Assembly (NCBI GenBank): GCA_040773245.1
Contig: JAXGWO010000011.1
Coordinates: 9,227-73,226, forward strand
Source: PVC group bacterium
GTDB lineage: Bacteria > Auribacterota > Erginobacteria > Erginobacterales > Erginobacteraceae
Reading direction: 5' to 3'
DNA: 64,000 bases
Shown here: piece by piece, positions 1 to 64,000 of the stretch
Numbering within the stretch: the stretch's first letter is position 1
How the letters are laid out: each line of letters begins with the position of its first letter
Translations under genes and position numbers: made by a program
Notes under the pieces: model-generated
What the model saw: the letters and a program-made list of their open reading frames with translations, nothing else
What the model was told of the DNA's origin: nothing
The model's database searches: none

Positions 1-387
1 GCTGGCGACCCCGGCGTAGCCCTGCTGCCAGGTCCAGGTCTGGGCGTCCGCCCCGGTCCCGATGGTCAGGCTGAACTCGGCGAACTCGCTGTCGATGAGC
101 CGGTTGCCCGGGCGGGGGGAACTCCAGCCGGCGCTGTTGGTATAGTCCCGGTTCGGGCTGAAGACGTTGTCGTTGATGTAGCGGTTGAGGACCAGGACCG
201 CGTAGAGGGTCTGGTTGACCACGGTGACGTAGAGCCGGCTTCGGCCGATCGAGTAGGCGTAGGGCTGGGAGGGGTAGCGGAGGTTGTCCCCGTCCCCGTA
301 GAAGAGGCCGTTGACCGTCGGCGCGGACGAAGCCGGGGCCGGATCCGCGAGGGCGAACGCCAGCGCCAGGCTGGATGAAACAGCCAT
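1..387 (-). CDS. hypothetical secreted protein, 5' partial in window (N-terminal 129 aa: MAVSSSLALAFALADPAPASSAPTVNGLFYGDGDN...)
   Basis: Minus-strand reading frame runs off the window edge with no stop. ATG lies at ~385-387 and is followed by a signal-peptide-like N-terminus. Composition is protein-like. Absent from the ORF track because it is truncated by the window edge. Confidence 0.4.
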   Translation of the reverse strand, partial: MAVSSSLALAFALADPAPASSAPTVNGLFYGDGDNLRYPSQPYAYSIGRSRLYVTVVNQTLYAVLVLNRYINDNVFSPNRDYTNSAGWSSPRPGNRLIDSEFAEFSLTIGTGADAQTWTWQQGYAGVAS

Positions 388-438
388 AATTAAAATTTTC
401 CTGAACCTGTCCATAATTTTATCCCTGGTTAGTTTCAT

Positions 439-888
439 TTATCCGACCGTATCGCCAACTGTATTATTTGTCCCCTGGTTCTTGTCGTCTTCGCAGTTCT
501 CGTCCTCGCCGGCGAGCCTGAGGCAATTCCGCAGCGCCTCCAGGACCGGGTCGAGGTCTTCCAGGAGGTTCTCCTTGGTCAGGTAGGGGCAGCTCATCTC
601 TCCGGCCGTCTTCCGGAAGGACTGGTTCCCGGTGAAGGAGATGAAGACCACATCAATACCCGGGTAACGGTCCCGAACCTTCCGGGCGAACTCGAATCCG
701 TTCCGCCCCGGGAGGTGGATGTCCACCGTGAGGAGATCGGGGAGGAGGCGCGGGATCGCCGCCCAGGCTTCCTCGGCGCTTCGCGCCTCCCCCACCACCT
801 CGATGAAAGGATAGTGGGCGAGGCATCTGTGGAGAAAACGCCGGAAGCCGGCGTGATCGTCGATCAGCATTGCCCGGTATGTTTTCAT
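439..888 (-). CDS. single-domain response regulator (CheY-like receiver)
   Basis: Track ORF 439..897. Translation 'AMLIDDHAGF...LLTVDIHLPGRNGFEF...VVFISFTGN' has the receiver acidic pocket, the phospho-acceptor Asp and the conserved Lys. Start moved to ATG at 888 (MKTYRAML); the track start is a TTG. Confidence 0.8.
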   Translation of the reverse strand: MKTYRAMLIDDHAGFRRFLHRCLAHYPFIEVVGEARSAEEAWAAIPRLLPDLLTVDIHLPGRNGFEFARKVRDRYPGIDVVFISFTGNQSFRKTAGEMSCPYLTKENLLEDLDPVLEALRNCLRLAGEDENCEDDKNQGTNNTVGDTVG

Positions 889-1038
889 ACAGGGCAAGTA
901 GAACCCGCTCCGCCGAATTGCTCAATACCCCGGAGTGGGTATTTGACGGAGAAGCCGGGAAATGGGTTCCCGGCCCGGGCTTCGGGCTGGCGGCTTCCTG
1001 ACTCCCGCTCCGGCCGGACAGACCGGACGGGGGAATGC

Positions 1039-1683
1039 TTACAGCCGGGGGTTCAGCTGGTGGTCGAGGGCGAGCTTCACCAGCGCGGCGAGGTTGTGGA
1101 CCCCCAGCTTCCCCATCAGGTTCCTGCGGTGGGTCTTCACGGTCTCCGGGCTGAGGTGGAGCCTGTCCCCGATCTCGTTGTTGGTGAGGCCCTCCGCCAG
1201 CAGGCCGAGGATCTCCCGCTCGCGGTCCGAGAGTTCCCCGATGGCGCCGCCCGGCGCCGGTTCCCGGGAACCGGGCGGCCCGGGAGGGAGAAGACCGCGG
1301 AGCGGCGGGCTGAGATAGATTTTCCTCTTCCGGACCGCGCCGATCGCCTCCGTCAGCTCTTCCACCACGCACTCCTTGAGGAGGTAGGCCGAGGCGCCGT
1401 ATTGGAGGGCGCTGTTCACGAAGGCCTTTTCCCGGTGGATGGAGAGGATGATGACCCAGGTCCCCTGGTCGAGGCCGACGATCTGCCGGACGGCTTCCAG
1501 GCCGTTCAGCCCCGGCATACTGATGTCGAGAACGGCGATCTCCGGTTTCAGGCGGCGGGCCAGGTCCACCGCCTTCAGCCCGTCGGCGGCTTCGATGATT
1601 ACGCAGCCGGGAACGTCTTTCTCCAGGATCGCCCGGAGGCCCTTCCTGACCACGTCGTGATCGTCGGCGAGGAGAATTTTCAT
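1039..1683 (-). CDS. NarL/FixJ-family response regulator (REC + LuxR-type HTH)
   Basis: MKILLADDHD...VLDISMPGLNG receiver domain. C-terminal 'LSDREREILGLLAEGLTNNEIGDRLHLSPETVKTHRRNLMGKLG' is a LuxR/GerE HTH. Lies 2 nt downstream of the kinase stop, suggesting translational coupling. Confidence 0.9.
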   Translation of the reverse strand: MKILLADDHDVVRKGLRAILEKDVPGCVIIEAADGLKAVDLARRLKPEIAVLDISMPGLNGLEAVRQIVGLDQGTWVIILSIHREKAFVNSALQYGASAYLLKECVVEELTEAIGAVRKRKIYLSPPLRGLLPPGPPGSREPAPGGAIGELSDREREILGLLAEGLTNNEIGDRLHLSPETVKTHRRNLMGKLGVHNLAALVKLALDHQLNPRL

Positions 1684-1685
1684 GA

Positions 1686-4223
1686 CTATGATTGTTTATG
1701 GTTCACGGATTGAATGGTATCCCGATTGTCTGTTTCTCCTGGTCGCAGGGGAAGGTTGACGAAGAGGGTGGTTCCCTTCCCCGGACTGGATTCGATTTGC
1801 AGGGTTCCGCCCTCGGCGGACGCCCGTTCCCGCATCCCCAGCAGGCCGAGTCCCTCGGTCTTCGAGGTCCGGTCCGGGAGGAACCCCCGGCCGTCGTCCC
1901 GGATCGTCACCGCGATACCGGATTCTCCCCGGCGGATGGTGATCCGGGCGTTTCGGGCCCCGGCGTGCTTGATGACATTGGTAAGGGCTTCCTGGACGAT
2001 CCGGTAGACGGCGATATCCAGGGCCGGGGAGAGGCGTTCCTCCAGCCCGGCGGCATCCAGGGCGATCGCCACCCCGCTCCGGGAAGAGAGGTTCCGGGTC
2101 TCCTCCTCGAGCACGGGCCGGAGGCCGATCTTGTCGATGCTCTCCGGACGGAGGCCCGAGGATATGCGGCGGACGTCGGCGATGAGCTTGTCCGTCGTCC
2201 GGATCGCCTCGTCGATCTCCCCGGCCAGCCCGGGGTCCAGGTTCGGGTGGTCCTTTTTGGCCAGCGCCAGGCCGATCTTGATCGTCGCCAGGTCCTGGCC
2301 GAGGTGGTCGTGGAGTTCCCGGGCGAGGTGTTTGCGCTCCTCCTCCTGGAACCTGATCAGCGCCTTGGAAAGCCTTCTCAGATGTTCGGCCTCCGCCGCC
2401 TGTTTCTGTCCGGTAAGGTTGGCGAGGATAAGGTACAGGCGTTCCCCGCCCGATGAACGATGGAGAACGGCGCTGACCTGCAGCGGGAACGCGGTCCCGT
2501 TCTTCTTCCTGCCCGTGGATTCGAAGATCTGCGGCCCATTCTCCTCTATCTTCTTCACCAGGTTATCCAGGTCCGCCCGGCCGATCTCCGGTACAATATT
2601 CCGGAGCCGGGGCATATCCTCCGCCGAATACCCGAAGATGGCGGAACCGGCGGGGTTGATTGATTCGATTGTCCCGTCCCGGCCGAGCAGGCAGATCCCC
2701 ACCGGGGAGATCTCGAAGATGCTCCGGTGCCGCTCTTCGCTGGAGCGCAGGGCCTCCTCCGCCTGCTGGCCGGCGACAAAACGGCCCAGGCGCGCGGCAA
2801 CGGTCTGGAGCAGGCTCTTTTCCTGGTCCAGGAACGGGTCCTCGCCGGCTCCGTCCGGCGCCTCGAGATAACCGACTTCCACCTCGCCGATTCTCGTTTC
2901 CCTGACCGCCACTTCGGCCGTGATTTTCCGCTCCGTCTCCCGCCAGTTGCCGGTCGCGGCCTCGTTTGCGCCGATCCTGACTTTCGCGCCGGCGAGCCCG
3001 GGGTAACGGAGCGCCGGCGGCAGGACGTTGACGATCCTCTCCAGCCTCTCGCCCAGCGAGAGCCCCGGGATTTCCTTGATCGACGAGATCGAGTACAGGC
3101 AGTCCAGCTCCTTGACCCTCTCGTTAAGGATTTCCGCCAGCTTCTCCTTCTCCCGCTCGATCCGCTTGCGCTCGGAAATATCGTGGACGATCGACAGGAC
3201 GCATTCCTCGTCCCGGATGTTGATGATCTCTCCCGAATACAGGACCCGCCGGATGGCCCCCGTCTTGGTCCGAACGTCGAATTCATAATCACGGACCCGG
3301 GAATCGGCCCGCAGGTCCGCTATCACCTTCTCCCGTTCCCGGGGATCGACCCACAGGCCCAGGTCGATGGCGGTCCTGGAAAGGGCCTCCCCGCGGGGAT
3401 ATCCCGTCAGGCGGGTGAAACTATCGTTGACTTCGATGAACCGCCCGTCCCCCAGGCGGGAGAGCAGCACGGCGTCCGGGCCCGCCCGGAAGGCCTTGCA
3501 GAACTTCTCCTCGCTCAGCCGTAGATCCTCCTCTGTCCGCTGCCGAGCGGCTATATCATTCTCCAGATCTGCGGATAAGCGTTGATTAACCATCAGGTTC
3601 AGGGAAAAAGTCAGCACGATAAAGAACATCTGATAGCTGAGAAGGAAGAGTTTTTCATAGATATTGGTGCTGAACAGGTCCTCGCCCGAAGGAACCGCCA
3701 CCTCGATCAGGATACGGGCGACGCTGATCAGGAGAACGGCCGCCAAGACATACCCCACGCCCTTCGTGATGCGGAGCATTTCCGGGGGGCTTCGCCGGAG
3801 CATCAGCCAGGCGCCCTGGAGACAGACCAGCAATAGGGCCGAGGAGATGAGGATATTGCGCGCCGTCAGATCCGGGGAGACAACGGCGAAATACCCGTGG
3901 GCGGCGGCGAAGACCGCCAGCAGGATCCAGTTGTGGAACTGAGGGGTGCGCCGGGCCGTGAACCGCTCCAGGCCGGCGTAAAGCAGGATGGTGCCGCCGA
4001 CGGCCATCGTATTGCTGACCGTCATCGAAAGAACATCCGGCACTGCCCCTCGGAGCGTGATCAGCATCAGGGCTGTGAACTGCAGGATAAAGTCGGCCGC
4101 CCAGAAACCCAAACCGGCGAAACGGGCGCGGTTCCGTCTCCAGAGCAGCGTTATGACGACCATACAGATGAAATTGCTGATCGCGTAACTGAAGACTATG
4201 GTTCGCATATCCAGCAGGTTCAT
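1686..4223 (-). CDS. sensor histidine kinase (multi-TM N-terminus, PAS repeats, HisKA_3 + HATPase_c)
   Basis: 845 aa. Hydrophobic 7TM-like N-terminus. PAS-like segments. H-box 'LARELHDHLGQDLATIKIGL' is of the NarL-partner HisKA_3 type. ATPase G-boxes 'IRDDGRGF' and 'GLGLLGMRERA'. Confidence 0.9.
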   Translation of the reverse strand: MNLLDMRTIVFSYAISNFICMVVITLLWRRNRARFAGLGFWAADFILQFTALMLITLRGAVPDVLSMTVSNTMAVGGTILLYAGLERFTARRTPQFHNWILLAVFAAAHGYFAVVSPDLTARNILISSALLLVCLQGAWLMLRRSPPEMLRITKGVGYVLAAVLLISVARILIEVAVPSGEDLFSTNIYEKLFLLSYQMFFIVLTFSLNLMVNQRLSADLENDIAARQRTEEDLRLSEEKFCKAFRAGPDAVLLSRLGDGRFIEVNDSFTRLTGYPRGEALSRTAIDLGLWVDPREREKVIADLRADSRVRDYEFDVRTKTGAIRRVLYSGEIINIRDEECVLSIVHDISERKRIEREKEKLAEILNERVKELDCLYSISSIKEIPGLSLGERLERIVNVLPPALRYPGLAGAKVRIGANEAATGNWRETERKITAEVAVRETRIGEVEVGYLEAPDGAGEDPFLDQEKSLLQTVAARLGRFVAGQQAEEALRSSEERHRSIFEISPVGICLLGRDGTIESINPAGSAIFGYSAEDMPRLRNIVPEIGRADLDNLVKKIEENGPQIFESTGRKKNGTAFPLQVSAVLHRSSGGERLYLILANLTGQKQAAEAEHLRRLSKALIRFQEEERKHLARELHDHLGQDLATIKIGLALAKKDHPNLDPGLAGEIDEAIRTTDKLIADVRRISSGLRPESIDKIGLRPVLEEETRNLSSRSGVAIALDAAGLEERLSPALDIAVYRIVQEALTNVIKHAGARNARITIRRGESGIAVTIRDDGRGFLPDRTSKTEGLGLLGMRERASAEGGTLQIESSPGKGTTLFVNLPLRPGETDNRDTIQSVNHKQS

Positions 4224-4522
4224 AACGCCTCTTCTTCTATAAACTTGCGATGACCGAGATCATCAGCAGGTACCCCTCGACCCGGTTGACGGCCTCGCAT
4301 TTGATCGTCTTCACCTGATTCCCGGATCGCCCTCACGCTGTCTGTCCGGAGTTTGTACGGCTGTGGCTATGAACAAAAGATGATTGGCCCTTTCAACCGG
4401 GCAAGTCAACAGGATTCGCCGGCGGGAAGTTCCCGCGCTGATCCGGGGCTGAAGCCCCGGACCGATGCGGAAGGAATCCTCCCGCCCCCGGGAGGCCCGC
4501 GGGCGCTCGGACCGTCCTGACC

Positions 4523-4551
4523 TTGACTTTTGCCGGGGCATCGGTTATAAT
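4523..4551 (+). promoter_or_regulatory. sigma-70-type promoter: TTGACT, 17-nt spacer, TATAAT, upstream of the C25 peptidase gene
   Basis: Sequence cTTGACTtttgccggggcatcggtTATAATtagc, about 70 nt upstream of ATG 4621. Purine-rich SD (AAGGGGGGGTG) lies immediately before the ATG. Confidence 0.5.
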
Positions 4552-4620
4552 TAGCTACCTTATTGGATCTCGACCGACAATTCACAACCAGAGGTTGACA
4601 CTGGATGAAGGGGGGGTGAA

Positions 4621-7600
4621 ATGAGCAAGTTCGCCGTAACGGTGTCAGCCGCTGTCATTCTCGCGGGTTCGGTTCCCGGGTCCGGAACCCCCGCCCCCCG
4701 CTGGGTCGGACTCACCCGGCAGTCAAAAAACGACCGGCCGATCAGCCGGGTCCTCCCGGCGGAATCGTCCCCTGACTCCGTTCTCCTCCGGATTGTGCTC
4801 CCCGGCTTTTTCCTGGACGAGCAGGAGATGGCCGACGGCCGGACCTATGCCGTGATCAATGTCCCCGGCGCCGGTTCCCACCGGGTCGGGTACCCCGATC
4901 TCCCGGTCTTCGGGGAAACCATCCTGGTGCCGAACGGCACCGTTCCGGTCATCGAGGTCGAGCCCGGGGAAGCCCTGGTTTACGAGGGGATGGACATTTC
5001 CCCCCTTCAGCCGCCCCCGACCGACGGCGGCCGGCCGCCTTTCACGAAAGACCCGGACGTCTACGCCCGGGACGATGATTTCCCGGCCGGGTTCGCCTCC
5101 CTGGAGCCGGTTGCCAGGATCCGGGGCCGGGAGACCGCCATCCTCTGGATTTACCCTTACCGGTATAACCCGGCCCGGGGGCTCCTCTCCGTTTACCCGG
5201 ATCTCCGGGTGACCGTCCGGTTCGCGGGGTCGCGCCGGCCGTCCCCCGCCCGTCTGAATAGCCATTCCTTCGACCGGTTGCTCGGCCGGGTGGCCGTCAA
5301 CGCGGACGCGGTCCTGGCCGCTGCCGCGGAGGAAGATACCGCCCGGCCTTCCGCCCGGGGAAAATCCGCCGCCCGCGGCAGCGGATCGGCGGGGTCCTGC
5401 GATTACCTGATCGTCACCCATTCCGATTTCTCGGAAGCCGCGGCAGTCCTGGCCGCCTGGAAGCGGAAGGCCGGTTTCCCGACCCACGTGGCGACGACCG
5501 CCGAGACCGGGGGCACCGCCGCGGAGATCATCGCCTACCTGCAGGACGCCTACGATACCTGGGATCCCGCTCCCGCCTACGTTCTCTTCATCGGGGACGC
5601 GGAATTCCTGCCCACCAATTACCGGACGACCCATCCCTACAGCGGCGCCACGATCGGGACTGATCTCTACTACGCCACCCTCGACGGGAGCGACTACTTC
5701 CCCGACATCATCACCGGGCGGATCTCGGTGGACACGGCGGAGCAGGCGATGAAGCGGGTGAACGACATCATCGGGTATGAGACCGACCCGGTGACCGAGG
5801 AATCCTTCTACGCCACCGCCGCCATCTGCACCCTGTTCCAGCACTACGCCGACGGTTACGCCGAGCGGCGCTTCGCCCAGACCTCCGAGGACCTGGCCGT
5901 CTACCTCTCCGACCCGGATTACCTGGGCGAGTACTCGGTGGAGCGCTTTTACTACACCGGGGCGGACGTCACTCCGCTCTACTGGTCCGTCTTCTATTTC
6001 AGCGGCGGCCCGGCCGGGGCCGCCGGCGACCCGATCCCCGCCTACCTCAAGAAGCCGGGTTTCCCCTGGGACGCCAGCGCCGCCGACATCTCGGCCGCCG
6101 TCAACGCCGGCCGTTTCCTGGTCACCCACCGGGACCACGGCTCGGCCACCTCCTGGGGTTCGCCCTACTACTCCACCGCGCACGTCTCCGCCCTGGCCAA
6201 CGGGGAGAAGCTCCCCGTGGTCTGGTCCGTCAACTGCAGCACCGGTTTCTTCGACAAGGAGACCTGCGACTCCCCCAGCTCCACCGTCTCCTTCAGTGAG
6301 ACCTGGGAACGAAACCCCCTCGGCGGCGCGGCGGGCATTATCGCCGCCACCCGGGTCAGTTACAGCGGCCACAACGACCGCCTCTTCTGGGGCTGGATCG
6401 ACGCTGTCTGGCCCGAGTTCGTCGCCGGTTTTTCCGGACCGGAAACCTCCTATCTCCGGATGGGCGACGTCCTCAATTACGGCAAGTTCTATTACGCCAC
6501 CACGTATGCCGAATCCATTTACCGGAAGGTGGAGTTCGAGATCTTCCACTGGTTCGGGGACCCGGCGATGATGATCCGGACCCGGGTCCCGGAGACGCTG
6601 TCGGTCTTCCATCCGGCCCTGGTCTTCCAGGGGGTCCCGGTGGACTTCGAGGTCGCGGTGGAATGCGGCGGGAGTCCGCTGGAAGGGGCGACCGTCACCC
6701 TGTACCGGGAGGACGTCCCCGGTGATTACCGGACGTCGACGACCGACGGAACGGGAACGGCGATCTTCGCTGGCCTGGCCGCGAGCGAGACCGGGGAGTA
6801 CGAACTGGTGGTGACCGCGCCCGAGACCGTCCCCTACCAGGGCACGTTCAGCTCGCTGGACGCGCCCACCCCGTCCCCCGCTCCCTCCCCCTCGCCGACG
6901 GCCGTCACCTGGCCCGGCTCCGGGGACAGCGAGGTCGGGTACGGCCTGCCCGCCGGATTCGAACCCAGCGGGGTCGTCTGGCACGAGCGGCTCGGGGTGC
7001 TCTTCGTCGTCGGCGACGGCGGGCACGTCGCCCGGATGGACGAGTACGGCGCGGGGGTAACCATCTGGAGCCCCGGCGGAGACCTCGAGGGGATCGCCGT
7101 CGTCGACCCCGCCACCGATTACCTCTACCTGGGGGTCGAAGACCCCGATTCGATCCGGGAGTTCGATTTCGCCGCCGGGGCGCTGACCGGCCGTTCCTGG
7201 GCGCTCACCGACTGGATGACCGGCGCCGCCAACTCCGGCCTGGAAGCGCTCACCTTCGTCCCCGACGGCCATCACCCCTATTCCGCCTCTTCCTCGGGAG
7301 GCCTCTTCTACGCCGGCCTCCAGGCCGACGGCAAGATCTACGTCTTCGACGTCGACCTCTCCCCCGGCGGGGGCGTGGCCCACGTCGACACGATCGTGCC
7401 GGTCTCCGGCCGGTCCGACCTCTCCGGGCTGCACTACCATCGGGAGAACCGGACCCTTTACGCCGTCTTCGACGGTTCCAACCGCCTTCGGGAGATGGAG
7501 GCGGACGGGACCCTGATCGCCGAGTACCCTCTCCCCGGCAACGACCAGGAAGGAGTCACCCTCAAACCCTCCTGCCCCTCTCCGGTCACTTCCCTCTTCA

Positions 7601-8367
7601 TCGCCGAGGACGTGGGGCCCGAGGTCTGGAGATACGACGGTTATCCGGTCAACTGCGTTGCCGCCACCCCGGTCCCGACCACCACGCCGCCGCCCCAGCC
7701 GGTGGTGTGGGCGAGCTGGGAGGGACTGGTGGGGCGGTGGAGCTTCGACGAGGGGAGCGGGCTGACGGCGCGGGACGCGGCGGGGGAGAACGACGGGACC
7801 TTCCTGGGTATGGGGGAGGAGGCCTGGGACGCGGAGGGGAGGTTCGGGGGCTGCGTCTCCTTCTCGGGCGTCTCCGGGGAGCGGGTGGACTGCGGGAGCG
7901 CGGCCGCGCTCGACCTGCAGGCGGAGGGGACGGTGGTGGCCTGGGTATACAACCGCACCCTGACCGCCTACCGGGGCTACCTGGGTCGCTACCCGGACTG
8001 GCTGACGGGGGGCTGGTACCTGACGCCGGTGAACGGGGGGAAGCTGAAGCTGGTGGCCTGGGACGCGGAGGGGGATTACAACACCTGCGAGTCGTCGGTC
8101 CTGGAGACGGGGAGGTGGCAGTTCGTGGCCTGGCGGTGGGAGGATGGGGTGGCCACCGTCTTCATCGACGGGACCTCCTTCAGCGCCCCGGCGGCCGGGG
8201 CCGCGATCCGGAGCTGCCCGGGTGGGAGCCTGGAGATCGGGCGGCACACCTCGGGAGGGATCTCCTTCGACGGGAAGATCGACGAGGTGGGCGTCTTCAA
8301 CCGGGCGCTGTCGGACTCCGAGATCGCCCAGATCCGCGACAACGCCACCCCCGTTCCGACTCCTTAG
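4621..8367 (+). CDS. secreted peptidase C25 (gingipain-like) family protein with central beta-propeller-like region and C-terminal LamG/concanavalin-like domain
   Basis: Signal peptide MSKFAVTVSAAVILAGS. Region 'YLIVTHSDF...GTDLYYATLDGSDYFPDIITGRIS...THRDHGS...VNCSTGFF' matches the C25 His/Cys catalytic arrangement. C-terminal ~200 aa 'GTVVAWVY...GKLKLVAWDAEG...VFIDG...GRHTSGGISFDGKIDEVGVFNRALS' is a LamG jelly-roll. A Pro/Ser/Thr linker is present. Confidence 0.85.
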   Translation: MSKFAVTVSAAVILAGSVPGSGTPAPRWVGLTRQSKNDRPISRVLPAESSPDSVLLRIVLPGFFLDEQEMADGRTYAVINVPGAGSHRVGYPDLPVFGETILVPNGTVPVIEVEPGEALVYEGMDISPLQPPPTDGGRPPFTKDPDVYARDDDFPAGFASLEPVARIRGRETAILWIYPYRYNPARGLLSVYPDLRVTVRFAGSRRPSPARLNSHSFDRLLGRVAVNADAVLAAAAEEDTARPSARGKSAARGSGSAGSCDYLIVTHSDFSEAAAVLAAWKRKAGFPTHVATTAETGGTAAEIIAYLQDAYDTWDPAPAYVLFIGDAEFLPTNYRTTHPYSGATIGTDLYYATLDGSDYFPDIITGRISVDTAEQAMKRVNDIIGYETDPVTEESFYATAAICTLFQHYADGYAERRFAQTSEDLAVYLSDPDYLGEYSVERFYYTGADVTPLYWSVFYFSGGPAGAAGDPIPAYLKKPGFPWDASAADISAAVNAGRFLVTHRDHGSATSWGSPYYSTAHVSALANGEKLPVVWSVNCSTGFFDKETCDSPSSTVSFSETWERNPLGGAAGIIAATRVSYSGHNDRLFWGWIDAVWPEFVAGFSGPETSYLRMGDVLNYGKFYYATTYAESIYRKVEFEIFHWFGDPAMMIRTRVPETLSVFHPALVFQGVPVDFEVAVECGGSPLEGATVTLYREDVPGDYRTSTTDGTGTAIFAGLAASETGEYELVVTAPETVPYQGTFSSLDAPTPSPAPSPSPTAVTWPGSGDSEVGYGLPAGFEPSGVVWHERLGVLFVVGDGGHVARMDEYGAGVTIWSPGGDLEGIAVVDPATDYLYLGVEDPDSIREFDFAAGALTGRSWALTDWMTGAANSGLEALTFVPDGHHPYSASSSGGLFYAGLQADGKIYVFDVDLSPGGGVAHVDTIVPVSGRSDLSGLHYHRENRTLYAVFDGSNRLREMEADGTLIAEYPLPGNDQEGVTLKPSCPSPVTSLFIAEDVGPEVWRYDGYPVNCVAATPVPTTTPPPQPVVWASWEGLVGRWSFDEGSGLTARDAAGENDGTFLGMGEEAWDAEGRFGGCVSFSGVSGERVDCGSAAALDLQAEGTVVAWVYNRTLTAYRGYLGRYPDWLTGGWYLTPVNGGKLKLVAWDAEGDYNTCESSVLETGRWQFVAWRWEDGVATVFIDGTSFSAPAAGAAIRSCPGGSLEIGRHTSGGISFDGKIDEVGVFNRALSDSEIAQIRDNATPVPTP

Positions 8368-8459
8368 GCTTGGTCGGAATCGCCCGGGGCCGGGTGCGAA
8401 TAAACACCGCCGGGGATATCGCGGTAACCGGATTATTTGAACCGATTAAAATAAGCTCC

Positions 8460-9752
8460 TTGTACCGCAAGCTCATCCATCTTACCGCCCTGGCGGTTCT
8501 GCTGCTGTCTCAGCGCTCCGGAATCGCCGCCGACTCCGCGCCCGGTCTCTCTCCCTTCGCGGCCTTCGCGGAAGGCTCTTTCCGGGCGAAGTTCCGGAGC
8601 TACTACATCAACCGGGAATACGACCGGGTGGGCGGGGCGCCCGAGCGGCGGATCCAGGAGAGCCTGGCGGCCGGCGGTTGGCTGGGATACGAGACCGCGG
8701 ACTATTATGGCCTCGGGCTCGGCGCGGTGGTCTACGCCTCGCAGGGGCTGCTGGTCAACAACCCCAACTTCGGCGGGGGCGGGATCCTGGGGCCGGAGAA
8801 CGAGAGCTACTCCGCCCTCGGGCAGGCCTACCTCCAGTACCGCCGCGCCGGCGCCACCCTCCGCCTCTACCGCCAGGGGCTCGACACCCCCTTCATCAAC
8901 GACTTCGACACCAAGATGACCCCCCGCACCTGGGAGGCCTACACCCTCCGTCACGACGGCATCCCCGGGCTCGCCCTGACCGCCTCCTTCGTCCGCCAGA
9001 TCAAGGGCTGGTATGATACCGACTTCCAGTATATGGGCGAGTTCGTCAACAACGACGGCACCTACCGGGTGAACAAGTCCAACCTCCCGGTCTCCCTGGC
9101 GGGGGCGGTCTGGGCGCCGGCGGAGGGGTGCAAATTCCAACTCTGGGACTACTTCGCCTGGGATTATTTCAACGGCGTCTATCTCCAGGGAAACGCTTCC
9201 TGGCCGCTCGCCGCCGACGGGCTCACCCTGGGGCTGGCCCTCCAGGGCTGGGCGCAGCGCTCGGTCGGCGAAGAGGCGGGGGGGTATTTCAACACCTGTT
9301 TCGGCGGCGGCCAGGCCGACCTCGGCTGGAAGGGGTGGACGCTCCACCTGGTCTACACCGTCACCGACCGCGGTTACCGGGTCGTCAACCCCTGGGGGAA
9401 CTCCTTCAGCTTCGCCTCCATCTTCGAGGAGGATTACGACTACGCCGGCGAGCAGGCCTACGTGGCCGGCCTGGAGTACGACTTCTCTCAGACGCTGCTC
9501 GAGGGGTTGACCGCGGCCGTCTATGCCTGTTGGGGCGACGCCCCCCGGTCCGGGCCCGGGGCTTCGGCGGACCAGAGGGAGTACGATTTCTTCATCAAGT
9601 ACCGCCCGGACCCCGCGCTCGACGGCCTGCACCTGAAGATCGAGGGCGCCCTCGTCGACAGCGAGCAGGCCTTCCCCGGCGCCGAGGACTATCACGACAT
9701 CCGGTTCATCCTCAACTACGACTTCGGCTTCGGCATCGGGCCGAAGACGTAA
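8460..9752 (+). CDS. OprD-family outer-membrane porin
   Basis: Track ORF 7707..9752 carries a spurious Gly/Arg-rich N-terminal extension that overlaps the peptidase gene. The real protein probably starts at TTG ~8460 (LYRKLIHLTALAVLLLSQRSGIAA signal peptide). 'FRAKFRSYYINREYDR' and 'WLGYETADYYGLGLGAVVYASQGL' resemble the OprD N-terminal signature regions. Composition is beta-barrel-like (Tyr/Gly/Asp-rich). Confidence 0.7.
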   Translation: MYRKLIHLTALAVLLLSQRSGIAADSAPGLSPFAAFAEGSFRAKFRSYYINREYDRVGGAPERRIQESLAAGGWLGYETADYYGLGLGAVVYASQGLLVNNPNFGGGGILGPENESYSALGQAYLQYRRAGATLRLYRQGLDTPFINDFDTKMTPRTWEAYTLRHDGIPGLALTASFVRQIKGWYDTDFQYMGEFVNNDGTYRVNKSNLPVSLAGAVWAPAEGCKFQLWDYFAWDYFNGVYLQGNASWPLAADGLTLGLALQGWAQRSVGEEAGGYFNTCFGGGQADLGWKGWTLHLVYTVTDRGYRVVNPWGNSFSFASIFEEDYDYAGEQAYVAGLEYDFSQTLLEGLTAAVYACWGDAPRSGPGASADQREYDFFIKYRPDPALDGLHLKIEGALVDSEQAFPGAEDYHDIRFILNYDFGFGIGPKT

Positions 9753-9761
9753 CCAGGGGTG

Positions 9762-11507
9762 CTATTTGCCCGGGCCGGCCGGCTTGGCGTAGCTGACGGG
9801 CCCCTGCTCGTAGCCGACCTGCTTCAGCCACCAGGCGGGGTAGAAGACCTCCTGGGCCAGGCCTTCCCGGGTGTTCAGGTAGCCGTCGTTGTACTTGTAG
9901 TAGAGCTTGTTGGCCAGTTCCCACCACGCCTCCAGGACGGCGGCGGCGTTCTCTTCGCCGTACCTGGTCAAAAACTCGCGCGCCCCGGCCTGGTCGCCGC
10001 CCTTCCACATCTCCAGAGCCCGGCCTTCCCGATCGGCCTGGGAGCCGAAGGCGGCGGCCTCGAAGCGGTCGCGGACCTGGCGGATGTCCTTGATCATATA
10101 GGAGTACTTGAGCATCGCGTAGTTGGCGACGAAGTTGAAGGCGGTCCACATACTCCCGCGGCTGAACTTGAAGATGTCGGCGGTCTGGACGGAGTCGGGC
10201 AGGGAGGTGGCCCCGGCGTAGAGCGGCATCAGCACGGCGGTGGCCGGGCGGTCGGGACCATACCAGGTCAGGCCGCCGATGGGGGCGGGAAGCCAGGACC
10301 GGGACTGGTTGACGTAGGCGTAAACGCAGCGGTAGATGTTGAGCGGGCGCTCGAAGGCCCCCTCGAGCGGTGAGACCTTGCCCTCCTGGTCGGCCACCGC
10401 CTCGGCCTGCCCCTCGAAGCGGTTGGGACAGCCGAAGGGCCCGGCGGCCAGCCCCACCGTCAGGTCGAACTCGGTGCCCTCGTAGTTGTCGCGGTGAATG
10501 GCGAAGATGTCGGCGGGGGTCAGTTTCTGGTCCGGCTTGATGCTGAACGGGTAGGTCCGGGTGTAGGGGCCCTCGACCCAGGCGGGGAGGTTGAGGGAGG
10601 GGGCGACCAGCGACTGCGCCCGCCAGACCCGCCGCAGCGAGTAGTAGGGATGGTGAAACTCGCCGTTGCCGTACACCGAGGTCCAGTCCAGGGGGCCGTC
10701 CTGGGGCTTCCACCAGCCCTTCTCCTCGGCGACCCGGAAGATGTTCTCCGAGTACATCATATCGGCGGCGTTCTCGCGGACCTCGCGGATGCGGAACTGG
10801 TTGGCAGCGGCGAAGAACCCGTCGTCGGGGACGCGCTGGGCCGCCCAGACGCCGTCGGTGCCGTCCAGGTCATACCCGCACATCTCCATCACCCACCCCT
10901 CCTCGGGGTCGGCCACCAGCAGGGTCTCGCCGGTCCCGTAATAACCGTACCTGGCGATCAGGTCCCCCATCAGCCGGATGGCCTCGCGGGCGGTCCGGCA
11001 CCGCTCCAGGGCCACCCGGGAGAGTTCGGCGGAGTAGAAGATCCGTTTGCCCGGCGCCGGTTCCGGGTGAACCTTGGCCAGGTCGGTGCACTCGCCGATC
11101 GAGAGCTGGTGCTCGTTGATGATGCCGTAGTTGGCGTCGAAGTAAGCGTAGGTGTGCTCGACCTGGGGGATGGAGCCCAGCGGTATGCTGGGGGGATCAC
11201 CCGCGGTATCGTAGCCGGGGGCGAGGTTCTTGGTCACCAGGCGGTGGCCCTCGGTGGCGCCCCACTCCGGCTTGAAGCCCAGGGCGCAGTGCGAATAGAA
11301 GACCGGCCTCAGGCTCCCGGGTTTGTGATCTGCGGCCGGGACGTAGATGATCCGGCCGTCGCCCAACCCGTCATCGGAGTGCGAGACCATCACCGACCCG
11401 TCGGCGGACGCCTCCTTGCCGACCAGAGTGGTGGTGCAGGCCGGCAGGTTAACCGCCCAACCGGCGAATACCAACAGCAGCCCCATTAACGCGCATAATT
11501 TTTTCAT
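9762..11507 (-). CDS. peptidase C69 family dipeptidase (Ntn-hydrolase, N-terminal Cys nucleophile after signal peptide)
   Basis: Real start is ATG 11507, preceded by GGAGGGGAAG. 'MKKLCALMGLLLVFAGWAVNLPA|CTTTLVGKEAS' gives a signal peptide followed directly by the Cys nucleophile typical of C69. The track's extension to 11783 is the duplicated kinase fragment, not part of this gene. Confidence 0.85.
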   Translation of the reverse strand: MKKLCALMGLLLVFAGWAVNLPACTTTLVGKEASADGSVMVSHSDDGLGDGRIIYVPAADHKPGSLRPVFYSHCALGFKPEWGATEGHRLVTKNLAPGYDTAGDPPSIPLGSIPQVEHTYAYFDANYGIINEHQLSIGECTDLAKVHPEPAPGKRIFYSAELSRVALERCRTAREAIRLMGDLIARYGYYGTGETLLVADPEEGWVMEMCGYDLDGTDGVWAAQRVPDDGFFAAANQFRIREVRENAADMMYSENIFRVAEEKGWWKPQDGPLDWTSVYGNGEFHHPYYSLRRVWRAQSLVAPSLNLPAWVEGPYTRTYPFSIKPDQKLTPADIFAIHRDNYEGTEFDLTVGLAAGPFGCPNRFEGQAEAVADQEGKVSPLEGAFERPLNIYRCVYAYVNQSRSWLPAPIGGLTWYGPDRPATAVLMPLYAGATSLPDSVQTADIFKFSRGSMWTAFNFVANYAMLKYSYMIKDIRQVRDRFEAAAFGSQADREGRALEMWKGGDQAGAREFLTRYGEENAAAVLEAWWELANKLYYKYNDGYLNTREGLAQEVFYPAWWLKQVGYEQGPVSYAKPAGPGK

Positions 11508-11616
11508 CTTCCCCTCCATATGTTTTGCGATTGAAGTTGTGCTTGATATTCCCCCTGCGACTTCCCGAGCAATATCTACGCCATATCCCGTTTTCCCGCA
11601 AGGGACTTTTGATTCG

Positions 11617-11790
11617 GAGTAAGTCTCGGCGAGCGCCAGCAAATTTGTAGATCGACGGTCGATCTCGGCAGAGATGCCGCGAGCTACCTTTTCCGCTTGG
11701 GCGTGAAATTCGCTCTCCGCGGCAGTTTTCAGGAATACCTTGAACAGGAGAAAGGCGGCAAGGATAGGTATGACCACAATCAAAAAGAAA
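11617..11790 (-). pseudogene. orphan fragment (~58 codons) duplicating the 5' coding end of the sensor kinase gene 16821..18599
   Basis: About 90% nucleotide identity to 18392..18564 over ~175 bp in the same orientation. Encodes 'LIVVIPILAAFLLFKVFLKTAAESEFHAQAEKVARGISAEIDRRSTNLLALA', which is nearly identical to kinase residues 14-70. No kinase body follows the fragment. Confidence 0.6.
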
Positions 11791-11820
11791 GGGCGGCCCC
11801 CCGAAACCGGGTGGCCGCCC
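11781..11820 (-). terminator. Rho-independent terminator after the DUF47/PiT operon
   Basis: Minus-strand RNA would form GGGCGGCC-ACCCGGUUUCGGGG-GGCCGCCC followed by UUUCUUUUU. Sits ~80 nt after the stop of the DUF47 gene at 11903. Confidence 0.55.
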
Positions 11821-11902
11821 TTTCACTGCCCGAAGAAGCTGGATGTTCAGAAGAGCAGTCGATGCCGAATCCGAACCCGACATTATTCTTGATCCCGCCG
11901 GG

Positions 11903-12532
11903 TTACTCCAGCTTCACGATGATATCCAGCAACAGATCGGCCGCCTGATTGAGGTGGTTTGATGAACGGGTCAGGTGCCGGAAGATCTCCCTCATTTTGA
12001 AAATATGGCCGGCCGGAACGTCGGAAGCATTGAAAAGCTTGACCGTGGCTTCTAAATAAACGTGGTGCATATGGTTTTCGGTCCGCTTGGCATTGATGGC
12101 GTGTTCGCGGGCAACCCCGGGATACTTATGCAGATTCTGAAAGGCCTCGCAGAGTTCCAGCGTACCCCGTTTCATAATTTCCGACACCACCACCAGATCG
12201 GGGGTCGGATCGACCTGGAAGGCGATCATCTCCTCGATGGTTTTCTTGGCGTCGTCGAGGACGTTGTCTATCTCCCGGGATAGGCAGTAAATGTCCTCCC
12301 GGTCCAGGGGGGTGATCAGGGTGCGGTTCAGCTGATCGATCAGGATCCGGCGCTGATCGTCGCCCACCCGTTCAAGCCGCAGGATCTCGTCGGCCAGATC
12401 GTTGCGGTCTCCCTGCCCCTTCATAAACCGGGTGAGGATCTGGTAAACGTCGTAAACCAGGGACGAGTGCTTGGCGAGGTTGTCGAAGAAGTCGATGCGT
12501 GAACGCTTGAAGATGGAACGCAGAAATTTCAT
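11903..12532 (-). CDS. DUF47-family protein (PhoU-like putative phosphate-transport regulator, PiT partner)
   Basis: 209 aa helical protein. Lies immediately downstream of a PiT gene (19-nt gap), which is the conserved DUF47-PiT pairing. Confidence 0.8.
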   Translation of the reverse strand: MKFLRSIFKRSRIDFFDNLAKHSSLVYDVYQILTRFMKGQGDRNDLADEILRLERVGDDQRRILIDQLNRTLITPLDREDIYCLSREIDNVLDDAKKTIEEMIAFQVDPTPDLVVVSEIMKRGTLELCEAFQNLHKYPGVAREHAINAKRTENHMHHVYLEATVKLFNASDVPAGHIFKMREIFRHLTRSSNHLNQAADLLLDIIVKLE

Positions 12533-12550
12533 CAGTTTTTCCTCCCGGTA

Positions 12551-13552
12551 TTAAACAACAGATTTTAGTCCCCAGAATATTGCCAGGCTTATCAAGCCGG
12601 CCAGGGGTATGGTTAGAAGCCAGCTCCAGAAAATAATCCGTGCGATGTTCCACCGCACCCCCTTGGCCCGGATCCCGGCACCGACACCCATCACGCTGGA
12701 GCTGATGATCTGGGTGGTGCTGACCGGCGCCCCGATCAGATTGCAGACGAGGAGAAGGCTGGTAGAGCTGAGCTGAGATTCCAGGGAGTGCAATGGGCGA
12801 ACCCTGAAGATGCCGTACCCCACCGTTTTGATGATCTTTTTTCCTCCCATCACCACCCCGCCGGCCATGGCCAGAATGCTGACGCTCTTGACCCAGAAAG
12901 GTATGTCCATCTCGGGGTTGCGTCCCGCCACGAAAAGAAGCAACGCGATTATCCCCATTGCCTTCTGGCTGTCGTTGGTTCCGTGGTTCATGCCCAGGAA
13001 AACCAGGGTGGCCAGGTGCGCTTTCCTGATGGAGCGATTGGCTCGGCGGGTGGCTCCCGATAGGATTACGCGGGTGATAAGACAGATCAAGTAGCCGGCC
13101 GCCAGGCCGGCCAGGGGGGAAAGGAACATCACCAGGACGACCTTGAGCAAAAATATGTTCCAGGGCACAACGGAAAGGCCGTAGCGATAGAGGGCCGGGC
13201 CGATCAGGCCGCCTACCAGGGTCAGAGACGAGCTGGTCGGAAGTTTGAGCTGCCAGGCCAGGACGTTCCAGACCAGTGCTCCCAGGATTCCGCTGGTCAG
13301 AAGGAGGATGGTCTCCTCCCCTCCCCGGAGAATCTCCGGATTGAGGATATTCCGCGAAACCGTGGCGGCGACCTTGGTTCCGAAAAGATAAGGACCGATC
13401 AACTCGGCAGCGGCAACGATCAGGAGGGTCCACCCTCGGGATAGCGAACCCGAGGCCACGGATGTGGCGCCGACGTTGGCCCCGTCCTTCATCCCGTTGG
13501 TGACGGCGAAGATAAGGACCGAGGCAATCCCCAATATCAGCAGGTGCGACAT
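12551..13552 (-). CDS. pit: inorganic phosphate transporter, PiT (PHO4) family
   Basis: 333 aa polytopic protein. Duplicated halves carry the PiT signature 'GxNDxxN': 'GMNHGTNDSQKAMGII' and 'NGMKDGANVGATSVA'. Confidence 0.9.
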   Translation of the reverse strand: MSHLLILGIASVLIFAVTNGMKDGANVGATSVASGSLSRGWTLLIVAAAELIGPYLFGTKVAATVSRNILNPEILRGGEETILLLTSGILGALVWNVLAWQLKLPTSSSLTLVGGLIGPALYRYGLSVVPWNIFLLKVVLVMFLSPLAGLAAGYLICLITRVILSGATRRANRSIRKAHLATLVFLGMNHGTNDSQKAMGIIALLLFVAGRNPEMDIPFWVKSVSILAMAGGVVMGGKKIIKTVGYGIFRVRPLHSLESQLSSTSLLLVCNLIGAPVSTTQIISSSVMGVGAGIRAKGVRWNIARIIFWSWLLTIPLAGLISLAIFWGLKSVV

Positions 13553-13581
13553 ATTTTATTCCGGACGATGGGTTTGTTGGC

Positions 13582-14571
13582 TCAGCGCATAAGGCTGGCT
13601 ACGGCCCACGCGCTGCCGGCGGCTACCACTGGGGTGGCTATCCAGCCGGTCACAATCATAACCAGAGCTTTTCGGTTGAGCGTTTTGGTGCCGTGGATCA
13701 GCCCGACCCCCATTACCGCGCCTACCACCGCGTGGGTGGAAGAGACCGGGATATTGACCTGGGTGAATAAATGGAGGGTGATGGAGTGGACCAGGACCAC
13801 CACCAGGGCCGAGAAAGCGCTCAAGGGGGTGATTTTCTTGCCGATAGTGGTCATAACCTTGCCCCCATAGGTGAGCGCGCCCAGGGCGATACTTGCTCCC
13901 CCGACGGCGGCCGCCCAGAAAGCCGCAGTCTTGCTTCCGATCAGGCCGAACATACCGGCGTCGTAATAGGCCACCGTTGTCACCACAACATTGTTCGCTC
14001 CCAGGGTGTAGGCGCCGTAGGAGCCGAAGACTATGAAAGCGATCTTGTAAATTCGCACACGTACAAGGTTGTTGGTCACCAGCCGATCCATCAGATATCC
14101 CAGTACTTTGAACAGCACGAGGCAGAGGAGAAGTCCGACCACGGGACTGACTACCCAGCCGATCATCATCCGGAAAAATTTCGCCCACTCCACCGCCTGG
14201 ACTCCGGCGGTGGCGATCGCCACTCCCATATAGGCTCCGATTGCCGCCTGGGTGGTCGAGGTCGGGAGGGAGAGATAAGTGACGATGTTGATGGTTATAG
14301 CGGCTGCCAGCACGGCGATCAGCGCCAGGGTGGGATCGCACTTCGCCGAGAACGTGGCGCTTCCGGAGAGGAATATTTTCGGCCCTTCGACCAATGATCC
14401 GACGACGACGAAGACGGCGATCAGGATCACCGCCAGCCGATAGCGAACGGCACTCGTCGCCACCGCCGTGCCGAAAATGTTGGCGGCGTTGTTAGCGCCG
14501 ATCCCCCAACCCAGATAGAGACCGCCGGCAATCTTGTAGCCGCCTCCCGCGAATAGGCTTCGAAAAATCAT
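13582..14571 (-). CDS. pit: inorganic phosphate transporter, PiT family (second paralog)
   Basis: 'GANNAANIFGTAV' and 'GANNVVVTTVAYY' PiT signatures. Start set to ATG 14571 (MIFRSLFAGG), preceded by GAGAGGAG. The track start at 14610 is a further-upstream in-frame alternative. Confidence 0.9.
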   Translation of the reverse strand: MIFRSLFAGGGYKIAGGLYLGWGIGANNAANIFGTAVATSAVRYRLAVILIAVFVVVGSLVEGPKIFLSGSATFSAKCDPTLALIAVLAAAITINIVTYLSLPTSTTQAAIGAYMGVAIATAGVQAVEWAKFFRMMIGWVVSPVVGLLLCLVLFKVLGYLMDRLVTNNLVRVRIYKIAFIVFGSYGAYTLGANNVVVTTVAYYDAGMFGLIGSKTAAFWAAAVGGASIALGALTYGGKVMTTIGKKITPLSAFSALVVVLVHSITLHLFTQVNIPVSSTHAVVGAVMGVGLIHGTKTLNRKALVMIVTGWIATPVVAAGSAWAVASLMR

Positions 14572-14596
14572 CCGAATATCTCCTCTCGCGGGATGG

Positions 14597-15160
14597 TTAG
14601 ATCTTGGCAACGGCGATCAGCTTCTTCAGGGCCAGGTCGATCTCGAACAGGCGATCGCTGAGAATTTCCCAGGCTGAGCAGAGACCGGTTACCTCCATCG
14701 AGGGCCGGGCCAAAAACGAAAGTTGGGCAACGCTCTGCCGTAGTGAAACGATCAGCGGGAGCGAGGGGATCGCCTCGTGACAGGCTTTGTCCGAATTGTC
14801 CAGGAAACGATTCCAGGTGAGATTAAGGGACGATAACGCCGTTTCGGTATTGCGGAGACAATCACGGACCGATTCCAGGTGATCGGCGGGGAGATTGTTC
14901 AAATGCCTGTGCAATCGTTTCAGTTCCGCAACGAAGGAAAATATCCGCCCCGATATCTCAAGGTAGTTTGAACGGAAGAATGGCAGTCCTTCCCCCCCGG
15001 CGAAGAGGCTAAAGACCTTCTGGTAGAGTCCTGTGCTTTCTTCCTGCCAATCTTCTTGATTTTCCGGATCCGGATTTGGCTGAAAGGACCGGATTACCCG
15101 GGTGGCGATTTCAAACTGCTTTGACATCAGGGTAAAAACAACAGTATTGAACGATGGCAT
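14597..15160 (-). CDS. putative DUF47/PhoU-like regulator partner of the second PiT (assignment by position and fold-like composition only)
   Basis: 187 aa helical protein with AAAGGAG upstream of ATG 15160. It is the first gene after the sigma-54 promoter and overlaps the PiT start by ~14 nt. There is no strong motif match, so the family call is tentative. Confidence 0.45.
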   Translation of the reverse strand: MPSFNTVVFTLMSKQFEIATRVIRSFQPNPDPENQEDWQEESTGLYQKVFSLFAGGEGLPFFRSNYLEISGRIFSFVAELKRLHRHLNNLPADHLESVRDCLRNTETALSSLNLTWNRFLDNSDKACHEAIPSLPLIVSLRQSVAQLSFLARPSMEVTGLCSAWEILSDRLFEIDLALKKLIAVAKI

Positions 15161-15216
15161 AGCGGCTCCTTTTTATGATTGCCCACTTGATCTTGAAAAT
15201 AGCAGGATAATTAAGG

Positions 15217-15233
15217 AGCAAATCCTATGCCAG
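15217..15233 (-). promoter_or_regulatory. sigma-54 (-24/-12) promoter TGGCAT-N5-TTTGCT reading into the DUF47-PiT-DUF47-PiT operon
   Basis: Minus-strand sequence cTGGCATaggatTTGCTcc has a GG-N10-GC spacing that matches the RpoN consensus TGGCAC-N5-TTGCW. It sits ~60 nt upstream of ATG 15160 and beside an NtrC-family activator gene. Confidence 0.5.
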
Positions 15234-15288
15234 AATCTGAACGTAATCAGGGATATGCGGTAAAAGGCGGGGGAAATAATACATAGAT

Positions 15289-15450
15289 CTGCTTCAGAAT
15301 TACTTGAAGCAGAAAGGATTAGGGGGACAAGGGCCGAAAGCGCCTCGTCGGGAGAAAAACAGGAGAAGGAATATTGAGTCGAAGGGCTTATCCGCGCCAG
15401 AGGCCAGCAGATGCAATAAACTGCGCCCTCAAGTGCAAATAATTGCGCCC
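15289..15450. promoter_or_regulatory. candidate enhancer/UAS sites: perfect palindrome CTGCTTCA-N8-TGAAGCAG and tandem 17-bp direct repeats TGCAATAAACTGCGCCC / TGCAAATAATTGCGCCC
   Basis: Located 60-230 bp upstream of the sigma-54 promoter in a low-GC intergenic region. This geometry is typical of bacterial enhancer-binding-protein sites. Confidence 0.35.
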
Positions 15451-15493
15451 AACAGGCTTGTGGGTGGGGGGGTGATGCCGGTAGGGAGATTTA

Positions 15494-16849
15494 CTACGAT
15501 ATTTTGAAATCTTTCAAGCGGTATTGAAGCGTTCGCAGGCTGATCCCGAGCCGTTTGGCAGCCTGAACACGGTTTCCCCCTTCCTGGCGGAGCACGCCTT
15601 CAATCAGGGAACGCTCAAATTCTTTAACTTTATGCTGCAGAGAATCGAACCCGAGCACCAACGGAACCGGGTTACTCTTCCAACTGATCAATCGCGGAGG
15701 GAGCAGGTCGGCAGTGATCTCTTGGCCCTCAATCAGGGCCATAGCCCTTTCGATAACATTTTCCAGCTCCCGGATATTTCCCGGCCAGGGATAGGATTGC
15801 AGGATATTCAGGACAGGCTTCCCGATGGCCGGAACGGGCCTTTCCAGTTTCTCCGCCACCTTTTTTACAAAGTGCCGGGCGAGAAACGCGATATCCCCCC
15901 CCCGTTCTCTCAGCGGGGGGAGGGCGATCTCCACTACGTTCAGCCGCCAGAAGAGGTCTTCCCGGAATTCGCCTTCCTTGACCATTTCTTTTAAATCCCG
16001 GTTGGTGGAAGCGATGATCCGCACGTCAACTTTGACCGGCCGGTTGGATCCGACTCGCTCGAAGGTCTGCTCCTGAAGCACTCGCAGCAGTTTGACCTGG
16101 AGATCGGAGGGGAGGTCTCCAACTTCATCAAGAAAAATTGTACCCCCGTCAGCGCTCTCAAAGCGGCCGGGATGGTCGCGCACCGCCCCGGTAAAGGCCC
16201 CCTTTACGTGTCCGAAAAGCTCGCTTTCCAGGAGGGCCGCGGGGATGGTGGCACAGTGAAGGGTGACGAAAGGTTTATCCCGGCGGAGCCCGGAGTAATG
16301 GAGGGTCCTGGCCACCTGGTTTTTGCCCGTCCCTGATTCCCCGGTCAGCAGAACTGCGGCATCGGAGTCGCAGAGCTTGCGGATCAGAGAAAATACCGGA
16401 GCCATCGCCGGGCTATCCCCGATCAGGTTGTCGAATTGAGAGAGGGAGGAGACGTAGCTCTTCAAGGTCCGGTTTTCCGTCTGGAGAGAACGGTGTTCCC
16501 GTTCGCGGTTAAGGACCAGGAGGAGTTCATCCAGATTCACAGGTTTGATCAGGTAATGGTCCGCACCCGACTTCAAGGCGGCAACAGCGTCCTCAACCGT
16601 CCCGTAGGCGGTTAGGATAATGATGGTCGAATCGGGATGAGATGCTCGCAGCCTCGGGATGAGCTCAAGACCATTGCCGTCAGGGAGGCGGACATCGACC
16701 AGGTAAATATCGTGGGCCATCCCGGCGGCGATCCCGTTCGCCTCGGCCAGAGTATAGGCGCATTCGGTTTCATAGTTTTTCCCCTCGAGGAATTGGGCCA
16801 GGCTCTCCGCGGCGATGCGCTCATCTTCGATGATCAACAACCTGTTCAT
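15494..16849 (-). CDS. sigma-54-dependent response regulator, NtrC family (REC + AAA+ + Fis-type HTH)
   Basis: REC domain 'LLIIEDE...[12 protein letters not shown]'. Walker A '[10 protein letters not shown]'. The sigma-54 contact motif 'GAFTGA' is present in '[10 protein letters not shown]'. 'ESELFGH'. C-terminal HTH '[21 protein letters not shown]'. Confidence 0.9.
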
Positions 16850-18599
16850 TTGTTCTCTCCGTTTCTCTATAGGGAAAAGAGATCCTCACTTCGGTGCCGA
16901 TCCCGGGCTCAGAATCGAGGTCGAACTCTCCGTGATGTGCCTGCACCACTCTGAGTACATAAGCCAGTCCGCAGCCGGTTCCATCGGGCTTGGTGGTGAA
17001 AGGAAAATCAAAGATCCGTTGCTTCTCCTCCGGGGAGATGCCTCCGCCGGTATCCCTGATGATCACCGTTTGTTTGTCCGCGGTCTCTTCATTGCTGACG
17101 CTGAGAATACCGCCCGGTTTCATCGACTGGCAGGCATTAAGGATGATGTTGAGGATAACCTGGTGGAAGCGATTGGGGTCCACCTCGACCGGGGAAAGGT
17201 CGCGGAGGTTGGTTTGTAGCCGGATTCCCAGGAGTTCGATCTGCGGTTTGGCCAGATCCAAAATCGCCCGGAGCTCGCTGGCGAGATCGAGCGGTTTTCT
17301 GCTCAGGGTAATTTGTCCTCCCGCCTGGACGAAGTCCGTTACCGTTTGCTTCAGCCGGCTGACCTCGGAGCAGAGGCGTGCGATCTTTTGTCCCGCCGGT
17401 TTGCCGGCGGCCTGGAGATCGTCGGTAAGCAGGCGGAGGTTGATCTCGATAGAATTGAGCGGATTGCGGATTTCGTGGGCCAGTTCGGCGGTGAACTTTC
17501 CCAGAACGGCCATCTTGCCGGCGAACAGAAGCTGTTGCTGAGTTCGGGCCACCTTCTCCCGATACTTCCGGAGTTTCCCCAGCATATTCCGGAAATGACC
17601 GGCCAGTTCTTGGAACTCAACCCAGGAGAAATCTGGGATCCTCACCCGGAGATCTCCTCCGGATACCTGGTCCATCACCGGCAGCATCTGTTTAAGGGGA
17701 GAGGAAAAATTCCGGCTCAGGAACAGGGCGAGCAGCACCGCCAACAACAGCGAGATCACGAAAGTCACCGTCAGGGTCAGCCGGTTCAACTGGAGCGACC
17801 GCATAATCGCCCTGGTACCCTGCCAGACGAGCAGACCGCCGAAAGACTGTCCGGTGGAGTGAAAGATCGGGATGTAAGAACCCCAGGATTCGTCCCCTGC
17901 GTCCAAAAAGGAAACGCTGTTTTCCCCCACGTCCCCGGTCACCGGGAAGGCAAGCCTCCCCGGCGACCAGCCGGGAGGTTCCCGGCTGGTGGTGGCAATC
18001 AGGGATTCCCCTCCGAAGAGGGCTATGTCAAAACCGGTGATGGTCTTATAGGTTTCAAAGAAGGTATTATCCAGCAGGACCCCGGTCATTATTGTCCCGA
18101 TAATGTTCTTTCGGGCGGAGGTGACGGGCGAAACAGCCCGCAGGGCGATTCCGGACGCCCCCTGCTCTATATCCGCTCCCGGCAAACCGCGAAGGGCATT
18201 TTGAATAATCACTTGCCCTGATTTGTCCTCACCCCATTCACCCGGCCGATGAGCGCGGGAAAGCACGATCCCTTGCCGGTTGCCACCCTCCAACAGGTCG
18301 AGCTCTGAATATGGCAGGAGATCGGCCAACCGGTCTTCCAAAAGCTCCCGGTTCCCTTCTTCCAGCGCGGAAATAATTTGGGGGTTGCGAGCGTAAGTCC
18401 CGGCGAGCGCCAGCAAATTTGTAGATCGCCGGTCGATCTCAGCGGAGATGCCGCGGGCGACCTTTTCCGCTTGAGCGTGAAATTCGCTCTCCGCGGTAGT
18501 TTTCAGGAAGACCTTGAACAGAAGAAAAGCGGCAAGGATAGGTATGACCACGATCAAAAGGAAACTGAGGTATAAACTGTGCTGATAACGCAAGCGCAT
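16821..18599 (-). CDS. sensor histidine kinase with periplasmic Cache-like domain, HAMP, HisKA, HATPase_c
   Basis: 592 aa with two TM segments flanking a ~270-aa extracytoplasmic domain. H-box 'FTAELAHEIRNPLNSI'. N/G boxes 'ILNACQSM', 'IRDTGGGI' and 'GCGLAYV'. Overlaps the NtrC-like gene by 29 nt. Confidence 0.9.
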   Translation of the reverse strand: MRLRYQHSLYLSFLLIVVIPILAAFLLFKVFLKTTAESEFHAQAEKVARGISAEIDRRSTNLLALAGTYARNPQIISALEEGNRELLEDRLADLLPYSELDLLEGGNRQGIVLSRAHRPGEWGEDKSGQVIIQNALRGLPGADIEQGASGIALRAVSPVTSARKNIIGTIMTGVLLDNTFFETYKTITGFDIALFGGESLIATTSREPPGWSPGRLAFPVTGDVGENSVSFLDAGDESWGSYIPIFHSTGQSFGGLLVWQGTRAIMRSLQLNRLTLTVTFVISLLLAVLLALFLSRNFSSPLKQMLPVMDQVSGGDLRVRIPDFSWVEFQELAGHFRNMLGKLRKYREKVARTQQQLLFAGKMAVLGKFTAELAHEIRNPLNSIEINLRLLTDDLQAAGKPAGQKIARLCSEVSRLKQTVTDFVQAGGQITLSRKPLDLASELRAILDLAKPQIELLGIRLQTNLRDLSPVEVDPNRFHQVILNIILNACQSMKPGGILSVSNEETADKQTVIIRDTGGGISPEEKQRIFDFPFTTKPDGTGCGLAYVLRVVQAHHGEFDLDSEPGIGTEVRISFPYRETERTNEQVVDHRR

Positions 18600-19129
18600 A
18601 CCAGACTATCTCACGCAAGACTTAGGGTTTTGAAGACAGCTCCCACGGACAATTAATTCCGGAACGATAGTCGGGCCTTTGCCCACATACCTATCACGGT
18701 CATTTGGTCCATCTTAAATGTTAGTATGCTCCTTCCGTAGCTTGATGGCAAAACGTTTGTTAATTGCCTCTGGGAGTTCAACAACCGATAGGAAAAAATC
18801 CCGCATAACCCCGAATGAAATCAATTCGGGCTATGCGGGACGTTGGAAAACTCTCCGAACTACACTTCCAGACGAAAATTTCTTCCTGGTGGAATTGACC
18901 TTCACCCATTTGCCCCTATTCTTTGGGCCACTTTTGAGATTAGTGTCAGGAGAGAGATTAACTTCGCCCTACCGCCTACAATAACGACTACAATCGGCTT
19001 GCTTCCGAAAGGGAAATCGGTATAGTTGGAGGTGAATTTTGGCTGCTATTTGGTTACCGTACCAAACGAAGCCGCCAAAGGGGTGCGCAGCGATATTCCA
19101 ATTATTTGCAGTGTAATATCTTATAGATT

Positions 19130-19221
19130 GGAGAGGTGGCAGAGCTGGCTGAATGCGGCGGATTGCTAATCCGTTGTACTGGTGTATGCCGGTACCGAGG
19201 GTTCGAATCCCTCCCTCTCCG
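19130..19221 (+). tRNA. tRNA-Ser (anticodon GCU), type II with long variable arm
   Basis: Acceptor stem GGAGAGG/CCTCTCC. Anticodon stem GCGGA/TCCGT with loop TTGCTAA. Long extra arm. T-arm GGTTCGAATCC. Closely parallels E. coli tRNA-Ser(GCU). CCA is not encoded. A TTTTTTGC-TGC-GCAAAAAA hairpin follows. Confidence 0.85.
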
Positions 19222-19339
19222 TTATTTTTTGCTGCGCAAAAAATAGTGATTGGGGTACCGGATCGGCGAACTGATTCAGCTTCCGGGAACAAGGATCTTG
19301 AGGAGTGGATGGGTGTTCCGTTTTCTATGACCGGGGGTT

Positions 19340-20758
19340 TTGCTTTTGGCCAAGAACAAGCGCCAGAATAACCTCTATCCGCTCTTCTTAGTCCTGGTTT
19401 TCGTCTTCTTCTCCGTCCTCTACGCCCTCTCCGTTCCTCTCTGGGAGGCGCCGGACGAGCCGGCGCATTACATCCGGGTTCGAAGGATAGCCGAGCCCAA
19501 GTTCTCTCCCCCCTCGTATCCGGGGCCGCTGAAGACGGTCTGGAGCGAGCGTTACCTCTACTCATCCTACCAGGACGCCCAGCCGCCGCTCTATTACCTG
19601 GGGGCGGCGGCGGTGCTGAAGGCCGTCAATCGCGTCACCGCCCTGCCCGACCCCGCGTTTCTCTTCCCCCCCGTCCAGCCCGGCTTCCAGGCCGGGATGT
19701 CTCTGTTTCTCCACCCCCCGCTCAGTCTCCGGGTCCGGCTCTCCGCCCTGGCCTCGGTTTACTCCCTCCGTCTCTTCTCCGTCCTCCTGGGCGCCCTGGC
19801 CGTCTTCCTGATCTACCGTCTCGGGCGGGCGGCCTGGCCCGAAGAACCGGCGGTCGCCCTGGGGGCGGGGGGATTTGCGGCGACGCTGCCCCAGTTCAAC
19901 TTCATCTCCGGGGCGGTCGGAAACGATCCGGCGGCTGCGCTGCTAGGGGCGGGGACCTTGCTCTACCTGGTCGGCCGGCTGGGCAGGGATCGCCCGGCCG
20001 GGGCCCGGTATTACCTTGGGCTCGGGGTGCTGCTGGCTCTGGGGTTGCTGACCAAGTTCAACCTGGTCTTTCTTTTCCCGACGGCGGTGGTATTTATTGT
20101 ACTGAAAAACCGCCCCCTCCCCCTGCCCCCACCCCCCCCGGGGGGGGTACGGGGAGCCGGGCAGGCAAGCGGCTGGGGGAAGGCGGTGTCGGCCCTGGCC
20201 CTGACCGCGACACCCCTGATCCTGGCGGGGGCGGCCTCGGCCATACTCTTCCCGGCGGAGTTTGCCGGAAAGGTCCGGGTTCTCGGGTTCCGGTTCTTCC
20301 GGGTCACCCCGGAGCTGCTGACCGGTGTTCAGTTCCGGTATATGATCTCCACGATTTACCGCTCCTTCTTCGCCCTCTTCGGCTGGATGTCGGTCCCGGC
20401 CACCGGAATCCTCTACCGGGCCTGGGGCCTGGTCTTCGCCGCGTCGGTGATCGGCTGGATCCGGCGCCCGGCGGGAGAAAGCTGTTGGCTCCGGGCCCCC
20501 CGCCGCCGCCCCGCGGGGTTGCTGGCGGCGGCGGCGGCGTTCCTGCTGCTGGGGGTGATCAAGAACAACCTGCTGGTCCCCCAGTCCCAGGGCCGCTTTC
20601 TCTTCCCGGCCCTGGGGGCGATCGCGGTGCTATTTTCCGCCGGTTTCGTCCGGTTCTTCCCGGGCCGGCACCGGGTTCGGGCGGCCTGGGCGCTGCTGGT
20701 TTTATTGGGGGCCTTGAACCTGATCGCCTGGCTGGAAATGATCGGGCGGATCTCCTGA
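19340..20758 (+). CDS. GT-C-fold membrane glycosyltransferase (ArnT/PMT-like, family 39/83-type)
   Basis: 472 aa with >=10 predicted TM helices. Periplasmic loop 1 carries 'PLWEAPDEPAHYIRVRRIAE', a DE-x-x-(H/R)Y motif as in ArnT/PMT catalytic loops. Starts on TTG per track. Contains a Pro/Gly-rich segment encoded by a C8G8 tract. Confidence 0.6.
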   Translation: MLLAKNKRQNNLYPLFLVLVFVFFSVLYALSVPLWEAPDEPAHYIRVRRIAEPKFSPPSYPGPLKTVWSERYLYSSYQDAQPPLYYLGAAAVLKAVNRVTALPDPAFLFPPVQPGFQAGMSLFLHPPLSLRVRLSALASVYSLRLFSVLLGALAVFLIYRLGRAAWPEEPAVALGAGGFAATLPQFNFISGAVGNDPAAALLGAGTLLYLVGRLGRDRPAGARYYLGLGVLLALGLLTKFNLVFLFPTAVVFIVLKNRPLPLPPPPPGGVRGAGQASGWGKAVSALALTATPLILAGAASAILFPAEFAGKVRVLGFRFFRVTPELLTGVQFRYMISTIYRSFFALFGWMSVPATGILYRAWGLVFAASVIGWIRRPAGESCWLRAPRRRPAGLLAAAAAFLLLGVIKNNLLVPQSQGRFLFPALGAIAVLFSAGFVRFFPGRHRVRAAWALLVLLGALNLIAWLEMIGRIS

Positions 20759-20849
20759 CGGCTGTCCTGCCGGATGGGTCGGACAGAGGCAATTCCGGCG
20801 GCTTTCCCGGTTGCCCTGGCGGAGGGGGAAATCCTGTAATATATTGAAG

Positions 20850-21467
20850 GCGATGGTTACCTCCCGTTTGACAATAGCGCTATTCGTTCTCCTGGTGGTT
20901 TCGGGGCTCAACCCGGAATCGGCGGCGTCGGCTCCGGAGAAAGAGGTCGAGATGCAGAAGGTGCTGGTGGAGGGGGTGGCGTCGAGCGGGCAGGCTTCCC
21001 CGGTCTCGGTGCTGAGGGAGATCGGCGAACGGATTCGCGGCCGTTCCTTCTCGGTGATGTACGGCAAATATGTCGCCTTCCTGAACGATCCGGTTCCCCC
21101 CTCGCTGGTCACCGACCGGACCCGGCTGATCGGCATCAAGCAGCTCCCGACCGGTCTCTTCAAGGCGACGATGGAGGTTGAGATCGCCGCCGACCTGGAA
21201 GAGCGGCTGGACCTGCTCCGGGAGAGAACCCAGCCGGGGAGAGGGGACCCGGTGACGGCGGGGAGCTTGATCCTGGCCCGGGAGGAAGCCCGGGAAGACG
21301 CGCTGGAGAGGGGGATCCTGGCGGCGGTGGCCGAGCAGTACCCGGGCGCCTCCGCCCCGTCCCGCCTGGCCGGCCGGATTTACTTCCTGGGGACGATCCG
21401 GGAAGAGATCGAGGAGGGGGATTACGTCATCCTGGCCCGGCTCAAGGTCCGGCTCTTCCGGCCCTGA
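20850..21467 (+). CDS. hypothetical secreted protein
   Basis: ATG 20850 gives MVTSRLTIALFVLLVVSGLNPESAASA, a Sec signal peptide. 205 aa with no recognisable family. Confidence 0.55.
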   Translation, partial: AMVTSRLTIALFVLLVVSGLNPESAASAPEKEVEMQKVLVEGVASSGQASPVSVLREIGERIRGRSFSVMYGKYVAFLNDPVPPSLVTDRTRLIGIKQLPTGLFKATMEVEIAADLEERLDLLRERTQPGRGDPVTAGSLILAREEAREDALERGILAAVAEQYPGASAPSRLAGRIYFLGTIREEIEEGDYVILARLKVRLFRP

Positions 21468-21468
21468 T

Positions 21469-21798
21469 TCAGAAATGTACCGCCAGCCAGATCGTGTCCC
21501 GGCCGGGGGCGGTCCGCTCCACCCGGTGCCGGCAGCGGGGCGGGATGGTCAGGTAATCCCCCGCCTCCAGGCGGACGGGTTCGTCCTCCCCGGCGAAAAG
21601 GATCTCCGCCTTCCCCTCCAGGAGAAGGACGAATTCGCTGAGCTCCTGGTCGTACCAGAAGCCGGGGGGAGAACGGTGGCCCCGGGAGACGATCCGCTCG
21701 ATGCGGGTCTTGCGCTTTCCGGCCAGCACTTCCACCAGTTCCCCGGGGAGCCGGTCGGAGATCCCGGAGCGGAGATTATTTTTCGCTGGCATTTTCAT
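21469..21798 (-). CDS. cupin-domain protein
   Basis: 109 aa. 'LLLEGKAEILFAGEDEPVRLEAGDYLTIPPRCRHRV' is a cupin_2 beta-barrel motif. Confidence 0.7.
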   Translation of the reverse strand: MKMPAKNNLRSGISDRLPGELVEVLAGKRKTRIERIVSRGHRSPPGFWYDQELSEFVLLLEGKAEILFAGEDEPVRLEAGDYLTIPPRCRHRVERTAPGRDTIWLAVHF

Positions 21799-21840
21799 CC
21801 GGTCGGGTTTAAATTGTCGGGCGACAAGGAGGTGAATGCG

Positions 21841-21963
21841 ATGTCCAAACCCAGAGATACCAAAAAAGAGCAGAAGAAAAAACCGAAAATGACGCTCAAG
21901 GAGAAGAGGCAGGCCAAGCGCGAGAAGAAACAGCAGGCCTCCTCCTTCGGTTCAGAGCGGTAA
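21841..21963 (+). CDS. 40-aa lysine-rich small protein (MSKPRDTKKEQKKKPKMTLKEKRQAKREKKQQASSFGSER)
   Basis: Perfect SD AAGGAGGTG sits 7 nt upstream of ATG 21841. Very basic, low-complexity composition. Sits between convergently/divergently arranged genes with its own signals. Confidence 0.5.
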   Translation: MSKPRDTKKEQKKKPKMTLKEKRQAKREKKQQASSFGSER

Positions 21964-22172
21964 TTCTCCGCCTGCCGCCCTCCGTTCCCAACTCCCGATC
22001 CGGCCATCCGCCGGGCGGAAACACCGGGGGTTCCCCGCGCCGGCCCCCGCGGCCAGGCTGATTTTTATGCCGGATCGACCACGGGTGCTGTAGTATTCCC
22101 CTGCCGCCGGAAAACGGCCTGGCCCACCCGGCGGCCGGATTTAATCAGCAACCTCAAACAAGGGAATCCGTT

Positions 22173-23165
22173 ATGACAACTCAATTCTTGGGAAGAAGTC
22201 TGCTCACCCTGCGGGATTACTCCGCCGATGAGATCGAGGCCCTGCTCGATTTTTCGATCGGGCTGAAAGCCGAGAAGGCTTCCGGGAAACGGCCCCGGCG
22301 GCTGGAGGGGAAGAACATCGCCCTGATCTTCGAGAAACCATCCACCCGGACCCGTTGCGCCTTCGTGGTCGCCGCGGTCGACGAGGGGGCCCACCCGGAG
22401 TACCTGGGCAAGGGCGACATCCAGCTGGGGAAGAAGGAAACGGTGAAGGATACCGCCCGGGTCCTCGGCAGGATGTTCGAGGGGATCCAGTTCCGAGGCT
22501 TCCGGCACCGGACCGCCGAGGAGCTGGCGAGCTTCGCCGGGGTCCCGGTCTGGAACGGCCTCACCGACCGGTTCCATCCCACCCAGGCCCTGGCCGACCT
22601 GATGACCGTCCGGGAACGGAAGGGGAAACTGGAGGGAATCGCGCTGGCCTACGTCGGCGACGGGCGGAACAACGTCGCCAACTCCCTGATGCTGGCCGGG
22701 GCGAAGATGGGGATGGATATCCGGATCGTCGCCCCGGAGGAGCTCGTCCCGGGCCGAGAGCTGGTGGTCGAAGCCGGCCGCTCGGCGCAAGACCGGGGAG
22801 GGAAGGTGACCGTCACCGCCGATGTCGCCGCCGGCGTGGCCGGGGCCGAGGTCGTCTACACCGATGTCTGGGCCTCGATGGGGGAGGAGGAATCGATCCG
22901 GGAGCGGATCCGGCTCCTCACCCCCTACCGGGTGGACGGGTCCCTGATGGAGAAGACCGGCCGGGCGGACTGTGTCTTCCTCCACTGTTTACCGTGTTTC
23001 CACAACGCCGATACCGACCTCTCCCGGGAGCACCCGGATATCTGCGAGGCCTCGGAGGAGGTCTTCGAGAGCGGGAACTCGGCGGTCTTCGACCAGGCCG
23101 AGAACCGGATGCACACGATCAAGGCGGTGATGATCGCCACCCTGACCGGGACCTGCGGCCTGTAA
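22173..23165 (+). CDS. argF: ornithine carbamoyltransferase-family enzyme
   Basis: 'PSTRTRCAF' carbamoyl-phosphate-binding STRTR motif. 'HCLP' ornithine-site motif. 'NNVANSLMLAGAKMGMDIRIVAP'. 330 aa, typical of the family. Confidence 0.85.
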   Translation: MTTQFLGRSLLTLRDYSADEIEALLDFSIGLKAEKASGKRPRRLEGKNIALIFEKPSTRTRCAFVVAAVDEGAHPEYLGKGDIQLGKKETVKDTARVLGRMFEGIQFRGFRHRTAEELASFAGVPVWNGLTDRFHPTQALADLMTVRERKGKLEGIALAYVGDGRNNVANSLMLAGAKMGMDIRIVAPEELVPGRELVVEAGRSAQDRGGKVTVTADVAAGVAGAEVVYTDVWASMGEEESIRERIRLLTPYRVDGSLMEKTGRADCVFLHCLPCFHNADTDLSREHPDICEASEEVFESGNSAVFDQAENRMHTIKAVMIATLTGTCGL

Positions 23166-23233
23166 CTCTAATTTGACGGGATAACAGGATCGACAGGAAA
23201 GGGAAGGGGAGAAAGCAATCCAGGAGAGGATGG

Positions 23234-23980
23234 ATGATGAAAAGAGCAGGCGCAGGGATTTCCGTACCCGATCTTTCCGGGAAGCGGGCGCTGGTCACCG
23301 GGGGGAACCGGGGGATCGGAAAGGCGATCGCCCTGGCCCTGGCGAGGGCGGGGGCCCGGGTCGCCATCTGCGGGCGGAACGAGGAGACCCTGGCCGGGAC
23401 CGCCGCGCTCCTGGACGGGCTGACCCCGGGCGCCTTCTGGAAGGCGGTCGACGTCCGGCGCGAAGACCGGCAGCTGGCCCTCTTCCAGGAGGTCCGGGAG
23501 CGGTTCGGCGGCCTCGATATCTGCGTCCCCAACGCCGGCGAAGCTACCCTGGCCACCGCCCTGGACACCGGACTGGGAGACTGGAACCGGGACATCGAGA
23601 CCAACCTGACCGGGGTTTTCATCACCTGCCGGGAGGCTCTGCGGATGATGAAGGAGCAGGGTTCCGGATGGATCATCCCCATCGTCAGCCAGGCCGGGAA
23701 GAAGCCCTTCCTCCTCCGGGCGGCTTATTGCGCCTCGAAGTGGGGGGCGCTGGGCTTCACCAAGTGCCTGGCCCTGGAAGCCGCGCAGTACAACGTCCGG
23801 GTGACCGCGGTCTGCCCGGCCAGCGTGGCCACCGACTTCCAGAAGGGCAACCCCCGGGGGACGGACTGGATGATGGAAGCCTCCGACGTGGCCGCCTGCG
23901 TCCTCTACCTCCTGGGGCTCTCGGAGAAGGTCGAGATCGAGGAGATCGTCCTCAAGACCCGCAAGAAATCGGCCGGCTGA
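23234..23980 (+). CDS. SDR-family NAD(P)-dependent oxidoreductase (FabG-like)
   Basis: 'ALVTGGNRGIGKAIA' Rossmann TGxxxGxG motif. 'NAG' motif. Catalytic 'YCASKWG' (YxxxK). Confidence 0.9.
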   Translation: MMKRAGAGISVPDLSGKRALVTGGNRGIGKAIALALARAGARVAICGRNEETLAGTAALLDGLTPGAFWKAVDVRREDRQLALFQEVRERFGGLDICVPNAGEATLATALDTGLGDWNRDIETNLTGVFITCREALRMMKEQGSGWIIPIVSQAGKKPFLLRAAYCASKWGALGFTKCLALEAAQYNVRVTAVCPASVATDFQKGNPRGTDWMMEASDVAACVLYLLGLSEKVEIEEIVLKTRKKSAG

Positions 23981-24195
23981 TTCCCGGGAGAGACGGCAAG
24001 AGGCAGAGGAGACTGCTTATGGTTCCCGCCTTGCTCCTGGCCGGCCGCCCCCCGAAGGATCGCTTGATGACCCTCCGTTATGCGGGAGCAGACCTTGGTC
24101 CGCTTCCGCCGGTTGCTCTTCGTTCCTGAAGACCTTTGCTCCGGACATTCCCCCCCCAGGTCCTTGACTCTCCAGAAAAAATTTCATTTTTTCCC

Positions 24196-24270
24196 TTGAC
24201 TAATAGGTCATAACCGACTATATGGTCATAATAGACGATATGGTTGATTATGACCATATCGTCATAACAG
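24196..24270 (+). promoter_or_regulatory. promoter (TTGACT-17-TATATG) overlapped by a cluster of TCATAA/TTATGA half-sites forming palindromes (ATATGGTCATAAT ... ATTATGACCATAT), a probable TetR operator
   Basis: Low-GC island immediately upstream of the TetR gene. It contains a 13-bp perfect inverted repeat plus extra direct copies of GGTCATAA. Confidence 0.45.
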
Positions 24271-24279
24271 ACCGGATGG

Positions 24280-25008
24280 TTGGTTTTAGCTCAGCAAGTG
24301 ATGAATCAACAATTAGAGATAGCGGGGATAGTTCCCCAACCCCGGGCCAAGGCCCGGAAAGCGGGCCGTCACAACCGGCGGGCACTGAAGACCAGGGGCA
24401 AGCTATTGGAAGCCGCCCGGACCCTCTTCACCGAGCAGGGTATCGAGCTGACCTCGGTCGACGATATCACCCGCCGGGCCGATGTCGGCAAGGGGACCTT
24501 CTACTACCACTTCACCGACCGCGAAGAGATCATTCGGGAACTGATCGACTGGGTGATCGAACAGCTGCTGGCGGTGATCGACGAGACCTGCCGGGAGTCG
24601 ACCGACCTGAAGACGACCCTGGAAGGACTGATCAAGGCCCACGTCAGCTTCTTCTCCAACCGCTGGCAGGATTTCGTCCTTTTCTTCCAGGGAAGGAGCG
24701 AACTGACCATCGAGCAGAGTTACGAGGGGATCGAGACCCCGTTTCTGAAGTACCTGGAGCGGGTGGAGGAACTTTTGGAGCGGTTCATCTCCGCCAAGCT
24801 TCCCCCGCCGGTGATGCGGAGGATCGCTTGCGCGGTGGTGGGGTTGGTTTCCGGGTACTACTCGTTCGCGGCGATCGAGTCGCTCGACGACTCGGTGGAC
24901 CTGACCTTCGCTTCCCTGAGGGAGGCGATGGTGGCCAGTTTGATGCGGTTCATCCAGGAAGCAAGCATCCAGCCCGGGCCGGAAACGCTTCCGGCCGCCA
25001 CGGGCTGA
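24280..25008 (+). CDS. TetR/AcrR-family transcriptional regulator
   Basis: 'LLEAARTLFTEQGIELTSVDDITRRADVGKGTFYYHF' is the TetR HTH signature. Start may be ATG 24301 (MNQQLE). Confidence 0.85.
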   Translation: MVLAQQVMNQQLEIAGIVPQPRAKARKAGRHNRRALKTRGKLLEAARTLFTEQGIELTSVDDITRRADVGKGTFYYHFTDREEIIRELIDWVIEQLLAVIDETCRESTDLKTTLEGLIKAHVSFFSNRWQDFVLFFQGRSELTIEQSYEGIETPFLKYLERVEELLERFISAKLPPPVMRRIACAVVGLVSGYYSFAAIESLDDSVDLTFASLREAMVASLMRFIQEASIQPGPETLPAATG

Positions 25009-25199
25009 TCGGATATGCGGTAACGCGGCCGGCCCGGGCAATTGCGCCCGGGTTCCGCGATAACCAAAGAGGAGTATAAGATAGAGTGAAAACCACCTGC
25101 GCGGGAGAAAAGATCGCGGGAGGAAAGATCGAGTCGGCGGTATCGGTAGCCCAGCGGTGGCGATCCGGGGGCGCCGAAACAAAACAACTGGCGGGGACG

Positions 25200-25601
25200 A
25201 TGATCAAGCCCGCCCGGGGCCGCGCCCTGAAAGCCCAGGCCGAGAAGAAATCCGCCTGGGGGATCGCGGCCAGCATCGACATCTACAACTGCAACCCCGA
25301 CACCATCCGGGACGCCGAAGCCATCCGGCGGTTCGTCGCCGAGCTCTGCGACCTGATCGAGATGAAGCGGTTCGGCGAAACCCAGGTGGTCCACTTCGGC
25401 GAGGACGAACGGGTGGCCGGGTATTCGATGATCCAGCTGATCGAGACCTCGCTGATCTCGGCTCACTTCGCCAACCAGTCCAACGCCGTCTACCTCGACG
25501 TCTTCAGCTGCAAGCCCTACGACCCCTTCCTGGCGGAGAAGTTCGCCCTCAAGTTCTTCGGGGGGAGCCACTGCATCACCAAGGTCAACTTGAGGATGTA
25601 G
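25200..25601 (+). CDS. S-adenosylmethionine-decarboxylase-like (class 1b, pyruvoyl-dependent) decarboxylase proenzyme homolog
   Basis: 'SAWGIAASIDIYNCN...FGEDERVAGYSMIQLIETSLISAHF...VYLDVFSCKPYDP' parallels B. subtilis SpeH (WGCD..., ISESHLTIHSF, IDVYTCG). The serinolysis motif reads ETS rather than ESH, so processing is uncertain. Track ORF begins further upstream at GTG 25086. Confidence 0.55.
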   Translation: MIKPARGRALKAQAEKKSAWGIAASIDIYNCNPDTIRDAEAIRRFVAELCDLIEMKRFGETQVVHFGEDERVAGYSMIQLIETSLISAHFANQSNAVYLDVFSCKPYDPFLAEKFALKFFGGSHCITKVNLRM

Positions 25602-25604
25602 CCG

Positions 25605-26516
25605 TTGTCTCAGTTCGAGATCATCACTGACCTCGAGCCGGGCCGGAAAATCTGGGAGCGGGTGATACCGCGGGATTCGCTGACCGATCTCTGGGAGGTC
25701 AGGGAGTGCTTCCAGCGGTGTTTCGGGAGGCCGTCCGCCTTTGTCGTCGGCCGGGAGGGGGACGCCATCACCGGTTTTCTTCCCCTGAGCTGGATCGAGG
25801 AAACCGGGCTCTGGGGCTACTTCCCCGGCGAGACCTGGCAGGGGAAGACCTGGCTGGAGGGGAACCGGATCCCCTCCTGTGACCCCGAAGTTCTCGCGGG
25901 GCTGCTCCGCCGACTTCCCGGGCCCGGCAAAATCCGTTATCTCCTTCCCTACCCCGGCGCGGAGGAGATCGACGAGACCGGCTACCTCTTCTTCCCCCCC
26001 GCCTATGATTACCGGTTCGACAACTACCTCGGCGAATTCTCCTCCAAGTCCCGCCGCCGGTTGCGCAAGGAGCTCGACGCCTTCGAGGCAAGGGGGCTGG
26101 AGTTCCGCTACGACCGGCCGGAAGACTTCGAGCTGATCGTGGAGATGAACATCTCCCGTTTCGGGGAGAGTTCGTACTTCGCCGACCCCCGTTTCACGGA
26201 GAGCTTCCGCCTTCTCGCCGGGTTGCTCCGGGAACGGTCCTGGGCGAGGCTGACCACGGTCCTGGTCGAGGGGAGACCGGCGGCCTGCGACCTGGGCGCG
26301 GTTTACAACGGGGTTTACACCCTGCTCGCCGGGGGGACGGCGGGGGAGTACCCGGGGGTGGCCAAGGTGATCAACCTCCACCACATCGAGCGGGCCTGCC
26401 GGGAGAAGCTGAAAATGGTGGATTTCCTCTGCGGCGACTTCTCCTGGAAGACCCTCTTCCACCTTTCCCCCCGACCGCTCTACCTCCTGTCCGCCTCGCC
26501 CCCCGATGAGAACTGA
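25605..26516 (+). CDS. FemAB/CelD-like GNAT-fold acyl/aminoacyl-transferase (Acetyltransf_6 type)
   Basis: 303 aa. The length and bipartite architecture match BioF2/CelD/FemAB-like GNAT proteins. TTG start 4 nt after the preceding gene. No definitive motif, so the call rests on fold-level resemblance. Confidence 0.55.
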   Translation: MSQFEIITDLEPGRKIWERVIPRDSLTDLWEVRECFQRCFGRPSAFVVGREGDAITGFLPLSWIEETGLWGYFPGETWQGKTWLEGNRIPSCDPEVLAGLLRRLPGPGKIRYLLPYPGAEEIDETGYLFFPPAYDYRFDNYLGEFSSKSRRRLRKELDAFEARGLEFRYDRPEDFELIVEMNISRFGESSYFADPRFTESFRLLAGLLRERSWARLTTVLVEGRPAACDLGAVYNGVYTLLAGGTAGEYPGVAKVINLHHIERACREKLKMVDFLCGDFSWKTLFHLSPRPLYLLSASPPDEN

Positions 26517-27771
26517 CCCCGTCCTGGTCGTGGGGACCACGGCCGACTATATCGACCTGATCGAAAGGAAATTCCCCGGCCGGGCTCTCTTCCTGACCGA
26601 CCCGTCCGAGCGGAGAAGGATCGCGGAATACCCCGATCCGGGCCCGGAAGCCGAGGTGCTCTCGGACCTCTCTTTCGGCGAGGCGCGGATCGCTCTCTCC
26701 CGCTGGATGGAAGGGACCGGCCGGCGCCCGTCCGGGGCAGCCTGTTTCGATTGCGAGTCCCTCCTCCTGGCGGCCGAACTGGCCCGTTATCTCGCTCTCC
26801 CCTTCGCCTCCCCGGAAGCGGTCCTCGCCGCCCGCGACAAGCATCGCTCGAAGCTGCTCTGGAGGGAGGCCGGTCTGCCCTGCCCGGCGTCCCGCCTGGT
26901 CCGGGAACCGGAAGAGGCGGTCGAGTTCATTCGGGGCGGCGCGCGACCCGCGGTGATCAAGCCCCTGACCGGGTCGGGGAGCGAGCTGATCTTCACCTGC
27001 CGGCAGGAGAGCGATTGCCGCCGGACCTTCGCCCTCCTCAAGGAGAAGCTGGCCGTTCATCCCAACCGGAGGATGTACGCGGAGCGCCAGGAGACCGACC
27101 CCCGCACCGTCTTCGCCGTCGAGGAACTGGTCGAGGGGGAGGAGTGGAGCTGCGACTTCGCCCTCGACCGGAAGGAGGCGAGGATCATCCGGCTGACCCG
27201 GAAGATCTTCGCCCGGGATCAATCCTTCGGGACGGTCCTCGCCTACCGGCTCTCCCGGGAACTCCCGGCCGGTCTCGACCCCGAGGGTTTCTTGAGCCAG
27301 CTGGAGCGCGCGGGCCGGGCCCTGGGGATCGAGCGGAGTATCTGTATGCTTGACTTCATTGTCGCCGGCGGCCGGGCGAAGATGATCGAACTCACCCCCC
27401 GGCCGGGCGGCGACTGCCTGGTCTCCTTGGCGCGCCTGGGCGGAGGTTTCGAGATGCTCGGCTACGCGCTGGACTTCGCCGCCGGACGGGAGCAGGATCC
27501 GCCGCCGTTCCGGGACTGGGAGGAGCTGGCCGGTCTCCACCTCCTCGCCCCCCGGGGGGGGACGATCCGCCGGGTCGACGCCTCCCGGATCCTGTCCGAT
27601 CCCCGGGTCCGGGAATGCCGTCTCTCCGCCCGCCCGGGGGACCGGGTGGTGCCGCCCCCCGACGACTACGACTCCCGGCGGCTGGGACACGTGATCTTCC
27701 TGCCCCGATCCGGAGACCTGGAGGGGGAATGTCTCGAGCTGTCCGGGAAACTGGAACTGGAGTTCGAGTGA
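26506..27771 (+). CDS. ATP-grasp family carboxylate-amine ligase
   Basis: 'PAVIKPLTGSGSELIF' (Lys/Gly-rich ATP loop). 'VEELVEGEEWSCDFA'. ~420 aa, which is ATP-grasp_4-like. Overlaps neighbouring genes by 11 and 1 nt (operon). Confidence 0.7.
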   Translation: MRTDPVLVVGTTADYIDLIERKFPGRALFLTDPSERRRIAEYPDPGPEAEVLSDLSFGEARIALSRWMEGTGRRPSGAACFDCESLLLAAELARYLALPFASPEAVLAARDKHRSKLLWREAGLPCPASRLVREPEEAVEFIRGGARPAVIKPLTGSGSELIFTCRQESDCRRTFALLKEKLAVHPNRRMYAERQETDPRTVFAVEELVEGEEWSCDFALDRKEARIIRLTRKIFARDQSFGTVLAYRLSRELPAGLDPEGFLSQLERAGRALGIERSICMLDFIVAGGRAKMIELTPRPGGDCLVSLARLGGGFEMLGYALDFAAGREQDPPPFRDWEELAGLHLLAPRGGTIRRVDASRILSDPRVRECRLSARPGDRVVPPPDDYDSRRLGHVIFLPRSGDLEGECLELSGKLELEFE

Positions 27772-29024
27772 TGACGATGAAAGACGCCCCCGCCATACGC
27801 CTGTCTCCGGAGATCCTCCGGAGCTACGTCAAAGGTTTTCTCGCCCGGAAGGAGATTTACCTCCGGGCCGCCGAAGAACACGGGACCCCCCTTTACCTCT
27901 TCGAGCCGGAGATCCTAAAGCGCCGGGCGGCGGAGTTCACCGCCGCCTTCGCCGGAGCCCTTCCCGGGGTCCGGATCTTTTACGCCGTCAAGAGCAACAA
28001 CCACCCCGGTGTCGCCCGGGCCCTGGCCGGCGCGGGGCTGGGGCTCGACGTCTCCTCCGGGGAGGAACTGAAGCTGGCCCTGGAGGCGGGGGCGGAGGAG
28101 ATCGTCTTCAGCGGGCCGGGGAAGACCGGGGACGAACTTGTCCTGGCCTGCGCCCACCGGGACCGGGTTACGGTCCTCCTCGACAGCCCCGGGGAACTGG
28201 ACAAGCTCGACCGGATCGCCGCCGGCGGGGGGTCGGTGCGGGCCGGGATCCGCCTGACCAGCGACGAGCGGGCGCTCTGGGCCAAGTTCGGGATCCCTTT
28301 CTCCGGGCTGCCCGGCTTCTGGCGGCAGGCCGCCTCCCGAAAAAACATCCGCCTTCGCGGCTGCCAGTTCCACACCAGCTGGAACCTCGGCCCGGAAAAC
28401 CACGTCGCCTGCCTGGAGAAGCTCGGCCGGGTCCTGGAGAGGATGGAGGGACGCTTCCGGGAGGAGATTGAGTTCGTCGATATCGGGGGCGGGTTCTGGG
28501 TGGAGGACGGGGAGTTCCTCCACCGGCCCGACGGGGGACAGGTCAACCCCGACAACCGGGAACGCGACCCGCTGGAACATTTTCACCGTCCCGCCCTCCC
28601 CATCAAGGAGTTCGCGGTGGCGATCGGGGCGGCCTTCCGCTCGGAGGTTCTCACCCGGACTGAAGCCCGGCTCTGCCTGGAGCCGGGGCGCTGGATCTGC
28701 CACCCCGCCGTCCAGATCCTGCTCCAGGTCGAGGACAGGAAATCGCCCGACCTGGCGATTACCGACGGGGGGACCAATGCCGTCGGCTGGGAGCGCTACG
28801 AGACCGAGTACTTCCCGGTGATCAACCTCACCCGGCCTTCGCTTGAGGAGTTCCCCTGCCGGGTCCTCGGTTCGCTCTGCACCCCCCACGACGTCTGGGG
28901 GTACTCCTGCCACGGCGAAGATATCCGGCCCGGCGACATTTTGCTGGTCCCCAACCAGGGTGCCTACACCTACAGCCTCCGCCAGCAGTTCATCAAGCCC
29001 CTCCCCTGCGCCGTCTTCCGGTAG
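27771..29024 (+). CDS. PLP-dependent decarboxylase, fold III (Orn/DAP/Arg decarboxylase family)
   Basis: 'YAVKSNNHPGVARALA' contains the PLP-lysine motif. 'GLDVSSGEEL'. 'IGGGF' Gly-rich phosphate loop. Start at ATG 27771 overlaps the ATP-grasp stop (ATGA). The track's upstream extension is rejected. Confidence 0.85.
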   Translation: MTMKDAPAIRLSPEILRSYVKGFLARKEIYLRAAEEHGTPLYLFEPEILKRRAAEFTAAFAGALPGVRIFYAVKSNNHPGVARALAGAGLGLDVSSGEELKLALEAGAEEIVFSGPGKTGDELVLACAHRDRVTVLLDSPGELDKLDRIAAGGGSVRAGIRLTSDERALWAKFGIPFSGLPGFWRQAASRKNIRLRGCQFHTSWNLGPENHVACLEKLGRVLERMEGRFREEIEFVDIGGGFWVEDGEFLHRPDGGQVNPDNRERDPLEHFHRPALPIKEFAVAIGAAFRSEVLTRTEARLCLEPGRWICHPAVQILLQVEDRKSPDLAITDGGTNAVGWERYETEYFPVINLTRPSLEEFPCRVLGSLCTPHDVWGYSCHGEDIRPGDILLVPNQGAYTYSLRQQFIKPLPCAVFR

Positions 29025-29075
29025 CACGGACATTCCTGTCTGGGCGGCCCCGGAACACAGGTGGGAATGCCCGTG

Positions 29076-30077
29076 CTACAGCCGGGACTGCACCCGGGCG
29101 GCGAGGAAGAAGCCGTCGGCGATGTCCAGCCGGTTCTCCGTCCGGTCTTCGCTGTAACTCTTCCCCTCGAAAAAGAAGCGGTCGTAGGCGTAACCTCCGG
29201 CCAGGGACAGCTCGATCCCGGGAGAGACCTCGACGGTGATCCCCGCCTCCAGCCGTTGTTCGTACCAGAAGAGCCGGTGGTCTTTCTCTTCCCGGCCGGC
29301 CCGGTAGTAGCGGTCGTTCTCCCAGCGCCAGTCGGCGAAGACCTTCCAGCCGGATCCCAGCGAATACTCCGAGCCGAAGGAGACCGTGTGGATCGGGAAG
29401 TAGAACCCCCGCAGGCTCAGGCGGCCGGTCGGCTTCCAGTTGATGGAGAGGAGCGGGGCCCCGGCCAGGAGGCTGAAGTCCCGGGAGGGGGCGTAGAGGA
29501 AGGCGGCCCCCGGGATCGGGACGTGGGGGAGGAACTCCCGGTTGGAGGAGTAGTTGAGAAAGAAGATCCAGGCGTTCCGCTCCCCGGAAGGCACCCGGAG
29601 AAATCCGTTGAAGAGGACCGCCGTCTCGTCCCAGCCGGCGAACGGACGGTCGGAAGGGGAGGCGAGGGAGAGCTGGCCGCCGGCGATCCAACCGTTTTCC
29701 AGTCTCCGCCGGTGGACCGCCCCGAAGTTCAGGTCCCAGAGTTCGCCGGGAAAACTCTCCCCGGTCTGCGGGAGGGCCGCCCCGGTCCGGATCGAGCGGA
29801 GCCCGGCCCGGATGGTGGCCGCCCACTCCCGATCCGGTCCTGAATCGAGGGGGAGGGAGATCGAGACTTCCCCCCGGGCATCCTCGAACCCGTTTTCCTG
29901 TTCCCGGACTTCCTCCCGGGGATAGTACTCTCCCGCGGCCGCGACCGAGATTGTCCGCCCGCCGCGCAGCGGCTGAAACCAGCGGGAGAAACCATCCTGC
30001 CCGGCGGCGTTTCCGGCCGCCGCGGCCGCCAGCAGCGATCCCGGGACCAGCCAGCCGATCTTCCCGATGGTAATCAT
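29076..30077 (-). CDS. hypothetical outer-membrane beta-barrel-like secreted protein
   Basis: Real start MITIGKIGWLVPGSLLAAAAAGNAAGQ (signal peptide) lies 333 codons from the stop. The start overlaps the hydrolase stop (ATGA). Amphipathic beta-strand-rich composition. The track ORF's upstream 300 codons overlap the hydrolase gene in another frame and are rejected. Confidence 0.5.
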   Translation of the reverse strand: MITIGKIGWLVPGSLLAAAAAGNAAGQDGFSRWFQPLRGGRTISVAAAGEYYPREEVREQENGFEDARGEVSISLPLDSGPDREWAATIRAGLRSIRTGAALPQTGESFPGELWDLNFGAVHRRRLENGWIAGGQLSLASPSDRPFAGWDETAVLFNGFLRVPSGERNAWIFFLNYSSNREFLPHVPIPGAAFLYAPSRDFSLLAGAPLLSINWKPTGRLSLRGFYFPIHTVSFGSEYSLGSGWKVFADWRWENDRYYRAGREEKDHRLFWYEQRLEAGITVEVSPGIELSLAGGYAYDRFFFEGKSYSEDRTENRLDIADGFFLAARVQSRL

Positions 30078-30862
30078 CCGGCGAATTCCGCGATCGTCTC
30101 CGCCAGGAGGTCCGGGAATTCGAACTGGGGGACGTGGCCGCCGGGTAACCGGACCCGGCGGGCCCCCGGGATCCCGTTCGCCAGACGTTCGGCCTCCTCC
30201 GGCGGGGCGAGGAGATCCTCTTCGGCGGAGACGACCAGAGCGGGGATCCCGATCCGGGAGGGCAGAATCGTCCCGTCGAACTCCTCCAGGGCCCGGTGCT
30301 GTCGTCTCAGGTCGCTCAGGGTGGAAGGATAGGGTTCCTCGAGGAAGAGTTTCTTCATCTTGTCCGCCCGGCCCGGGTCGGCCAGGAACTCCCGCCCGAA
30401 GAGCAGTTTCATCAACATTCCGATCCGGGAGTCGAGGTCCATTCCGGCCTCGGCCGAGCGGATGGTCCCCTCCAGCGCGGCCAGGGTCCGCCGGCCCCAG
30501 CGGGGGGCCGAGTTGACCAGGACCAGCCCCCGGGTCAGCCCGGGGTGGCGGGCGGCGAGAGCCAGGGCGATCGAGCCGCCCATCGAGTGGCCGGCCAGGG
30601 CGGGGCGGGAGAGGCCCAGGGCCCGGATCAGTTCCGCCGTCGAGTCGGCCATCCCCTCGATCGTCAGCTCCCCGCCGGAGTCCCGGGTTTGGCCGGCGGC
30701 GGGGTTGTCGAGGAGCAGGATCCGGAATCTCCCCGTCAGCCGGGGGGCGACCGCCCGCCAGGTCAGGTGGTCGGCGCCGAACCCGGAGATCAGGACCAGC
30801 CCCGGGCCCTCCCCGTGAAGTTCGTAGTAGTAAGATATGTCCCCGATTTGAGCTCTTCCCAT
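30074..30862 (-). CDS. alpha/beta-fold hydrolase
   Basis: 'LAGHSMGGSIAL' nucleophile elbow (GxSxG). 262 aa, typical of the fold. Confidence 0.85.
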   Translation of the reverse strand: MGRAQIGDISYYYELHGEGPGLVLISGFGADHLTWRAVAPRLTGRFRILLLDNPAAGQTRDSGGELTIEGMADSTAELIRALGLSRPALAGHSMGGSIALALAARHPGLTRGLVLVNSAPRWGRRTLAALEGTIRSAEAGMDLDSRIGMLMKLLFGREFLADPGRADKMKKLFLEEPYPSTLSDLRRQHRALEEFDGTILPSRIGIPALVVSAEEDLLAPPEEAERLANGIPGARRVRLPGGHVPQFEFPDLLAETIAEFAG

Positions 30863-31198
30863 AACCGGTACCCCCGGAAAATTTTCGACAGGATAACAGG
30901 ATCGGCGGGATTAAGGGAAATCCATTTGCCCGGGAATATGCTTGTCCGAAAGGCGGGGTGATGGTAAAAAGAACCATAGTCTCTCCGACTCCGTTCCGCT
31001 AAACCCGCAAGGGCACGCGGCCGGAGCGACAGGGTGCGGCGGGAAACGGCCGCGCCTCCCGCAGTTGGAAAGGAGAAGACGGGGATCGCGGCAAGTATCT
31101 CCCTGTCCGGCTCCTCCCCGCGGGGAGGGGCCGGATTTCTTTGTCGGGGACGCGGGGCGGGCGGCCGCAACAACATTTTCTGAGAGGAGGCAACGGTT

Positions 31199-31870
31199 AT
31201 GCGCAAGATTTTGCTGGCAGCCGGTGTCCTGCTGACCATCCTGGCCATCCTGCCGGCGGCGAAGGCCGGCGACGACTGGGAGTGGTGGTTCACCACGCCG
31301 GTCAGCTACAAGCTGGACCAGGATGTCAAGGTGGACGCCGAGGGGCTCTTCCGCTGGAAGAACGATATGAAGGATATCTACTACCGTTCAGGGATCGCCG
31401 GCGGTTCCTACTCGCTCTGCCCCTGGGTCTCGGTGGGGGCGCACTTCTGGTACAAGGAAGTCCGGAAGGCCAAGGGTTCCCCCTGGGTCTACACCGACAC
31501 CTACGTCGGGAACCTCGACTTTCAGCACCAAGCCGCCGCTTGGCTGGTCCTCAAGGAGAACAACCGGATCGAGTACGACAACGAAATTTACAAATGGACG
31601 CTCCGGGTCAAGCCCCGGCTCGACTTCCCCCTGGCCTGGCTGGGGCTGAAGCCGGTGACGCTCTTCCTGGAAGACGAACTGTTCTTCAAGTTCGAGACCC
31701 CGGGTCAGGACACCTTCTCCGAGAACCGGGTCACGGCGGGCGCCACCGCCAAGGTCCTGGGGCCGTTCGGGGTTACGGTCGCCTACCGCAACGTCGGGAA
31801 GAAGGCCGCCTACGACCAGGAATGGTCCTACACCAACGTCCTGGTCACCTCGGCCCGGCTGTCGTTTTAG
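31199..31870 (+). CDS. outer-membrane beta-barrel protein (DUF2490-like), first gene of the tungstate-uptake operon
   Basis: Signal peptide MRKILLAAGVLLTILAILPAAKA. Alternating aromatic beta-strands. C-terminal '...LVTSARLSF' ends in Phe like OMP barrels. tupA follows 60 nt downstream. Confidence 0.55.
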   Translation: MRKILLAAGVLLTILAILPAAKAGDDWEWWFTTPVSYKLDQDVKVDAEGLFRWKNDMKDIYYRSGIAGGSYSLCPWVSVGAHFWYKEVRKAKGSPWVYTDTYVGNLDFQHQAAAWLVLKENNRIEYDNEIYKWTLRVKPRLDFPLAWLGLKPVTLFLEDELFFKFETPGQDTFSENRVTAGATAKVLGPFGVTVAYRNVGKKAAYDQEWSYTNVLVTSARLSF

Positions 31871-31930
31871 GCCGCCCCGCCGTCTCCGGCGGCCACGGAC
31901 ATCCCAGGCGCTAAGAAAGGAGGAGGCCTT

Positions 31931-32803
31931 ATGAAAAGACTCACAGCTCTTGCGCTCGTCTTCTGCGCCTTGCTCGCCCTCGGCTTCACGGCCGAGGCCT
32001 CGGGGCGGCTGAAATTGGCCACCACCACCAGCACCGAGAACTCCGGGCTGCTCGGAGTGATCCTTCCCCCCTTCGAGCAGGAGACCGGGTTGAAGGTGGA
32101 CGTGATCTCGGTGGGGACGGGGGCGGCGCTCAAGCTCGGCGAGAACGGCGACGCCGACCTGGTCCTGGTCCACGCCCCGGCCCTCGAGGAGGCCTTCGTC
32201 GCGGCCGGCTTCGGGGTCAACCGGCGGGACGTAATGTACAATGACTTCATCATCCTCGGCCCGAAATCCGACCCGGCGGGTGTCCGCGGGGAGAAGGACG
32301 CCGCGGCCGCCCTGGCCAAAATCGCAAAAAAGTCAGCCCCCTTCATCTCCCGGGGCGACAACTCCGGGACTCACGTCAAGGAGCAGGAGCTCTGGCGGGA
32401 TTCGGGGATCCCCCTGGCCGGGGTGAAGAAGCTCCTCAAGGAGCAGGAGATCGACTACCAGTCCCCACAGGGGGAGTGGTACCTCTCGATCGGGCAGGGG
32501 ATGTCGGCGACCCTGCTGATGGCCGACGAGAAGGAAGGCTACTGCCTGGCCGACCGGGGGACCTACCTGGCCTTCCGGGAGAAACTCGGCCTCGAGGTCC
32601 TGGTCGAGGGCGACCCCCGGCTCTTCAACCCCTACGGGGTGATCGCGGTCAACCCCGAGCGCTACCCGGGGGTCGACTACCGGGGGGCGATGGCCCTGAT
32701 CGCCTGGCTGACCTCGGTCGAGGGGCAGAAGATGATCGCCGAGTTCAAAATCGGCGGCCAGCCGCTCTTTATCCCCACGGCGGTGAAACCCCGACAGCCT
32801 TGA
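31931..32803 (+). CDS. tupA: tungstate ABC transporter substrate-binding protein
   Basis: Signal peptide plus the 'KLATTTSTENSGLL' TTTS motif characteristic of TupA. Confidence 0.8.
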   Translation: MKRLTALALVFCALLALGFTAEASGRLKLATTTSTENSGLLGVILPPFEQETGLKVDVISVGTGAALKLGENGDADLVLVHAPALEEAFVAAGFGVNRRDVMYNDFIILGPKSDPAGVRGEKDAAAALAKIAKKSAPFISRGDNSGTHVKEQELWRDSGIPLAGVKKLLKEQEIDYQSPQGEWYLSIGQGMSATLLMADEKEGYCLADRGTYLAFREKLGLEVLVEGDPRLFNPYGVIAVNPERYPGVDYRGAMALIAWLTSVEGQKMIAEFKIGGQPLFIPTAVKPRQP

Positions 32804-32805
32804 TC

Positions 32806-32892
32806 CTCGTACTTCGTACTCGTACTCGTCCGCGTACTCGATAGCCCCTGTAAGCCCGAGTACGAGGACGAGTACGATGTACGAGTACGAGT
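32806..32892. repeat. inverted tandem array of TCGTAC/GTACGA hexamers forming a long imperfect hairpin (REP-like intergenic element, copy 1)
   Basis: Left arm ctcgtacttcgtactcgtactcgtccgcgtactcg, right arm cgagtacgaggacgagtacgatgtacgagtacgag. Shares the 21-mer CGAGTACGAGGACGAGTACGA with the element at 46635..46689. Confidence 0.5.
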
Positions 32893-32904
32893 TAACGAAA
32901 TGAG

Positions 32905-33597
32905 ATGGATTTTCTGATCCAGGGGCTGGTCGGAGCCGGCAGATTGCTGATCGGGTTGAATCCCGAGCTGCTCCGGATCGTCGGGGTCTCGCTGAAAGTC
33001 TCGCTGACCGCGCTTCTCTTCGCCGCCCTGATCGGGGTCCCGCTCGGACTGTTTCTGGCCCTGGGGTCGTTTCCCGGGAAGCGGTTGGCGGTCACGGCGG
33101 TCAATACCCTGATGGGGCTCCCCACCGTGGTGGTGGGGCTGCTCGGCTATTCCTTCCTCTCCCGGCGAGGGCTGCTCGGCGACTTCCGGCTCCTCTACAC
33201 CCCGGCCGCGATGATGATCGGGCAGTTCGTCCTCGCCCTTCCGATCGTCGCCGCCCTCGCCCTGGCCGCGGTCTCGGGGGTGAGCCGACAAGCCACCCGG
33301 GCCGCCCGGGCGCTCGGAGCTTCCACCTTCCAGAAGAACCGGATGATCTTGGGCGAGGCCCGGTTCGCCCTCCTGGCGGCGGTGGTCGCCGGTTTCGGGA
33401 GGATCTTCGCCGAGATCGGGGTCTCGACGATGCTGGGGGGCAATATCCAGGGCTACACCCGGAATATCCCGACGGCGATCGCCTTCGAGACCGGGAAGGG
33501 GGAGTTCGCCCTGGGGCTGGCGCTGGGCCTGGTCCTGCTGGCGATCGCCCTGGGGATCAACCTCGTCCTCCAGTTCTGGCAGGGGAGGGGGGAATGA
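32905..33597 (+). CDS. tupB: tungstate ABC transporter permease
   Basis: 230 aa, 5-6 TM, ABC-permease EAA-like region. Position between tupA and tupC. Confidence 0.8.
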   Translation: MDFLIQGLVGAGRLLIGLNPELLRIVGVSLKVSLTALLFAALIGVPLGLFLALGSFPGKRLAVTAVNTLMGLPTVVVGLLGYSFLSRRGLLGDFRLLYTPAAMMIGQFVLALPIVAALALAAVSGVSRQATRAARALGASTFQKNRMILGEARFALLAAVVAGFGRIFAEIGVSTMLGGNIQGYTRNIPTAIAFETGKGEFALGLALGLVLLAIALGINLVLQFWQGRGE

Positions 33598-34616
33598 ACG
33601 AGGCGGGCCCGCTGATCTCCCTGACCGGCCTCGAACTGCGCTACCCCGCCGGTTTCGTCCTGAGGGCGGAGAGTTTCGTTCTCCGCCCCGGCGAGATCCT
33701 GGCGCTGACCGGGCCCAACGGCTCCGGGAAGACCACGCTGCTGAGCGTGCTCGGCCTTCTGCTCTTCCCCGCCCGGGGCGAGTATGGCTGGCGGGGGCGG
33801 CCGCTCGCCCGTTCCGGTTCCGGACTGACCCGTGTCCGCCGGAAGATAACGCTGGTCGAGCAGAACCCCTACTTCTTCCGGGGGACGGTCGGGGAGAATA
33901 TCGCGGCCGGTCTCAGACTCCGCCGCCGCCCGCGGCGGGAGATCAATGAACTGGTGAAGCGGGCGGCCGAAGCGCTGGGGATCTCCGCCCTCCTGGACCG
34001 CGCTCCGGCCGGCCTCTCCGGCGGGGAGAGGCAGAAGGCCGCCCTGGCCCGGGGGCTGGTCCTGGAGCCCGAGGTCCTGCTCCTCGACGAGCCGACCGCC
34101 AGCGTCGACCGGCCGGCCCTGGAGGCGATCGAGGCGGTGGTGAAGGGCTTCCACCGGGAGCGGTCGGCGGCCGTGGTCTGGGCCACCCACAATCTCCAGC
34201 AGGCCTTCCGGGTCGGGGATTCGGTGATGAGCCTGGTGGACGGGAGGCTTGTGGCGGGGACGCTGGAGAACTTCTTCCCCGGCCGGGTCGAGCGGACCGG
34301 GGGAGAGACGGTGTTCCGGTTCGGTCCGGGGCTGGCGGCGGTGGTCGCCGGGTCGGCCGAGGCCGGCCCCGGGCGGCTCCTGATCCCGCCCGAGGAGATC
34401 GTCCTCTCCCGGGGGCCGCTGAAATCGAGTCTCCGCAACTCCTTCCCCGGCCGGGTCACCGGGATCGCGGAGCGGGGAGGGACGCTCGCGGTCGAGGCGG
34501 ACATTGGGGTAAAGGTGACCGCGGTCATCACCCCGGTTTCTCTGCAAAAACTCGGCCTCTCCATCGGGTCTGAGGTCACGGTCAGCTTCAAGGCGGCCGG
34601 GGCCGCCATCCATTGA
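33594..34616 (+). CDS. tupC: tungstate ABC transporter ATP-binding protein with C-terminal TOBE domain
   Basis: Walker A 'GPNGSGKTT'. ABC signature 'LSGGERQKAALARGL'. Walker B 'LLLDEP'. ~100-aa C-terminal oxyanion-binding TOBE-like extension. Confidence 0.8.
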   Translation: MNEAGPLISLTGLELRYPAGFVLRAESFVLRPGEILALTGPNGSGKTTLLSVLGLLLFPARGEYGWRGRPLARSGSGLTRVRRKITLVEQNPYFFRGTVGENIAAGLRLRRRPRREINELVKRAAEALGISALLDRAPAGLSGGERQKAALARGLVLEPEVLLLDEPTASVDRPALEAIEAVVKGFHRERSAAVVWATHNLQQAFRVGDSVMSLVDGRLVAGTLENFFPGRVERTGGETVFRFGPGLAAVVAGSAEAGPGRLLIPPEEIVLSRGPLKSSLRNSFPGRVTGIAERGGTLAVEADIGVKVTAVITPVSLQKLGLSIGSEVTVSFKAAGAAIH

Positions 34617-34739
34617 GCCCATCCGGGTAGGCGAATTTTTTATTGACTGAAGACCGGGAGCGGGTTACAAATACCGATTAAGCTACGGTGTTTACTGCCG
34701 CCCCATCAAGGGCAACCCCAACCGAAAGGAGGTTATCGT

Positions 34740-35900
34740 ATGGCCAAGGATGCCGAAGGTTCCGTCCTGACCCGCCGTCTGCTGGAGCTGACCTGGAAAC
34801 CGGGGAAGATCGTTCTCCAGACCGAGATGCTGATCATCGCCTACTTCGTCCTCCTGCTCGCTCTCTGGATCGCCCCGAATACCCTGGGGGCCGGCCGCAC
34901 GGTGATCATCTTCCTGGGAAGGGTCGTCGCCTACTTCATAGTCCTGCTGGGGATGACCGCGGTGGCGAAGATGACCCTGGCCGAACTGAGGGGAAAGGAC
35001 CCGGAGCCCGCCAAGGCGGCTTTCTCCGCCGCGCTGGGCAAGATCAAGGACGTGGTCGCCTCCCCGATCAAGATCTTCGCCCTCCTGGCCGGTCTGGCCG
35101 TCTTTCACGCCGTGATCGACCTCTTCGGGAAGATCCCCTTCGTCGGTGAACTGGCCTGGATGTTCTCGCCCTTCTTCACCTTCCCCCTGGGGATCGCGAT
35201 GGTGGCCACCATCCTGGTCCTGGGCTTCGGGGCGATGCTCCTGCCCACGATCATCGTCCTGGGCAAGGAAGGCCCGGTCAGCGAGCTGATCGACTTCCTG
35301 CGGCGGAACACCATCAAGTTCGCCGGTCATTTCCTGGTCGCCCTGATGGTGGCCGTCATTACCTTCATCATCCTCCTCGGGGCGCTGCAGGCGAGCCGGG
35401 ACATCTCCCAGACCATTATGGGGGACAAGTACGCCTATATCCAGAGACACCGCCCAAACTGGCTTCAATATGTGCCCGGATACGAAGTTCCGGCGGTTGT
35501 CCGGATGGCGGGCTACTCGTCGGAGATGATGAACCGGTTGTCCGCGCTGCCCCCGGCCGAGCTGTCCAGGGAGACGCTCGCGGAGATATTCCCCGGCCAG
35601 CCGGTCTGGGGGCCGAAGGCCGACCGCTGGACACTGGTCGTGGCCGGTTTTGTCTTCGGAGTCTTGATGTGGCTGATCCAGATGTCGATCTGGGGATTCA
35701 TCGTGGTCAACTTCGGCGTGGCCGGGACCCTTTCCTACGTCGGCCTGACCGGGGAGAGCGGGGAGGAGGAGTCGGCCGCGCCCGCCCCGGAGGAGGAAGA
35801 GAAGAAACCGGCGCCCGCCGCGAAACCGAAGAAGGCCGCCCCGAAAAAGTCCGCCCCGGCGGAGAAGGAAGAGAAGCCGGCCGAAGAAGAAAAGAAGTAG
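34740..35900 (+). CDS. hypothetical polytopic membrane protein with Lys/Glu/Pro/Ala-rich C-terminal tail
   Basis: AAAGGAGG sits 7 nt upstream of ATG. ~8 TM helices. Low-complexity tail 'EEEKKPAPAAKPKKAAPKKSAPAEKEEKPAEEEKK'. Confidence 0.55.
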   Translation: MAKDAEGSVLTRRLLELTWKPGKIVLQTEMLIIAYFVLLLALWIAPNTLGAGRTVIIFLGRVVAYFIVLLGMTAVAKMTLAELRGKDPEPAKAAFSAALGKIKDVVASPIKIFALLAGLAVFHAVIDLFGKIPFVGELAWMFSPFFTFPLGIAMVATILVLGFGAMLLPTIIVLGKEGPVSELIDFLRRNTIKFAGHFLVALMVAVITFIILLGALQASRDISQTIMGDKYAYIQRHRPNWLQYVPGYEVPAVVRMAGYSSEMMNRLSALPPAELSRETLAEIFPGQPVWGPKADRWTLVVAGFVFGVLMWLIQMSIWGFIVVNFGVAGTLSYVGLTGESGEEESAAPAPEEEEKKPAPAAKPKKAAPKKSAPAEKEEKPAEEEKK

Positions 35901-35933
35901 TTCCGGCGGTTTAAACTGCCGCCCCCGGCCGGG

Positions 35934-37049
35934 TCAGGGCCGGGGGCGGCTTCTTTTTCGCAGGAGGTCGAGATAGGCGATCTCCCCCTGGACCACCGCC
36001 ATCGCCGCCCGGACCCTCCGCTCGCTCTTGGTGGCCTGATGGTAGGCGATCCGGGGGAAGAGATCGGTCAGCCGGTGGATGATCCGGGCGGCCAGCAGGT
36101 TGCCTCCCAGCTTCCGCCGGACCCGGTGCCGGTAGGAACGCAGGGGAGCCTCCCCGGCCAGGAAGCCCGCCACCGCCTCCCCGGCCAGGCCGCCGCTGAG
36201 CAGGGCCGAGTAGATCCCCTCGCCGGTCAAGCCGTCAATCAACCCGGCGGCGTCCCCGGCCAGGCAGCACCTTCCCCGCTGGAGCCCGAAGGGCGGGATG
36301 CCGGAGGCCAGGGTTCCGCCCCGGACCTCCCCCCCCGCCGGCAGGCCTTCCCGTTCCAGGTAGGCCCGGAGACAATCCCGCAGTTTCCGGAAGCCCGGCC
36401 GACCCGTCCCCACCCCGACGTTGAGACAGTCGGCCAGGGGAAAGACCCAGCCGTAGCCGCCGGGGGCCGCCCCGAGGTCGAAGGAGAGCCGCCCCGATCT
36501 CTCCTCCAGGACCCGGTCCGGAACCCGGACCCGCGTCTCGATCGCGAAGCCGTAGCTCCGCCGCCGGTCCAGGCCCAGAAGCCTTGCGACCGCGGACCGG
36601 GCCCCGTCGGCCCCGACCAGGGTCTCTCCGGTGAAGACTCCCCGGGATGAGGAAACCCGGACCCCGCCGCCCCGGTCCTCGAAGCCGACCAGGCCGCCGC
36701 CCTCGATGACCTCGGTGCCGGCCGCCCGGGCCCGGTCGAGGAGCAGCCGGTCGAACTCCTCCCGCTTCACCACCCAGCCCTGGATCTCCTCCCCCCGGAC
36801 GGTCCGGTGGTCCTCCCCCCGCCAGGAGATGGTCAGCCCCCGGATCGGGGGGCCGGCTAGCGGGGAGAGGTCGAGGCCGAGGAATTCCTGGGCCTTGCAC
36901 GGGACCCCCCCGGCGCAGGCCTTCATCCGGGGCAGCGTCCGCTTCTCCAGGAGGAGAACGCTCAGCCCCGCCCGGGCCATCGTCTCGGCGGCGCTGGAGC
37001 CGGCCGGACCGCCGCCGATGACGATCGAATCATATCGTTTCGTATTCAC
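35934..37049 (-). CDS. geranylgeranyl-reductase-family FAD-dependent oxidoreductase
   Basis: 'DSIVIGGGPAGSSAAETMARAGLSVLLLEK' FAD dinucleotide-binding motif. 'CLAGDAAGLIDGLTGEGI' second FAD motif. ~370 aa. Confidence 0.8.
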   Translation of the reverse strand: MNTKRYDSIVIGGGPAGSSAAETMARAGLSVLLLEKRTLPRMKACAGGVPCKAQEFLGLDLSPLAGPPIRGLTISWRGEDHRTVRGEEIQGWVVKREEFDRLLLDRARAAGTEVIEGGGLVGFEDRGGGVRVSSSRGVFTGETLVGADGARSAVARLLGLDRRRSYGFAIETRVRVPDRVLEERSGRLSFDLGAAPGGYGWVFPLADCLNVGVGTGRPGFRKLRDCLRAYLEREGLPAGGEVRGGTLASGIPPFGLQRGRCCLAGDAAGLIDGLTGEGIYSALLSGGLAGEAVAGFLAGEAPLRSYRHRVRRKLGGNLLAARIIHRLTDLFPRIAYHQATKSERRVRAAMAVVQGEIAYLDLLRKRSRPRP

Positions 37050-37058
37050 GGGATCGGT

Positions 37059-38132
37059 TCAGGGCAGCAACGCCTTCCGGAGTTCGGGCCAGAGCCACTC
37101 CGCCAGCCGGCGGTGGCCCTCCGGGGAGAGATGAAGGTCGTCGAGAAACAGTCGAGCATCGTAACCCCCGTCTTCCGTCCGGAAAGCCGGCAGGAGATCC
37201 AGATACCCGGTCCCCAGCTCCCGGGCCAGATCCTCCAATCTCCGCTGGGGATGGAGAACGGTCTCCGGGTCGCCTCCCCGGTTGAGCGCTTCCAGCTGGA
37301 ACCGGGCGGGGACCGGAGCCAAAACCACGATTTTCTCCTCCGCCAGGTTCCGCAGCGCCGGTCCGACATCCTCCCGGTACCGTTCCCAGGCGCCAGGCAG
37401 GTATGCGGCGAGGCAGGTGTTGTTCAGCCCGGCCAGCGGCTGGAGCCCCGGATCCCGGCCAAAACCGTCACGGAGATTGCCCAGCCTCAGGTCGGTCAGC
37501 CGGGATTGGACCAAGCCGCCCAGCCCTTGCAGCTCGGCCGACATCTGGAAGCTCTGCTCGTCCCGCCAGACCCACTCGAAGCGGAGCAGGTCGTTGAGGG
37601 AGAAGACGATTACAACGTTGTCGATCGGCAGAGCGGAAAGGTGGCGCCGGAAAAACTCCAGTTCCTGGTGGGTCGACCAGCCGGGGCAGCCGGCGTTCAG
37701 AAGCTGGTGGGAGGCGCCGGCCGCTTCTCCCATCCGGGTGATGAAGATCTCGGCGAAGGCTACGTGCGATCCGTAGGCGACCGAGTCGCCGAGAAAGAGC
37801 ACCTTGCTGACCCGCGTGTCGGGGTTGAGTTCCTCCTCTCCCAGCAGACCGCGGCTGTTGGTGAGATGGAGGTCGGTGGGCGAGTCGTGGCGGATCCCCC
37901 GAAAACCGGGCTTCAAGCGGTAGGAGATGACGGGATCGTAAAGAAAGATCGAGCGGGGGTTGTAATCGAGTTTCCCGCGCAGCTCTTCCTCCCGTTCCTC
38001 GTCCAGCGGGACCCCGGAGGCCTTCCGGACCCGGTCCCGGATCAGCCGCCCGCCCAGGATAATCCCTCCCCCGATCAGGGCGACCATAAGGAACACGAGC
38101 AGCCGGTTCGGGATTTTCCGGTGTTCGTCCAT
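37059..38132 (-). CDS. membrane-anchored SGNH/GDSL-family hydrolase
   Basis: N-terminal TM anchor. 'KVLFLGDSVAYG' block I GDS(x) motif. Confidence 0.7.
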   Translation of the reverse strand: MDEHRKIPNRLLVFLMVALIGGGIILGGRLIRDRVRKASGVPLDEEREEELRGKLDYNPRSIFLYDPVISYRLKPGFRGIRHDSPTDLHLTNSRGLLGEEELNPDTRVSKVLFLGDSVAYGSHVAFAEIFITRMGEAAGASHQLLNAGCPGWSTHQELEFFRRHLSALPIDNVVIVFSLNDLLRFEWVWRDEQSFQMSAELQGLGGLVQSRLTDLRLGNLRDGFGRDPGLQPLAGLNNTCLAAYLPGAWERYREDVGPALRNLAEEKIVVLAPVPARFQLEALNRGGDPETVLHPQRRLEDLARELGTGYLDLLPAFRTEDGGYDARLFLDDLHLSPEGHRRLAEWLWPELRKALLP

Positions 38133-38153
38133 CGGGGGCGGCCCGGGCTCGGG

Positions 38154-38636
38154 TCAGTTCGGGGTGGGTCTCCCGGCTGGTTGCCGGCGGTACTTCTTCC
38201 ACAGGCTCCAGGCGAATACCGGCAGAACGATCAGCAGGGTGACGGGGAGGAAGCGGATCGAGTCCTCGGGCCAGATGAACCCCCAGGAGAACCGGCGGTT
38301 GGAGAAGGGGAAGAGCCAGGGGTAGCCCCCGGCCAGGTGTTTCTGCGCCGTGTCCATCAGGAAGTGGAGGAGGCTGCCGGAGAAGAGGAGCCAGAAGACC
38401 GGCTTTCTCTGGTCCGACCGGAAGAAGAGACTGGCCAGCCAGCAAAAAAGAAAGACGGCGACCGGGGCGTGCAGGCCGAGGGTGGCGGGGAGGAGCGGGG
38501 GATAAACGATATGGAACGGCCGGGTGATCAGGTCCGGGAGCATCGCCCCCAGGTAGAAGAACGCCGCGCCCCGGGCGATCTTCATCCCCCGGCCCACCAG
38601 GAAAGCCCCCGCGATATGCGTCACCAGGTCAGGCAT
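38154..38636 (-). CDS. membrane-bound metal-dependent hydrolase-like protein (DUF457/YdjM-like)
   Basis: 160 aa, 4 TM. 'MPDLVTHIAGAFLVG' N-terminal His motif typical of the family. Confidence 0.5.
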   Translation of the reverse strand: MPDLVTHIAGAFLVGRGMKIARGAAFFYLGAMLPDLITRPFHIVYPPLLPATLGLHAPVAVFLFCWLASLFFRSDQRKPVFWLLFSGSLLHFLMDTAQKHLAGGYPWLFPFSNRRFSWGFIWPEDSIRFLPVTLLIVLPVFAWSLWKKYRRQPAGRPTPN

Positions 38637-38664
38637 TGAAGGAAGTGACTTAAGTTGTAAGTGC

Positions 38665-39240
38665 CTAAAGTTTAAAGTCGTCCGACTTTTCCGCCGCGTC
38701 CGAAGTGTCCGGGAGCACCACCAGGAACCCTTTCTCCCGGCGGATGGTCCGCAAGAGGATGAAGCCGACCGCCAGGGTCGGAACGATGGAGAGGGCGACT
38801 TTCAGGCGTCGCAGGGGCGACCCCCGGATCGCCTTCAGCTCCAGGTATCCGGGGAGACGGAAGACCGCCACCGCCTCCAGGGAATCTCCCGGGTTCAGGT
38901 CGGCCAGCTTTCCCCCCCGGGGAAAGACGCCGTCAAAGTCTTCGGGGATGATGATCTCCAGCGGCCCGTCGGGCTGGGCGACCAGGATACGCCTCTCGTC
39001 GACCGCGATGACCCGGGGTTCGAAGGTTATGTCGATCTCCCGGCCGGCAAACCGTTCCGGTTCCCGGAGGCAGTCCGCCAGGACGGGGAACTGGTTCCGC
39101 CGGTCGGAGTACCAGGCCAGGAAGATGAGGAGGAGAACTATCCCCCCGATCTTGACGCCGCGATATCGGTCGGAGAACATAAGCCGGCCCGCCCGTCGGC
39201 GGGCGGTGTCGAGCGGTTGAGAAAGATTCCAGCTTGGCAA
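38665..39240 (-). CDS. hypothetical membrane-anchored protein
   Basis: Single TM ('IGGIVLLLIFLAWY') near the N-terminus. No family signature. Start may be the internal ATG (MFSDRYRG). Confidence 0.4.
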   Translation of the reverse strand: MPSWNLSQPLDTARRRAGRLMFSDRYRGVKIGGIVLLLIFLAWYSDRRNQFPVLADCLREPERFAGREIDITFEPRVIAVDERRILVAQPDGPLEIIIPEDFDGVFPRGGKLADLNPGDSLEAVAVFRLPGYLELKAIRGSPLRRLKVALSIVPTLAVGFILLRTIRREKGFLVVLPDTSDAAEKSDDFKL

Positions 39241-39437
39241 CCCGGCCGTAATCTACTATAAGAAGTTCAATTCAGTCAACCATCGGCCCCTCCCGCCGGC
39301 CACCCCGGCCCCGGCCGCCCGGTTCCGCGCCGAAGCGGATGCGGTCCTCCCGATACCGGTCTTTCCGGCGGATTAACTGGCGAGATGGGGAAAAAAGTAT
39401 TACTATCTCCACCGCCAATATCGTAAAAGGCTGTCAG

Positions 39438-40262
39438 ATGGTCTATCCCCAAGCCGCCCGCGGGAAACCCGGCCAGGATGCTGGAGAGGGAACCACGACA
39501 GCTGGCAAAGGAAGGTCAGAGGCAGAGTCGGTGAATAATCCCGTTCCGAAGCAAGACACCCTGATCCTGGTTCCGGCCCATAACGAAGGAGCCTCGATCC
39601 GGGGACTGGTCAGGGAGATCCGGGAGCTGCACCCGGAGATCCCGGTCCTGGTGGTGGACGACGGTTCGGTCGACGATACGCCGGCGGCGGCGCGGACCGG
39701 CGGGGCGATCGTGATCCGGCACCCCTTTAACCTCGGCGACGGGGCCGCCCGGCAGACCGGGTTCCTCTACGCCCTCCGCGCCGGCTGCCGTTTCCTGGTT
39801 CATCTCGACGGCGACCGCCAGCACTCGCCGGGAGAGATCGACCGGTTTATCACCGCCCTCCGCCGGGATGAGGCCGACCTCCTGGTCGGCTCCCGTTTCC
39901 TGGGCGAGTGCACCTATCCGCTCTCCCCGGGGAGGAGGATGGGGATGAGGATATTCAGCCTGATCTGTTCGCTGGTCACCCGCCAGAAAATCACCGACCC
40001 CACCTCCGGTTTCCGGGGGCTGAACCGGCGGGCCCTGAAGGTCTTCACCCAGGGATATTACCCCCAGCACTTCCCCGATGCCGACGTCATCATCTCCGCT
40101 CACTTCCGGGGGCTGCGGATCCGGGAGATCCCGATCACCGTCTCCCCGACCCACTCGACCAGCCTGCACCGGGGGGGCACGGTCTTCTACTACATCTACA
40201 AGATGCTCCTCTCCACCTTTGTCTCCAGTCTCCGCCTGAAACGGGACCAGATCAAATTCTAA
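39438..40262 (+). CDS. GT2-family glycosyltransferase (polyprenol-phosphate sugar transferase-like)
   Basis: 'LILVPAHNEGASI...VLVVDDGSVDDT' DxD-type GT2 N-terminal region. C-terminal TM segment. The track ORF's N-terminal 33 codons look non-coding, so start moved to ATG 39438. Confidence 0.7.
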   Translation: MVYPQAARGKPGQDAGEGTTTAGKGRSEAESVNNPVPKQDTLILVPAHNEGASIRGLVREIRELHPEIPVLVVDDGSVDDTPAAARTGGAIVIRHPFNLGDGAARQTGFLYALRAGCRFLVHLDGDRQHSPGEIDRFITALRRDEADLLVGSRFLGECTYPLSPGRRMGMRIFSLICSLVTRQKITDPTSGFRGLNRRALKVFTQGYYPQHFPDADVIISAHFRGLRIREIPITVSPTHSTSLHRGGTVFYYIYKMLLSTFVSSLRLKRDQIKF

Positions 40263-40273
40263 AGGGGGTTGCC

Positions 40274-40672
40274 GTGCCATTTAACCAGAAACTGCTGGCG
40301 GCCGCGATGGCGGCGGGCTTGCTGATCTTCATCATCGAGACGGTCCGGCGGAGGAAGCTGAGGGAGGAGTATGCCTGGCTCTGGGTCCTGATCGGGGTCA
40401 TCATCCTGGTTCTCGCTCTCTGGCCGGCCCTGCTCAGGCTGATCACCAACCTGCTGGGGATCACGCTCCCGGTCAACACCGTCTTCTTCTTCGGGCTGAT
40501 GTTTATGGTCTTCATCAACCTCCACTTCTCGGTCAAGATCTCCCTCCTGACCAACCAGGTCAAGCGTCTCTCCCAGGAACTGGCCCTGGCCGCGGGGGAA
40601 AAGCGGGATATCGACCAGCCGGGGAAGCCGGCGGCGGCTGAGGCGTCCGACCGGTCCGACACTTCCGGTTAG
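40274..40672 (+). CDS. small membrane protein (DUF2304-like), typical companion of polyprenol-phosphate GT2 enzymes
   Basis: GTG start preceded by AAAGGGGG. 3-4 TM ('LLIFIIETV', 'WLWVLIGVIILVLALWPALL', 'VFFFGLMFMVFINL'). Confidence 0.55.
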   Translation: MPFNQKLLAAAMAAGLLIFIIETVRRRKLREEYAWLWVLIGVIILVLALWPALLRLITNLLGITLPVNTVFFFGLMFMVFINLHFSVKISLLTNQVKRLSQELALAAGEKRDIDQPGKPAAAEASDRSDTSG

Positions 40673-40685
40673 GGAGGGAATTAAT

Positions 40686-42407
40686 TTGGAACCTGTCCGG
40701 GGCATCACCGATCCGACCGCTGGAATCCCCGTCTGGGTGACCCTTCTCTGCCTGGCCGTCCTGGTCTTCGGCATCGGGGGACGGGCGCTCTGGACCGCCG
40801 ACGAGCCCCGGGAAGCGGAGATTGCCCGGGAGATGGGAGAGGTCCTCCGGGCCCGGGCCGCCGGTGAGGTTTCTCCGGGCCGGTCTGCGGCGATTCCGGT
40901 CCTGGCCGGTGAACCCTTTGTCGAGAAGCCGCCTCTCTATTACTGGATCTCGGCCCTGATGATGCTGACCGCGGGGAGATTGATCGGTCCGGCCGCCGCC
41001 GCCCGGGCCCTCTCGGCCATCTCCGGCGCGGGGACGCTGGCCGCCCTCTGGGCGGTGCTCCGCCCGCGGCTGGGGAAGGCGGGAGCCCGGGCGTCCGCCC
41101 TGATCCTGGCGGTCACGGCCGGTTTCTTTATGGCCACCCACTGGGTCCTGATCGACCCGCTCCTGATGTTCCTGGTGGCCGCCGCCGTCCTGTCGACCTT
41201 TCACGGGCTGGACCGCGGCCGCCCCGCCTGGATCCTGGCCGGCTACCTCTCCGGAGGCCTGGCCTTCCTGACCAAGGGCTTCGTCGCCTGGGGCCTCCTC
41301 CTTCCCCCCGCCTCCGCCCTCGCCTTCCTCTATTTTCACGAGATAACCCGGCGTCCCCTGGTTCACCTCGCCGGGCTGGCGCTGTTTCTTGCCCCGGGCC
41401 TGGCCTGGGCGGCGGCCTTCCAGGCCGCCGCCGGGGATGAACTCTGGCGCGAATGGCTGGTCAACAACAACCTGGGCCGGTTCTCGGGGGATACCACCAA
41501 GTCCCACCTCCGGGGGCCCTTCTATTATCTGGGGATCGCCCCGCTCCTCCTCCTTCCCTGGACCCCGCTCTTGCTCGGCGGTCTGCTCCGGATACGGAGG
41601 AGGGAAGGAAAGACCGGACCCCGGAACCTGCTGGTCCTCTCCCTGGCCTGGGGGGTCGGCGGCCTCCTGTTGCTCTCCCTGGCCGGGACCAAGCGCGATA
41701 TCTACCTCTATCCTCTCCTCCCCGGTTTCGCCGTGCTGGCGGTTTTCTGTCTCCGGGATATCCCTCGCTGGGTGAGAGCGGTTTACAGTATCCTGACCGC
41801 CGCCCTCGCCGCCCCGGTGGTATTTTTCTCTTTCTTCAACATCGTCTTGAATGGAGAAACCATCAGGGTGGCGGGAAGGTTCAGCCTCCCGGTCCTGATC
41901 TGCTCCCTGGCCGCGCTATCCGCCCTCTATCTCTTCCGGCGCCGGCTCCTTCCCCGGGTTCTGGCGGTCAGCTCGGTCTTTTACCTGGCGGGGATCTTTG
42001 CCGCCTTCCCCGTGATCGACCGGGAGAAGAACTACGAACCGGCCGTCCGCCGGCTGGCGGCGGTGATGGAAGAGAAACGCGTCCGGGCGGCCGGCTGGAC
42101 CCTGGACGAAACCACCCGGGCGGTCTTCTCCTACTACGCGGGGTTGACCGTTCCCAACCTCTCTGGTAAGGTTCCCACGGATTCTGACCGGGAGAGGCTG
42201 GGAATGGTCCTGGCCGGCCGGGACGGGGAGTACGACGGGATACTGGTGCTTCTGAAGCGGGGCCGGGATTTCCCTCCCGCCGGGCTGCCGGCTCTGGAAT
42301 ATCGGGTGTTGGCCGAGGAACGGATGGGGATCAACCGCCGCCTGTTGCTGGTGGTGGGTGGAACCGGGGCCGGTGGCGATGCCGATTCCGATCCCGATAA
42401 CGATTAA
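40686..42407 (+). CDS. arnT: ArnT-like 4-amino-4-deoxy-L-arabinose (aminosugar) lipid transferase, GT83
   Basis: 'LWTADEPREAEIAREM' parallels the ArnT catalytic loop 'DETRYAEISREM'. 'EKPPLYYW'. >=12 TM helices. 573 aa. Confidence 0.75.
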   Translation: MEPVRGITDPTAGIPVWVTLLCLAVLVFGIGGRALWTADEPREAEIAREMGEVLRARAAGEVSPGRSAAIPVLAGEPFVEKPPLYYWISALMMLTAGRLIGPAAAARALSAISGAGTLAALWAVLRPRLGKAGARASALILAVTAGFFMATHWVLIDPLLMFLVAAAVLSTFHGLDRGRPAWILAGYLSGGLAFLTKGFVAWGLLLPPASALAFLYFHEITRRPLVHLAGLALFLAPGLAWAAAFQAAAGDELWREWLVNNNLGRFSGDTTKSHLRGPFYYLGIAPLLLLPWTPLLLGGLLRIRRREGKTGPRNLLVLSLAWGVGGLLLLSLAGTKRDIYLYPLLPGFAVLAVFCLRDIPRWVRAVYSILTAALAAPVVFFSFFNIVLNGETIRVAGRFSLPVLICSLAALSALYLFRRRLLPRVLAVSSVFYLAGIFAAFPVIDREKNYEPAVRRLAAVMEEKRVRAAGWTLDETTRAVFSYYAGLTVPNLSGKVPTDSDRERLGMVLAGRDGEYDGILVLLKRGRDFPPAGLPALEYRVLAEERMGINRRLLLVVGGTGAGGDADSDPDND

Positions 42408-42433
42408 ACCAAAAGGACAGGGGAAATTATATT

Positions 42434-43594
42434 GTGAGAGAGACTTTTCTTCCCTTCTCCCGGCCGGCCATCAATCAGGACGATATCGCCGGGGTGGTCG
42501 AGGTCCTGAAGTCGGGCTGGATCACCACCGGGCCGAAGACCGCCGCCTTCGAGGCCGCCTTCCGCGGGTACCTGGGGGCGGAATTCGCCGTCTCCCTGAC
42601 CTCGGCCACCGCCGGGATGCACCTGGTCCTGACCGCCCTCGACCTTCAGCCCGGGGACGAGGTCGTCACCCCGTCGATGACCTGGGGATCGACCGTCAAC
42701 CTCCTCACCCTCCTGAAGCTCAAACCGGTCTTCGCCGATATCGACCCCGGGACCCTGATGGTCACCCCGGAGACGGTGGAGAAGGTGATGACGGAGCGGA
42801 CCAGGGCGATCATCCCGGTCCACTTCGCCGGCGCCCCGGCCGACCTCGGCCGTTTCCGGGAACTGTCCGCCGGGCGGGGGGTGCTCCTGATCGAGGACGC
42901 CGCCCACGCACTGGGGACCCGTTACCGGGGGGAGAAGGTCGGGTCCCGGGGGACGGCGATCTTCAGTTTCCATCCGATCAAGAACATCACCACCGGCGAG
43001 GGGGGGATGGTGGTGACCGCCGATGGGGACCTGGCCGAGCGGGTCCGGATCCTCAAGTTCCACGGCCTGTCCAAGGACGCCTGGCAGCGTTACAGCCGGG
43101 AGGGTAAGGCCCAGGTCGAGATCGTCACCCCCGGCTTCAAGTACAACCTGACCGATATCCAGTCCTCGCTCGGCCTGACCCAGCTGGCCCGGGTGGAGGA
43201 GCTGAACCGGAAGCGGGGGGAGCTGGCCGCCCGCTACCGGGAACTCCTGAAAGACGTGGAAGGGATTTCCGCCCTCCAGCCTCCGGCCTATCCCCACCAG
43301 AGCAGTTACCATCTCTTCATCGTCTTCCTCGACCTCGACCGGGTCCGGGTCTCCCGGGACGAGTTCCTCGAGGAACTGAAGAAGAGGAATGTCGGGACCG
43401 GGATCCACTTCCGCCCGGTCCACACCCAGGAGTATTACCGCGAGCGGGCCGGGTTCAAGCCGGGAACGCTCCCGGCCACCGAGTGGGCCGGCGACCGGCT
43501 CTTCTCCCTCCCCCTCTTCCCGGATATGACCGACGATGACGCCGGAGATGTCGTGGAGGCGGTCCGGGACGCGCTGGAGGCGGTGCGGAGATGA
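42434..43594 (+). CDS. arnB: UDP-4-amino-4-deoxy-L-arabinose--oxoglutarate aminotransferase-like (DegT/DnrJ/EryC1 family)
   Basis: 'FLPFSRPAI' N-terminus. PLP-lysine region 'SFHPIKNITTGEGGMV'. 386 aa. Confidence 0.85.
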   Translation: MRETFLPFSRPAINQDDIAGVVEVLKSGWITTGPKTAAFEAAFRGYLGAEFAVSLTSATAGMHLVLTALDLQPGDEVVTPSMTWGSTVNLLTLLKLKPVFADIDPGTLMVTPETVEKVMTERTRAIIPVHFAGAPADLGRFRELSAGRGVLLIEDAAHALGTRYRGEKVGSRGTAIFSFHPIKNITTGEGGMVVTADGDLAERVRILKFHGLSKDAWQRYSREGKAQVEIVTPGFKYNLTDIQSSLGLTQLARVEELNRKRGELAARYRELLKDVEGISALQPPAYPHQSSYHLFIVFLDLDRVRVSRDEFLEELKKRNVGTGIHFRPVHTQEYYRERAGFKPGTLPATEWAGDRLFSLPLFPDMTDDDAGDVVEAVRDALEAVRR

Positions 43595-44577
43595 GCGCCG
43601 CCCCCCGATCGGTCTCGGTGGTCGCCCCGGTCTTCAATGAGCGGGAGAACCTCCCCGAGTTCATCCGGCGGACGGAGGCTGTCCTCGATTCCCTGGACCG
43701 GCCGGCGGAACTGATCCTGGTCGATGACGGCAGCCGCGACGGCTCTCCCGGGATTATCGCCGAGGGCGCCCGGCGGAGGCCGGGATTGATCGTCGGGATC
43801 TTCTTCAACCGCAACTACGGGCAGCACATCGCGGTGATCGCCGGACTGGAAGAGAGCCGGGGCGGGACGGTGGTCACCATCGACGCCGACCTCCAGAACC
43901 CGCCGGAGGAGATCCCCCGCCTCCTCGCCGAGGCCGATAATGGCTTTGACGTGGTGGGGACCGTCCGGACCGGCCGGCAGGACACCATCTTCCGGCGGTT
44001 CTCCTCGCGGGTCATCAACCAGTTCACCGCGCGGGCGACCGGGGTGAGGATGCGGGACTACGGCTGTATGCTCCGGGCCTACCGGAGGCCGGTGGTGGAG
44101 GCCATCCTGGAATGCCGCGAGCGGAGTACCTTCATCCCGGTCCTGGCCAACACCTTCGCCGCCCGGGTGACCGAGATCGAGGTGGCCCACGCCGAGCGCC
44201 CGGCCGGCCGGTCGAAGTACGGGGTGATGAAGCTGGTCAACCTCCAGTTCGACCTCCTGACCAGTATGACCACCTTCCCCCTGCGGCTGCTCAGCATCGT
44301 CGGGCTGCTGGTCTCTCTCTTCGGATTGTTACTGGCCGTCCTGATCCTGGTCCTGAGGCTCATTATGGGTCCGGAGTGGGCGGCCGAAGGGATCTTCACC
44401 CTCTTCGCCCTGGTCTTCTTCTTTATGGGGGGGCAGTTCATCGCCCTCGGCCTGATCGGGGAATATATCGGCCGGATCTACACCGAGGCCCGGGCCCGGC
44501 CGCGCTACTTTGTCCGGGAGAGGGCGGGCCGCTCTTCCCTCCCCCGGCCGGGAGAAGAAACCACCGGAGAAGGATAA
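43591..44577 (+). CDS. arnC: undecaprenyl-phosphate 4-deoxy-4-formamido-L-arabinose transferase-like GT2
   Basis: '[14 protein letters not shown]...[12 protein letters not shown]' GT2 DxD motif. Two C-terminal TM helices. Overlaps the aminotransferase gene by 4 nt. Confidence 0.85.
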
Positions 44578-44578
44578 G

Positions 44579-46573
44579 ATGAAAACCGTCGTCTTCGCCT
44601 ACCATTCGATCGGCTGCGCCGGCATCGAGGCCCTCCTGAAACACGGCTGGGATATCCGGGCCGTCTTCACCCACCGCGACGCCCCGGGGGAAAATATCTG
44701 GTTCCCCTCGGTTGCCGGGCTGGCCGCCTCCCGGGGGATCCCGGTCCACGCGCCCGACACGGTCAATCACCCCCTCTGGATCGAGCGGATCCGGGAGCTC
44801 GATCCTGAGATCATCTTCTCCTTTTACTACCGGAAGCTTCTCTCCGGGAAGATCCTGGAGATCCCCCCGAAGGGAGCCCTCAACCTCCACGGCTCGCTTC
44901 TCCCGGCCTACCGCGGCCGCTGCCCGATCAACTGGGTGCTGGTCAACGGGGAGAAGGAGACCGGGGTCACCCTCCATTATATGACCCCCCGGCCGGACGA
45001 CGGGGAGATCGTCGCCCGGAGGGCCTTCCCGATCGGGGAGGAGGAGACCGCGAAAGACCTCTTTGTCAAGGCCGAGGCGGCCGCCCGGGAACTCCTTGAC
45101 GAGACCCTTCCCCTCCTGGAAGCGGGCACCGCCCCCCGGACCCCCCAGGACCCGGCCCGGGCCAGCTACTTCGGGGGGCGGAGTCCGGCCGACGGCAAGA
45201 TCGACTGGGCCCGCCCGGCCGGGGAGATCTGCAACCTGGTCCGGGCGGTCGCCCGGCCCTTCCCGGGGGCCTTCTCCTTCGCCGGCGACCGGAAGTTCCT
45301 GGTCTGGAAGGCCCGGGTCGTCCCCGCCGGGGAGAAGAAATCCCCGGGGACCGTCATCGCCTCCGAACCCCTGACCGTGGCCGCCGGCCGGGAGGCGCTG
45401 GAACTGCTCGAGGTCCAGCCGGGGGATGATGTCCCGATGGCCGGCGGCCAGGCGGCCCGGGAACTGGGCCTGGTGGCGGGGTCCGTCCTCGGCGAGGGAT
45501 CTCTTCGATCGCTCTGCCCGCCGGAACCCGTCCGGGTCCTGATCCTGGGGGTGGGCGGCTTCATCGGAAACGCCCTGGTCGAGCGGCTCCTGGAGGCGGG
45601 CGGTTACGCGGTCTACGGGATGGACCTCCACTCCGGCAATATCCGGCGTTTTCTCGGCCGCCCGGGTTTTCATTTCGTGGAGGGCGATATCTCCATCAAC
45701 CGAGAGTGGATCGAATACCACGTCCGCAAGTGCGATGTCATCCTTCCCCTGGTCGCCATCGCCACCCCGATCGAGTATGTCCGCGACCCCCTGCGGGTCT
45801 TTCGCCTCGACTTCGAGGAGAACCTGCGGATCGTCCGCTACTGCGTCCGGTTCAAGAAGCGGCTGATCTTCCCCTCCACCTCCGAGGTTTACGGGATGTG
45901 CTCCGACGAGGAGTTCGACGAGCACACCAGCAACCTGGTCACCGGGCCGATCCGGATGCAGCGCTGGATCTACAGCTGCAGCAAGCAGCTCCTCGACCGG
46001 GTGATCTGGGCCTACGGGGCGAAGGAAGGGCTGCGCTTCACGCTCTTCCGGCCCTTCAACTGGCTGGGACCGAGGCTGGACAGCCTCGACTCGGCCCGGA
46101 TCGGCAGCTCCCGGGCCATCACCCAGCTGATCCTCAACCTGGTCAGCGGGACCCCGATCCAGCTGGTGGACGGGGGCGGGCAGAAACGCTGTTTCACCGA
46201 TGTCCGGGACGGGATCGGCTGCCTGGAACGGATCATCGAGAACCCGAAGGGCCGGGCCGACGGGGAGATCTTCAATGTCGGCAACCCGGACAACGATGCC
46301 AGCATCCGCGAGCTGGCCGAACTCCTCACCCGGCTGTACGAAGCCCACCCGTTGCGGGAATTGTTTCCCCCGCCGGCCGGGATCGTATCCGTGGAGTCGG
46401 GCCGGTACTACGGCCCCGGGGGCTACCAGGACGTGGTCCACCGCCGTCCGGCGGTCAGCAACGCCGCCCGGAAGCTCGGCTGGAAGCCGAAAATCGGGCT
46501 GGAGGAGGCCGTCAGCTCCACTCTCGACTTCTTCCTCCGCGACGCGGCGGAAAAACTCTGCCTGCTGGTGTAG
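44579..46573 (+). CDS. arnA: bifunctional UDP-glucuronic acid decarboxylase / UDP-Ara4N formyltransferase-like
   Basis: N-terminal formyltransferase domain ('[12 protein letters not shown]...[12 protein letters not shown]'). C-terminal SDR decarboxylase with '[14 protein letters not shown]' Rossmann motif and 'YSCSK' catalytic YxxxK. Start at ATG 44579 is preceded by GGAGAAGGA. The track's upstream extension is rejected. Confidence 0.85.
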
Positions 46574-46634
46574 CCTCCGGCCCGCTCTTAACCAGACCGA
46601 TCATTTCTCGATCGTGCTCGGTAATCGTTCTCTT

Positions 46635-46689
46635 GCCCGTACTCGTACTTGAAAATGCCTGACTTCGGGCCGAGTACGAGGACGAGTAC
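46635..46689. repeat. second copy of the GTACGA-hexamer hairpin element (REP-like)
   Basis: cccgtactcgtacttg ... ccgagtacgaggacgagtacg. Shares the exact 21-mer CGAGTACGAGGACGAGTACGA with 32857..32877. Lies between the arnA-like and arnD-like genes. Confidence 0.45.
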
Positions 46690-46714
46690 GAAGGAGATGA
46701 CGGGCAAGGAAAAG

Positions 46715-47635
46715 ATGAAGCGGCTGGGGCTGAGAATCGACGTCGATACCTACGACGGCGCCCGCAAGGGCGTCCCGGCCCTCCTCGATCTTCTCGCGGA
46801 ACACCGCGTCCGGGGCACCTTTTTCTGCTCGGTCGGGCCGGATAATATGGGCCGCCACCTGCTGCGGCTGTTTCGGCCCCGGTTCCTCGTCAAGATGCTC
46901 CGCTCCCGGGCCCCCGGGCTCTATGGCTGGCGGATCATCTTCCGGGGCACCCTCGGCCCCGGTCCCCGGATCTCCCGGGCCCTCGCCCCCTACCTGGGAC
47001 GGGCGGCCGGGGAGAAGCACGAGATCGGGCTCCACGGTCTCGACCACCATCGCTGGCAGACCCGGGGGGAGGGTTTCCGCGCCGGCCAGATCGTCGAAGA
47101 GATCAGAACGGGGAGCCGGATCATCGAGGACCTGGGCGGCAGCGTGGTCCGGTCTTTCGCCGCTCCCTCCTGGCGGGGGACCGGGGCTCTCCTCGAAGCC
47201 GAGCGGGAACTCGGATTGGCCTACGGGAGCGACTGCCGGGGGGAGTGTCTCTTCCGTCCCCTCCTCGCCGGCCGACCCTCCCCGGTTCCCCAGGTTCCGG
47301 TCACCCTGCCCACCTACGACGAGGTGATCGGCCGGGAAGGGGTCGGCGACGCCGGTTACAACCGCCATCTTTTCTCCCGCCTCCGTCCCGGCCGGCTCAA
47401 TGTCCTGGCCGTCCACGCCGAGGTCGAGGGGATGAGCAAACGGCCGCTCTTCGCGGAGTTCATCGCCGCCGCCCGGCGGGAGGGGTGGGAGTTGGTCCCC
47501 CTCGCCTCCCTTCTTCCCCCCGACCTATCAGCGCTCCCGGCCGGAAGAATGGAGCGGGGGTCGGTCCCCGGGCGGGAGGGTTGGGTGGCGGTCCAGGGAG
47601 AGAGCCAGGGAGGTGTTCCGCCGTGCGCTGGCTGA
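46715..47635 (+). CDS. arnD: ArnD-like 4-deoxy-4-formamido-L-arabinose-phosphoundecaprenol deformylase (polysaccharide deacetylase fold)
   Basis: 'MKRLGLRIDVDTYDGARKGVPALLDLL' parallels the E. coli ArnD N-terminus (GLRIDVDTFRGTREG). NodB-like His motifs 'GLHGLDHH'. Confidence 0.8.
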   Translation: MKRLGLRIDVDTYDGARKGVPALLDLLAEHRVRGTFFCSVGPDNMGRHLLRLFRPRFLVKMLRSRAPGLYGWRIIFRGTLGPGPRISRALAPYLGRAAGEKHEIGLHGLDHHRWQTRGEGFRAGQIVEEIRTGSRIIEDLGGSVVRSFAAPSWRGTGALLEAERELGLAYGSDCRGECLFRPLLAGRPSPVPQVPVTLPTYDEVIGREGVGDAGYNRHLFSRLRPGRLNVLAVHAEVEGMSKRPLFAEFIAAARREGWELVPLASLLPPDLSALPAGRMERGSVPGREGWVAVQGESQGGVPPCAG

Positions 47636-48078
47636 TCGACGGTTACAACGTCCTGATCGGAAACGACCTGGGCTGGGACGAGGCGGCGCGCGCCAGATTC
47701 GGGGCGGAAGTGGCCGGGTACTTTGCCGGGAAACAGGTCGAGGTGACCATCGTCTATGACAGCCGTTTCAGCCCGGTCATCCAGCGCCGCGCGCTCTCGC
47801 CGGCCTGCGGCGAGATCTACGCCGCCGACGCCGACAGCTACCTGGTCGAAACCGTCGAGCGGAGCGATCACCCCCGGGGGATCTTCCTGGTCACCGACGA
47901 CCGGGAGATCCTCGACGCCATCCGTCCTCGCCGCCCCCGGAGAGTTTCCACCGCCGAGTTCCTCGGCCTTCTGAAACAGCCTCCGCCACCCCGCCGCGAT
48001 GAGGAAAAGCCGGAGCGGGATACCCCGGCCGATATCGAGCGCTACCTGAAGATCTTCGGGGATTCCGACCGGTCTTAG
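47623..48078 (+). CDS. NYN-domain (YacP-like) putative RNase
   Basis: GTG start. 'RWLIDGYNVLIGN' matches the YacP/NYN N-terminal motif. 151 aa. Confidence 0.6.
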   Translation: MRWLIDGYNVLIGNDLGWDEAARARFGAEVAGYFAGKQVEVTIVYDSRFSPVIQRRALSPACGEIYAADADSYLVETVERSDHPRGIFLVTDDREILDAIRPRRPRRVSTAEFLGLLKQPPPPRRDEEKPERDTPADIERYLKIFGDSDRS

Positions 48079-48122
48079 CGAGGATGGCCGGGACTTTTCC
48101 CGAGGCCGCCTTCGGTCCGGGA

Positions 48123-48512
48123 TCAGGCGCCCAATTCCTCGACTTTCTTCAGCAGGAGTCGGGGGTCGATCGGCTTTTCCAGGAACTCGGTGACCGGGAG
48201 GTAGATCTCGTCGATGTCCCGCCGGGAGAACTTGGAGGGGAAATCGCTCTCCCGGTTGACCGAGGTCAGCATCAGGATCGGGGTCCGGCCGATCTCCCCG
48301 TCGTGACGGATCTCCCGCGCCATCTTGAATCCGGCTTCCTGGTCGCCGGGGAACATCACGTCGAGGATGATCAAACCCGGGCGGAAGCGACGGATGTTTT
48401 CCAGCAGCCCGTCCCGGTCATTCTGGGACTCCACTTCGTGTCCGGCCGCCTTCAGGGTCATCTCCATAAAACCGACCATATCCACGTCGTCATCGACGAT
48501 ATAGACCTTCAT
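48123..48512 (-). CDS. single-domain response regulator (receiver only)
   Basis: 'MKVYIVDDDVDMVGFM...LIILDVMFPG...ILMLTSV' receiver motifs. Start overlaps the hydF stop (ATGA). Confidence 0.75.
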   Translation of the reverse strand: MKVYIVDDDVDMVGFMEMTLKAAGHEVESQNDRDGLLENIRRFRPGLIILDVMFPGDQEAGFKMAREIRHDGEIGRTPILMLTSVNRESDFPSKFSRRDIDEIYLPVTEFLEKPIDPRLLLKKVEELGA

Positions 48513-49771
48513 CCTTGATTCTCCTCGCGCTGTTTCCCGTTTAATCGGCCCGCCGGGCCGGAGATTAGCGGCTTCACTTCCGGGAACGGGGCCAGGGCCC
48601 GCCGGAAGATCCCTCCGCAGTAGGCCAGGGCGATCCCGTAATTGGTGATCGGGACCCCGGCCTGTTGGCACCGCATAATCCGGAAGAGCACCTCCTTCCG
48701 GTTAAACATACAGGATCCGCAGTGAATAACCAAGCGGTAATCACCGAGGTCGCCGGGGAAATCGTGGCCGGCGACCACCCGGGTCTCCACGGGGCGGCCG
48801 AGCCTGCCGGCGAGCAGACGGGGGATCTGGACCCGCCCGATGTCGTCGCCGACCGGGTGGTGGGTGCAGGCTTCGGCGATCAGGACCCGGTCCCCGGGCT
48901 GGAGGCGGTCGATGGCGAGCGCGCCTTCGGCGAAGGTCGCCAGGTCGCCCTTGAGCCGGGCGAAGAGGATCGAGAAGGAGGTCAAGGGGATCTCCGGCGG
49001 GGTGAGGCGGGCGACGGCCCCGAAGGCCTGGGAGTCGGTGACCACCAGAGCGGGCGGAGTCTTCAGGTCGGCCAGGGCCCGGGCCAGCCCGGTCTCCTTG
49101 ACCACCAGGCAGGCCGCGTCGTGGTCGAGGAGATCCCGGATGGTCTGGACCTGGGGCAGGATCAGCCTTCCCCGGGGGGCCTCGAGGTCGATCGGGACCA
49201 CCAGGACCGCCGTCTCCCCGGGGCGGATCAGATCCCCGGCGATCGGCCGGGCGGCGAGGAGATCCTCCGGCAGTTTCTCGAGCAGCCGCTGCTTGAAGAG
49301 ATCGATCCCCGCCCCCCGGCTGGCCTGGGCCTCCATCCAGGAGATCCCCGCGGCCTCCAGCCGGCCGGTCAATGTCCGGTCCGGGCGGGCTAGGTCGGAC
49401 TTGTTGAAGACCACGATCGCCGGGACCTTCTCGGCCGCAAATCGCTGGAGCAGATTCTCCTCGGATCCGCCCCATTGATCCGCCTCGGCGACGACCACCG
49501 CCAGGTCGGCCCGCTCGATCGTTTTCAGCGACCGGGCGATCCGCTGCCCCCCCAGCGCCCCCCGGTCGTCGATCCCGGCGGTGTCGATGAAGAGCACCGG
49601 CCCGATCGGGAGCAGCTCCATCGCCTTCTCCACCGGGTCGGTGGTGGTCCCCGGGGTCTCGGAGACGATCGAGATCGGCTGGCCGGTGAGGGCGTTGAGA
49701 AAGGACGACTTCCCGACATTGCGCCGCCCGAAGATCCCGATCTGGATTCTCATCCCCTTGGAGGTCTTCAT
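48509..49771 (-). CDS. hydF: [FeFe]-hydrogenase maturation GTPase
   Basis: 'IGIFGRRNVGKSS' G1 P-loop. 'DTAGID' G3. 'FNKSD' G4. C-terminal Cys cluster 'EACTHHP...IHCGSCMF' for FeS binding. Start taken as MKTSKG (track extends 8 codons further upstream). Confidence 0.8.
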   Translation of the reverse strand: MKTSKGMRIQIGIFGRRNVGKSSFLNALTGQPISIVSETPGTTTDPVEKAMELLPIGPVLFIDTAGIDDRGALGGQRIARSLKTIERADLAVVVAEADQWGGSEENLLQRFAAEKVPAIVVFNKSDLARPDRTLTGRLEAAGISWMEAQASRGAGIDLFKQRLLEKLPEDLLAARPIAGDLIRPGETAVLVVPIDLEAPRGRLILPQVQTIRDLLDHDAACLVVKETGLARALADLKTPPALVVTDSQAFGAVARLTPPEIPLTSFSILFARLKGDLATFAEGALAIDRLQPGDRVLIAEACTHHPVGDDIGRVQIPRLLAGRLGRPVETRVVAGHDFPGDLGDYRLVIHCGSCMFNRKEVLFRIMRCQQAGVPITNYGIALAYCGGIFRRALAPFPEVKPLISGPAGRLNGKQREENQG

Positions 49772-49778
49772 CTTATCC

Positions 49779-51185
49779 TCAGAAGTAAAGATCACGTTCT
49801 CCCCGTTGGGCGATCCGCTCCAGGCGGCGGCCGGTCTCCTCCCGGGTCGCCGGGTCCCCGATCCCGGCCAGCTCCCGTTCGATCAGCTTCCTCCCCGCCT
49901 CCCGGGTGGCCGGGGGGGCGTAGTCCTCCAGATACTCGGTCAGGGTGAGCAGCGCGTTGGGGGTGCAGAAGTTGCGGATGAAACCGGGGACGGCGAACTC
50001 CATAAACCTCTCCCCGGTCCTTCCCAGCCGGTAGCAGGCGGTGCAGAAACTGGGGACGAAGTCCCGGTCGATCAGGTCCCGGATGATCTCGTCCATCGGG
50101 CGGACGTCCCCGATCTCGAACTGCTCCCGCTTCAGTTCCTGGTCTCCCCGCCTGGTGTAGCCGGCCAGCTCGATCCGGGTGCCGGCGTCGATCTGGGAGA
50201 CCCCGAACTCCATCACCTCCCGCCGGATCCGCGGGGTCTCCCGGGCGGTCAGGATCATCCCGGTGTAGGGAACGGCCAGTCTCAGGACCGCGACCAGCTT
50301 CTTGAAGTCCCGGTCGGAGACCAGGCAGCGGTCGTCGAGCTTCACCCCGTGGGCCGGGCGGAGGCGGGGGAAGCTGATGGTGTGGGGGCCGCAGCCGAAA
50401 CGGTCGGCCAGAAACCGCGAGTGGGTGACCAGGCCGAGGACTTCGAACCGCCAGTCGTAGAGGCCGAAGAGGGCCCCGATCCCCACGTCGTCGCACCCCG
50501 CCTCCCAGGCCCGGGTCAGGCCGTCGAGCCGGTAGAGGTAGTCCCCCTTGCGGGTCCCCGGAGGATGGAACTTCCGGTAGGTCGGGTGGTGGTAGGTCTC
50601 CTGGAAGATCTGGTAGGTCCCGATCCCCGCCGCCTTGACCGTCCGGAAGCCGCCATAGTCGAGCGGGGCGGCGTTGACGTTCACGCGGCGGATCTCGCCC
50701 GGCCCCCGCCGGATCGAGTAGACTTTTCTCACCGTACGGGCGATAAACTCCGGGGAATAGTCCGGATGCTCCCCGAAGACCAGGATCAGCCGTTTGTGGC
50801 CGGCGTTCAGCAGCGCCTCCACCTGCCCCTCGATCTCGTCTTCGGTCAGGGTCTGGCGGACCGTGGTCCTCAGGCTCCGGCGGAAGGCGCAGTAGCCGCA
50901 GTCGTTTACGCAGTAGTTGCCGATATAGAGCGGGGCGAAGATCACGATCCGGTTGCCGTAAACTTCACGCTTGAGCTTCCGCGCGGCGGCGAAGATCTCC
51001 TCATTGAGGTCTTCCGAACCGGCGGCCAGGAGCGCCGCGGTCTCCCCGACCGTCAGGGGGACCTTCTCGAGGCTCTTGGCGATGACCTCCCGGACCCGGG
51101 CCGGGTCTTCCCCGGTTCCGGCCAGGATCTCTTCGATCCGTCCGTCGTCGATGAAATCGACCGCGTTCTTCGACAGTTCCTTCAT
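49779..51185 (-). CDS. hydG: [FeFe]-hydrogenase maturase, radical-SAM tyrosine lyase
   Basis: 'YIGNYCVNDCGYCAF' radical-SAM CX3CX2C motif. C-terminal 'SFCTACYR...C' auxiliary-cluster Cys motif. Start at MKELSKNAVDFID. The track's upstream 28 codons overlap the hybrid kinase gene and are rejected. Confidence 0.85.
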   Translation of the reverse strand: MKELSKNAVDFIDDGRIEEILAGTGEDPARVREVIAKSLEKVPLTVGETAALLAAGSEDLNEEIFAAARKLKREVYGNRIVIFAPLYIGNYCVNDCGYCAFRRSLRTTVRQTLTEDEIEGQVEALLNAGHKRLILVFGEHPDYSPEFIARTVRKVYSIRRGPGEIRRVNVNAAPLDYGGFRTVKAAGIGTYQIFQETYHHPTYRKFHPPGTRKGDYLYRLDGLTRAWEAGCDDVGIGALFGLYDWRFEVLGLVTHSRFLADRFGCGPHTISFPRLRPAHGVKLDDRCLVSDRDFKKLVAVLRLAVPYTGMILTARETPRIRREVMEFGVSQIDAGTRIELAGYTRRGDQELKREQFEIGDVRPMDEIIRDLIDRDFVPSFCTACYRLGRTGERFMEFAVPGFIRNFCTPNALLTLTEYLEDYAPPATREAGRKLIERELAGIGDPATREETGRRLERIAQRGERDLYF

Positions 51186-51189
51186 CGGA

Positions 51190-52317
51190 TCAATCCTTCC
51201 CGGCTGGCAGGCAAACGGTGAAGGTGGAACCCCGGTCGGGTTCGCTCTCCACCTCGATCCTTCCGTCATAGAGTTCCACCAGGCGCTTGAGGATCGAGAG
51301 CCCCAGACCGCTGCCCAGGACGTTTCGCGTCCGCTTGTCCTTGAGCCGGACGAACTCGCCGAAAAGCTTCTCTCTCCCCTCCGGGGAGATCCCGATCCCG
51401 GTGTCGCTGACCGAGATCGCCGTTTCCGGACCCTTCCGGGAGAGAACGATCTCCACCCGTCCGCCCTCGTGGTTGTACTTGACGGCGTTGCTGACCAGGT
51501 TGTTGAAGATCATCGCGATCTCTCCCCGGTCCGCGCGGACAACCAGGCTTTCCGGGCCGTCGATCCGGAGGGCGATCCGGCGGGAGCCGGCCTCCCAGGA
51601 CGCCAGCTCGGCCGCCTCCTTCGCCGCCCCGACCAGGTCGACCTCTTCCAGGGTCCGCTCCTTCTTTCCCGACTCCAGCCGGGTCATCTCCAGCAGGTCG
51701 GAGATCAGTTTCTTCATCTGCTCGAGCCGGAGCAGGGACCGGTTCACCACTTCCCCGTAAGGCCCGATATCCTCCCCCAGGGTCCGGTCGCGGAGGATGA
51801 AGAGGGCCCCGGCCACGGCGTTCAGGGGGGCCTTCAGCTCGTGGCCGAGAACCCGGATGAACTCGAACCGGACCTGCTTCTTCTCCGCTTCCAGGGCTTT
51901 CGCCCGCCGGGCGAGGAGGATCGCCCCGGCGGCCTTGCGGACGGCGTGCTTGAGGTCGTCCGGGGTGAACGGCTTGGTCAGGAAGTCGTAGGCTCCCTGC
52001 CGGGTGGCCGCGATCGCGGTCTCGATCGAGGCGTAGGCGGTGATCATCACCGTCAGCATCTCCGGGGAAGCGTTCGCGGTCCGCCGCAGGACGTCCAGGC
52101 CGGTGATGTCCGGAAGCTTGTAGTCGAGGAGGAGGATGTCCGGGGGTCCGGCGGCGATGGCGGTGACCGCCTCCTCCCCGGTGGCCGCGGTCTCCACCCG
52201 GAAGCCGATCTCCCCTTCGATATCGGGGAGACGGACGGAAAAGTTTTCCAGCGATCGCTCGATCCCGCCCAGCATCCCCGGCTCGTCGTCGACCGCCAGT
52301 ACTCTCAGCGTATTCAT
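51190..52317 (-). CDS. hybrid response-regulator / histidine kinase (REC-HisKA-HATPase_c)
   Basis: 'LRVLAVDDE...ILLLDYKLPDITG...VMITAY' receiver domain. H-box 'RVLGHELKAPLNAV'. 'MIFNNLVSNAVKY', 'SDTGIGI' and 'GLGLSI' ATPase boxes. Confidence 0.85.
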   Translation of the reverse strand: MNTLRVLAVDDEPGMLGGIERSLENFSVRLPDIEGEIGFRVETAATGEEAVTAIAAGPPDILLLDYKLPDITGLDVLRRTANASPEMLTVMITAYASIETAIAATRQGAYDFLTKPFTPDDLKHAVRKAAGAILLARRAKALEAEKKQVRFEFIRVLGHELKAPLNAVAGALFILRDRTLGEDIGPYGEVVNRSLLRLEQMKKLISDLLEMTRLESGKKERTLEEVDLVGAAKEAAELASWEAGSRRIALRIDGPESLVVRADRGEIAMIFNNLVSNAVKYNHEGGRVEIVLSRKGPETAISVSDTGIGISPEGREKLFGEFVRLKDKRTRNVLGSGLGLSILKRLVELYDGRIEVESEPDRGSTFTVCLPAGKD

Positions 52318-52361
52318 AGTCTTGTGGTTATTCAGGGTTGATATCTTGAGTCAAGTGATCG

Positions 52362-52454
52362 GTAGTCAGTGAGCAGTCAGCAGTCAGCTCCCACCGATTA
52401 CTGATTACCGCTTCCTATCCTTCGGAGGCTTCAGACTGCTCACTGCTTACTATT
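52362..52454. repeat. imperfect inverted repeat built from CAGTCAG/CTGACTG units (agtcagtgagcagtcagcagtcagc ... tcagactgctcactgcttact) in the intergenic gap between the receiver and hybrid kinase genes
   Basis: Seen directly in the sequence. ~20-nt arms separated by ~45 nt in a 146-bp non-coding gap. Confidence 0.35.
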
Positions 52455-52463
52455 CCCCATTCC

Positions 52464-52862
52464 CTATTCCCCAAGGAGCTTCTCCAGCTCGGCCACGATC
52501 TGCTCGGGCCGGACCGGCTTGTCGAGGAGCAGATCGGCCTTGATCCAGCTCCGCTCCTCCCGGGTGACGGCGGCGAACTCGATCCCGGTCTCCCCGGCCA
52601 CCCCGGTGACGATGATCACCGGCAGGCCGGGGTAAAGCTTCTTCGCCCGGTAGCAGAGGACGAATCCGCCGTCATCCTCTTCCAGCATCAGGTCGGCGAC
52701 CAGGGCGTCCGGCCGCTGGCGGGCCAACCGCTCTTCCGCTTCCTTCCTGGTTCCGGCCTTGAGCACCCGGTACCCGGCTGAGCGGAGGATCAGCTCCAGC
52801 TGGAGGAGGAAATCCGGGTCGTCGTCCACGATCAGGATGGTCTTAGCTTCGTTCCCGGTCAT
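52464..52862 (-). CDS. single-domain response regulator (receiver only)
   Basis: 'KTILIVDDDPDFLL...ALVADLMLE...VIIVTGV' receiver motifs. 132 aa. Start overlaps the stop of the hydrogenase-like kinase (ATGA). It is the C-terminal part of track ORF 52464..54791, whose upstream 640 codons are an off-frame artefact. Confidence 0.8.
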   Translation of the reverse strand: MTGNEAKTILIVDDDPDFLLQLELILRSAGYRVLKAGTRKEAEERLARQRPDALVADLMLEEDDGGFVLCYRAKKLYPGLPVIIVTGVAGETGIEFAAVTREERSWIKADLLLDKPVRPEQIVAELEKLLGE

Positions 52863-54907
52863 AGCGGTTGTTCTCCGGGGTCGTGCCGCGGCAGGTCGAT
52901 GGTGAACTTCGTCCCGGTCGGCCCGGCGGCGGGGTCGGCGTTCGACTCCACGGCGATCTCCCCCCGGTGCATCTTGATGATCCCGTAGGTCACCGCCAAC
53001 CCCAGGCCGGTGCCCTTGCCGATCTGCTTGGTGGTGAAGAAGGGTTCGAAAATCTTGGAGAGGTTCTCCGCCGGTATCCCCACCCCGGTGTCGCTGACGG
53101 CGATAATGACGGACCGGGGCTGGTCGGCGATGGCGATGGCGATCCTGCCCCCGTCCGGCATCGCGGCGAAGGAGTTGGTGAGCAGGTTGGTGAGGACCTG
53201 GAGGAGCTGCTCCCGGTCCACCTCCGCCACCGGGTTCTCCATCCGGTCCTGAACCTCGATGGCGACGTTCTCCGGCTTGACCACCATCCGGCAGCCTCTG
53301 GCCACCAGGTCCCGGATGTCGACCGGTTCGCGCAGAACCTTGTTCTGCCGGGAGAAATGGAGGAGCCCGTTGACGATCTTCTTGCAGCGGTCGGCCTGCT
53401 CGACGATCGTCCGGGCGTCGTTCTTCAGCCGGCTCTCCTCCTGGAGGTCTTCGAGCATCAGGTGGGCGTACATCAGAACCACCCCCAGCGGGTTGTTGAC
53501 CTCGTGGGCGATCCCGGCGGCCAGCTGTCCCATACTGGCCAGCCACTCCGACTGCATCAGCGCCTCCTGGGTGGCGGCCAGCTCCCGGTTCGACCGGGCC
53601 AGCTCCCCCACCGTCAGGTTGAGCCGGTCGATGGTGTAGGGGAGGCACATCTCGCTCTCGGCCAGGTCCTTGAGAATGGCGACGGCGTGCTCGCGGCAGG
53701 ACGGATAGCCGCAGGCGCCGCAGTTCAGTTCGTCTTCCGGCTTGAACTTGCCCATCCTCTGGAGGATGGCGGTAATATCCTCGCCGGCCGGCTGCCTCAG
53801 CCGCTGGTCGAGGTCGGCGTAGGAGCGGGAGAGGTCGAGGCCGCGGAAGGTCTCCCGGGGGTCCTCTCCGGCCGAACTCCCGGTCTCTCCGGCCCGTTGC
53901 CGGGCGTAGTCGCTGATCCGGCTCCTCCGCCGGAAGAGGGGATCGGCGGTGGACATCCCCGCCCCCATAATGCAGCCGTCGCAGGCCAGGATCTCCAGCA
54001 GCCGGGTCCGCATCCCCCCGGTCCTGAACTCCTCGATGGCGGAGGTGAACCTCCGGCCGCTGGCGGTGACCACGTCGCTGGTCAGGAGGTCCTCCTTGAG
54101 GTCGGCGGCTTGAAGCAGGCCCCCGTGGAGGGGGAAGAGCGTCCCCAGGCCGCCCCGGGGCGGGTCGAAGTCGGAGGGGGCGGCCGCTTCCGGATCCAGA
54201 CCCGATTCGGCGAACATCCGCCGCAGCTCGACGAAGGTAAGCACCTCGTCGATCTCGCCTTCGATCAGGCGGTCGCGGGACTCGATCTTCTTGGCGGTGC
54301 AGGGCCCGATGAAGACCACCCGGATCTCCTCCCCCGCCCGCTCCCGGAGGGCCCGGGCGGCGGCCGCCATCGGGGAGACAATCGGGGCCAGGCGGCCGAT
54401 CAACTCGGGGTGGTATTTCTCCACGTAAAAGACCACCGCCGGGCAGGAGGTCGCGATGTACGGGCCGCCGCCTTCGTCCAGGAGCCGGTGGTAGCGGTCG
54501 GCCACCAGGTCGGCGCCGAAGGCCACCTCGTTGACCCGGGCGAAACCCAGGCCGCGGATCATCCCGACCAGGATTCGGTAATCGAATTCCGGGAAGTCCG
54601 CCGGGAAGCTGGGGGCGACGATCGCCGTCACCGGGCGGGGGCCGCTCAGGAGGCCGCGGACCGCGGCGGTGGAGTCGGTGATCACCTTCGCCCCCTGGGA
54701 GCAGACCCTCACGCAGTTTCCGCAGCCGATGCAGCGATCGTGGAGGACCGTGGCCTGGCCCTCGATGATCCGGATCGCCTTGGCCGGGCACTCCCGGACG
54801 CAGGTGTAGCAGACCCGGCAGCGGTCGGGGGCGGTCCGGACGGCCTTGAAAATGGTGTAGTCCTTGGCCGCCGGGGATGGACTTTTGGTTGTCGCGGATC
54901 CGGTCAA
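52859..54907 (-). CDS. hydS: sensory [FeFe]-hydrogenase-like domain fused to a histidine kinase (group-C-type putative H2 sensor; ferredoxin + H-domain + HisKA + HATPase_c)
   Basis: Two 4Fe-4S ferredoxin motifs ('[12 protein letters not shown]', '[11 protein letters not shown]'). H-cluster-type motifs L1-like '[18 protein letters not shown]', L2 '[10 protein letters not shown]' and L3 '[14 protein letters not shown]'. Extra Cys cluster 'CGACGYPSC'. H-box '[15 protein letters not shown]'. 'LLTNSFAAM', 'SDTGVGI' and 'GTGLGLAV' ATPase boxes. Confidence 0.85.
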
Positions 54908-56628
54908 GTCACCACCTCGCGGCGCCGATAGGCGGTGTGGAGCAGTTGGTGGCTCTTCTCCCCCAGGGGGGCGCCGAGGAATTCCCGGTAGAGGCGCCGG
55001 ATCGATCGGTTGCGGTGGGAGACCCGGACCGCCTCCGTCCGGTCGAGCCGGTAGAGGGACTTCATTCTCTCCCGGAGGGCTTCGGGATCGGAGCTGATCG
55101 GCTGGCCGCCGCCGTTGATACAGCCGCCCGGGCAGGTCATCACCTCGATGAAGTGCGGCCTTCTCAGGCCGGCCCGGATGTCATCGAGGATCCGCCTGGC
55201 GTTGCCCACGCCGTTGGCCACCGCTACCCGCAGCCGGAGATCCCCGATCGGGATTTCGGCTTCCCGGATCCCCTCCTCCCCCCGCAGGGCTTCGATCCGC
55301 GGGTTCTCCATATCCCGTCCGGTGAGGAGGAAGTGGGCGTTGCGGACGGCGGCCTCCATCACCCCGCCGCTGGCCCCGAAGAGCTTGCCCGCCGTGGTCC
55401 GCTCGCCGAAGGGGGTGTCGGCGGTATCCGGCTCGATCCGGTCGAGGTCGATCCCCCGCATCCGGATCGCCCGGGCCAGTTCCCGGGTGGTGAGGACGGC
55501 GTCGATATCCGGCAGACCACCCCGGGACATCTCCGGCCGGCCGGCCTCGAACTTCTTGGCCGTGCAGGGCATAATCGCCACGGAGAAGATCTTCTCTGGG
55601 CCGATCCCCTCCCTTCCGGCGAAGTGGGTCTTGATCACCGCACCCATCATCTGCTGGGGGCTCTTGCAGGTGGAGAGGTTGGGGATGAACTCCGGGTAGA
55701 ACTCCTCCACGAACTTGACCCAGCCCGGCGAGCAGCTGGTCATCATCGGCAGCACCCCGTTGTTTTTCAGCCGGTCGACCAGCTCGGCGCTCTCCTCCAT
55801 TATCGTCAGGTCGGCGGAGAAGGCGGTGTCGAAGACCCGGTCGAAGCCGAGCCGGCGCAGGGCGGCGGTCAGGGCCCCGGCGATGTCCTTCCCCGGCCCG
55901 ACCCCGAACTCCTCGCCCAGGGTGACCGAGATCGAGGGGGCGTGCTGGACGACCACGAACTTCTCCGGGTCGGCCAGGGCTTCGGTCACCGACTTGATCG
56001 AGCTCTGCTCCCGCAGCGCCCCGGTGGGGCAGACCCGGATGCACTGCCCGCAGTAGACGCAGCTGCTGATGTTGATCCCTTCCCCGAAGGCGGTCGAGAT
56101 CCGGGTCTTGCTGCCCCGCCCGGTGAAGTCGATCGCCGCCACCCCCTGGACCTCCGCGCAGACCCTCACGCACTTCCCGCAGAGGACGCACTTGGCCGGG
56201 TCGCGCTCGATCGCCGGGCTGGAGATATCGAGATGTTCCACCGTCTTGGCCCCACCATAGCGGCGCTCCCGGACCCCCAGCTCCTCTGCCAGTTCCTGGA
56301 GCCGGCAGTCTCCGGACCGGACGCAGTAGAGGCAGTCGTCGGGGTGGTCGGCCAGGAGCAGCTCGACGATGGTCTTGCGGGCCCGGACCGCCCGGGGGGA
56401 GTGGGTCAGGACCTTCATCCCCCCGGCCGCCGGTGTGGCGCAGCTCGGAGCCAGCCCCGAATGGCCTTCGATCTCCACCACGCAGAGACGGCAGGCCCCG
56501 GTCGGGGTCATCCCCTCGATGTGGCAGAGAGTGGGGATCTTCCACCCGGCCCGCCGGATCACCCCCAGGAGCATCTCGCCCTTCTCGGCCTCGGTCGGCC
56601 GGCCGTTGATCTCGACCGTGATCTTCAT
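54904..56628 (-). CDS. hydA: [FeFe]-hydrogenase catalytic subunit (N-terminal 2Fe-2S and 4Fe-4S ferredoxin-like domains + H-domain)
   Basis: Start at MKITVEINGRPTE overlaps the hydB stop (ATGA). The track's upstream 148 codons are rejected. 2Fe-2S 'CHIEGMTPTGACRLC'. Two CxxCxxCxxxCP motifs. H-cluster L2 'IMPCTAKKFE' and L3 'EVMTCPGGCINGGGQP'. The L1 motif reads 'TSCSPGW' instead of the canonical TSCCPxW. Confidence 0.85.
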   Translation of the reverse strand: MKITVEINGRPTEAEKGEMLLGVIRRAGWKIPTLCHIEGMTPTGACRLCVVEIEGHSGLAPSCATPAAGGMKVLTHSPRAVRARKTIVELLLADHPDDCLYCVRSGDCRLQELAEELGVRERRYGGAKTVEHLDISSPAIERDPAKCVLCGKCVRVCAEVQGVAAIDFTGRGSKTRISTAFGEGINISSCVYCGQCIRVCPTGALREQSSIKSVTEALADPEKFVVVQHAPSISVTLGEEFGVGPGKDIAGALTAALRRLGFDRVFDTAFSADLTIMEESAELVDRLKNNGVLPMMTSCSPGWVKFVEEFYPEFIPNLSTCKSPQQMMGAVIKTHFAGREGIGPEKIFSVAIMPCTAKKFEAGRPEMSRGGLPDIDAVLTTRELARAIRMRGIDLDRIEPDTADTPFGERTTAGKLFGASGGVMEAAVRNAHFLLTGRDMENPRIEALRGEEGIREAEIPIGDLRLRVAVANGVGNARRILDDIRAGLRRPHFIEVMTCPGGCINGGGQPISSDPEALRERMKSLYRLDRTEAVRVSHRNRSIRRLYREFLGAPLGEKSHQLLHTAYRRREVVT

Positions 56629-58613
56629 TCCCGGATCACCGCCTGGAACTTGCAGACTTCGTAACAGGCCCCGCAGCCGGTGCACTTCTCCTGGAGGATG
56701 TAGTGCATCCGCTTGGCCGTCCCCTTGATCGCCCCCGCCGGGCAGTTCCGGGCGCAGATGGTGCAGCCGACGCACTTCTCGGGATCGATCCGGAAGGTCA
56801 TCAGTTCCCGGCAGGCCCCGGCCGGGCAGCGGCGCTCGTAGACGTGGGCCTCGTACTCGTCCCGGAAGAAACGCAGTGTGCTTAAGACCGGGTTGGGCGC
56901 GGACTGTCCCAGGCCGCAGAGGCTGGTGTCCTTGATCGTCCCCGCCAGCCGCTCCAGGTACATCACGCTCTTGAACCTCTCCAGGGCCCCGGTTCCCGCC
57001 GTCTTCCGGCGGCTGGTGATGGATTGCAGGGTTTCCAGCATCCTCCGGGTTCCCTCCCGGCAGGGGATGCACTTGCCGCAGGACTCGCGCTGGATGAAGT
57101 CCATAAAGAACTTGGCCACGTCGACCATACAGGTATCCTCGTCCATCACCACCAGTCCCCCCGAACCCATCATCGCTCCCACGGTCTTGAGCGACTCGTA
57201 GTCGATGTCGATATCCAGATGCCCCTCGGGGATGCAGCCGCCCGACGGTCCCCCGATCTGGACCGCCTTGTACTTCTTCCCCCCGGCGATCCCGCCGCCG
57301 ATCTCGAAGATGATCTTTCTCAGCGGGGTGCCCATCGCCACCTCAACCAGCCCGGTCCGGGCGATCTTGCCCGAGAGGGCGAAGACCTTGGTCCCCGGGC
57401 TTCCGGCGGTGCCGAACTGGGCGAACTCTCCCGGGCCCCGGGAGAGGATCTCCGGGAGGTTGGCCAGGGTCTCCACGTTGTTGATCACGGTCGGCCGGCC
57501 GAAGAGGCCGGAGACGGCGGGGTAGGGGGGGCGGGGCCGGGGCATTCCGCGCTTCCCCTCGATACTGTGGATCAGGGCGGTCTCCTCGCCGCAGACGAAG
57601 GCCCCGGCCCCCATCTTGATTTTGATCTCCAGCTTCATCCCGCTGTCGAGGATGTTGTAGCCGAGCAGCCCGTACTCGCGGGCCTGTTCGATCGCGGCCT
57701 TCAGCCGCTCGATCGCCAGGGGATACTCCGCCCGGATGTAGACGTAGGCCCGGGCGGCCCCGATCGCGTAGGCGGCGATGGCGATCCCCTCCAGCAGGCG
57801 GTGGGGGTCGCCCTCGATCACCGCCCGGTCCATAAAGGCCCCCGGGTCGCCCTCGTCGGCGTTGCAGATCAGGTACTTCTGGTCGGCGGTCGCCTCCAGG
57901 GCCACCCGCCACTTCTTCCCGGTCGGGAAGCCGCCGCCGCCCCGTCCCCGCAGCCCGCTCTCCTCCACCGCCCGGCAGAGTTCCTCCCGGGTGAGGTTGC
58001 GGACGGTGGCGGCGAAAGCGCGCCAGCCGCCGCGGGCGATGTACTCGTCGATCGACCCCGGGTCGATCACCCCGCAGTTGGCCAGGACCAGGCGGGTCTG
58101 GTCCCGGAAGAAGGGGTGTTCGTCGAGATAGGGGAGGTCCGGCCAGGCCTCGCGCCCCTCCTGGCGGTACTGACCGAGAACCAGGCCGGTCGGGATCTGG
58201 CCGTCGATCGCTCCCACCACCCGTTCCGCCTCCGCCCCGCTCACCCGGGCGAAGGAGAGCCGGTGCTTCCCCGGCATCTGGAGGTCGACAATCGGCTCCT
58301 CCGAGCAGAGCCCCACGCACCCGACCTCCACCACTTCGGCGTCGATCTTTCTCCGGGAAATCTCTTTCCGCAGATTTAGCAAGGTCTGGTCGGCTCCGGC
58401 CGCCCGGCCGCAGGTGCCGGCGCCGACGAAGAAGACCGGGCGGGTCATTTTTTCCCGCTTCAGGGCGGCGATGCGAACCCGGATCATCTCGGCGCAGTCC
58501 CGGCGGTCGTGGCAGAGCGGTCCCGAGGTGACGCAGGCCACCCGGTCCGGGCAGGGGGTCTCGCGGCTGTGCCGGCACTTCTCGCAGCATTTTTCCGTCA
58601 GCTTCAGGTTCAC
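56625..58613 (-). CDS. hydB: NADH-binding flavoprotein subunit of multimeric [FeFe]-hydrogenase (NuoF-like, with N-terminal and C-terminal FeS domains)
   Basis: 'GRGGGGFPTGKKW' FMN/NADH-site motif of NuoF/HoxF. N-terminal Cys-rich domain. C-terminal 2x 4Fe-4S 'CVGCTICARNCP' and 'CTGCGACYEVC'. Confidence 0.85.
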   Translation of the reverse strand: MNLKLTEKCCEKCRHSRETPCPDRVACVTSGPLCHDRRDCAEMIRVRIAALKREKMTRPVFFVGAGTCGRAAGADQTLLNLRKEISRRKIDAEVVEVGCVGLCSEEPIVDLQMPGKHRLSFARVSGAEAERVVGAIDGQIPTGLVLGQYRQEGREAWPDLPYLDEHPFFRDQTRLVLANCGVIDPGSIDEYIARGGWRAFAATVRNLTREELCRAVEESGLRGRGGGGFPTGKKWRVALEATADQKYLICNADEGDPGAFMDRAVIEGDPHRLLEGIAIAAYAIGAARAYVYIRAEYPLAIERLKAAIEQAREYGLLGYNILDSGMKLEIKIKMGAGAFVCGEETALIHSIEGKRGMPRPRPPYPAVSGLFGRPTVINNVETLANLPEILSRGPGEFAQFGTAGSPGTKVFALSGKIARTGLVEVAMGTPLRKIIFEIGGGIAGGKKYKAVQIGGPSGGCIPEGHLDIDIDYESLKTVGAMMGSGGLVVMDEDTCMVDVAKFFMDFIQRESCGKCIPCREGTRRMLETLQSITSRRKTAGTGALERFKSVMYLERLAGTIKDTSLCGLGQSAPNPVLSTLRFFRDEYEAHVYERRCPAGACRELMTFRIDPEKCVGCTICARNCPAGAIKGTAKRMHYILQEKCTGCGACYEVCKFQAVIRE

Positions 58614-59107
58614 TCCTCTTCTTCCTGCGAATGGTAACGCTTTAAAATGGCGGGGATGTCGTCGCCGGAGAGGTTGGCGTGGAACTGGCCGTTGACCGAG
58701 AGCACCGGGGCCAGTCCGCAGGCTCCGATGCAGGCCACCACCTCGAGGCTGAAGAGGCCGTCCCGGGTGGTCTGGCCCGGTTTGACCTTCAGCTCCCGCT
58801 CCAGCCGTTCCAGCACCGCCGCCGACCCCTTGACGTGACAGGCGGTCCCCCGACAGACCTGGATGTGGTACTTCCCCCGGGGCTGGAACCGGAACTGGTT
58901 GTAGAAGGTGGCCACCCCGTAGATCTTGCTGGCCGGAAGGTTGAGGCGCCGGCCGACCAGCAGGACCGCCTCCCGGGAGAGGTAACCCTCTTCCTCCTGG
59001 ACCCGCTGGAGGAGCGGGATCAGGGCCTCTCTCCCTGACTCCGGGTATTGGCGGATCAGGGATTCGACCGCCGCCGCCTTCTCGGGTAATCTGTTCATAT
59101 TTCCCAA
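58610..59107 (-). CDS. hydC: NuoE-like thioredoxin-fold 2Fe-2S subunit of multimeric [FeFe]-hydrogenase
   Basis: 'CRGTACHVKG...CIGACGLAP' is the four-Cys 2Fe-2S motif of NuoE/HoxE. 165 aa. Confidence 0.85.
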   Translation of the reverse strand: MGNMNRLPEKAAAVESLIRQYPESGREALIPLLQRVQEEEGYLSREAVLLVGRRLNLPASKIYGVATFYNQFRFQPRGKYHIQVCRGTACHVKGSAAVLERLERELKVKPGQTTRDGLFSLEVVACIGACGLAPVLSVNGQFHANLSGDDIPAILKRYHSQEEEE

Positions 59108-59111
59108 CCGT

Positions 59112-59768
59112 CTACTCCGGGCGGTGGCGCCGGGCCAGGCAGGCGATCTTATCCAAGGCGATCGCCATATCCATATTCTCCACGACCACCTCTTCCGGGA
59201 GCCGGAGTGTCTCCGGAGCGAAGTTCAAAATTCCCCGCACCCCGGCGGCCGCCAGTTCCCCGGCGACTTCCTGGGCGGCGGCGGCGGGGACGGTGAGGAT
59301 CGCCACCCGGATCCTTTCGCTCTCGATCACCCGCCGGAGTTCCCCCGCGGGATAAGACCGGCAGCCGTGGATCACCCTCCCGGTCTTGGCGGGGTCGGAG
59401 TCGAAGGAGGCCACGATCTTCAGCTTGGGATGATGGGAGGCGAAGAAGGGGAGGAGCGCCCGCCCCAGGTTGCCCAGGCCGACCAGGGCGACCGGCTCCC
59501 CGGCGGGGTTGTCGAGGACGTCTCCGATGAAACCGACCAGTTCCTCGATGTCGTACCCCCTCTTGGTGTTGCCGGAACAGCCGATCTCCATCAGGTCGCG
59601 GCGGACCTGGGCCGCCGTCACCCCGGCCGCGGCCGCCAGGCCGTGGGAATAGACTTTCCCCCGCCCTTCCCCGGCCAGCTTGCCCAGCAGCCGGCGGTAG
59701 ACGCTCAATCTCTCGATCGTTCTCCCGGTAATATTTTTCACCTCAGCCGCTCTTCCTTGTCTGTTCAA
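59112..59768 (-). CDS. rex: redox-sensing transcriptional repressor Rex
   Basis: 'ERLSVYRRLL' winged-helix region. 'ALVGLGNLGRAL' Rossmann NADH site. 'AILTVPAAAAQEV'. 'ILNFAP'. Track start is TTG 59768. GTG 59741 with AAGGAAGAG upstream is an alternative start. Confidence 0.85.
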   Translation of the reverse strand: MNRQGRAAEVKNITGRTIERLSVYRRLLGKLAGEGRGKVYSHGLAAAAGVTAAQVRRDLMEIGCSGNTKRGYDIEELVGFIGDVLDNPAGEPVALVGLGNLGRALLPFFASHHPKLKIVASFDSDPAKTGRVIHGCRSYPAGELRRVIESERIRVAILTVPAAAAQEVAGELAAAGVRGILNFAPETLRLPEEVVVENMDMAIALDKIACLARRHRPE

Positions 59769-59802
59769 TGGTTCACATCAACAAAATATTCTATATCTCA
59801 CT

Positions 59803-59818
59803 GTGAAATGAATCACAG
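59803..59818. promoter_or_regulatory. Rex operator (TGTGAAATGAATCACA) overlapping the rex/hydCBA promoter
   Basis: Near-palindrome matching the Rex-box consensus TTGTGAAnnnnTTCACAA. Lies just downstream of a minus-strand -35 TTGACA (59843-59848) and -10 TATCTT (59819-59824), and 35-60 nt upstream of the rex start. An additional TTCACA half-site is at 59772-59777. Confidence 0.5.
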
Positions 59819-59881
59819 AAGATACTACATAGTCCAGGGACCTGTCAAGGGCGAATCGGAAATTTTTTCAACAGAGCCCGG

Positions 59882-59910
59882 TTGACATCCGGATGGCGAT
59901 AGTATAGATT
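59882..59910 (+). promoter_or_regulatory. sigma-70-type promoter TTGACA-17-TAGATT for the divergent MerR-family gene
   Basis: gTTGACAtccggatggcgatagtaTAGATTgcc, ~40 nt upstream of ATG 59948. Low-GC divergent intergenic region shared with rex. Confidence 0.45.
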
Positions 59911-59947
59911 GCCCCATCTGTAAACGGTGTTTATATGGCAGTGGACA

Positions 59948-60286
59948 ATGACCTTGTCAGGTAAGCGGAATCGGGACGACGTCCAGCCCCTCTTCACGAT
60001 CGGTGTGGTGGCCGAGATGATCGGGGTCACGCCGGCCACGCTGAGGCTGTGGGAGAAGAAGGGGTTGGTCTCCCCCTCCCGGCGGGGGAAGAACCGCTGC
60101 TATTCCTACCGTGATCTGGAACGGCTCCGGGAGATCAAACGCCTGCTCGGGGAGAAGAGGATGAACATCGCCGGGGTCCGGGCCGTTCTGGGCCGTGAGC
60201 GTTGCTGGGACCTGAAGGGGTGCGGCCCTCGCCGGGAGACCTGCCCGGTCTACCGGCAGGAAGAGGGGGTGCGGGGACGAGAATGA
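59948..60286 (+). CDS. MerR-family transcriptional regulator with Cys-rich C-terminal tail
   Basis: 'FTIGVVAEMIGVTPATLRLWEKKGL' MerR HTH. C-terminal 'CWDLKGCGPRRETCPVY' (three Cys). Track start is GTG 59927. The first ATG is at 59948. Confidence 0.7.
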   Translation: MTLSGKRNRDDVQPLFTIGVVAEMIGVTPATLRLWEKKGLVSPSRRGKNRCYSYRDLERLREIKRLLGEKRMNIAGVRAVLGRERCWDLKGCGPRRETCPVYRQEEGVRGRE

Positions 60287-61494
60287 CGAAGACGATCGCC
60301 GAGATCAACGCGAAGATCCGGTCGGGGAAGGCGGTGGTGGTCACCGCCGAGGAATTGATCGGCCGGGTGGAGGAGACCGGGGTCCGCCGGGCCGCCCGGG
60401 AAGTCGACGTGGTCACCACCGGGACGATGGGACCGATGTGCTCCTCCGGAGCTTACTTCAACCTCGGACAGGGGAAGCCGAAGATGAAGTTGGGCGGGGG
60501 TCGGGCCACTCTCAACGACGTCCCCGTCTACACCGGGCTGGCGGCCGGGGACTTCTTTCTCGGGGCGGGAGCGCTCCCGGATACCGATCCCCGGAATATG
60601 ATCTACCCGGGCCGGTTTCTTTACGGGGGCGGCCACGTGATCGAGGACCTGGTCGCGGGGAAGGAACTCCCCTTCATCGCCCACGGCTACGGCACCGACT
60701 GCTACCCCCGGAAGGAGCTGGCGGTCCGGGTCAGCCTGAAGGACTTCAACCAGGCGGTCCTCTTCAACCCCCGGAACATCTACCAGAACTACAACGCGGC
60801 GGCCAACCTCTCCGACCGGGTGATCTACACCTATATGGGGGTTCTGAAGCCGGGTTTGGGGAACGTGAACTACTGCAGCGCCGGCCAGCTCTCCCCCCTG
60901 CTCAAGGATCCCTTCTTCCGGACCATCGGGATCGGGACCCGGGTCTTTCTCGGCGGCGGGGTCGGATACGTGGCCTGGTGGGGTACCCAGCACAACACCG
61001 CGGCGGAGACCGACGAGCGCGGGGTCCCGGCCGCGCCGGCGGGGACGGCCGCCCTGATCGGGGATCTGAAGGGGATGTCGCCGGAGTGGCTCAAGGGGGC
61101 CAGCTTCACCGGTTACGGGGCGACCCTGGCGGTGGGGGTGGGGGTGCCGATCCCGGTCCTGGACGAGGAGGTCTGCCGCTACGCCGCATTGCGGGACCGG
61201 GATCTCAGGACCCGGGTGGTCGATTACAGCCGGGACTACCCATTGGGACGCTCCACCGTGCTCGCCCGGGTCACCTACGAGGAGCTCAAGAGCGGGTCGA
61301 TCCGGATCCGGAAGAAGGAGGTGCCGACCGCCTCCCTCTCCAGCTACCCCCGGGCCCGGGAGATCGCCGGGATATTGAAGGAATGGATCGCCGGAGGGAA
61401 GTTCCTCCTCACCGAACGGGTGGCCGAGTTCCCCGGACCCGGCTCCGGGTACGCCTACCGGCCGTTGAAGGAACGGCCGATAAGTGGGCAGTAG
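60283..61494 (+). CDS. COG1900/DUF39-family protein (homolog of methanogen homocysteine-biosynthesis L-aspartate-semialdehyde sulfurtransferase)
   Basis: ~400 aa with conserved Cys in 'TGTMGPMCSSGA'. Immediately followed by a NIL-domain ferredoxin, which is the conserved two-gene arrangement. Start ATG 60283 overlaps the MerR-family stop (ATGA). Confidence 0.7.
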   Translation: MTKTIAEINAKIRSGKAVVVTAEELIGRVEETGVRRAAREVDVVTTGTMGPMCSSGAYFNLGQGKPKMKLGGGRATLNDVPVYTGLAAGDFFLGAGALPDTDPRNMIYPGRFLYGGGHVIEDLVAGKELPFIAHGYGTDCYPRKELAVRVSLKDFNQAVLFNPRNIYQNYNAAANLSDRVIYTYMGVLKPGLGNVNYCSAGQLSPLLKDPFFRTIGIGTRVFLGGGVGYVAWWGTQHNTAAETDERGVPAAPAGTAALIGDLKGMSPEWLKGASFTGYGATLAVGVGVPIPVLDEEVCRYAALRDRDLRTRVVDYSRDYPLGRSTVLARVTYEELKSGSIRIRKKEVPTASLSSYPRAREIAGILKEWIAGGKFLLTERVAEFPGPGSGYAYRPLKERPISGQ

Positions 61495-61846
61495 GCAGTG
61501 GGGAGTGGGCAGTGGGGACGGCGGGCGGTAATCGGTAAGCAGTGAGGAGTAAGCCCGGCGGCCGAGCGCATAGAGCATAGCGTCAGGCAACCGATTTGCC
61601 GAGATCCGGTTAAATTGGGCAGTGGGCAATGGGGAGTGGTATTTAATTAGAGCAATCTGTGTAATCAGGGGACTGACAAAGGGGGCGAGGTGGAGGGTAC
61701 CGATAAACATTCGTGGTAATTAGTGGAATTAGTGGACTAAAAAAGGGGGAGAGGCGGGGGTTAAATTAGTGAAGATTGGCGAGGATTCGTGGTTAAACAA
61801 GGGAGGGAGGGGGCGGAAACGGTTCAAGATGATTCGTGGATAGGAA
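61495..61846 (+). repeat. purine-rich (plus strand) mosaic of short direct repeats: GGGCAGTRGG tandem units, ATTAGTGGA, GATTCGTGG x3, AAAAAGGGGGAGAGGCGGGGG, GATTGGCGAGGATT, and G-run cluster GGGAGGGAGGGGGCGG
   Basis: 352-bp non-coding gap upstream of the NIL-ferredoxin gene. The same repeat words recur at 62255..62428. Confidence 0.5.
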
Positions 61847-62254
61847 ATGGTTTCGAAACGGATAGTTCTTCACTTCCCCAAGGACCTGGTCGGGGAACCG
61901 ATTATGAGCCGGCTGGTCCTCAAGTACGGGCTGGAGTGCAACATACTCAAGGCCTCGATCCTCCCCCGCCAGGTAGGGATTATGGTCCTTGGACTCAAGG
62001 GCCGGAACAAGGACTACCACGAGGCGATCGAGTACCTGAAGAGCCTCCAGGTCACCGTCCAGCCGCTCAGCCAGGACGTGACCCGCAACCCCGCCCGCTG
62101 CAACCACTGCGGGGCCTGCGTCACCATCTGTCCCACCTCCGCCCTGACCCGGGACCCGGAGACGGGGGAGATCAGGTTCGACAAGAACGCCTGCATCGGT
62201 TGCGAGCTCTGCATCCCCGCCTGCCCGATGCAGGCGATGGAAGTGCATTTTTAA
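61847..62254 (+). CDS. NIL-domain 2x[4Fe-4S] ferredoxin (partner of the COG1900 protein)
   Basis: N-terminal NIL domain (~75 aa). 'CNHCGACVTICP' and 'CIGCELCIPACP' ferredoxin motifs. Confidence 0.8.
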   Translation: MVSKRIVLHFPKDLVGEPIMSRLVLKYGLECNILKASILPRQVGIMVLGLKGRNKDYHEAIEYLKSLQVTVQPLSQDVTRNPARCNHCGACVTICPTSALTRDPETGEIRFDKNACIGCELCIPACPMQAMEVHF

Positions 62255-62428
62255 GTTCAAAGTTAAAAGTGCAAAGTTCGAAGTTACAGAGGGGGCGAGG
62301 ACGGGGGAAAGATTGGTGAAGATTAGCGAGGATTAGCGGTTATAAAAAGGGGGAGAGGCAGGGGGAAAATTAGAGGAAAATTAGTGTAATTAGTGGATAA
62401 AAAAGAGGGTGAGGCGGGGGTAACTTGA
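62255..62428 (+). repeat. second purine-rich repeat mosaic (AAGTTNAAAG tandem, GATTGGTGAAGATTAGCGAGGATTAGCGG, AAAAAGGGGGAGAGGCAGGGGG, AATTAGNG x3, AAAAAGAGGGTGAGGCGGGGG)
   Basis: 174-bp non-coding gap between the ferredoxin and nifS-like genes. Shares >=4 repeat words with 61495..61846. Confidence 0.5.
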
Positions 62429-63631
62429 TTGGATATCAGTGGAGAAATGAGAAAGATCTATCTCGACCATAACGCCACCACGCCGCTGCGGGAGGAAGTC
62501 CTGGCGGCGATGACCGATGTTTACCGGAACGTCTCCGGCAATCCTTCCAGCATCCACTTCCTGGGGCGGGAGGCGAGGAAGAGGCTGGAGGCCGGTCGGA
62601 AGCAAGTGGCGGAGGCCGTCGGGGCGAAGCCGGAGGAGATTGTCTTCACCGGGGGCGGGACGGAGGCCGACAACCTGGCCGTCCAGGGGGTGGCTTACTC
62701 CTACCGCTCCAAGGGCAGCCATATAATCACCTCTTCGATCGAGCACCCCGCGGTCCTCTCGGCCTGCCGCTTCCTGGAGAAGGAGGGTTTCTCCGTCACC
62801 TATCTCCCGGTCAGCCGGGATGGCTTGGTCGAACTGGAGGAACTGGAGAAGGCGATCCGTCCGGAGACGATCCTGATCTCGGTGATGACCGCCAACAACG
62901 AGACCGGGACCATCCAGCCGGTGGCCGGGATCGGGGAGATCGCCCGCGCCCGGAAGATCGTCTTCCACACCGACGCCATCCAGGGGCTGGGCAAGATCCC
63001 CATCTCGGCCGGTGAGATCAGGGCCGACCTGGTCTCCCTCTCCGCCCACAAGATCTACGGGCCCCAGGGGGTCGGGGCCCTCTACATCCGCAAGGGAACC
63101 CGGGTCCGCCCGCTGACTTACGGCGGCCACCACGAGAGGGGCAAGCGGCCGGGGACCGAGAACCTGGCCGGGATCGTCGGCTTCGGCGAGGCCTGCCGGC
63201 TGGCCCTCGAGGATCTGGAGAGCGAGGCCGACCGGCTCCGCCTCCTCCGGGACCGGCTCTGCTCCGATATCTCGGAGAGAATTTCCCGGGTGAAACTGAA
63301 CGGCGCCCCCGGACTGCGCCTGCCCAACACCCTGAACCTGAGCTTCGAATTCGTCGAGGGAGAGGGGATCCTCCTCGGCCTGGAAGAACAGGGGATCGCC
63401 GCCGCCACCGGCTCCGCCTGCACTTCGGGCGAACTCGCACCCTCCCACGTGCTCTCTGCGATGGGGGTGGAGGCGGCCCTGGCCCAGGGATCGATCCGTT
63501 TCTCCCTCGGCCGGGAGAACACCCTGGAAGATATCCTCCATACCGTTGAAGTCCTGGTTCCGGTGGTCCGGAGACTGCGGGAGATGTCACCCTTCTCCGA
63601 GCCGGATACCGATAAGCAAGGAGATAATTAA
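62429..63631 (+). CDS. nifS: cysteine desulfurase (NifS/IscS, class I aminotransferase-V)
   Basis: 'SAHKIYGPQGVGALY' PLP-lysine motif. 'SGSACTSG' active-site Cys loop. 400 aa. Confidence 0.9.
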   Translation: MDISGEMRKIYLDHNATTPLREEVLAAMTDVYRNVSGNPSSIHFLGREARKRLEAGRKQVAEAVGAKPEEIVFTGGGTEADNLAVQGVAYSYRSKGSHIITSSIEHPAVLSACRFLEKEGFSVTYLPVSRDGLVELEELEKAIRPETILISVMTANNETGTIQPVAGIGEIARARKIVFHTDAIQGLGKIPISAGEIRADLVSLSAHKIYGPQGVGALYIRKGTRVRPLTYGGHHERGKRPGTENLAGIVGFGEACRLALEDLESEADRLRLLRDRLCSDISERISRVKLNGAPGLRLPNTLNLSFEFVEGEGILLGLEEQGIAAATGSACTSGELAPSHVLSAMGVEAALAQGSIRFSLGRENTLEDILHTVEVLVPVVRRLREMSPFSEPDTDKQGDN

Positions 63632-63634
63632 CTG

Positions 63635-64000
63635 ATGAGCGGCGAGAACCTTTACAGCGAAAAGGTGATGGACCATTTCCACCACCCCCGCAACGTCGGC
63701 AGGATCGAGAACCCCGACGGGGTGGGCACGGTCGGCAACCCGGTCTGCGGCGACGTGATGAAGCTCTACATCAAGGTGGCCGACGGCCGGATCGCCGACG
63801 CCCGCTTCCAGACCTTCGGCTGCGGGGCGGCGATCGCCACCAGCTCGATGGTCACCGAACTGGCGAAGGGCAAGACCCTGGACGAGGCGATCGCCATCTC
63901 CAATAAGGAAGTGGCGGCCGCCCTCGATGGCCTTCCCCCGGCCAAGATGCACTGCTCGATGCTGGGCGAGGAAGCCCTCAAGGCGGCGATCGAGGATTAC
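63635..64000 (+). CDS. nifU: FeS-cluster scaffold NifU/IscU N-terminal domain, 3' partial (runs off window)
   Basis: AAGGAG SD. 'HFHHPRNVG...GNPVCGDVMKL...FQTFGCGAAIATSS...HCSML' contains the three scaffold Cys. No stop before the window end, so it is absent from the ORF track. Confidence 0.85.
   Translation, partial: MSGENLYSEKVMDHFHHPRNVGRIENPDGVGTVGNPVCGDVMKLYIKVADGRIADARFQTFGCGAAIATSSMVTELAKGKTLDEAIAISNKEVAAALDGLPPAKMHCSMLGEEALKAAIEDY

Follow-up and report, generated by a model that had tools for sequence, protein, structure and literature searches.

Short tandem-word repeats between bacterial genes, such as the STRRs of cyanobacteria, the GGGAATC repeats of Xanthomonas and the TAACTGA repeats of Beggiatoa, have been known for decades. 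The STRR1 repeats of cyanobacteria, attributed to Mazel et al. (1990), reportedly overlap with the G-rich heptamer repeats of Xanthomonas and Nostoc, and small dispersed repeats (SDRs, attributed to Elhai et al. 2008) are said to lie nested within the heptamer arrays of Nostoc and its cyanobacterial relatives. The REP/BIME sequences of enterobacteria are dispersed intergenic mosaics of a few motif types, which are found in operons and at 3′ ends, are co-transcribed and vary between strains. REPs, which RAYT transposases mobilise, are hairpin-forming imperfect palindromes, and the effects of REP/BIME sequences on mRNA are generic (stabilisation) and not gene-specific.

The G-rich heptamer simple-sequence repeats have the unit GGGAATC in Xanthomonas and GGGGA(C/T)T in Nostoc, as given in the abstract and two sections of Rehm et al. 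(2015, PMC4692102). Direct repeats of the heptamer TAACTGA occur in marine Beggiatoaceae, some cyanobacteria and Bacteroidetes, and a post-transcriptional or translational role has been proposed for them (MacGregor 2015, PMC4679880). In the parts of this literature considered here, neither a mechanism nor a function is established for the Xanthomonas/Nostoc and Beggiatoaceae repeats.

We analysed a 64-kb stretch of DNA (the window), in which two non-coding gaps flank fdx, a gene for a NIL-domain 2×[4Fe-4S] ferredoxin of 135 aa (61847–62254, identified with Pfam and homologues; fdx and the array parts of the two gaps are given on the plus strand). The first gap (61495–61846, 352 nt) separates fdx from the homocysteine-biosynthesis gene hcyBio, and the second (62255–62446) separates it from nifS. 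The nifS start is most likely the ATG at 62447, judging from the gene calls of homologous contigs, so the second gap measures 192 nt and not the 174 bp stated in an earlier note on this DNA. In the interpretation that we consider probable, both gaps locally represent a family of mosaic intergenic repeats that is peculiar to one lineage, Erginobacter-like Candidatus Auribacterota, and spread throughout its genomes; the arrays would be co-transcribed in the sense orientation and exert no dedicated control over the ferredoxin.

Both gaps are built of recurring short words. Their purine fraction is 0.64–0.65, and depletion of C is the sharper property, with 6–8% C in the gaps compared to ~32% in the window as a whole; the stretches 61687–61853 and 62236–62461 are the two longest in the window with C ≤8%. 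The words form AT-rich islands within this window of 65% GC. When up to three mismatches are tolerated, the 21-mer AAAAAGGGGGAGAGGCGGGGG has three matches in the window (61740, 62344 and 62400), all of them inside the two gaps, versus 0.01 expected, and eight of the nine matches to ATTAGTGGA in the 64 kb (at most one mismatch) likewise fall within the gaps. GGGCAGT-type heptamers are confined in the window to 61486–61522 and 61617–61639. Tandem repeats with a period of 7 were identified by TRF for AGTGGGC (4.9 copies, 61483–61516), TGGGCAG (3.4 copies, 61616–61639) and AAGTTCA (4.7 copies, 62253–62285), together with three copies of ATTAGTGGA and a 58-nt unit repeated 2.3 times at 62290–62420. 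The words, coordinates and strand bias described in the earlier note are thus borne out and exceed chance. In correction of the note, GATTCGTGG has two exact copies plus one CATTCGTGG, and the third copy of the 21-mer carries two mismatches. The note described the intergenic regions in the rest of the window as compact and GC-rich; four related short-word arrays are present there (32806–32892, 38643–38678, 46637–46695 and 52318–52463). An assembly artefact was ruled out as the source of the arrays, since the same arrays are present in independent ENA, Logan, NCBI and JGI assemblies, and transcription-coupled C-to-T deamination was ruled out as the sole cause of the C depletion, since A exceeds T on the sense strand. 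A likeness of GTGGATAA/TGTGGATA to DnaA boxes (8/9) was dismissed as coincidental in view of many gene-proximal copies.

The arrays are polar along the direction of transcription: heptamer arrays lie at or across the upstream stop codon and are followed, up to the next ATG, by one to four units of ~56 nt, each composed of a G-box (AAAGGGGG[C/A]GAGGC[G/A]GGGG) and three ~10-nt words of the ATTNGNG type, the last words abutting the ribosome-binding site (RBS) of the next gene. The stop-proximal heptamers and hexamers are of the types GGGCAGT/GGGGAAT, AAGTTCA, CAGTGAG and CGATAG. The first gap opens with about five units of AGTGGGC/AGTGGGG (61483–61522) that overlap the last codons and the TAG stop (61492–61494) of hcyBio. 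Four further heptamers, GGTAATC GGTAAGC AGTGAGG AGTAAGC (61527–61554), belong to a word class, CAGTGAG/CAGTAAG, that recurs in the loci L001, L007 and L009 and at 52318–52463 of the window; they precede GCATAGA-GCATAGC-GTCAGGC words with a short AACCG...CGGTT hairpin (61568–61613), the GCATAGC words of which also precede a G-box unit in the Erginobacter locus L023. A second heptamer array, GGGCAGT/GGGGAGT (3.4 units, 61616–61640), leads to a triple word of the C type (TAATTAGAG CAATCTGTG TAATCAGGGGAC; 61644–61676; repeat family D3/D5), the first G-box (CAAAGGGGGCGAGGTGGAGGG; 61677–61697), a triple word of the B type (CATTCGTGG TAATTAGTGG AATTAGTGGAC; 61698–61739) and the second G-box, which is the 21-mer of the earlier note (61740–61760). 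Next comes a triple word of the A type with 10-nt spacing (AAATTAGTGA AGATTGGCGA GGATTCGTGG TTAAA; 61761–61797), which alignment reveals to be conserved 5′ of fdx in L001, L009 and L010. The third G-box (CAAGGGAGGGAGGGGGCGG; 61798–61816) is degenerate and aligns to canonical G-boxes in the same three loci. The last word segment (61817–61846) ends with GATTCGTGGATAGGAA directly 5′ of the fdx ATG and contains the weak real RBS (AGGA).

The second gap repeats this layout. An AAGTTCA array of 4.7 units (62253–62285), a type present also in the upstream gap of L009, begins inside the TAA stop of fdx (62252–62254). It is followed by the fourth G-box (ACAGAGGGGGCGAGGACGGGGG; 62286–62307), an A-type triple word with a 10-nt period (AGATTGGTGA AGATTAGCGA GGATTAGCGG TTAT; 62308–62343), the fifth G-box (AAAAAGGGGGAGAGGCAGGGGG; 62344–62365), a B-type triple word (AAATTAGAGG AAAATTAGTGT AATTAGTGGATA; 62366–62399) nearly identical to B segments of Erginobacter and other metagenome-assembled genomes (MAGs), the sixth G-box (AAAAAGAGGGTGAGGCGGGGG; 62400–62420) and a last word segment (…GATATCAGTGGAGAA; 62421–62446) with a GGAG RBS. 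An array similarly overlaps the stop of a response-regulator gene ending at 52464, and stop-codon-overlapping arrays are found likewise in L001, L007, L009 and L010; GGGGAAT and GGGCAGT arrays begin in the stop codons of both hcyBio and the response-regulator gene.

The stop-proximal part of the arrays resembles the repeats of the STRR type: 7-nt units in at least three copies are found genome-wide in intergenic regions, where they lie on the coding strand close to stop codons or overlap them. As in the Xanthomonas and Nostoc heptamers, the tandem 7-nt units carry one G3–4 tract each, are concentrated in non-coding DNA between co-directional genes, and vary widely in length and sequence among close relatives with no tie to gene function. 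The design is thus similar, but the units AGTGGGC/GGGCAGT, GGGGAAT and AAGTTCA do not conform to the consensus GGGNATC or GGGGA(C/T)T, the host belongs to an uncultured PVC-group phylum, and the heptamers make up no more than the stop-proximal end of a larger polar mosaic. Units of 56 nt combining a G-box with triple words are absent from the abstract and two sections of PMC4692102, and the Xanthomonas and Nostoc repeats are described there as favouring the non-coding strand upstream of genes, whereas the arrays studied here lie on the coding strand. Like the TAACTGA repeats (PMC4679880), the arrays include short direct repeats just 5′ of start codons of functionally unrelated genes, in leaders with weak canonical RBSs. 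Words with a related CAGT core occur (CAGTAAT, CAGTGAG, CAGTCAG) and exact TAACTGA repeats were not seen in the arrays. Beggiatoaceae employ essentially one heptamer (PMC4679880), whereas the arrays studied here draw on eight or more types of word, arranged in a fixed order, and on the G-box.

Whether such sequence occurs elsewhere was addressed by an exact-pattern scan for the G-box in 185,579 species genomes, the counts from which are not a census, as loci were chosen by exact match. The scan returned 85 loci, ~60 of them in seven related MAGs, including Candidatus Erginobacter occultus (~19 loci; a member of Candidatus Auribacterota), PVC group bacterium CSSed11_89, MFD02416.bin.2.262, DRR093004_bin.13 and others; the remaining ~20 are single matches in unrelated taxa, at about chance level. 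The sites are mostly intergenic, triple words of type A, B or C adjoin every G-box, and the spacing from one G-box to the next peaks at 53–58 nt, with 37 inter-G-box segments averaging 38 nt and 8.5% C. The suggestion of the earlier note that the gaps belong to a novel family of dispersed repeats is therefore upheld, with the G-box present at dozens of intergenic sites in Ca. Erginobacter occultus and related MAGs. A scan of JGI metagenomes for the junction of B words and G-box yielded two matches on one contig of identical architecture, whereas viral contigs gave no G-box match and hence no sign of carriage by phages. Unlike the unique spacers of a CRISPR array, the inter-G-box segments are themselves repetitive and fall into two or three types that different loci and genomes have in common. 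Neither a mobilising enzyme nor target-site duplications or terminal repeats were found for the arrays, and the gaps have no inverted repeats of the kind expected of MITEs. SDRs, compared here by description, are similar in being elements of tens of nt devoid of coding capacity, lying in or adjoining tandem heptamers and varying in presence among close genomes; their sequences are unrelated, however, and SDRs are characterised as insertions that can often form hairpins.

Orthologous hcyBio-fdx-nifS loci share the same vocabulary of words in differing arrangements. The hcyBio–fdx gap measures 71, 143, 172, 203, 287, 295 or 352 nt and the fdx–nifS gap 1, 24, 68, 110, 187, 192 or 199 nt; in Ca. 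Euphemobacter the gaps are compact and free of repeats, and in L008 and L013 other words take the place of the arrays. In L001, with coding sequence 97–98% identical, positions 61505–61750 of the window are replaced by 90 unrelated repeat bases. The fdx–nifS gap of the window is most similar to the hcyBio–fdx gap of L009, and the three G-boxes 5′ of nifS in the window have no counterpart in L007, L009 and L010. An 81-nt hairpin array 3′ of nadA is present in L001 and absent from L002. Indels begin and end inside repeat words, and no defined element with duplications at its flanks is seen. Taken together, these comparisons show that whole units and word types have evidently been gained, lost and swapped between close strains and species, and that the same modules occupy different gaps; copying between loci and slippage would account for this turnover. 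For two other array-adjoining genes of the window, we retrieved only contigs with identical gap lengths, all from the same sample series.

The differing arrangements, and a different upstream gap in a strain ~97% identical in coding sequence, argue against a regulator specific to the ferredoxin. The earlier note had proposed structured leaders controlling the ferredoxin, or arrays of regulator-binding sites; the latter are unlikely as a feature specific to fdx, with arrays differing or missing at the same locus in relatives, and a generic binding protein is possible. The broader notion of a gene-specific leader (riboswitch-like, a G-quadruplex (G4) switch or an operator array) tuning the NIL-ferredoxin to sulfur or iron status draws on the position of the arrays directly 5′ of fdx and nifS and on the segment adjoining the fdx start (A words, G-box, C words), which is kept in four genomes at about the identity of coding DNA. 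This retention could reflect a local function instead of recent copying or concerted evolution. However, the same units stand upstream of dozens of unrelated genes, and the arrays are strain-variable, with no predicted structure and no Rfam family. We consider such a leader highly improbable, and it appears already largely refuted by the comparative data.

Between co-directional genes, 44 arrays are in the sense and 7 in the antisense orientation (p ~1e-7; the underlying gene calls, based on GC3, are crude), and the median distance to the downstream start is 56 nt versus 132 nt to the upstream stop. The seven antisense arrays count against the repeat-family reading. In convergent contexts, eight arrays lie only downstream of genes. 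A scan for sigma-70 promoters and intrinsic terminators revealed none in the gaps, although the sigma-70 consensus may not describe the promoters of this phylum; the sole promoter-like site on this strand is at 59882–59910, upstream of merR. The conserved gene order and the absence of consensus signals suggest a putative operon, merR-hcyBio-fdx-nifS-nifU-nadA, inside which the arrays would be co-transcribed as C-free, essentially unstructured spacers. An alternative is that each unit is a portable promoter/leader module, in which an AT-rich −10-like TATAAA or GATAAA followed by a GC-rich discriminator (the G-box) starts transcription of the downstream gene. The orientation towards that gene, the median of 56 nt from the last G-box to the start codon, the TATAAA directly 5′ of a G-box at 62341–62346 and the position of some arrays behind a hexamer array of the hairpin type, a potential terminator for the upstream transcript, would all fit. 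Yet no acceptable −35 element was discerned by eye at 16–18 nt, the units stand in tandem and also in convergent contexts without a co-oriented downstream gene, and the gene string that hosts the arrays is conserved and, in Ca. Euphemobacter, compact, so we regard this possibility as quite unlikely.

Under the repeat-family interpretation, the arrays would be tolerated mostly in the sense orientation, where any usefulness would be generic at most. The sense RNA would be unable to fold and, being G-rich and C-poor, would be a poor substrate for Rho, whereas the antisense RNA, C-rich and G-poor, would be an ideal Rho loading site. Predicted folding is in keeping with such spacers: the minimum free energy (MFE) for 206 nt is −16 kcal/mol (z = +1.9, i.e. 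less structured than its own shuffles), compared to −85 ± 14 kcal/mol for random window segments of equal length. No Rfam covariance model matched the gaps at the gathering threshold or at E up to 5, one weak isrA match at a permissive threshold lying inside fdx on the minus strand. This absence of structure, together with the variability among relatives, speaks against the structured leaders mentioned above. In common with REP/BIME, the arrays are dispersed intergenic mosaics that differ between strains; the G-box/word units nevertheless lack inverted repeats, those in the gaps not exceeding short arms expected by chance, and are predicted to be unstructured. Hairpins are formed only by separate hexamer arrays (CGAGTA, CGATAG).

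The G-boxes (as two-layer G4s and Shine–Dalgarno mimics) would be the sole predicted structural or affinity features of the arrays. The earlier note had located a run capable of G4 formation at 61801–61816. Its coordinates are accurate, but the sequence GGGAGGGAGGGGGCGG, which belongs to the degenerate third G-box, has only three G3+ runs (the runs being 3, 3, 5 and 2) and is not a canonical (G3+N1–7)×4 motif. None of the G-boxes qualifies by this regular expression, which finds 14 motifs in the window and in the gaps only 61500–61525, within the first heptamer array, and G4Hunter scores of 1.5–2.0 in the gaps are ordinary for a window of this GC content (102 such segments). The G4 idea is weakened rather than lost, as ViennaRNA with G4s allowed predicts a two-layer G4 at all six G-boxes in their C-free context, with the MFE falling from −16.0 to −25.2 kcal/mol in one case and from −81.4 to −109.9 kcal/mol in another; for random window segments there is no such gain. 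Predicted pairing of the G-boxes to a generic 16S 3′ tail (the anti-Shine–Dalgarno sequence of the lineage being assumed) amounts to −11.5 to −16 kcal/mol, in the top 1% of the window and stronger than for the true RBSs of fdx, nifS and nifU (−6.4 to −8.3 kcal/mol).

These predictions invite the alternative that a post-transcriptional system operates genome-wide with the G-boxes as its functional RNA elements, i.e. periodic two-quartet RNA G-quadruplexes and/or strong Shine–Dalgarno mimics in an unstructured C-free leader, which might retain or attract 30S subunits (for standby or re-initiation across long spacers) or give nuclease protection in the manner of REP hairpins. The sense orientation near start codons and the conservation of the G-box across genera, while the flanking words vary, would agree with it. 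On the other hand, a single gene may have from 0 to 4 units upstream among relatives, eight arrays lie solely downstream of genes in convergent contexts, and two-layer G4s are marginally stable and here predicted from energy models. Moreover, in an anchored G-box profile, from a sample biased by the choice of loci, the loop positions are nearly as conserved as the G tracts, which would fit sequence-specific recognition by a protein. We therefore regard this alternative as possible, if doubtful.

Protein recognition could also take place on DNA, the arrays being binding sites of a lineage-specific DNA-binding or nucleoid-associated protein, with ATTNGNG words phased at ~10 bp on one helical face and A-tracts and G-boxes as punctuation. 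The spacing of 9–11 nt within word triplets, the invariance of the ATT and G positions over four orthologous loci while the bases between them vary, the tracts of A5–6 5′ of each G-box and the AT-rich character of the words in a GC-rich genome are all consistent with this. However, a double-stranded site gives no reason for an orientation with respect to transcription or for the absence of C from the sense strand, the 7-nt period of the heptamer arrays misfits helical phasing, and no candidate protein was found. We thus deem this explanation unlikely.

The arrays represent an independent and unusually orderly case of intergenic word repeats in an uncultured phylum, with a fixed polarity from stop to start, a conserved G-box as an anchor, extreme depletion of C on the sense strand and turnover by whole units. 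They may break short-read assemblies and mislead the prediction of regulatory motifs or G4s in such MAGs. That Logan contigs end inside arrays is no more than suggestive of such breaks. The regularity of the arrays offers handles for studying them, including G-box biophysics, binding of 30S subunits or proteins, reporters differing in unit number and phylogenetic profiling for a partner protein. More speculatively, and with considerable doubt on our part, the ~56-nt unit may belong to a new class of dispersed elements that lack hairpins, depend on orientation and spread by copying from one intergenic site to another. Such a unit might provide RNA with a modular "landing pad", formed by a two-quartet G4 or super-Shine–Dalgarno box in a C-free, Rho-proof leader. 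If so, translation, re-initiation or mRNA stability would depend on this landing pad in many genes of Auribacterota, and the unit would do the work of REP elements by means of G-quadruplexes.

The genes flanking the two gaps are those supposed by the earlier note. A MerR-type regulator gene (merR), with Rex divergent from it, lies directly upstream of the homocysteine-biosynthesis gene (hcyBio, PF01837), the ferredoxin gene (fdx, NIL plus 2x[4Fe-4S]; 61847-62254, plus strand), nifS (class-V aminotransferase of the NifS/IscS type) and nifU (NifU), and the order merR-hcyBio-fdx-nifS-nifU-nadA is kept in relatives. The earlier description of the upstream gap (hcyBio-fdx, 61495-61846) and the downstream gap (fdx-nifS) agrees with the sequence itself, including the purine bias of both (purine fraction 0.64-0.65). 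All three copies of the recurring 21-mer AAAAAGGGGGAGAGGCGGGGG are present (61740, 62344 and 62400, with at most three mismatches, versus 0.01 expected from shuffles), although one of them carries two mismatches. Gene calls in homologous contigs place the likely nifS start at ATG 62447, which makes the downstream gap 192 nt long (62255-62446) where it was previously put at 174 bp. The 64-kb window has nine ATTAGTGGA-like sites, eight of them inside the two gaps, and the upstream gap holds all the GGGCAGT-type heptamers. Tandem Repeats Finder delimits period-7 arrays at 61483-61516, 61616-61639 and 62253-62285, a period-9 array at 61709-61736 and 2.3 copies of a 58-nt unit at 62290-62420. More than by purine richness, the gaps stand out by their lack of cytosine: nowhere else in the window is there a stretch with no more than 8% C as long as 61687-61853 or 62236-62461, and the fdx-nifS gap contains 6.2% C.

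On the sense strand the two gaps share a common plan. A heptamer array starts inside the last codons or the stop of the upstream gene: AGTGGGC-type units supply the TAG of hcyBio (61492-61494), and AAGTTCA units start within the TAA of fdx. Then come ~56-nt units, each made of an A-run, a G-rich anchor motif (the G-box, consensus AAAGGGGG[C/A]GAGGC[G/A]GGGG) and three ~10-nt ATTNGNG words. These triple words occur in three flavours, namely A (GATTNGYGA ... GGTTAWAA), B (AAATTAGAG-TAAATTNGTG-TAATTAGTGGATAAA) and C (AATCNGNG-TAATCYGTGGA), and at the end of each array the final words merge into the next gene's weak ribosome-binding site. Three G-boxes stand in the upstream gap (61677, 61740 and 61798) and three in the downstream gap (62286, 62344 and 62400); the run at 61801-61816 is a degenerate third G-box, as aligned to canonical G-boxes of three other genomes. 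The last repeat word before fdx also makes a four-codon mini-ORF, ATG ATT CGT GGA TAG (61830-61844), which ends 2 nt before the start codon and is not conserved in a close strain (L001) or in Ca. Erginobacter occultus (L009).

A scan for the exact pattern AAAGGGGGMGAGGCRGGGG in one genome per species (185,579 species) returned 85 loci, ~60 of them in seven related MAGs, including Ca. Erginobacter occultus, PVC group bacterium CSSed11_89, MFD02416.bin.2.262 and DRR093004_bin.13. The other ~20 are single matches in unrelated taxa, by our own estimate about the chance number for a 19-mer in 1.2e12 positions, and no G-box was found in the viral contigs scanned. In the related MAGs every G-box is embedded in the G-box/triple-word unit structure, G-box spacing peaks at 53-58 nt, and 37 inter-G-box segments (mean 38 nt, 8.5% C) sort into A and B types common to different genomes. 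The full order is seen in a JGI metagenome contig: hexamer hairpin, A, G-box, A, G-box, B, G-box, C and ATG. Between co-directional genes, G-boxes are sense in 44 cases versus antisense in 7 (binomial p ~1e-7, with crude, GC3-based gene calls), at a median of 56 nt from the downstream start versus 132 nt from the upstream stop; divergent (5) and convergent (8) contexts are a minority. We conclude with high confidence that the two gaps locally represent a family of polar, mosaic intergenic repeats found across the lineage, and that these repeats are no ferredoxin-specific element.

The nearest homologs of the ferredoxin belong to Candidatus Auribacterota (94% over the aligned part in Ca. Erginobacter occultus, 77% in Ca. 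Euphemobacter frigidus). In L009 (4466-4872) two overlapping calls, 99 aa and 48 aa long, divide the NIL-ferredoxin between them; a frameshift or an error of assembly in this MAG is the probable cause. Across loci, the hcyBio-fdx gap measures 71, 143, 172, 203, 287, 295 or 352 nt, and the fdx-nifS gap 1, 24, 68, 110, 187, 192 or 199 nt; the Ca. Euphemobacter gaps at this locus are compact and without repeats. Closer relatives (L001, L007, L009 and L010) share a vocabulary with the window (GGGGAAT, CAGTGAG, CGTCCGAAG, AAGTTCA, the A/B/C words and the G-box) in differing orders and numbers. The strain L001, with 97-98% coding DNA identity, keeps the downstream gap, and 90 bases of different repeats stand there in place of window 61505-61750. 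The post-stop array is of the GGGCAGT type in the window and L010 versus GGGGAAT in L001 and L009, a split that does not follow coding relatedness; the closest match to the window's fdx-nifS gap is the hcyBio-fdx gap of L009; and upstream of nifS there are three G-boxes in the window versus none in L007, L009 and L010. An 81-nt hairpin array of CGATAG-type hexamers 3' of nadA is present in L001 and precisely missing from L002. More distant relatives (L008, from MFD02416.bin.2.262, and L013) have other words at the locus; distant Auribacterota have such arrays in another vocabulary, and the habit therefore predates any single word set. Several Logan contigs break off within the arrays, which would fit multi-copy or polymorphic sequence and is only suggestive.

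The arrays of L008 (9706-10000, 10409-10595 and 12173-12418) and L013 (5714-6000, 6409-6607, 8161-8264 and 9177-9413), similar in kind, use AAATCCTAA, AGTGTGA/TTACACT hairpins, CGAACGT, CCAATAA, AGTGCCTAAAGTT and CAGTAAT hairpins. The post-nadA hairpin of CGATAG/CGATAC hexamer arrays lies at 3975-4074 in L001 and 3186-3290 in L007, versus 3234-3252 in L002, where the remnant after the exact 81-nt indel is a minimal TAATCGC-TAC-CGATTA palindrome.

One rival reading has the units carry promoters. In a consensus scan neither gap showed a site resembling a promoter or terminator; on this strand the sole promoter-like site precedes merR (59882-59910). We infer that genes and gaps are co-transcribed. 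The predicted fold of the downstream-gap RNA (-16 kcal/mol per 206 nt) is weaker than those of 198 of 200 shuffles and more than 5 standard deviations weaker than random 211-nt window segments (-85 +/- 14); the modest structure of the upstream gap is owed to its non-repeat middle. A G-quadruplex had been proposed for the run at 61801-61816, but the only canonical G3+ motif is at 61500-61525, in the heptamer array, and G4Hunter values of 1.5-2.0, as the gaps have, are nothing unusual in this GC-rich window (102 segments of at least 1.5). When quadruplexes are modelled in ViennaRNA, a two-layer one is predicted at all six G-boxes, as there is no C to compete for pairing. The G-box is, moreover, similar to an extended Shine-Dalgarno site (AAAGGGGGCGA versus AAAGGAGGUGA, two positions differing), and its predicted pairing with a generic 16S 3' tail, an assumed anti-SD that may not be this lineage's, is -11.5 to -16 kcal/mol; the genuine ribosome-binding sites of fdx, nifS and nifU give -6.4 to -8.3 kcal/mol with the same assumed tail. 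The ribosome-binding region of hcyBio (60258-60279, AAGAGGGGGTGCGGGGACGAGA-ATG), within the merR 3' end, is G-box-like and, among four genes compared, is predicted to pair most strongly with the anti-SD (-15.1 kcal/mol). G-boxes may have arisen from, or be mimics of, a genuine ribosome-binding site in this lineage. Alternatively, G-boxes might serve as RNA quadruplexes or Shine-Dalgarno mimics of a genome-wide post-transcriptional system, and the ~10-bp phased ATTNGNG words might bind a DNA- or RNA-binding protein. Functional readings are kept alive by the near-equal conservation of G-box loops and tracts, and by retention of the fdx-start-proximal module (A words, G-box, C words) in four genomes at roughly coding-level identity.

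The rest of the window, described earlier as having compact, GC-rich intergenic regions, also carries short-word arrays (32806-32892, 46637-46695, 38643-38678 and 52318-52463), some in a hairpin arrangement. The first two, between co-directional genes, have arms of tandem hexamers (CTCGTA x5-6 facing CGAGTA x5-6), one word thus recurring 14 kb apart. The array at 52318-52463 (minus strand sense), between a response-regulator gene and a response-regulator/histidine-kinase gene, contains GGGGAAT, AGTRAGC, GTAATC and CAGTCAG, a stop codon supplied by a GGGGAATAG array and an inverted repeat formed by AGTAAGCAGTGAGCAGTC / GACTGCTGACTGCTCACTGACT words. According to precomputed Pfam hits on identical contigs, the protein encoded at 52859-54907 (minus) combines [FeFe]-hydrogenase large-subunit, Fe-S and HisKA/HATPase domains and has the look of a sensory hydrogenase-kinase fusion; its neighbours are two response-regulator genes and maturases of the HydG-like (Radical_SAM+BATS) and HydF-like kinds, with downstream genes at ~49779-51185. 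A Moco (molybdenum/tungsten cofactor) riboswitch (30971-31091, 69 bits) precedes a cluster, including a periplasmic binding protein (PBP_like_2) and an ABC ATPase with a TOBE domain, that is probably a molybdate/tungstate transporter. About four copies of the internally palindromic 18-nt unit GGTCATAACAGACCATAT (24206-24273), in an AT-rich stretch directly 5' of a gene starting near 24268, look operator-like. The window's strongest G4Hunter scores (-3.3 / +2.2) belong to 20098-20183, where G8 comes straight after a very C-rich run (CCCCCTCCCCCTGCCCCCACCCCCCCCGGGGGGGG...) and both strands carry canonical G4 motifs.

In design, location and behaviour, the heptamer part of our arrays matches the G-rich heptamer repeats known from Xanthomonas and Nostoc, although the unit sequences differ. 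Those repeats are intergenic between aligned genes, meet or overlap stop codons on the coding strand, differ from one relative to another and are of unknown function (PMC4692102). The start-codon-proximal words are reminiscent of the Beggiatoaceae TAACTGA repeats (PMC4679880). Like BIMEs, the arrays are mosaic, strain-variable and, as inferred here, co-transcribed; unlike BIMEs, their units are not palindromic. Full-text literature searches found, in the portions of text covered, no description of the 56-nt G-box/triple-word unit or of the fixed stop-to-start order, and the paper describing these MAGs makes no mention of repeats.

Transcription-coupled deamination as the sole cause of the C depletion is ruled out because A exceeds T. 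We propose that the arrays form C-free spacers without structure within the polycistronic transcript, and would spread and change by inter-locus copying and slippage of whole words and units. Rho prefers C-rich, G-poor RNA; the antisense RNA (36-40% C, 6-8% G) would therefore be an ideal Rho loading site, and the sense RNA, G-rich and C-poor, would be unable to fold and a poor Rho substrate. The sense orientation may persist because it is harmless or mildly useful.
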